Positions 1-16,047 of a DNA stretch of 16,047 nucleotides are shown here, one piece after another. The notes under the pieces are model-generated. The model saw nothing but the letters and a program-made list of their open reading frames with translations, had not been told where the DNA came from and made no database searches. The stretch comes from Tolypothrix sp. NIES-4075. GTDB taxonomy: Bacteria; Cyanobacteriota; Cyanobacteriia; Cyanobacteriales; Nostocaceae. Where the stretch lies: the NCBI RefSeq assembly GCF_002218085.1, contig NZ_BDUC01000003.1, forward strand, positions 956,206-972,252, in the 5' to 3' direction. Within the stretch, counting starts at the first letter, position 1. Every line of letters begins with the position of its first letter. The position numbers were made by a program, and so were the translations under genes.

Positions 1-1784
1 TTACCGAGCGCAAACAAGCAGAAATTGACTTGCAAAATCTTGCCGAAAAGTTTTCTAAGGCTTTTCGTTGCAGTCCAAATGCAATTACCATCAGCACGGT
101 GGAAGATGGACGCTTCATAGAAGTTAACGACAGTTTTGTGAAACTCTCAGGTTATGAACCAGAAGAAGCGATTGGACGTACTGCTTTTGAGTTGAATATT
201 TGGGTCAACCAGAGCGATCGCCAAAAATTATTGCAGGAGTTGCATTCCCAAGGAGCAGTTCGCAATCTGGAATTTGAATTTAGAAAAAAGTCTGGCGAAG
301 TTGCTTTTGCAATGGTTTGCGCCGAAATAATTGATTTGAATGGTGAGCGTTACATTCTGTCTGTCAATCATGATATCACACAACGCAAGCGAACAGAAGC
401 GCAATTACAATTGACATCACAGCGCGATCGCTTGTTAACAGAAACTTTAGCCCGAATTCGCACTTCGCTCAACTTAGACCAAATTCTCCAAACTACTGTA
501 AACGAAGTCCGACAATTTTTGCAAGCAGACCGAGTTTTTATTGGTCTAAATGATGGTAATAAAGAAGGCAGAATTCTCGCAGAATCAGTAGATCCAAAGT
601 ATTCATCAGTTATAGACTGCAAAATTAAAGATCCAGTTGTCATCCAAGAAATGAAAAGACTACTGACAACTAATAAAGTGCGTGTGGTGGAAGATATCGA
701 GCAAATCGATGTATCTCCCACTCTTAAAGCACATTATCAACAATTTCAAACGCGGGCAACTTTAGCAGTCCCAATTATGTTAAATGGTGAATTCTTTGGA
801 GCGTTGATTGCTAATCAATGTTCTCATCCTCGCCATTGGCATCAAATGGAAATTGATTTACTAAAACAAATGTCAGAACAATTAGCGATCGCCATTCAAC
901 AAGCTCAACTATACCAAGAATTGGCAGCACTCAATACCAATTTAGAACAACAAGTAGAAGAACGTACCGCTCAGTTACAGCAGAAAATGCAAGAACTGCA
1001 AGAAATCAATCGAGTTAAAGATGTTCTGTTACACACAGTTTCTCACGATATGCGAACTTCAGTCATGGGTAATTTGATGGTGCTAGAGAATTTGCTTAAA
1101 AGTGGGGGAGTCGGGAGTGGGGAGTGGGGACAAGGGGGACAAGGGGGACAATTCCCAATTCCCAATTCCCAATTCCCAATTCCCAATTCCCAAATCCCCG
1201 TATCTCGCTCAATTATCGAACGAATGATACAAGGTAATCAGCGCCTGTTAGGAATGATTAACTCCTTACTAGAGCTTCATTCCAGTGAAGAACAAGGAAT
1301 TGTGCTGCATCGCGAACTTGTGCAATTTGGTACACTGTTGCCGACTGTGATTAGAGATTTGCAGCCAATGCTGTCAGAAAACAAAGTGACTTTGAAGAAC
1401 TTGGTTCCCAAAGATTTACCGTTAATTATGGCAGATTCGACTAAGTTGCAACGAGTTTTGCAAAATTTGTTGACTTATAGTTGGCTGCACAACCCACCGG
1501 GATTAAACTTGACTTTGAAAGCGACAGTTGAGGATCGGATGATTCGCGTTCAAATTCAAGATAACGGTGTGGGGATGAACAAGTTAGAATGTGCGAGGCT
1601 ATTTGATTTGTTTGTCCGCGATCCTCAAGCTCGTTCTTCAACTTGCACAGGCTTAAAATTATATATTTCTCGACAAATAATTAAAGCACATCAAGGTGAA
1701 ATTGGCGTTAAAAGTAACCCCAAACGCGGTTTAACTTTCTGGTTTACCTTACCTTTGGCAAATTTGCCGACAACGAGCCGCTGA
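1..1784 (+). CDS. Multi-sensor PAS/GAF histidine kinase, 5'-truncated by window edge
   Basis: Frame 3 is open from nt 3 ([10 protein letters not shown]..., a typical PAS-end linker), so the listed TTG at 30 is probably internal. Domains in order: a PAS domain ([15 protein letters not shown]...[10 protein letters not shown]), a GAF domain ([16 protein letters not shown]...[20 protein letters not shown]), a coiled coil, H-box [10 protein letters not shown]1 box DNGVGM, and C-terminal GEIGVKS...GLTFWFTLP. Stop TGA at 1782-1784. Confidence 0.9.
1101..1199. repeat. STRR-like tandem short repeats inside the kinase coding region
   Basis: Read directly: AGTGGGG-type heptamer x4 (1101-1129), ACAAGGGGG x2 (1130-1147), AATTCCC x6 perfect (1150-1191) plus a degenerate copy. 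Translated in frame as [32 protein letters not shown]. Confidence 0.9.
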
Positions 1785-1814
1785 TAATGTCACTATAGGA
1801 ATAATTGACAGTGC

Positions 1815-1856
1815 AAAATTCAAAAAATTAATTTTTATTTTTTATTTTTGAATTTT
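1815..1856. repeat. Perfect 12-bp AT-rich inverted repeat downstream of kinase 1 (possible weak terminator)
   Basis: AAAATTCAAAAA (1815-1826) and TTTTTGAATTTT (1845-1856) are exact reverse complements separated by 18 nt. The stem is all A/T, so terminator function is uncertain. Confidence 0.35.
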
Positions 1857-1930
1857 TAATTCCCCGTTTGCGTAGCGTCTCACAATGAGAAGGGGTTGAC
1901 CGAGGTTATGGAAATTGGTCACAGGAAGAA

Positions 1931-3691
1931 ATGAATACCGTCATCAAAAAACTGCAAAAGTGTTGCAAAACAGCCATATGGGGAAAAATATCAACAACAG
2001 ATGCAATTTTCGGCGAGTATAAAGCTTGGCGCGATCGCTTTTTGTGGCAAAGGTTACATTTAGGAATCTGGATCGCTATTCTCTGCGTATTTACATTTAT
2101 CTTACGCGACATCTTGCAACAGGTGTTTCACCTGCAAGAAATCCCAAAGATACCGCATGAGATTAAAAATCTCGCTTTAACTATCAATAGCTGCATATTT
2201 CTCTGTTTATTAGTGTGTTTGTTTTTACATAAAACTAACATTGCGCGTCGTTATCCGGGGCGCCTTTTTTTATGTTTATCTTTTTCTGTCACTTTAGTTG
2301 AGCAATTTGTCGCTACCTTCAAAGGTTTCGCTCTCCCCGATCAATTAGCTTGGATTATTGCCTTTTTGACTCAAGCGATGCTGATTCCAATTCGCTGGTA
2401 TCTGCATCTGGGATCGCAGTTGGGAGTGGTACTTTATTATTTTGTCGTAAATAGCGTCTTAGGGCTGAAACTACCCCCACCATTCAGTAAAGAGCCGATA
2501 TTCGGTGTAACGCTGATTATGTTGATATTTTGGGTATGTTTCATCTGCGATTTAGGAGTATTTTTATACGAAAAGCTGCAACGCTCTGAATTTTACGCTC
2601 GTAAAGAACTTGAGATTGCTAACGAGAAATTAACGGTTACAGAAGCTAAATATCGAAATATCTTTGAAAACGCGGTTGAGGGAATTTTTCAAAGCACTGC
2701 TAATGGTCGTTACATTACCGCAAATCCCGCATTAGCACGTATTTATGGTTACGCATCCCCAGAAGAAGTGACGACATTAATTGACATTGAACATCAATTA
2801 TATGTTGACCCAAATCGCCGTGCTGAGTTTGTCCGCTTAATTGAACAGTATGGTAGCGTATCCGAGTTTGAATCGCAAATTTATCGTCGCGATGGTAGCA
2901 TTGTTTGGATATCAGAAAATGCATATGCAGTTCGCAATTCCAGGGGACAACTGCTTTATTACGAAGGAATGATTGAAGATATCACCAAGCGCAAGCAAGC
3001 GGAAGAAGCGCTAAGAGTATTTTTTCATGCAGTTTCCCACGACTTACGCAACCCGGTGCTGGGTACTTTAATGGTGCTGAGAAATTTGCTATCGCGTTCA
3101 GAGGACAAAATAGCTGTTTCCCGCTTCATTTTAGAGCGCATGGAACAAAGTAGCGATCGCCAACTTAGTTTAATTAATTCGTTAATGGAAGCTCATATGA
3201 GCGAAGTTCAAGGCGTAGCTTTACAACTTCAGCCAGTAGAATTATTAAAAGTCGTAGAAGCAGCGATCGCAGACTTAAAGCCGATGCTAACAGAAAATCA
3301 GGCGTTGCTGATAAATCAAGTCACCGCAGATTTACCGATAATAAATGCCGATCCTACCCAATTATGGCGAGTTTTCTCTAACTTGATTGTTAATGCAGTC
3401 AAACATAATCCCCCAGGATTAACAATTACCATTAATGCCAGCGTCCATGATGATAAGATTTGTTGCAGTGTCGTTGATAACGGCGTGGGAATGAGTCAAA
3501 AACAAAGCGATCGCTTATTTGACCTTTACTTTCGAGGTAGCCACGCCCGGAATTCTATTAGTTTAGGATTAGGCTTATATCTATGTAAGCAAATCATCAC
3601 CGCACATGGCGGCGAAATTGGCGTTAAAAGTGCAATCAATGCCGGGGCGACTTTTTGGTTTACACTACCTATATTTAAAGCTAACAAATAG
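1931..3691 (+). CDS. Membrane-anchored PAS sensor histidine kinase
   Basis: 586-aa ORF. The N-terminal ~210 aa contain several hydrophobic helices. These are followed by a PAS domain (YRNIFENAVEGIFQS...YEGMIEDITKRKQAEE), H-box HAVSHDLRNP, N-box NLIVNAVKHNPPG, G1 DNGVGM, G2 GLGLYL, and GEIGVKS...GATFWFTLP. It is a paralog of the upstream kinase in the DHp/CA region. Confidence 0.9.
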   Translation: MNTVIKKLQKCCKTAIWGKISTTDAIFGEYKAWRDRFLWQRLHLGIWIAILCVFTFILRDILQQVFHLQEIPKIPHEIKNLALTINSCIFLCLLVCLFLHKTNIARRYPGRLFLCLSFSVTLVEQFVATFKGFALPDQLAWIIAFLTQAMLIPIRWYLHLGSQLGVVLYYFVVNSVLGLKLPPPFSKEPIFGVTLIMLIFWVCFICDLGVFLYEKLQRSEFYARKELEIANEKLTVTEAKYRNIFENAVEGIFQSTANGRYITANPALARIYGYASPEEVTTLIDIEHQLYVDPNRRAEFVRLIEQYGSVSEFESQIYRRDGSIVWISENAYAVRNSRGQLLYYEGMIEDITKRKQAEEALRVFFHAVSHDLRNPVLGTLMVLRNLLSRSEDKIAVSRFILERMEQSSDRQLSLINSLMEAHMSEVQGVALQLQPVELLKVVEAAIADLKPMLTENQALLINQVTADLPIINADPTQLWRVFSNLIVNAVKHNPPGLTITINASVHDDKICCSVVDNGVGMSQKQSDRLFDLYFRGSHARNSISLGLGLYLCKQIITAHGGEIGVKSAINAGATFWFTLPIFKANK

Positions 3692-4105
3692 CTAAAAATT
3701 GGGCATTGTGCTAGCAATACCTAAAACGGCATATCGCATTTGGGTAAGTATCTATTAAAATGTTTAATTAGGACTTAATTCCATATTAAATTAAATATAA
3801 AATTCTATGATTAACCTCAAAAATATCCACCCATTTTCGGAGTAAAATTTGATTCCACTACGAATAACTTAGTACAGCTTTGCATTAATTTGTAGCCTTA
3901 TTAAGTCTCCCAAAGCTGTACCAATAGGTAGCTTATTTCCTCACGGATTTACGAAATGCTCTACTACTTTTGTTTGGATTTTGGCTGACTGTTCATAGCC
4001 TCTTCATCATCTAATTCAAGTTAATTGCTTAATTTTCAGCTCGTAGCCATATAAATATCAGCAAATCGAAAGCGATCGCAATAGCAATAACTCTGAAAGT
4101 TAATT

Positions 4106-5476
4106 TTACAAATTTTGACCTGTGTAAATCGATCGCACTTCGCCGTTGCGACGCACAACAGCTTCACCCTTACTCACTTCCACTAAAGTCCAACCGCTAG
4201 AGCCAATGCTTTCACCCACATCGATGCGACGTGTCACCCCATCGATTTTAAACAAAGCCGCAGATTTATCACCTAACTCTAGCAATCCTTCCAAAGTATG
4301 GGTAGGAGCCGCAACAGTTTCCACATATGCCTGTTTTTCTACAATTTTTGGCTCTTTTGGCGTTGGCTCTTTCGGTGCTGTGGCTGCGGGTAGTTTTGGT
4401 GGTGCAGCTTGAAAAGCAGTAACTTTTAACACAGGTAAAGGATTAGACGGTTGTCGCAAAGTAATCGGTGCAGTTCGCACAGCCACAGGCTTGAGTTCTG
4501 TTCGCACCGAAGCCGCCACCATATTTACAGGCACGGGTTTAGCTGGTTTGGGGACAGATTTTAAAGCCTTTTTTACTGGTGTCGGTTTAGATGCGTGAGA
4601 AGGCATCGCCGATAAAAATTTCGGAACCCCAGCAATTGGCGGTGGCGCATAGCGCATTGGTTGCGGTGCTTGATAAACGGGGATGTAGATCCGCTCGACG
4701 ATGGTTGTGCGGGGTGCGGCGGGGGTTGTATTATTAGCGGTGAGAACTGGTGGTAAATTACCGCCGGCTGCTGGTTTTATTGTTGGGGTAACATAAGCAA
4801 AAGCTGTTTGGGTAGGAATTACCGTAGTGGCGATCGCACTTTTGGGAGATTTTTGAGAGCTTTTTGCTTCTTGTCTGTCGATGATTGCCAGCGCTCCCAA
4901 CATATATTGAACTAAATCTGCCTCCACTTCAACTTTGGCAGGCAATTGAGACTGTAATTGCGGCTTTTGAATCGATTGCTCGATCAATTTAGAATTTATC
5001 CGGTAAATTAGTCCAGAGTTGAGCAAAAAGATAATACCAGCGATCGTCACGCCTAAGGTAGCTCCAAAAGACAGCAATTTGCCCCAAGCAATCCGCGCTT
5101 TGCGATGCTTTTTACTGACTGATTTAGTTGCACCCGGTGCGCCTACCACAACTTTACTCAATTGCTTTCTATTTTGAGAAGCTGTTTGTATCGGTGGTGA
5201 TGTTTCGGGTAAAACGATTTGCGATGTTCTCGGCGTGGGGATGACAAATTCTGGATACAGCGCTCTTTGCAAGTCCTCTATACTACTTCGCGATGCGCGA
5301 CTGCTGTAATGTATTGTTTGGGAAGGCATCCCATTACTATGCAAAATATTGTCAATATCGGCAAACAGTTCATCCATAAAGCCATCAGCATATGACTCTA
5401 TCGACCAGGGTTCGCTGCCGATCAGTTCTTCTGAGGGTTCCGGAATTATAAGATGGGTGCTGGCTTGTTGTGACAT
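4106..5476 (-). CDS. Hypothetical proline/alanine-rich single-pass membrane protein
   Basis: 456-aa ORF with an acidic N-terminal region and one hydrophobic helix (LLSFGATLGVTIAGIIFLLNSGL). A long P/A/T/V-rich low-complexity segment follows, then a compact C-terminal ~60-aa domain (LFKIDGVTRRIDVGESIGSSGWTLVEVSKGEAVVRRNGEVRSI). No family recognised with confidence. Confidence 0.7.
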   Translation of the reverse strand: MSQQASTHLIIPEPSEELIGSEPWSIESYADGFMDELFADIDNILHSNGMPSQTIHYSSRASRSSIEDLQRALYPEFVIPTPRTSQIVLPETSPPIQTASQNRKQLSKVVVGAPGATKSVSKKHRKARIAWGKLLSFGATLGVTIAGIIFLLNSGLIYRINSKLIEQSIQKPQLQSQLPAKVEVEADLVQYMLGALAIIDRQEAKSSQKSPKSAIATTVIPTQTAFAYVTPTIKPAAGGNLPPVLTANNTTPAAPRTTIVERIYIPVYQAPQPMRYAPPPIAGVPKFLSAMPSHASKPTPVKKALKSVPKPAKPVPVNMVAASVRTELKPVAVRTAPITLRQPSNPLPVLKVTAFQAAPPKLPAATAPKEPTPKEPKIVEKQAYVETVAAPTHTLEGLLELGDKSAALFKIDGVTRRIDVGESIGSSGWTLVEVSKGEAVVRRNGEVRSIYTGQNL

Positions 5477-5719
5477 AGCGATTTTAAGTTGTGGCTTTTG
5501 GGACGATAGAGTTCGCCTATACTGCCTGAAAGTATGGATTTTGCCTATTTCTATCCAATAAGAGCGTTCAAACTAGACAAGTTGATTGTCTAAGTAGTAT
5601 GAAATGTCAACTTTAAACCGGAAACTGCTGATAATGCCAGTTTTGAACTAATGTCATCTATCATACCAGCCTCTTCCGGTTTCACCCTACTACTATACTC
5701 ATCCTTTATGAAGTTTATT

Positions 5720-7642
5720 TTAAGCTAAGGCAGAAAACTCCTTCGGTGTCTTGTTCCTACGTAATTCTAAATATAGTAATAGGGCATTGACATCAGCAGG
5801 ATTAACACCTCCTATACGTGCTGCTTGTCCGATTGTCAGTGGTTTTACGGTGTTTAATTTTTCTCGCGCTTCTTTAGATAGGGTATCAATCGTTGCGTAG
5901 TCTAAATCTCCCGGCAATTGACGGTGTGCTTGGCGGGCTATTTGGTCAATTTGATTTTGTTGGCGTTGTAAATACCCGGAATACTTAATGTCAATTTCCG
6001 CACCTTCTTTTTCCGCAGTTTTTAAGTTGGGGTTGCCGATTTGATATCTATCGAGGTCAGTGTAATGGAATCCCGGACGCCGTAGCAAGTCAGCTAAGGT
6101 GATTGAACCTTTGATTGCTTGTTGAGTACCGGAGGCGATCGCCTGTCCGATTTCTGAGTTTTCTTTCACCCGCGTTGCGTACAGCCGTTCTTTTTCGGCA
6201 GTAATATTCTCTTGCTTGCGGGTAAATAATTCCCAGCGGCGATCGTCAATCAAACCAATTTCTCGTCCCAAAGGTGTTAAACGTTGGTCGGCGTTGTCAG
6301 ATCGCAGTATTAACCGATACTCAGATCTACTCGTAAGCATACGGTATGGCTCGCGTAAATCCTTGGTACACAAGTCATCTAACAGAGTACCGATGTAACT
6401 TTCCTCACGAGAAAAAACAATCATTTCGCGATCGCGCACAAACCGCGCTGCATTAATTCCCGCCACAATTCCTTGTGTCGCGGCTTCTTCATAGCCAGTT
6501 GTACCATTAATCTGTCCCGCACAAAACAACCCAGCAACTTTTTTAGTCATCAATGTGGGATAACACTGAGTCGCGGGTAAGTAATCGTACTCAACCGCAT
6601 AAGCTGGGCGGAGCATGGTACAATTTTCCAAACCAGGAAGACTCCGCAACATCAAAAGTTGTAAGTTTTCTGGCAAGCCTGTAGAAAACCCTTGAATGTA
6701 AAGTTCGGGAATATCTCGCCCTTCTGGTTCAATAAAGATTTGGTGGCTTTCCTTATCAGCAAAGCGGACAATTTTATCTTCAATACTCGGACAATATCGC
6801 GGTCCTTTAGCTTCCACCCAACCACCATAAACCGGCGACAAATGCAAATTTTCTCGAATTAGGCGATGAGTTTCCGGCGTCGTCCGGGTAATATGGCAGG
6901 GCATTTGTTCTCTTTCTACCCACACATCTGGGTCAAAGCTAAACCAGCGGACTTCTTCATCCCCAGGTTGCGGTGACATTTTACTGTAATCTACAGACCG
7001 CTTGTCAACTCGTGCCGGCGTTCCGGTCTTTAATCGTCCGGTTTCAAATCCCAAGCGATTGAGAGTTTGTGTCAATCCTTCAGCGGCAAATTCTCCAGCG
7101 CGTCCCGCTGCCATCGACTTGTTACCAACCCAAATTCGTCCGCCTAAAAACGTTCCTGTGGTCAAAATCACCGCTTTACAGGCAAAACCGACACCAAAGT
7201 AAGTTTCTACGCCGATAACTTCATCGTTTGCGCCTAAAACTAAATCCGTCGCCATTGCTTCGCGGATTGTTAAGTTTTCTTGATTTTCAACAACATTTTT
7301 CATTAACGCCGCGTATTCCCGCTTGTCAGTTTGAGCGCGTAAAGCCCAAACCGCAGGTCCGCGTGAAGAATTGAGAATCCGCTTTTGTAAGTAGGTGCGG
7401 TCTGCGATTTTACCGATTTCCCCGCCGAGTGCATCCACCTCATGGGTCAACTGAGATTTTGCCGGACCACCCACCGCTGGGTTGCAGGGTTGCCAAGCGA
7501 TTTTATCCAGGTTAAGTGTCAGCAGCAGGGTACGACAACCCAAGCGGGCGCTAGCGAGGGCTGCTTCGCAACCAGAGTGACCTGCACCGACGACAATGAC
7601 ATCGAAAGCGTCTTGGAATTCAATGGAATTGTGCATGGTCAT
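5720..7642 (-). CDS. mnmG: tRNA uridine 5-carboxymethylaminomethyl modification enzyme MnmG (GidA)
   Basis: 640 aa. N-terminal FAD-binding fold [15 protein letters not shown]. Family-typical blocks [27 protein letters not shown] and LTSRSEYRL. Full-length colinearity with MnmG/GidA. Confidence 0.97.
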
Positions 7643-7781
7643 ACTTAAGTATCAGCAAGCTTAGAGTTACTCTTAATAATAACCGATTCAGTGGTTTAAT
7701 GGTCGTAGGTTGCTGACAAGAAGGAATAGTATGAACTATGAATAAAGAATAAAAGTATTTGAATTAACATTAGGTGAAAAG

Positions 7782-8663
7782 ATGATAAAACGATTTTGGC
7801 GAAAAAGTTCTTTTATTAGTATTTTTATTTTTATAGTTTTTGCTTTAGTTGCTAGTAATGGAATTACTCATCGGACATTAAGTACAGATATCCGACAATT
7901 GCAAGATTGTTTAAATGCTCGTTCTTCAGGTCGTTATAGAGATTTAAATAAAGTTTGCCCAAATACATCACAACCAATAGTTTCACCAACTCCACTTTTG
8001 CCGCAAATACCCGATGCAAATTTGCCGGAACCACAGCGTTTTTTGAGTGCGATCGCACATCAATTACCAACAATTCCCCAACCCGGTACTTTTGAATATA
8101 TTTTGTTGAGAGCATACGGTGCTGCATTTGTAAATCAACAACCAGAAATTAAACTACCGCAAAAAGTTATTTTGGCTAACGAGCAAGAAACGAAAGCTTT
8201 CCAAACTACTTTAACAATGGGGAAAGTAAATGGTACTAATGACTGTTATTTACAAAAATCAGCAGCAGATGCTTTCAATAAAGCCAAATCAGCAGCAAGA
8301 ATTTCGCTCAAATCTGGTTATGGGGGTAGTGATTGTACTCGCACTTTTGCGACAAATTTAAGATTCTGGAGAAAATACGCTAATAACAATACTTTGGAAC
8401 GAGTAAGACTTGGTAAAGAAACAGCAATTTTAGGTGTAGTTGCACCACCTGGAGCATCACAACATCTCTGGGGATTAGCGATTGATTTACAGGTTTCTAG
8501 TCAAGTGCAAAGACAAGCTTTAAATAAAAATGGTTGGTTTCAAACTGTAGAAAATGATGTCCCACATTGGACTTATGTGGGTTTAACGGAAGAAAATTTA
8601 CCGTTATTTGGGTTGAAAAACAAAATCGTCAGGGGAACTACTTATTGGTTGATACCTCTATGA
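7782..8663 (+). CDS. M15/VanY-like (LAS family) D-alanyl-D-alanine carboxypeptidase-type metallopeptidase
   Basis: 293 aa with an N-terminal signal-anchor (SSFISIFIFIVFALVASNG). Zinc-ligand pattern SxHxxGxAxD (SQHLWGLAIDL) plus a downstream His (VPHWTY). Confidence 0.75.
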   Translation: MIKRFWRKSSFISIFIFIVFALVASNGITHRTLSTDIRQLQDCLNARSSGRYRDLNKVCPNTSQPIVSPTPLLPQIPDANLPEPQRFLSAIAHQLPTIPQPGTFEYILLRAYGAAFVNQQPEIKLPQKVILANEQETKAFQTTLTMGKVNGTNDCYLQKSAADAFNKAKSAARISLKSGYGGSDCTRTFATNLRFWRKYANNNTLERVRLGKETAILGVVAPPGASQHLWGLAIDLQVSSQVQRQALNKNGWFQTVENDVPHWTYVGLTEENLPLFGLKNKIVRGTTYWLIPL

Positions 8664-8666
8664 AAA

Positions 8667-8719
8667 AGAGGGGGAAAGGGGAGACCCCGCTCCCCGCACT
8701 GCCTCTTCTTTTCCCCTCT
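8667..8719 (-). terminator. Compound GC-rich hairpin, likely intrinsic terminator for minus-strand transcripts
   Basis: The outer arms AGAGGGGGAAA (8667-8677) and TTTCCCCTCT (8710-8719) pair with one bulge. The inner stem is GGGGAG (8678-8683) with CTCCCC (8690-8695). On the minus strand the hairpin is followed by TTTTT (8663-8667 region). On the plus strand no T-run follows. Confidence 0.45.
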
Positions 8720-8744
8720 TACAAAAAATTAGGGTTGCCTGGTT

Positions 8745-8904
8745 AGGGTGTAGGGTGTAGGAAAAAAAAGATCCTTTAGGGGTGGGTTTAAAGCCCACCA
8801 AAAAAAAGATGTCCATCGAGACACGCAGTGCGATGAAATGCGGTGTCCTTGTTTCAATCCCACGTTTTTAAGCGTGGGTTCCCACACCCTACACCCCACA
8901 CCCT
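8745..8904. repeat. Inverted heptamer arrays (GGGTGTA-type) forming a ~17-bp stem around a 126-nt core with three hairpins; MITE-like element or structured RNA
   Basis: AGGGTGTAGGGTGTAGG (8745-8761) is the reverse complement of CCTACACCCCACACCCT (8888-8904) with 16 of 17 matches. Internal hairpins lie at 8781-8799 (GGTGGG/CCCACC), 8820-8847 (GACACGCA/TGCGGTGTC) and 8859-8878 (CCCACG/CGTGGG). The 11-mer AAAAAAAAGAT is directly repeated at 8762-8772 and 8800-8810. Confidence 0.6.
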
Positions 8905-8967
8905 TACACCCTTCTGAAGGTAATAACATTTGTGATTTTGAATATTCTAATTTTCCGTAATTTAAAG

Positions 8968-9513
8968 TTACTGCGATTGATATGGTGAATCTACAAAAGT
9001 GAGAAGTTGAAGTTGATTATTTTCCCATTTATAGTAATATTTACCAATTCCCTTTTGTCCATCACTACCCCCTGCTTGACCGATAATTATTAATAGCCTG
9101 CTATTAGCTTTGTAGTGCAACCCACCGTCAGGTCTTGGAGGAGTGTATCCAGCACCGCGTTGATCGTGATAGCCGTGCAGTTGTGGAGGCAAATATATTT
9201 TACCAGTCTTTAAATCGACTATCCCCGCACTGCCGACACCACCCATTGCCCGATCTAGATAAGCGATCGCATAGTGTCCGGCAAAATTTGTGCCTTTTTT
9301 AATACCTTCTCTTAATTGAGGTGCGTAATCTTGTTCTTCTTGGGTGTTGACAACAAGAGCAGCAGGCTTACCCTTATATACTGGATTTGCCGGATAATTC
9401 TGATATTGTTGTTGTGGCGCTGCCAAAACTGATAAAGTCGGAGCGACTACACCCAAACCGATGATGGTAGTCAAAGCGGCAATACTCAAGCTACGTTGTA
9501 ACATTTTCGGCAA
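8968..9513 (-). CDS. Secreted hypothetical protein
   Basis: 181-aa ORF with a clear signal peptide (MPKMLQRSLSIAALTTIIGLGVVAPTLSVLAAPQ). No recognised catalytic motifs. Confidence 0.7.
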   Translation of the reverse strand: MPKMLQRSLSIAALTTIIGLGVVAPTLSVLAAPQQQYQNYPANPVYKGKPAALVVNTQEEQDYAPQLREGIKKGTNFAGHYAIAYLDRAMGGVGSAGIVDLKTGKIYLPPQLHGYHDQRGAGYTPPRPDGGLHYKANSRLLIIIGQAGGSDGQKGIGKYYYKWENNQLQLLTFVDSPYQSQ

Positions 9514-9627
9514 AATTTATTAGTAATTTAGTGATATGGATAAACTACAAGCTTGAGAGTATAAATTCCCAGCAACAATAATAATTACTACAATAAAAGC
9601 ACACATCTGACTTCTGGAGTGCTGACA

Positions 9628-10203
9628 GTGGGCTTATTTGATGATTTGAGTCGGTTTCTCGAAAACCGTTTAGAGGAATTTCTGCGAAATAATCCGCATT
9701 TAGAGTTAGAAGCGCTGTTAGAACAACTGCGCGAACAAGAGGGAGACACGTTAAAGTTGATTGCAGATTTACAAGTACAGGAAAAGCGATCGCAAGAAGA
9801 TATTCTCTCCACCGCTCAAGAAATCCAAAGATGGCATATCCGCGTTCAAAAAGCGCAATCCGCTAACAGACAGGATTTGGTCGCAGCAGCACAAGAACGA
9901 GAAGCAGCTTTGTTGCGCGAAGGAAATCAGCGCTGGGGACAAATGCAAGGCTTGAAAGAACGCATTACTCAATCTAAAGAATTACTGCGAAAAATACAAG
10001 TACGCCGTCAAGAAGTGCAAACCAAAGCTGCTGAAGCACAGACAGTCCGTACTAAAGCTCAAACTCAGCAGCGCTTTGAAACAAATGGTTGGTCGAATAA
10101 AGCTAGTAGTTACTCTAATACGTTTGACGACTTAGAAGAAAAGTTTTTGCGCTGGGAAACTCAAGATGAGTTGGAACAAATGAAACGGAATATGGGGAAA
10201 TAA
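9628..10203 (+). CDS. Coiled-coil protein resembling the cyanobacterial TIGR04376 family
   Basis: The N-terminus (M)GLFDDLSRFLENRLEEFLRNNPHLELEALLEQLREQE matches my recollection of this conserved cyanobacterial family. The rest is Q/E/R-rich coiled coil. Two in-frame GTG starts exist, at 9619 and 9628. GGAG at 9616-9619 favours 9628, but the start is uncertain. Confidence 0.7.
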   Translation: MGLFDDLSRFLENRLEEFLRNNPHLELEALLEQLREQEGDTLKLIADLQVQEKRSQEDILSTAQEIQRWHIRVQKAQSANRQDLVAAAQEREAALLREGNQRWGQMQGLKERITQSKELLRKIQVRRQEVQTKAAEAQTVRTKAQTQQRFETNGWSNKASSYSNTFDDLEEKFLRWETQDELEQMKRNMGK

Positions 10204-10321
10204 ATTGTGATGGGGAGGTGGAGGGGATGGGGATTATCGGATCGAGACTGAAGTTCTTAGTACAAAGATGTTTTATTATGGGTAATTAAACGGACATAAT
10301 ATTACTTATTAAGGCTTCTGA

Positions 10322-11890
10322 GTGGCTCGTACCCCCACATTAACTTTTGATCGCGGCACATTAATTTTACATCCACCAGCGCGGGGCAAAGGTTGGATGG
10401 ATTACGCTACGTGGGATGATAGAGTAGAAAAATTCCGCATTCCGGCGATTCAATATCGACTTTTAGTAGAAGCGCTACAAGCGGAAGAGACTAATTTTAT
10501 CGATGAAGCGAAGGCATTTCATCCGGTAGAGTTGGCTGCGAGTATGGAAATGGAACCCTATCCCCATCAAAGTGAGGCATTAGCAGCTTGGAAACTGGCA
10601 GGAAGACAGGGGGTAGTGGTGCTGCCCACAGCGGCTGGAAAGACTTATCTGGCGCAAATGGCGATGCAAGCAACACCGCGCACGACGCTGATTGTGGTGC
10701 CTACTTTAGATTTGATGCATCAGTGGTATGCACATTTGATGGCAGCGTTTCCTGATGCTGAGGTGGGGTTGTTGGGGGGTGGATCGCGAGATAAAACTCC
10801 GATACTGGTTGCGACTTACGACAGTGCGGCAATTCACGCAGAAAGTTTGGGGAACAAGTATGCTTTGGTGATTTTTGATGAGTGTCATCATTTGCCAACT
10901 GATTTTAATCGGGTGATTGCGGAATATGCGATCGCACCCTATCGACTCGGACTGTCTGCAACACCGGAACGCACTGATGGCAAACACGCTGATTTAAATA
11001 TCCTCATTGGTAAAGAAGTATATCGCAAACGCGCTGAAGATTTGGCGGGGAATGCGTTAGCAGAACATCAAGTTGTGCAAATTAAGGTGAAGCTATCGCA
11101 AGTTGAGCGAGAAAGATACAATCAATTAATTCAAACTCGCAATGATTTTTTGAAGCAATCAAAGATTTCTTTGGGTAGTTTGAAAGGTTGGCAAAACTTT
11201 GTGCAAATGAGTGCGCGATCGCCTGCTGGACGTCGAGCTATGTTAGCACACCGTCAAGCGAAAGAAATCGCTTTGGGTACAGATGGAAAGTTGCGAATTC
11301 TCACGAATTTACTTGCGGAACATTATCCAGAAAGAATTTTGATTTTTACGGCTGATAATGCGACTGTTTACAGGATTTCTCAAGAGTTGTTAATTCCGGC
11401 AATTACTCATCAAACTCCTGTGAAAGAACGCCATGAAATATTAACCAAATTTCGGGAGGGGGAGTATAAAAGTTTGGTTGCTTCTCATGTGTTGAATGAA
11501 GGTGTTGATGTGCCGGCGGCAAGTATTGCGATTATTTTATCGGGTACTGGTTCGGCGAGGGAATATATTCAACGTTTGGGGAGGGTTTTAAGGAAGGGTA
11601 ATATCGCAAATAAGCAGGCGATTTTGTATGAGGTGGTGGCTGAGGATACGAGTGAGGAGAATACTTCGGCAAGGAGGAGGGGGGAGAGGAGTAACGAACC
11701 GCCAAGGCGCCAAGAACGCCAAGAGAGGAAGGATAAGAGAGGGAATTTGCATGTTGTTTATGGAAGTGGTCAGAAAAGTGATTATAAGGCTGCTGAACAG
11801 ATGGAAATTAAGTATTCTGTTGAGAAGAAAGCTAAAACATCCAAGGAAAAGAATGTAGATTCAAAAGACTCATCAGAACCAATAAACTAA
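10322..11890 (+). CDS. XPB/Ssl2(ERCC3)-type SF2 DNA helicase with basic low-complexity C-terminal tail
   Basis: GTG start. N-terminal XPB-like damage-recognition-type domain (LTFDRGTLILHPP...WDDRVEKFRIPAIQY). Helicase motifs: I LPTAAGKT, II FDECHH, III SATPERTDGKH (equivalent to the XPB RED-motif position), V/VI VLNEGVDVP and QRLGRVLR. The last ~75 aa (RRRGERSNEPPRRQERQERKDKRG...) are a lineage-specific tail containing CGCCAAG-type short repeats. Confidence 0.88.
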   Translation: MARTPTLTFDRGTLILHPPARGKGWMDYATWDDRVEKFRIPAIQYRLLVEALQAEETNFIDEAKAFHPVELAASMEMEPYPHQSEALAAWKLAGRQGVVVLPTAAGKTYLAQMAMQATPRTTLIVVPTLDLMHQWYAHLMAAFPDAEVGLLGGGSRDKTPILVATYDSAAIHAESLGNKYALVIFDECHHLPTDFNRVIAEYAIAPYRLGLSATPERTDGKHADLNILIGKEVYRKRAEDLAGNALAEHQVVQIKVKLSQVERERYNQLIQTRNDFLKQSKISLGSLKGWQNFVQMSARSPAGRRAMLAHRQAKEIALGTDGKLRILTNLLAEHYPERILIFTADNATVYRISQELLIPAITHQTPVKERHEILTKFREGEYKSLVASHVLNEGVDVPAASIAIILSGTGSAREYIQRLGRVLRKGNIANKQAILYEVVAEDTSEENTSARRRGERSNEPPRRQERQERKDKRGNLHVVYGSGQKSDYKAAEQMEIKYSVEKKAKTSKEKNVDSKDSSEPIN

Positions 11891-11907
11891 TAACTAACCA
11901 CTATCCA

Positions 11908-11975
11908 TGTACAGACGCGATTAATCGCGTCTCTACTTCTAACTTTGTACAGACGCGATTAATCGCGTCTCTACT
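11908..11975. repeat. Two direct copies (period 38 nt) of a 30-nt palindromic small dispersed repeat
   Basis: TGTACAGACGCGATTAATCGCGTCTCTACT occurs at 11908-11937 and again, identical, at 11946-11975. Each contains the perfect 20-nt palindrome AGACGCGATTAATCGCGTCT. The pair lies in the 107-nt spacer between the helicase and nuclease genes. Confidence 0.9.
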
Positions 11976-11997
11976 AACCAACAACTAACAAATTCAA

Positions 11998-13212
11998 ATG
12001 TTACCAACAGATTTACTGATTCATCGTCAAAATGGGGAGGAGATAATTCCGAAGAGACTTAAGCTTGATAAGAATACTTTGGAGTTAGCTGTTGAGTTAA
12101 TTGATTGTTTTCGAGAAGCGGTAGGAAAGACGCAAGGTGTTCTTGAGCGTCAGTTGTTGGAGTTGGAGGGTGATTCTACTGATTATAAGGTGAAGCGGGG
12201 ATTGGCTTATATTTTAAAAGGCAGTTTTTGCACTTTTGAGGTGGTGAGTCCTTTGGAACCTCAAATGTTACGAGAAAGGGTGTTTGCTTTGTCTGCAATG
12301 TCTGTTTCTAGTCCGCAATCAACGCAGGCTACACTTAGCAAGATTGCTGATGAATTAAGTCATGAATTTGAGCGGGAAGTTTTACCGCAACAAGTTCATG
12401 ATGGGTTATATGCTGATTTAAGTGAAAATAAGATTTTTATTAGTTTTGATGCACCTACTCCTGAAGATTTGTTACATCGATATAATTTATCTCAAGTGCA
12501 GGGTGTGTTTTATCGGGCAAGTCAACTTACTTTAAATGCTCATCGTAATGTTCCGGGTGAATATAAGCTTTTGTTTCGCTATTTGAAGCTGTTTCAATTG
12601 ATGGCTTATATTGAGGGTGATGCTGACCACGGCTTTACAATTACGATTGATGGTCCGACGAGTTTGTTTAATCCTAGCACGCGATATGGTTTGGCGATCG
12701 CTAAACTTATTCCCGCTTTACTTCATGTCACCAGATGGAGTCTTTCTTCTATTCTCCAAACTCGCGATTTTTATACTAATAGTTGGAAAACTGGACGTTT
12801 CACTCTCAATTCTGAATGCGGTTTGGTGTCTCATTATCCACCTGGCAAGCCTTACGATAGTATGTTGGAAGCGTCTTTTGCTGATAAGTGGGATTCGTTA
12901 AAAAGTGATTGGGTGTTGGAGAGAGAAGTTGATTTAGTTCCGATTCCTGGTAGTGTGATGATTCCTGACTTTCGTTTGGTACATCCTGATGGACGCACGT
13001 TTTTATTAGAAATTGTCGGTTATTGGCGTCCAGAATATTTACAAAAGAAGTTTTCCCAAGTGCGACGTGCGGAACGTGATGACTTAATTTTGGCAATTTC
13101 TGAAAGATTAAATTTGGAAAAAGCGGGTGTGAAATTAAATGATGTCCCCGCTAGAATTATTTGGTTTAAAGATAAGTTATTGCCGAAGGCAGTATTAGCA
13201 GCGTTGGAGTAA
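11998..13212 (+). CDS. Bax1-like (DUF790 family) endonuclease, partner of XPB helicase
   Basis: 404 aa located directly downstream of the XPB-type helicase. The N-terminus (LPTDLLIHRQNGEEIIPKRLKLD) and overall layout match my recollection of DUF790/Bax1. The C-terminal region carries a PD-(D/E)xK-like signature (MIPDFRLVHPDGRTFLLEIVGYWRPEYLQKK). Confidence 0.8.
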   Translation: MLPTDLLIHRQNGEEIIPKRLKLDKNTLELAVELIDCFREAVGKTQGVLERQLLELEGDSTDYKVKRGLAYILKGSFCTFEVVSPLEPQMLRERVFALSAMSVSSPQSTQATLSKIADELSHEFEREVLPQQVHDGLYADLSENKIFISFDAPTPEDLLHRYNLSQVQGVFYRASQLTLNAHRNVPGEYKLLFRYLKLFQLMAYIEGDADHGFTITIDGPTSLFNPSTRYGLAIAKLIPALLHVTRWSLSSILQTRDFYTNSWKTGRFTLNSECGLVSHYPPGKPYDSMLEASFADKWDSLKSDWVLEREVDLVPIPGSVMIPDFRLVHPDGRTFLLEIVGYWRPEYLQKKFSQVRRAERDDLILAISERLNLEKAGVKLNDVPARIIWFKDKLLPKAVLAALE

Positions 13213-13216
13213 TTAT

Positions 13217-13459
13217 ATGAAAACTATTCAAACAATTGCCACGGTTACAGCAGATGGGAAAATTACCTTGCAGTTACCTGCTGATATTCCCCCAGGTGAA
13301 CATCAAGTGGTGGTGATAATTGATGAAAAGCCTTTGGTAGAGAAAGTACAGACGAAGGAAAAGCGAATGCCGCTGAACTTTCCGGTAGACAGTTACGGTT
13401 CTTTTCCTGAAAATCTTTCTTTGAGACGTGAGGATATGTATGATGACTGGGGACGCTAA
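13217..13459 (+). CDS. VapB-like antitoxin, copy 1 (its cognate PIN gene is truncated)
   Basis: 80 aa starting 4 nt after the nuclease stop. The N-terminal beta-rich putative DNA-binding segment (IATVTADGKITLQLPADIPPGEHQVVVIID) resembles AbrB/SpoVT-type antitoxins. It overlaps the start of a PIN reading frame. It is a paralog of 13577..13816. Confidence 0.65.
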   Translation: MKTIQTIATVTADGKITLQLPADIPPGEHQVVVIIDEKPLVEKVQTKEKRMPLNFPVDSYGSFPENLSLRREDMYDDWGR

Positions 13460-13580
13460 CTCTATTTTTCTGGACACAAATATCCTCGTTTATGCTAATG
13501 TTCCTGAATATCCTTTACACTTGGTTGCTATAAACGCAATTCAAAGTTATGAACAAAGCAGTATTGGAGTAATTATATGA
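13440..13580 (+). pseudogene. Truncated PIN-domain (vapC) remnant
   Basis: 46-codon ORF MMTGDANSIFLDTNILVYANVPEYPLHLVAINAIQSYEQSSIGVII*, below the ORF-track size cut-off. Its first ~37 aa parallel the intact PIN protein at 13797 (MMTGDANSVFLDTNILVYASQTQFPFHQAAMQAIQSF). Homology stops at about 13549, where sequence resembling the nuclease 3' end begins. Confidence 0.75.
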
Positions 13581-13816
13581 AAGCTATTGAAACAATTGCG
13601 ACGGTAACAAGTGATGGGAAAATTACGTTGCAGTTATCGGCTGATATTCCCCCTGGTGAACATCAAGTGGTGGTGATAATTGATGAAAAATTGTCAGAAA
13701 AGGAAGTAATTAAGAAAAAGCGTCCTCCGTTGGATTTTCCTGTACATAATTGCGGTCTTATGCCCGAAAATCTTTCTTTAAGACGTGAGGATATGTATGA
13801 TGACTGGGGACGCTAA
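13577..13816 (+). CDS. VapB-like antitoxin, copy 2
   Basis: 79 aa, paralog of copy 1. It overlaps the downstream PIN gene by 20 nt, which is typical type II TA coupling. Confidence 0.7.
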   Translation: MKAIETIATVTSDGKITLQLSADIPPGEHQVVVIIDEKLSEKEVIKKKRPPLDFPVHNCGLMPENLSLRREDMYDDWGR

Positions 13817-14249
13817 CTCTGTTTTTCTGGACACAAATATTTTGGTATATGCTAGTCAAACTCAATTTCCGTTTCACCAAGCTGCTATGCAGGCTATCCA
13901 AAGTTTTTATGATGCGGGGGCTGAGTTGTGGATTAGCCGACAAGTATTGCGCGAATATCTAGCTACTCTCACTCGTCCTCAACAATTTACCGAGCCAATG
14001 CCGATTGAAATATTGGTTCAGGATGTCCGCTATTTCCAAAATCGCTTTCGAGTAGCTGAAGATAATTTGCTGGTAACAGAAAGACTTTTATCTTTAATGT
14101 CAGAAATTCCCAGTGGTGGCAGGCAAGTACATGATGCTAATATCGTCGCCACGATGTTAGTTTACCATATTCCGCAGTTATTAACTCACAACACTGGAGA
14201 TTTTGCCAGATTTTCTACATTAATTACTGTATCGCCATTGCAAGCGTAG
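13797..14249 (+). CDS. vapC: PIN-domain ribonuclease toxin VapC
   Basis: PIN acidic signature in order: FLDTNILVYA (Asp), SRQVLREYL (Glu), VHDANIVATM (Asp), THNTGDF. ATG codons at 13797/13800 are preferred over the upstream GTG at 13785 listed in the track. Confidence 0.85.
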   Translation: MMTGDANSVFLDTNILVYASQTQFPFHQAAMQAIQSFYDAGAELWISRQVLREYLATLTRPQQFTEPMPIEILVQDVRYFQNRFRVAEDNLLVTERLLSLMSEIPSGGRQVHDANIVATMLVYHIPQLLTHNTGDFARFSTLITVSPLQA

Positions 14250-14251
14250 TC

Positions 14252-14284
14252 AGAACCGCGACTTTTTGAAGAAATCGGGGTTCT
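14252..14284 (+). terminator. Imperfect hairpin after vapC (possible terminator or dispersed palindrome)
   Basis: AGAACCGCGACTTTT (14252-14266) pairs with GAAATCGGGGTTCT (14271-14284), with two mismatches and one G-U wobble. It is followed by TGTTTCC, a weak U-tract. Confidence 0.35.
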
Positions 14285-14352
14285 TGTTTCCGAAATATAC
14301 TGAGATAAAGAGGTAGGTACAATAAAATATATTTGGGATTCTGGGTTAATTT

Positions 14353-14730
14353 ATGGAACCTGCTACACTAACAGCAGCTGCGATCGCTACTTTACTCATC
14401 ACCAAGGCTTTTGAAAAAACTGGTGAAATTATCGGCGAAAAGACTTGGCAGGAAGGCGAGAAGTTGCTAGAACTGCTCAAGGAAAAAGAACCCAGCACCG
14501 CAAATGATATACAATTAGCCCAGCAGCAAGCTCTAGATTACGGTCAAGCTCATTTAATTGGACAGCAAGTTGAGCAAGCTGCAAACAAACATCCGGAAAT
14601 TCGGCAAGCTGTCGCAACTGTGGCAAAGGAAGCCGAACCTAAATTAACAACATCTATTATTGAAAATTGGCAAGGTATCAACGTTAAAGGCGGAAATAAT
14701 ACTATTTCTGGCAATACCTTCAATTTTTGA
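14353..14730 (+). CDS. Small helical protein with hydrophobic N-terminal helix and N/G-rich C-terminal tail; putative effector-type N-terminal module of the downstream NLR-like protein
   Basis: 125-aa ORF. It has an N-terminal hydrophobic helix (MEPATLTAAAIATLLITKAF), then a charged helical region, then the tail IIENWQGINVKGGNNTISGNTFNF. It ends at TGA 14728-14730, which is in the same frame as the NB-ARC ORF that follows. Confidence 0.6.
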   Translation: MEPATLTAAAIATLLITKAFEKTGEIIGEKTWQEGEKLLELLKEKEPSTANDIQLAQQQALDYGQAHLIGQQVEQAANKHPEIRQAVATVAKEAEPKLTTSIIENWQGINVKGGNNTISGNTFNF

Positions 14731-16047
14731 CTACAGCCGTCGGAACGGGAACCGACAAAGTTAAATCCCCTCAACAAAATACCAGATAATTTGCCCTGGA
14801 GTGGGGCTACGGAGTTCGTCGGGCGTGAAAAAGAACTCGCACGCCTCCACCAATTATTGCAGGAAAATGATTCTGTTGCGATCGCTGCCGTTGTGGGTAT
14901 GGGTGGTGTCGGTAAAACTGAACTAGCGTTGCAATATGCACTTTTACACCGGGAATTTTACTCTGGGGGGATTTGTTGGTGTGGGGTGAACAGCGGTGAT
15001 GTCGGTTTCCAGGTGGTGCAATTTGCTCGCACTCACCTTGATTTAAACCCGCCCACTGATTTTAATTTAATCGACCAGGTAAAATACTGTTGGCGGCACT
15101 GGCGTGGTGGTAATGTTTTGTTAGTGCTGGATAATGTCAATAAATATAAAGAAATTGAGCCTTATTTACCGCCGCCATCCTCCCGGTTTAAGGTGTTGCT
15201 GACTTCCAGAAAGCACTTCGGGCAGATTAAGAAGTTATCATTAAATGTATTGCAACCACAAGCCGCGTTGGAATTGTTGGGAAATCTCGTTGGGGAAGAA
15301 CGGGTTAATGTAGAGACGCGAAATTTCGCGTCTCTACCCGAAAGATTGGGATATTTACCTTTAGGAATAGAGTTGGTAGGGCGCTATCTCGCCAGAAAAC
15401 AAGATTTATCCCTGGCAGAAATGTTACAAAGGTTGGAGAAAAAGCGACTCAAAGAACGTTCTTTGTCTCAACCAGAAGAAGACATGACAGCACAGCGGGG
15501 TGTGGAAGCAGCCTTTGAGTTAAGTTGGGAAGAATTAACTGACAACGATAAGCAACTCGCCTGTTTGCTGAGTTTATTTGCTGCTGCACCGATACCTTGG
15601 CAGTTGGTAGAATCTTGTTTACCCGATGTGGATGCAGACGAGTTAGAAGAAAGTCGGGACGACAAGCTGCTGACTTTGCATTTACTCCAGCGCAAGCAAA
15701 AGGGAATTTATCAATTGCATCCACTGCTGCGAGAATTCTTTCAAGCGAAGTTAGAACCCCAACTTTTTCTGGGAAGTTGGGGAAATCTTCAATATGCTCT
15801 TGCCACACGCATGATAGCAGTTGCCAAGTATATTCCTCATGACGCCACCCTTGAGAAAATTACCGCCGTCGCCCCCGCCATACCTCATTTAGCAGAAGTA
15901 GCGAAGAATCTGATTCAATATGTTAGCGATGAGGATGTATTCTGGGCTTTCTACGGTAATGCTGCATTTTACAATGGTCAAGGGTTGTATGACAAGGCAG
16001 AACCTTGGTTTAAGCAGTGTCTCGAAGTCACAAAAAAACGCTTGCCA
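14731..16047 (+). CDS. NB-ARC/TPR STAND NTPase (NLR-like), 3'-partial; no ATG start, contiguous in frame with 14353..14730 across one TGA
   Basis: My own translation of frame 1 is open for 439 codons from 14731 to the window end; this ORF is not in the supplied track. Motifs: FVGREKELARLHQLL, Walker A GMGGVGKTELA, Walker B-like VLLVLDNV, LLTSR, GYLPLGIELVGRYLA, then TPR-like FYNGQGLYDKAEPWFKQCLEV. The only plausible independent start is TTG at 14791. The first in-frame ATG (14899) lies inside the P-loop. Confidence 0.85.
15310..15337. repeat. Perfect 28-nt palindromic small dispersed repeat embedded in frame in the NB-ARC coding region
   Basis: GTAGAGACGCGAAATTTCGCGTCTCTAC is its own reverse complement. 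It belongs to the same family as the 11908/11946 copies, sharing GTA-AGACGCGA...TCGCGTCTCTAC. It encodes VETRNFASLP just upstream of the GYLPLGIEL motif. Confidence 0.9.

What the first reader, a model, noticed from the sequence alone, without database searches (positions are those of the whole stretch)
10322..13212. Bacterial XPB-Bax1 (SF2 helicase plus DUF790 nuclease) pair in a cyanobacterium that should already have UvrABC repair
The helicase carries the XPB-specific N-terminal domain and motifs I-VI. The next gene has the DUF790/Bax1 layout with a C-terminal PD-(D/E)xK-like signature (IPDF...EIVGYW).

In archaea, XPB and Bax1 form a characterised helicase-nuclease machine. The role of bacterial homologs is, to my knowledge, not established.

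Two details stand out:
- The position equivalent to the XPB RED motif reads R-T-D (SATPERTDGKH), compared by eye with archaeal FEREDGRH.
- The helicase has a ~75-aa highly basic, repeat-derived C-terminal tail.

The pair is followed directly by toxin-antitoxin and NLR-like genes. That raises the possibility of a nucleic-acid-targeting defence or genome-surveillance role rather than classical excision repair.
Basis: partly seen in the sequence, partly recalled or inferred. Interest (0 to 1): 0.65.

Follow-up and report, generated by a model that had tools for sequence, protein, structure and literature searches.

The report
Cyanobacterial XPB–Bax1 helicase–nuclease gene pair
The two genes really are a bacterial copy of the archaeal XPB helicase and Bax1 nuclease, but they evolve like core housekeeping genes across cyanobacteria, so they look like genome maintenance rather than the anti-phage system suggested by their neighbours.

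Summary
Window 10322-11890 encodes a short, archaeal-type XPB helicase. It has the DRD, motifs I-VI and a full-length thumb, and matches A. fulgidus XPB at E 5e-99. Window 11998-13212 encodes a full-length DUF790/Bax1 nuclease (Pfam 1.7e-158). Its AF2 model matches only Bax1 structures, and the catalytic D/E residues and XPB-interface residues are conserved.

R-T-D replaces RED. This is a clade trait: all bacterial short XPBs sampled have R-[T/S/A]-D, and S. tokodaii XPB has RDD.

The defence reading is not supported:
- Both genes occur across many cyanobacterial orders at 70-88% identity.
- They are unlinked on separate contigs in many Leptolyngbyales.
- They are absent from phages and cyanobacterial plasmids.
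- Their neighbours are heterogeneous outside Nostocales.
- Their dS and dN/dS match the housekeeping gene mnmG, whereas the adjacent VapC and NB-ARC genes diverge much faster.

The pairing of cyanobacterial DUF790 with an SF2 helicase was noted bioinformatically in 2005. The in vivo function is still untested.

New details:
- The XPB tail is cyanobacteria-specific and carries conserved short motifs.
- The neighbouring NLR-like gene has a conserved in-frame TGA.

The parts
10322..11890 (+). XPB-type SF2 helicase gene (522 aa, GTG start), short archaeal architecture DRD-HD1-ThM-HD2 plus a C-terminal extension
   Evidence: The N-terminus MARTPTL is conserved in orthologues.
10340..10510 (+). Damage-recognition domain (aa 7-63)
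   Evidence: Pfam XPB_DRD 1e-24, full profile 1-57.
10625..10645 (+). Helicase motif I / Walker A, PTAAGKT (aa 102-108)
   Evidence: Alignment to AfXPB. Present in 161/166 distinct homologues.
10877..10891 (+). Helicase motif II, DECHH (aa 186-190)
   Evidence: 165/166.
10970..10978 (+). R-T-D at the position of the XPB RED motif (aa 217-219), directly after motif III (SAT)
   Evidence: Aligns to AfXPB RED and StXPB2 RDD. SATPERTDG occurs in 77/77 Nostocales orthologues. R-[T/S/A]-D occurs in all but one of 166 bacterial short XPBs.
11057..11281 (+). Thumb-like (ThM) insertion, archaeal length (about aa 246-320). W290 (11189-11191) sits at the position of the StXPB wedge residue F278.
   Evidence: Ungapped alignment to AfXPB and StXPB2 through the ThM. 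Residue roles are taken from PMC7672443. W290 is invariant in A6/A7.
11684..11887 (+). Cyanobacteria-specific C-terminal extension (aa 455-522): a basic, repeat-variable linker followed by conserved short motifs and a variable end
   Evidence: Lies beyond the end of the AfXPB alignment. Tails compared. dN/dS is about 0.8 against 0.08 for the core. AF2 gave no confident structure.
11700..11724 (+). 9-nt tandem repeat (CGCCAAGAA x2.9) encoding PRRQERQER in the tail linker
11744..11818 (+). Conserved tail motif NLHVVYGSGQKSDYKAAEQMEIKYS (aa 475-499). L476, Y480 and A491 are invariant; A490 and E492 are nearly invariant across cyanobacterial orders.
11891..11997 (.). 107-nt spacer between the two genes. 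It holds two copies (11913-11932, 11951-11970) of a 20-nt perfect palindrome that fold into a -39.9 kcal/mol hairpin. In Nostoc the genes instead overlap by 71 nt.
11998..13212 (+). DUF790/Bax1 nuclease gene (404 aa): N-terminal XPB-binding domain, central Cas2-like domain and PD-(D/E)xK-type nuclease domain. It lacks the AfBax1-type C-terminal dimerisation domain.
12409..12486 (+). N-terminal-domain residues matching the AfBax1 XPB interface / N-terminal site: Y138, D140 (invariant), Y162, N163
   Evidence: Alignment to AfBax1 Y131, D133, Y155, N156. Conservation. Residue roles from PMC7293015.
12856..13011 (+). Nuclease active-site residues: D287/E291 (DSMLE), P323-D324 (IPDF) and E338 (EIVGYW)
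   Evidence: Align to AfBax1 E274/275, D305 and E318. Invariant in A2 and A4.
13217..14249 (+). Context, not part of the pair: two 79%-identical RelN/VapB-like antitoxin genes (13217-13459, 13577-13816) and one VapC PIN toxin gene (13785-14249). The first antitoxin starts 4 nt after the Bax1 stop.
   Evidence: Present downstream in about half of Nostocales species.
14353..16047 (+). Context, not part of the pair: NLR-like gene. A 125-codon N-terminal ORF is followed by an in-frame TGA (14728-14730), then an NB-ARC ATPase with TPR that runs off the window.

Best explanation
The two genes are the cyanobacterial orthologues of the archaeal XPB-Bax1 helicase-nuclease machine.

Shown by sequence and fold:
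- The helicase is a short XPB with DRD, two RecA domains, a full-length thumb and an R-T-D loop.
- The nuclease is a Bax1 with conserved acidic catalytic residues and conserved residues of the XPB-binding N-terminal domain.

Inferred from the archaeal structures:
- The Bax1 N-terminal domain docks on the thumb and HD2 of XPB.
- XPB uses ATP to clamp and translocate on duplex DNA at a ds/ss junction or small bubble. The thumb wedge (W290) and the R-x-D loop hold the unpaired strand.
- The Bax1 nuclease domain cuts one arm near the junction.

Inferred from comparative genomics:
- In cyanobacteria this is a vertically inherited, strongly constrained chromosomal function. It most likely processes bubble, fork or lesion-containing DNA as genome maintenance alongside UvrABC.
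- It is probably not a mobile anti-phage system.
- The TA and NLR genes next to it in Nostocales are accessory genes sitting in a variable flank.
For: Identity of the pair.

Conserved catalytic and interface residues: with residue roles from PMC7293015 and PMC7672443.

Breadth and conservation:
- XPB is adjacent to DUF790 in 79/80 Nostocales species.
- Both genes occur in Leptolyngbyales, Oscillatoriales, Chroococcidiopsis, Acaryochloris and others at 70-88% identity.
- In many Leptolyngbyales the two genes lie on different contigs of the same genome. Examples are Phormidium tanganyikae, Leptolyngbya ERB_1_1, Myxacorys californica and UHCC 1019.

Evolutionary rates against Scytonema hofmanni:
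- Bax1: dN 0.015, dS 0.22.
- XPB core: dN 0.016, dS 0.20.
- mnmG: dN 0.014, dS 0.25.
- VapC: dN 0.18, dS 0.74.
- NB-ARC: dN 0.12, dS 0.56.

Lack of defence signals:
- No phage hit.
- Plasmid hits are only Deinococcus and haloarchaeal megaplasmids, 40/42 non-mobilizable.
- DUF790 has no PADLOC hit.
- Neighbours are heterogeneous.
- Pairs in other bacteria sit beside rimM/rpsP, metabolic genes or ydjM.
Against: - No experiment exists for any bacterial XPB-Bax1 pair in the literature I could search.
- Even in archaea the in vivo role is unclear. T. kodakarensis XPB deletions are only slightly UV sensitive. Halobacterium depends entirely on UvrABC for dark UV repair despite carrying rad25 genes.
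- No conserved LexA-like box lies upstream: 16/174 upstream regions have a match with at most one mismatch, about the roughly 12% rate I estimated by hand from the consensus degeneracy, not by a shuffle test.
- In Nostocales an antitoxin gene starts 4-15 nt after the DUF790 stop in 49/80 species.
- In one distant clade the pair borders McrBC/GmrSD islands, and in one genome a Type ISP-like methyltransferase gene.
- The middle acidic residue of RED is missing, so the DNA-junction chemistry may differ from the archaeal model.
Confidence: 0.6

Rival explanations
1. The pair is a nucleic-acid-targeting defence module. XPB loads on foreign or aberrant DNA and Bax1 cleaves it, possibly together with the downstream VapBC and NLR-like genes.
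For: - Antitoxin, VapC and NB-ARC genes follow DUF790 in 49, 38 and 31 of 80 Nostocales species, with a 4-15 nt gap to the antitoxin.
- In a clade at 42% identity the pair abuts McrBC plus GmrSD or AAA_15. In one genome a 1120-aa N6_Mtase/Type_ISP_C gene lies 18 nt downstream.
- The helicase core resembles PbeA / Dnd-restriction helicases.
- The 2005 survey did not exclude a 'selfish character'.
Against: - The association is confined to one order and was not detected in 80 other cyanobacterial species.
- Neighbour families are heterogeneous.
- The genes are unlinked but retained in many genomes.
- Their rates match mnmG, unlike the TA/NLR neighbours.
- There is no PADLOC model for DUF790.
- There are no phage hits and no mobilizable cyanobacterial plasmid hits.
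- A sister genome keeps the pair but lacks the methyltransferase.
Confidence: 0.12
2. The pair acts at the replisome or at stalled forks rather than in excision repair. The cyanobacteria-specific XPB tail motifs ([QNK]-L-x-[LIV]-[VL]-[PY] ... [KR]-A-A-E) dock it on a partner such as the beta sliding clamp.
For: - The tail is absent from the Deinococcus, Latescibacteria-type and archaeal XPBs examined.
- It is present in all 161 distinct cyanobacterial tails. The second motif occurs in 161/161, and both motifs occur in order in 152/161.
- L476, Y480 and A491 are invariant across orders.
- The first motif loosely resembles the bacterial clamp-binding hexapeptide QLxLxL (own knowledge, not tested).
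Against: - The resemblance to a clamp-binding motif is by eye only.
- The regular expressions used are permissive.
- AF2 gave no confident tail structure.
- Overall tail dN/dS is about 0.8.
- No partner has been identified.
Confidence: 0.12
3. The pair is a recently acquired archaeal island or a decaying relic with no current function in this genome.
For: - The helicase is far closer to archaeal short XPBs (5e-99) than to eukaryotic XPBs (about 1e-21).
- Related pairs sit on megaplasmids in Deinococcus and haloarchaea.
Against: - Both reading frames are intact.
- dN/dS is 0.04-0.10 over hundreds of codons.
- Orthologues at 70-88% identity occur across cyanobacterial orders.
- GC content is similar to the flanks.
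Confidence: 0.02

Closest known systems
Archaeal XPB-Bax1 helicase-nuclease complex (A. fulgidus 6P66; S. tokodaii 6P4F/6P4O/6P4W)
   Same: - Same two-gene arrangement.
- Same XPB architecture: DRD, HD1, long thumb, HD2.
- Same Bax1 domains: N-terminal XPB-binding domain, Cas2-like central domain, nuclease domain.
- Conserved catalytic D/E residues and conserved interface residues.
- Sequence E-values are 5e-99 for XPB and 3.6e-33 for Bax1. Foldseek E is 3e-28.
   Different: - RED reads R-T-D (A. fulgidus has RED, S. tokodaii has RDD).
- W replaces the F wedge of the thumb.
- H310 replaces the thumb Trp (StXPB W298).
- Bax1 lacks the AfBax1-type C-terminal dimerisation domain, which is also absent in many archaeal Bax1 proteins.
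- XPB carries a 68-aa cyanobacteria-specific tail.
- The host is a bacterium; cyanobacteria in general also have UvrABC (own knowledge, not tested here).
Bacterial 'long' XPB (Mycobacterium tuberculosis Rv0861c) and eukaryotic XPB/Rad25 of TFIIH
   Same: SF2 helicase core with the XPB-specific C-terminal helicase domain. M. tuberculosis XPB has 3'-5' helicase/translocase chemistry.
   Different: - Those proteins have a 120-130-aa N-terminal domain instead of the short DRD, a much shortened thumb, a strict RED motif, and no Bax1 partner.
- Similarity to eukaryotic XPB is only about 1e-21 and is split into two stretches.
DUF790 + SF2 helicase pairs of Deinococcus megaplasmids and other bacteria (annotated 'DUF790 family protein' / 'DEAD/DEAH box helicase')
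   Same: - Closest non-cyanobacterial relatives: 46-50% identity for DUF790 and 56-63% for XPB.
- Adjacent or overlapping genes.
- The one Deinococcus XPB read here (L081) has R-S-D at the RED position.
   Different: - No cyanobacterial-type C-terminal tail.
- Carried on secondary replicons.
- Flanked by metabolic genes in the one Deinococcus locus inspected.
Helicase-nuclease restriction/defence modules (PbeA / Dnd-type restriction helicase, Type ISP enzymes, NucS/EndoMS-like nucleases)
   Same: An SF2 helicase is combined with a PD-(D/E)xK-type nuclease. The helicase core scores 1.6e-54 against PbeA and 3.5e-33 against TIGR04095.
   Different: - The matches cover only the generic helicase core and fall far below family cut-offs (115 bits against a cut-off of 600).
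- DUF790 has no PADLOC match.
- No methyltransferase or modification gene lies in the window.
- NucS/EndoMS appears only at Foldseek E about 2e-3 to 2e-2.

Membership tests
XPB helicase, short archaeal type | N-terminal damage-recognition domain (DRD) | tested here: met
   Pfam XPB_DRD 1e-24, profile 1-57 of 57. Aligned to AfXPB from residue 7.
XPB helicase, short archaeal type | Two RecA-like domains with SF2 motifs I, II (DExH), III and VI, and the ERCC3/RAD25 C-terminal helicase signature | tested here: met
XPB helicase, short archaeal type | RED motif (Arg-Glu-Asp) after motif III | tested here: not met
   The motif reads R-T-D. R217 and D219 are invariant, and the middle residue is T/S/A in bacterial short XPBs. 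The characterised StXPB2 has RDD, and its paper still calls it the RED motif. The strict tripeptide therefore fails, but the R-x-D loop is kept.
XPB helicase, short archaeal type | Long thumb-like (ThM) insertion in HD2 with an aromatic wedge | tested here: met
   Ungapped alignment through the ThM of AfXPB and StXPB2. W290 sits at the position of StXPB F278.
XPB helicase, short archaeal type | DNA-dependent ATPase / translocase activity | not testable with these tools
   Requires biochemistry.
Bax1 / DUF790 nuclease | Full-length match to the DUF790 profile | tested here: met
   PF05626 1.7e-158, 527.9 bits against a cut-off of 28.8, profile 1-387 of 387. The NCBIfam Bax1 equivalog models score 168 and 143 bits, below their cut-off of 500, so the protein is a family member but not one of the two archaeal equivalogs those models define.
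Bax1 / DUF790 nuclease | Three acidic residues of the nuclease domain (AfBax1 E275, D305, E318) | tested here: met
   E291 (with D287), D324 and E338 are aligned and invariant.
Bax1 / DUF790 nuclease | Bax1 multi-domain fold (N-terminal helical bundles, Cas2-like domain, nuclease domain) | tested here: met
   The AF2 model has pLDDT 88.4. The top 8 Foldseek hits are all Bax1 chains, E 3e-28 to 5e-25, TM 0.50-0.58. The next hit has E 2e-3.
Bax1 / DUF790 nuclease | Encoded next to, and physically bound to, XPB | tested here: inconclusive
   Adjacency is met here and in 79/80 Nostocales species, but the genes are unlinked in many other cyanobacteria. Interface residues Y138, D140, Y162 and N163 are conserved. 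Physical binding cannot be tested here.
Known anti-phage defence systems (PADLOC-DB 2.0) | Component proteins match a defence-system model | tested here: not met
   DUF790 has no hit. The helicase matches only the generic core of PbeA, type IV REase and Cas3 models.
Known anti-phage defence systems (PADLOC-DB 2.0) | Recurrent co-localisation with defence genes in independent lineages | tested here: not met
   TA/NLR neighbours occur only within Nostocales. Other neighbours are heterogeneous. There are two anecdotal defence-island contexts in one distant clade. The sampling is immediate neighbours only, not a statistical island score.
Known anti-phage defence systems (PADLOC-DB 2.0) | Accessory-gene behaviour: mobility and fast turnover | tested here: not met
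   Rates equal those of mnmG. No phage hit. Plasmid hits are only non-mobilizable megaplasmids of other phyla.

The most novel reading that the evidence does not exclude
Bacterial XPB-Bax1 is an immune or genome-surveillance effector that recognises and cuts foreign or aberrant DNA structures. In Nostocales it would be wired to the downstream VapBC and NLR-like genes, and in other phyla to Type ISP-like methyltransferases and McrBC islands. Its core-gene-like conservation would then reflect an ancient, fixed immune function rather than repair.
Probability: 0.1. Interest if true: 0.7.

Novelty: new member of a known kind. Interest (0 to 1): 0.3.

Why it matters
XPB-Bax1 is a structurally well-described machine whose biological role is unsettled even in archaea. 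No bacterial pair has been characterised in the literature I could search.

This analysis shows that both genes are kept, under housekeeping-level constraint, in many filamentous cyanobacteria, a group that in general also has UvrABC (own knowledge). That makes genetically tractable Nostoc strains a good place to ask what XPB-Bax1 does that UvrABC does not. It also argues against filing the pair as a defence system on the strength of its neighbours.

The clade-wide R-[T/S/A]-D loop and the cyanobacteria-specific tail motifs give concrete mutational handles.

As a finding in this window it is an ordinary, already annotated family member, so the surprise value is modest.

Tried and rejected
- LexA/SOS control. 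A scan for the Anabaena-type LexA box RGTACNNNDGTWCB, allowing one mismatch, in 250 nt upstream of 174 XPB genes gave 16 hits. That is about the roughly 12% rate I estimated by hand from the consensus degeneracy, not by a shuffle test, so there is no support.
- Sigma-70 promoter and intrinsic terminator scan of 9500-14800. Counts were no higher than in shuffles, so it was uninformative.
- Distant-homologue locus search with alignments A1 and A2. It was replaced by single-protein scans with a Leptolyngbya DUF790 and a Phormidesmis XPB.
- Look-up of the window's own DUF790. It returned only a 1.4-kb contig with no context.
- AF2 model of XPB with a 31-sequence cyanobacterial alignment. Mean pLDDT was 51.9 and the tail 23-33, which is unusable for judging whether the tail docks on the core.
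- Recent-transfer or relic reading. Rejected on dN/dS and breadth of distribution.
- PbeA/Dnd-restriction membership. Rejected because only the helicase core matches, far below the cut-off.
- Rouillon & White 2010 and Roth et al. 2009 could not be read because they are not held.


Full report
**What is there**

The window is from a Tolypothrix/Scytonema/Hassallia-like member of the Nostocales; the best DUF790 relatives are 97-98% identical.

ORF 10322-11890 (+, 522 aa, GTG start) and ORF 11998-13212 (+, 404 aa) sit exactly where the finding says.

The first ORF is an XPB helicase:
- It matches Pfam XPB_DRD (1e-24), ResIII, Helicase_C and ERCC3_RAD25_C.
- Residues 7-454 align almost without gaps to the solved XPBs of Archaeoglobus fulgidus (5e-99) and Sulfurisphaera tokodaii (3e-98).
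- Eukaryotic XPBs match only at about 1e-21 and in two pieces.
- It is therefore the short, archaeal-type XPB with DRD, HD1, a full-length thumb and HD2. It is not the long type described for Mycobacterium.

The second ORF is a Bax1 nuclease:
- It matches the whole DUF790 profile at 1.7e-158.
- It matches AfBax1 at 3.6e-33 and Pyrococcus Bax1 at 5.5e-29.
- Its AF2 model (pLDDT 88.4) finds only Bax1 chains at E <= 5e-25. The next hit is at 2e-3.
- The acidic residues that define the Bax1 nuclease site (AfBax1 D305, E318 and the E274/275 position) correspond to D324, E338 and E291 and are invariant in diverse homologues.
- The AfBax1 residues at the XPB interface (Y131, D133, Y155, N156) correspond to the conserved Y138, D140, Y162 and N163.

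*R-T-D.* The tripeptide at the RED position is real.
- SATPERTDG is identical in 77 of 77 Nostocales orthologues.
- Among 166 distinct bacterial short XPBs gathered here, all but one show R-[T/S/A]-D. The set is mainly cyanobacteria plus one Deinococcus and a few Latescibacteria-like genomes.
- The characterised S. tokodaii enzyme has R-D-D. In its DNA complex R205 contacts a backbone phosphate, and D206 and D207 contact unpaired bases.
- So the flanking Arg and Asp are kept, and the middle acidic residue is replaced by a small residue as a clade trait. The strict RED tripeptide is not met, but this is not a peculiarity of this gene.

*The tail.* Residues 455-522 extend beyond the archaeal core.
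- The tail has a basic linker with a 9-nt x2.9 repeat.
- The linker differs between species by various short repeats.
- Its overall dN/dS is about 0.8, against 0.08 for the core.
- It is not just low-complexity sequence. Every one of 161 distinct cyanobacterial tails carries a [KR]-A-A-E-like motif. In 152 of them this is preceded, 9-26 residues upstream, by a hydrophobic [QNK]-L-x-[LIV]-[VL] motif.
- L476, Y480 and A491 are invariant across orders.
- The Deinococcus, Latescibacteria-like and archaeal XPBs examined lack the tail.
- An AF2 model of XPB was too poor to say how the tail folds.

**Is it a defence system?**

There are two 79%-identical RelN/VapB-like antitoxins, a VapC PIN toxin and an NB-ARC/TPR gene.

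In 80 Nostocales species (one genome each):
- XPB is immediately upstream of DUF790 in 79.
- The antitoxin follows in 49, VapC in 38 and the NB-ARC gene in 31.
- The upstream context differs between the Tolypothrix group and Nostoc.

That recurrence lies within one order and can be inherited synteny. Where the TA pair is missing, the next three genes are a mixed bag of 156 Pfam families in 68 proteins. The downstream flank is therefore a variable region.

In 80 other cyanobacterial species (Leptolyngbyales, Oscillatoriales, Coleofasciculaceae and others):
- No homologue of the antitoxin, VapC or NB-ARC gene was detected near DUF790.
- The immediate neighbours span 177 Pfam families, none in more than 6 of 118 proteins.
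- PADLOC shows nothing consistent.
- In most of these species XPB is not within 8 kb of DUF790. The same genomes do carry XPB on other contigs at 72-85% identity.

A pair that stays conserved after being unlinked behaves like a core function, not a mobile cassette.

Further evidence against a mobile defence system:
- DUF790 has no PADLOC model match, and the helicase matches only generic helicase cores.
- There is no phage hit.
- Plasmid hits are limited to Deinococcus and haloarchaeal megaplasmids, 40 of 42 non-mobilizable.

The rate comparison is the clearest discriminator. Values against Scytonema hofmanni:

| Gene | dN | dS |
|---|---|---|
| Bax1 | 0.015 | 0.22 |
| XPB core | 0.016 | 0.20 |
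| mnmG (housekeeping, same window) | 0.014 | 0.25 |
| VapC | 0.18 | 0.74 |
| NB-ARC | 0.12 | 0.56 |

Bax1 and the XPB core match mnmG; the adjacent VapC and NB-ARC genes do not.

Other bacteria give mixed anecdotes:
- The pair sits beside rimM/rpsP, metabolic genes, ydjM or an AlkZ-like gene.
- In one clade it sits beside variable McrBC/GmrSD/AAA_15 genes, and in one genome beside a Type ISP-like methyltransferase that a sister genome lacks.

**Most likely mechanism**

By homology with the archaeal complexes:
- The Bax1 N-terminal domain binds the thumb and HD2 of XPB.
- XPB grips a ds/ss junction or small bubble with the thumb wedge (here W290) and the R-x-D loop, and moves along duplex DNA using ATP.
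- The Bax1 nuclease domain cuts an arm near the junction.

These steps are inferred, not shown.

The biological role is most likely genome maintenance on bubble, fork or lesion-containing DNA, in parallel with UvrABC. I put this at about 0.6.

It need not be classical UV excision repair:
- Halobacterium, which has both systems, depends entirely on UvrABC for dark UV repair.
- XPB deletions in Thermococcus are only slightly UV sensitive.
- I found no conserved LexA-type box upstream.

**Comparison with what is known, and novelty**

[quoted passage not shown] It noted that DUF790 usually lies next to COG1061/SSL2 helicases, and suggested repair or recombination without excluding a selfish character. 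A 2012 survey repeated the co-occurrence and placed Cyanobacteria with Deinococci.

A 2012 paper on M. tuberculosis XPB said no bacterial XPB-Bax1 complex had been identified. I found no later functional work.

This window therefore holds an ordinary member of a known but functionally untested bacterial branch of the XPB-Bax1 family.

What this analysis adds:
- Evidence of core-gene behaviour.
- The unlinking of the two genes in Leptolyngbyales.
- The clade-wide R-[T/S/A]-D loop.
- The conserved motifs in the cyanobacteria-specific tail.

**Seen in passing**

The NLR-like gene downstream is split by an in-frame TGA.
- A 125-codon N-terminal ORF ends at 14728-14730, and the NB-ARC frame continues at once in the same frame.
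- The same TGA, followed by CTA, CTG or CCA and never by a start codon, occurs in 20 other Nostocales loci.
- The peptide just after the stop is conserved, but the first possible in-frame start codon wanders between codons 20 and 36.
- This pattern fits programmed readthrough better than two separate genes, but it is untested.

The XPB-Bax1 spacer holds two copies of a 20-nt palindrome that form a very stable hairpin. In Nostoc the two genes overlap by 71 nt instead.

Noticed in passing
window 14353-16047 (TGA at 14728-14730); also L002, L003, L004, L006, L012, L022, L029, L032, L037, L043, L044, L053, L057-L060, L063, L065, L066, L077: The NLR-like gene is interrupted by a conserved in-frame TGA between a 125-192-codon N-terminal domain and the NB-ARC/TPR part. 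The stop is always TGA, followed by CTA, CTG or CCA. The peptide after it is conserved, but the first in-frame start codon varies (codon 20-36). Seven other species have a contiguous ORF with a different, stop-free N-terminus. This is a candidate for programmed UGA readthrough.
   Followed up: partly
window 11891-11997 (palindromes 11913-11932 and 11951-11970): Two direct copies of the perfect 20-nt palindrome AGACGCGATTAATCGCGTCT lie in the XPB-Bax1 spacer. Together they fold into a -39.9 kcal/mol hairpin (z -13.3) with no T-run after it. Single copies occur at unrelated places in a few Nostoc loci, so this looks like a small dispersed palindromic repeat inserted here.
   Followed up: partly
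window 11744-11818; XPB tails in L001-L246: The cyanobacteria-specific XPB tail carries conserved short motifs: [QNK]-L-x-[LIV]-[VL]-[PY], then [KR]-A-A-E 9-26 residues later. L476, Y480 and A491 are invariant across orders. The motifs are absent from the Deinococcus, Latescibacteria-like and archaeal XPBs examined. The first motif loosely resembles a beta-clamp-binding hexapeptide, which is an untested idea.
   Followed up: partly
window 13217-13459 and 13577-13816: Tandem duplicate antitoxin genes (79% identical proteins) but only one VapC toxin (13785-14249). The first antitoxin starts 4 nt after the Bax1 stop and has no toxin of its own.
   Followed up: partly
L011-L080 (Nostoc spp.), XPB stop relative to DUF790 start: In 63 of 78 Nostocales loci the XPB reading frame runs 71 nt (2 cases: 98 nt) into the DUF790 gene. 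Its variable end carries STRR-like repeat insertions (QNPKSKIQNPKSK, LVLSEVEVVEV). The Tolypothrix group instead has a 43-297 nt spacer.
   Followed up: partly
L083 9242-12604; L083 688-5588; L248 1-4451: In a DUF790 clade at 42% identity (MAGs with Latescibacteria-like flanks) the conserved XPB-DUF790 pair borders variable McrBC, GmrSD/HNH and AAA_15 genes. In one genome a 1120-aa N6_Mtase/Type_ISP_C gene lies 18 nt downstream, and the sister genome lacks it.
   Followed up: partly
L098 5793-8001 (Phormidesmis priestleyi) and L082 7010-7870 (Leptolyngbya boryana): In Phormidesmis three genes sit between XPB and DUF790: a 311-aa ORF on the opposite strand, a 136-aa ORF that looks to me like a nuclease inhibitor, and a 186-aa ORF. 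I did not scan the 311-aa and 136-aa ORFs against any library, so those calls are by eye, helped by the analogous position of an Endonuclease_NS gene in L. boryana. The 186-aa ORF was among the neighbours scanned, and Uma2 was hit by 5 of 118 neighbours. In L. boryana an Endonuclease_NS gene lies directly upstream of the solo DUF790.
   Followed up: no
L084 9233-10249; L250 7068-8132: Other single cases: a ydjM-family gene directly follows DUF790 in a Latescibacteria MAG (ydjM is SOS-regulated in E. coli, own knowledge). An AlkZ-like gene lies near a solo DUF790 in a metagenome contig.
   Followed up: no
window 9619-10203: The gene upstream of XPB is a TIGR04376-family protein (2e-84), related to a cyanobacterial 'hercynine metabolism' family. 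It is conserved upstream only in the Tolypothrix group.
   Followed up: no

Follow-up and report, generated by a model that had tools for sequence, protein, structure and literature searches.

What does a single in-frame stop codon do between a small protein and the NLR-type frame that follows it? The stretch of DNA analyzed here (the window, 16,047 nucleotides from Tolypothrix sp. NIES-4075) ends in such an arrangement. An ORF check confirmed a 125-codon ORF, encoding 125 aa, from the ATG at 14353 to the TGA at 14728–14730. The rest of the initially annotated layout also held: the NB-ARC/TPR frame is the same as that of the 125-codon ORF and has no stop in its 439 codons between 14731 and the window end (16047), and only this one stop (TTT TGA CTA CAG) parts the two ORFs.

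The initial annotation offered three readings: a recent pseudogene or a sequencing error, two genes of which the second has a non-canonical start, and a leaky stop. Programmed read-through is rare in cellular bacterial genes. Judging from sequence comparison, we nevertheless give a probability of about 0.65 to programmed read-through of this UGA, which would yield mostly a free Bell-BASS7 effector and a little Bell-BASS7-NLR sensor.

Locus and encoded proteins

The small protein matches GAX42346.1 / WP_089128126.1 exactly. No terminator was found between the two ORFs, and a promoter/terminator scan gave nothing above chance. The features discussed below are collected in Table 1.

Table 1. Features at the Bell-NLR junction, in window coordinates
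Feature	Position	Strand	Basis
Bell-domain/BASS7 effector ORF, terminated product	14353..14730, stop included	+	ORF and homologs
Globular all-alpha Bell domain (predicted), residues 3–94	14359..14634	+	AlphaFold2
BASS7-type amyloid signalling motif (predicted), IIENWQGINVKGGNNTISGNTFNF	14656..14727	+	Match to Dyrka 2020 Table S2
In-frame UGA then CUA, proposed read-through site	14728..14733	+	Comparative conservation
Possible outer helix containing the stop codon, UGACU 14728–14732 / AGUUA 14759–14763	14728..14763	+	RNAalifold
Pseudoknot stem 1, GUCGG 14739–14743 / CCGAC 14752–14756, loop AACGGGAA	14739..14756	+	RNAalifold, covariation
Pseudoknot stem 2, loop GGGA 14747–14750 / UCCC 14766–14769	14747..14769	+	By-eye proposal, covariation
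28-codon linker LQPSEREPTKLNPLNKIPDNLPWSGATE, UGA to NB-ARC start	14731..14814	+	Frame 0 open; lengths whole-codon
TTG, rival separate NLR start codon	14791..14793	+	Used by gene callers in relatives
NB-ARC NTPase and first TPR repeats; sensor continues past the window end	14815..16047	+	Pfam

The N-terminal module, unassigned in the initial annotation, can now be identified as a Bell domain with a BASS7 amyloid motif. It is 76% identical over all 125 residues to RCJ33357.1, which is the exact small protein of one of the related loci (L007) and the Nostoc Bell exemplar in Fig. 1C of an earlier survey (Dyrka 2020, 10.1101/2020.01.06.895854). Homologs of the small ORF form 122 clusters of 86–163 aa each, all stand-alone. 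AlphaFold2, given a 30-sequence alignment, predicts helices at residues 3–16, 19–23, 29–45, 47–58, 63–79 and 81–94 (mean pLDDT 72), and this all-alpha model and the family alignment together have the conserved hydrophobic N-terminal helix of a Bell domain. The helix, MEPATLTAAAIATLLITKAF, matches the ‘MEPIS-motif’ region, and the family N-terminus MEP(A/V)(T/S)LTAAAIATL is nearly invariant; a conserved MEPIS-motif and a pore-lining helix 1 have been described for Bell (Ibarlosa 2024, 10.1101/2024.11.07.622273). Because a Foldseek search of the model against the PDB, a library that may lack the Bab structure, gave no match at E ≤ 0.001, Bell membership rests on sequence. Bell folds vary extensively in topology (Ibarlosa 2024). 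Pfam, NCBIfam and PADLOC gave no useful match to the small ORF; the sole family match, to an isoprenyl transferase (E = 0.056), was rejected as spurious.

The C-terminus carries a predicted amyloid signalling motif, present in a single copy at this locus: ENWQGINVKGGNNTISGNTFNF is identical at 18 of 22 residues to the Bell-side BASS7 of AKG20974.1 and PAX60321.1 (Dyrka 2020, Table S2). Residues 109–125 are predicted to be disordered (AlphaFold2 pLDDT below 50), and the closing ...TFNF is nearly invariant in the family. Among the motifs of that survey, experiments covered only BASS1 and BASS3 (Dyrka 2020).

The downstream frame has an NB-ARC domain (Pfam, E = 3e-16, residues 33–247) with P-loop GMGGVGKT at 14896–14919, followed from near 15937 on by matches to TPR_12, TPR_10 and TPR_1 (residues 403–436) that are weak because the window ends. 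This order, NB-ARC with P-loop and then repeats, is that of an NLR/STAND NB-ARC-TPR protein. Orthologous downstream ORFs run for 500–1050 codons with many TPR_12 and TPR_10 repeats, and the NLR part is under purifying selection (pN/pS 0.20–0.26). PADLOC matched the NLR only to PDC-S27 (E = 0.0019 over ~50 residues), so we do not count it as a member of a catalogued defence system. Directly after the UGA the frame begins LQPSEREPTKLNP..., with neither BASS7 nor ATG. At the protein level, the NLR would carry the same motif as the Bell protein, as in a two-gene pair, only if the UGA were read through.

Conservation of the junction

The same junction occurs in ~75 related loci of Nostocales, Microcystis, Coleofasciculaceae and other cyanobacteria, with Bell identity down to ~40%. 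The loci mix paralogs and orthologs, with several copies of the Bell-UGA site per genome, and counts are not counts of independent events. A UGA followed by a long frame-0 ORF is found at 63 of 80 related genome loci, and two more decayed copies retain the junction; the UGA and in-frame layout is also present in all 8 metagenome pattern matches and in two tandem second copies. The orthologous loci were informative on the point the initial annotation had raised: relatives keep TGA at the stop position and have no sense codon there. Sense-codon fusions are absent from the 122 homolog clusters and from the 150 best 50%-identity representatives. Longer Bell homologs of 213–823 aa, obtained by a profile search, were considered as sense-codon versions and rejected, having other architectures instead. 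The syntenic ortholog (L092, ~90% nucleotide identity) keeps the TGA with 757 open codons behind it. Sequence support at the window TGA comes from a Logan assembly (L094, DRR315874) that is identical over 976 nt and may share reads with the reference.

Relatives with two clearly separate genes are built differently. In all 10 of these, the stop is TAA or TAG, and the NLR lies in frame +1 or +2, starts at its own ATG 7–71 nt past the stop and carries at its N-terminus a further copy of the motif that ends the Bell protein (e.g. L062, L071). UGA-type NLRs lack a motif of their own, and no start codon is conserved among them. The UGA junction joins Bell in frame not only to NB-ARC-TPR but also to NACHT-HEAT, nSTAND1-WD40 and one further P-loop STAND. 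Across these loci, selection appears to keep both termination and frame.

The nucleotides of the junction are constrained beyond shared ancestry. TGA stands at 63 of 63 in-frame junctions with C as the +4 base in 61; codon +1 is CTA in 55 (against a 9.6% share of CTA among the Leu codons of these ORFs), codon +3 is TCG or CCG in 60, and a Phe codon precedes the UGA in 59. Long ORFs of these loci end in TGAC in just 9 of 397 cases (2.3%). Over TGA plus 12 nt, pairwise identity is 0.87; at 4-fold sites in the Bell ORF it is 0.54. Synonymous sites are constrained for ~60 nt past the UGA: synonymous divergence is 0.08 in codons 1–11, where third positions are the most conserved, 0.17 in codons 12–20 and 0.34–0.50 further on. 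Of the stop codons, UGA is the leakiest, and prfB uses UGA-C as its slippage site (PMC5289835).

Two other ways of passing such a stop were rejected. Reinitiation directly after it does not serve as a general mechanism, the next codon being CUA rather than the better near-cognate CUG (55 versus 4 loci). The +1 frame shuts within ~11 codons in the window and is stopped in 51 of 53 loci, so frameshifting of the prfB kind cannot reach the NLR. Two loci, L072 (UGA GUG) and L074 (UGA AUG), are the only ones that look like ordinary stop-start coupling.

RNA structure and linker

A covarying H-type pseudoknot, with stems of 5 and 4 bp, starts 8 nt 3′ of the UGA. Stem 1 was predicted independently by RNAalifold and is paired in 99.5% of cells over 41 sequences. 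One of its pairs changes from CG to UA in 5 sequences; another does so in 7 and turns from CG into GC in 3, and the window itself has a compensated variant of the consensus GCCCG/CGGGU. Stem 2 is paired in 98.2% of cells; its pair 26–48 changes from GC to AU in 5 sequences of at least four lineages, and pair 27–47 does so in one. Because stem 2 was proposed by eye, the slid-partner control is biased in its favour. Over the whole pseudoknot, 4 of 9 pairs show double changes, a value that 7 of 500 shuffles reach; the number of doubly changed cells is 21, which none of the 500 reaches. The possible outer helix is paired in 96.6% of cells and varies by one-sided GU/GC changes only, with no compensatory pair. 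The window junction has a minimum free energy of −9.2 kcal/mol (z-score −0.4) and is no stabler than shuffled sequence; it is covariation alone that makes the case for RNA structure here.

A covariance model of the element, searched against 958 kb, matched Bell-stop junctions only. An Rfam scan of 14300–15000, judged by E-value, returned chance-level matches, with no SECIS and no other family. The pseudoknot is missing from a set of 15 closely related Nostoc loci (type B), which retain UGA-CUA and, in every case, a nearby TTG. A site of programmed read-through is expected to combine a stop conserved across diverged homologs with an open, selected downstream ORF, and a conserved leaky context with a 3′ RNA structure at recoding distance. 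Both combinations are found here, the pseudoknot being absent from the type B loci.

The linker between UGA and NB-ARC is 23–28 codons long and gains or loses only whole codons. Frame 0 has no stop in any of 53 loci; stops occur in frame +1 in 51 and in frame +2 in 47. The absence of stops among the observed linker variants is weakly significant (P ~0.05). In the two-gene locus L062, a translated linker, SQSERAKLNPP, comes after the NLR-side BASS7, and the linker behind the UGA is homologous to it. Only from around the 21st codon past the UGA, near the TTG position, do substitutions look coding; those in codons 1–20 are RNA-like rather than protein-like (pN/pS 1.7 and 0.70). The codon-substitution test thus indicates RNA-level constraint and fits read-through and separate initiation alike; codons 1–20 could therefore be an untranslated leader.

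Candidate start codons for the NLR bear on the same question. The initial annotation was right that no ATG lies upstream of the P-loop (the first is inside it). Past FVGR and ahead of the P-loop there are one more TTG and one GTG. TTG 14791 is the first in-frame canonical start ahead of the NB-ARC N-terminus (FVGR, 14815). A TTG stands at this position in most loci and TTA or CTC in others (~1/4 of the pseudoknot-bearing loci). Six of 53 loci lack any canonical start in frame ahead of FVGR (L036, L053, L060, L068, L070 and L076). Called NLR genes start at the equivalent codon in L081 and L092, and at a Met within the P-loop GMGGIGKT in Microcystis.

Alternative explanations

The strongest competitor is a pair of separately translated genes, with the NLR initiating at TTG 14791 or a nearby near-cognate codon, the ~60 nt including the pseudoknot serving as an untranslated leader or translational-coupling element, and the shared frame a by-product of spacing. 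We regard it as unlikely, though some of the data speak for it: the TTG is present in the window and most loci, where gene callers choose it, type B loci always retain it in the absence of the pseudoknot, and the change from RNA-like to coding-like substitutions falls close to it. Cyanobacteria also often initiate without a strong Shine-Dalgarno sequence. The start is poorly conserved, however, given the TTA and CTC variants, the six loci with no canonical start before FVGR and the absence of one before the P-loop in Microcystis. The NLR would also be left with ~8 residues before NB-ARC and no amyloid motif, whereas the two-gene relatives all carry one. Separate initiation leaves unexplained the constant use of UGA-C, with UAA and UAG never in its place, the whole-codon indels, and a frame 0 that continues open past the UGA into STAND classes of three or four unrelated kinds. 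The 8-nt spacing, finally, anchors the structure to the stop and not to a TTG ~20 nt past the structure. The two-gene reading of the initial annotation thus comes out weakened. Its leaky-stop reading gains support, since the TGA is kept with no sense codon while true two-gene relatives use TAA/TAG, another frame, their own ATG and their own motif, and since UGA-CUA followed 8 nt on by a covarying pseudoknot is a typical layout of recoding signals.

Other kinds of recoding (selenocysteine insertion with a SECIS-like hairpin, ribosome hopping from Phe to Phe, or an opal-suppressor tRNA) are together improbable. A UGA with a stem-loop that holds the stop in its base does resemble a bacterial SECIS and the T4 gene 60 take-off site, RNAalifold and covariation support a structure at the junction, and hopping could use the Phe codon before the UGA and the downstream Phe codon offered by FVGR. 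For selenocysteine, however, neither a SECIS model match nor a Cys-containing homolog was found: the linker around the site is variable, homologs show a stop or gene boundary at that point, and a genome holds several copies. Cyanobacteria are reported to lack the Sec trait. Hopping would not call for a linker that stays open and in frame, as this one does, and ARAGORN found no tRNA gene within the window. Least credible of all, with very little probability left to it, is a decaying or accidental stop, arising from a sequencing error or from a nonsense mutation that split a once all-in-one Bell-NLR gene, with a functionless downstream frame. A few copies are clearly decaying, with extra stops in Bell (L020, L028) or a truncated or rearranged downstream part (L030, L069, L064), and all-in-one Bell-NLR architectures are known in general (Dyrka 2020, methods). 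The same TGA recurs, however, in ~75 loci of many genera, including the syntenic ortholog, and in a second assembly; the downstream ORFs are open for 500–1050 codons at pN/pS ~0.2; and no sense-codon ancestor or relative was found. These observations refute the pseudogene or sequencing-error reading of the initial annotation.

Proposed mechanism

Programmed read-through of the UGA would work as follows. Ribosomes would make the 125-aa Bell-BASS7 protein and mostly stop at UGA-C, releasing a free, latent membrane-attacking effector. A minority would decode the UGA with a near-cognate tRNA, most likely inserting Trp, favoured by the weak UGA-CUA context and the H-type pseudoknot 8 nt downstream. 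These ribosomes would cross the 28-residue linker into the NB-ARC-TPR frame and produce a rare Bell-BASS7-NB-ARC-TPR sensor. Since read-through gives Bell-BASS7 and the fusion from one frame, a single motif copy would be enough for the two partners, and the ratio of sensor to effector would be determined by the stop codon. By analogy with characterized systems, ligand-driven oligomerization of the sensor may gather the BASS7 motifs and nucleate an amyloid fold, which may template the BASS7 tails of abundant free Bell, free the N-terminal helix and kill the cell, as abortive infection or regulated cell death. STAND NTPases (Avs) are established antiphage sensors. We infer the read-through itself, its efficiency, the inserted amino acid and the downstream signalling steps from the features of the locus and its relatives.

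The odds seem slightly better than even for a wider proposal, in which UGA-CUA plus pseudoknot is a dedicated cyanobacterial read-through signal, convergent with those of eukaryotic RNA viruses. It would act as a portable joint between a Bell/BASS effector and interchangeable STAND sensors (NB-ARC, NACHT, nSTAND1), keeping the free effector abundant and the fusion rare and letting one motif be both template and substrate; the ratio set by the stop might be tuned through RF2 activity or stress.

If read-through is correct, the junction would be among very few programmed events of this kind in cellular bacterial genes, read-through having so far been mainly a viral trick. To our knowledge, no earlier case has had a pseudoknot stimulator, and none has concerned immunity or cell death. 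The lack of a motif-bearing NLR partner for many cyanobacterial Bell proteins would then have an explanation, at loci to which pair-based BASS screens are blind, and NLR annotations that start at an arbitrary TTG or ATG, some inside the P-loop, would need correcting. It would also be a compact route to a low sensor-to-effector ratio with one shared motif, bearing on the interconversion of two-component and all-in-one NLRs, and the 45-nt element would be a ready test case for read-through rules on bacterial ribosomes.

Comparison with known systems

Literature searches that paired read-through with Bell, NLR, Nostoc or pseudoknot turned up no earlier account of the junction. In form, it is close to type II viral read-through signals, in which UGA-CUA or UGA-CGG is followed by a structure ~8 nt downstream, as in alphaviruses and tobraviruses; the MuLV gag-pol signal has an 8-nt spacer and a pseudoknot (PMC3542737). 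The window likewise has UGA-CUA, a structure 8 nt 3′, a compact H-type pseudoknot and, as proposed, a fixed ratio of short to C-terminally extended product. The viral signals act on eukaryotic ribosomes and eRF1, whereas that of the window would need to act on the bacterial ribosome and RF2, in a cellular gene family. The stems in the window are short (5 and 4 bp), and the likeness to viral signals is in form only.

The E. coli prfB site reads UGA CUA C. Like this RF2 site (CUU UGA C), the window uses a weak UGA-C termination signal (PMC5289835). prfB differs in using a +1 frameshift with an upstream Shine-Dalgarno-like stimulator, whereas the +1 frame is closed in the window.

The nearest relatives in protein content are Bell/BASS-NLR pairs, closest among them the BASS7 pairs of Calothrix, Nostoc and Leptolyngbya (Dyrka 2020). 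The window shares with these the Bell family, the C-terminal BASS7, a same-strand NB-ARC-TPR frame directly downstream and the phylogenetic niche. In the pairs, however, the NLR is a separate adjacent or overlapping ORF with its own start and its own N-terminal BASS, which defines the pair, whereas the NLR of the window is motif-less, has no conserved start and lies in frame behind UGA-CUA and a pseudoknot. Such pairs signal via amyloid templating, which needs the motif on both partners (Dyrka 2020; Ibarlosa 2024). The available part of the supplementary tables of that survey, including the matched-pair table, lists neither RCJ33357.1 nor the window protein, and the survey makes no mention of stop codons or read-through (Dyrka 2020).

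The proposed logic, in which a small pore-forming helical effector ends in an amyloid motif and is switched on when an oligomerizing sensor from the neighbouring gene templates it with that motif, is that of E. coli Bab/Agp (Ibarlosa 2024) and fungal HET-S/NWD2. The Bab/Agp effector also has a conserved N-terminal hydrophobic helix of the MEP..S type. Bab/Agp differs in having a TGP/PIN sensor instead of an NB-ARC NLR, BASS11 as its motif and two independent genes, and it is experimentally proven, whereas the window is known from its sequence. As in all-in-one NLRs, the read-through product of the window would combine a Bell effector, NB-ARC and TPR in one polypeptide; unlike in those proteins, the conserved stop would make the free effector the main product.

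Reading frame and identity of the small protein

The 125-codon ORF ends in the context TTT TGA CTA CAG, and its frame stays open for 439 codons past the TGA, up to the window end. NB-ARC lies in this post-TGA frame (Pfam E=3e-16), and TPR repeats begin shortly before the window ends. The initial annotation was correct that the two parts share a frame with one TGA between them and that no ATG precedes the P-loop: the earliest in-frame ATG of the NLR is a Met within the P-loop, and a TTG is the sole canonical in-frame start ahead of FVGRE. The peptide that read-through would produce across the TGA is GGNNTISGNTFNF-X-LQPSER, where X is the residue inserted at the UGA (W, C, R, G, S, L or U).

The small protein, an exact match to GAX42346.1 / WP_089128126.1 (Tolypothrix sp. 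NIES-4075), had been left unassigned and can now be identified as a Bell domain with a BASS7 motif. It is 76% identical to RCJ33357.1, the small protein of the related locus L007, which has been shown as a cyanobacterial example of the Bell domain (Dyrka et al., bioRxiv 10.1101/2020.01.06.895854). An AlphaFold2 model has an all-alpha domain (residues 3–94) followed by a disordered tail. The N-terminus, MEPATLTAAAIATL..., matches the 'MEPIS' pore-lining helix region conserved in Bab and other Bell proteins (10.1101/2024.11.07.622273), and 18 of the 22 residues of the tail, ENWQGINVKGGNNTISGNTFNF, are identical to motifs that Dyrka et al. list as BASS7 (their Table S2). NCBIfam gives the small ORF merely a chance-level isoprenyl-transferase match (E=0.056). 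The JGI names of the Bell homologs P0001, P0039, P0056, P0088 and P0110, which include 'undecaprenyl pyrophosphate synthase', 'NADH dehydrogenase subunit G', 'YmfQ', 'MnmG/GidA' and 'transcriptional regulator', are evidently spurious.

The ORFs of 13217–14249, which immediately precede the Bell gene, look like a VapBC-type toxin-antitoxin pair; the syntenic ortholog L092 has the same PIN and small-ORF neighbours. The helicase and DUF790 genes (10322–13212) are an XPB/Bax1-type gene pair, with toxin-antitoxin and NLR genes in the neighbourhood.

Coordinates of features in the window and in related loci
Sequence	Feature	Position	Strand	Remark
Window	PAS/GAF histidine kinase, tandem	30-1784	+	
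Window	PAS/GAF histidine kinase, tandem	1931-3691	+	
Window	ORF	4106-5476	-	no Pfam match
Window	mnmG (gidA), tRNA modification	5720-7642	-	
Window	ORF	8968-9513	-	no Pfam match
Window	XPB-like helicase	10322-11890	+	XPB_DRD, ResIII, Helicase_C
Window	DUF790 protein	11998-13212	+	E=1.7e-158
Window	small ORF	13217-13459	+	
Window	small ORF	13577-13816	+	
Window	PIN-domain ORF	13785-14249	+	Pfam E=2.8e-8
Window	Bell/BASS7 ORF	14353-14730	+	ATG 14353, TGA 14728-14730
Window	candidate TTG start	14791		
Window	FVGR, NB-ARC N-terminus	14815		
Window	P-loop GMGGVGKT	14896-14919	+	NB-ARC frame
Type B loci	junction	near 6370-6430		
L020, L028	decaying Bell ORF and junction	6001-6380		
L082/L083	annotated NLR (Microcystis aeruginosa)	5574-7058		begins at P-loop ATG, 154 nt past Bell stop
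L030	second Bell-UGA-NLR unit, tandem	9387-9437		
L091	second Bell-UGA-NLR unit, tandem	8107-8157		
L091	in-frame partner other than NB-ARC-TPR	5186		

Conservation of the stop and the frame

With the small ORF as query, a search of 5.8 billion proteins gave 122 homolog clusters, every one stand-alone (86–163 aa) and the majority ending ...TFNF; no NLR fusion, and with it no sense-codon fusion, was found among the 122. A profile search against 1.84 billion representatives returned 472 hits. Among the best 150, 144 are at most 197 aa, and the six longer proteins have other architectures and are not fusions of this junction.

We compared 80 genomic loci from Nostoc, Tolypothrix, Calothrix, Scytonema, Brasilonema, Komarekiella, Aulosira, Microcystis, Coleofasciculaceae, Aerosakkonema and others. 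In 63 of them, a TGA-ended Bell-type ORF is followed in frame 0 by at least 150 open codons or an open frame to the contig end, although, the loci being related, fewer independent events than this must lie behind such counts. The TGA-to-P-loop distance is 147, 150, 153, 156, 159 or 165 nt and the linker 23–28 codons, whole codons in every case. A syntenic ortholog with about 90% nucleotide identity retains the TGA, with 757 open codons beyond. Two further loci (L020 and L028) still have NF-TGA-L at the junction, with the NLR frame behind it; their Bell ORFs are decaying copies, as judged from additional premature TAA stops.

A metagenome scan by junction pattern found eight more cases, and in each of them a STAND ORF follows in frame. 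Upstream, seven have a long ORF (98–171 aa) that either is of Bell type or has a similar tail rich in G, N and Q; the eighth, L089, has just 15 open codons there. A covariance model of the junction, scanned over 958 kb, found two additional tandem units and no match elsewhere than at Bell-stop junctions. These second units, in L030 and L091, carry different Bell C-terminal motifs, ...KNVFQGNTFNGTNIF and ...KNVFQGNTIIGGNF.

Purifying selection acts on the downstream ORFs (pN/pS 0.20–0.26); together with the conserved stop and frame, this refutes the earlier suggestion of a recent nonsense pseudogene or sequencing error. A separate Logan assembly, identical to the window across 976 nt, also has the TGA.

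At the same junction, Bell runs in frame into NB-ARC-TPR, NACHT-HEAT, nSTAND1-WD40 or another P-loop STAND, a range that would be difficult to account for were the frame irrelevant. The junction appears to behave as a portable joint. Partners other than NB-ARC-TPR (loci L078/L077/L075/L080, L067, L064, L034/L035 and L091) comprise NACHT-HEAT-NCC-H, nSTAND1-WD40, a PsbP-like domain, a 252-aa membrane-like protein that had no Pfam hit, and a P-loop STAND.

Sequence context and RNA structure

All 63 in-frame junctions have UGA as their stop and 61 have C after it, while TGAC makes up just 2.3% of long-ORF stops in the same loci. CTA comes next in 55/63, against its 9.6% share of Leu codons in those ORFs, and 60/63 have TCG or CCG as codon +3. 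Pairwise identity is 0.87 over the TGA plus 12 nt and 0.54 at four-fold sites of the Bell ORF, whose conserved Leu columns use three to six different codons. Synonymous divergence past the UGA is 0.08 in codons 1–11, 0.17 in codons 12–20 and 0.34–0.50 further on, and third positions are most conserved in the early post-UGA codons.

For 41 junctions, RNAalifold predicts a 5-bp hairpin beginning 8 nt past the UGA and an outer helix holding the UGA. Hairpin cells are 99.5% paired, with compensation from CG to UA and from CG to GC; the window has the compensated variant GUCGG/CCGAC in place of GCCCG/CGGGU. The hairpin loop GGGA can pair with UCCC 15 nt further on, giving a predicted H-type pseudoknot (loops L1 3 nt, L2 1 nt, L3 9 nt). 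The second stem, which was proposed by eye, is 98.2% paired, and six sequences belonging to at least four lineages have compensatory GC to AU changes in it. Double changes in the pseudoknot, which is short and thermodynamically weak, affect 4 of 9 pairs (matched in 7/500 shuffles) and 21 cells (0/500).

Two-gene relatives

Separately initiated NLRs do occur: ten of the 80 loci are clear two-gene relatives (L040, L041, L044, L055, L061, L057, L066, L065, L062 and L071), all with TAA or TAG, not UGA, as the Bell stop. In all ten, the NLR lies in frame +1 or +2, has its own ATG 7–71 nt past the Bell stop and repeats the Bell C-terminal motif at its start. In L062, for instance, Bell ends ...TTIENWKGINIKGGNSTINNPNFNF and the NLR begins MTTENWNGINIKGGNPVINISQSERAKLNPP.... 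UGA-type NLRs have neither the ATG nor the motif, and the post-UGA sequence LQSPERERVKLNP... is homologous, at the nucleotide level too, to the linker behind the NLR-side motif of L062. On this sequence evidence, a UGA-type NLR could carry the BASS motif required for this signalling solely as a translated extension of Bell. L072 (UGA GUG) and L074 (UGA AUG), exceptions among the UGA loci, look in sequence like ordinary stop-start coupling.

Read-through and alternative explanations

Programmed read-through is the best-supported mechanism, with a probability of about 0.65 on comparative evidence. The initial proposal of a leaky stop yielding free module plus fusion is supported to that extent by UGA-CUA, the pseudoknot and the frame. 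Termination at the UGA would give abundant free Bell effector and read-through a rare effector-motif-sensor fusion. The main rival, which we consider improbable, is that an NLR without the motif initiates separately behind a conserved regulatory leader. The first 20 post-UGA codons show no protein-level constraint, and a coding pattern begins at about the TTG; an untranslated leader would produce this, and so would a flexible linker that is translated and overlaps the RNA element. A no-stop test on the observed variants gave P of about 0.05. Selenocysteine at the UGA is unlikely: the Sec trait is reported absent from Cyanobacteria (PMC1794560), the junction region has no SECIS match and the UGA site is a variable linker.

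Separate initiation also draws on 15 closely related Nostoc loci ('type B': L002, L004-L007, L009, L011, L012, L015, L017, L018, L021, L022, L025 and L033), which keep UGA-CUA but in a variant 9 nt shorter (UGA-CUA-AAG-UCG, then a different stretch) that has lost the pseudoknot. The TTG stands 6–8 codons ahead of FVGR in all 14 of this linker length and is kept in L022, where the linker is one codon longer, whereas 12 of 34 pseudoknot-bearing loci lack it. Type B lineages may have shifted towards separate initiation or a lower read-through rate. Across the loci, however, the TTG is not conserved (many have TTA or CTC there), a canonical in-frame start ahead of FVGR is absent from six loci, and a separately initiated UGA-type NLR would be without the BASS motif needed for signalling. 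In Microcystis, the gene caller places the NLR start within the P-loop; in L082/L083 this is because no other canonical start is present, and it looks like an annotation artefact cutting the NB-ARC domain short.

Comparison with known systems

UGA is the leakiest stop, and the junction shares its weak UGA-C with prfB, which exploits it (PMC5289835). Like type II viral read-through signals, it combines UGA-CUA with a structure starting about 8 nt downstream, and like MuLV it has an 8-nt spacer before a compact pseudoknot (PMC3542737).

By homology, this locus belongs to a known kind of cell-death module, which signals through amyloid and has the make-up Bell/BASS7-NB-ARC-TPR. Its apparent gene structure, one frame with a conserved leaky UGA and a pseudoknot, is undescribed: searches of 8 million full texts turned up no mention of read-through or in-frame stops in Bell/BASS/NLR systems or cyanobacterial NLRs. 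In known systems, Bell-BASS effector and NLR are separate adjacent genes with a common motif (10.1101/2020.01.06.895854; 10.1101/2024.11.07.622273), C-terminal on Bell and N-terminal on the NLR, and the effector is activated through amyloid templating from the NLR (10.1101/2020.01.06.895854). Abortive infection has been shown for the E. coli Bab/Agp pair (10.1101/2024.11.07.622273). In Bell-BASS/NLR pairs the NLR is a separate gene with its own motif, whereas the NLR of the window has neither an ATG nor a motif.
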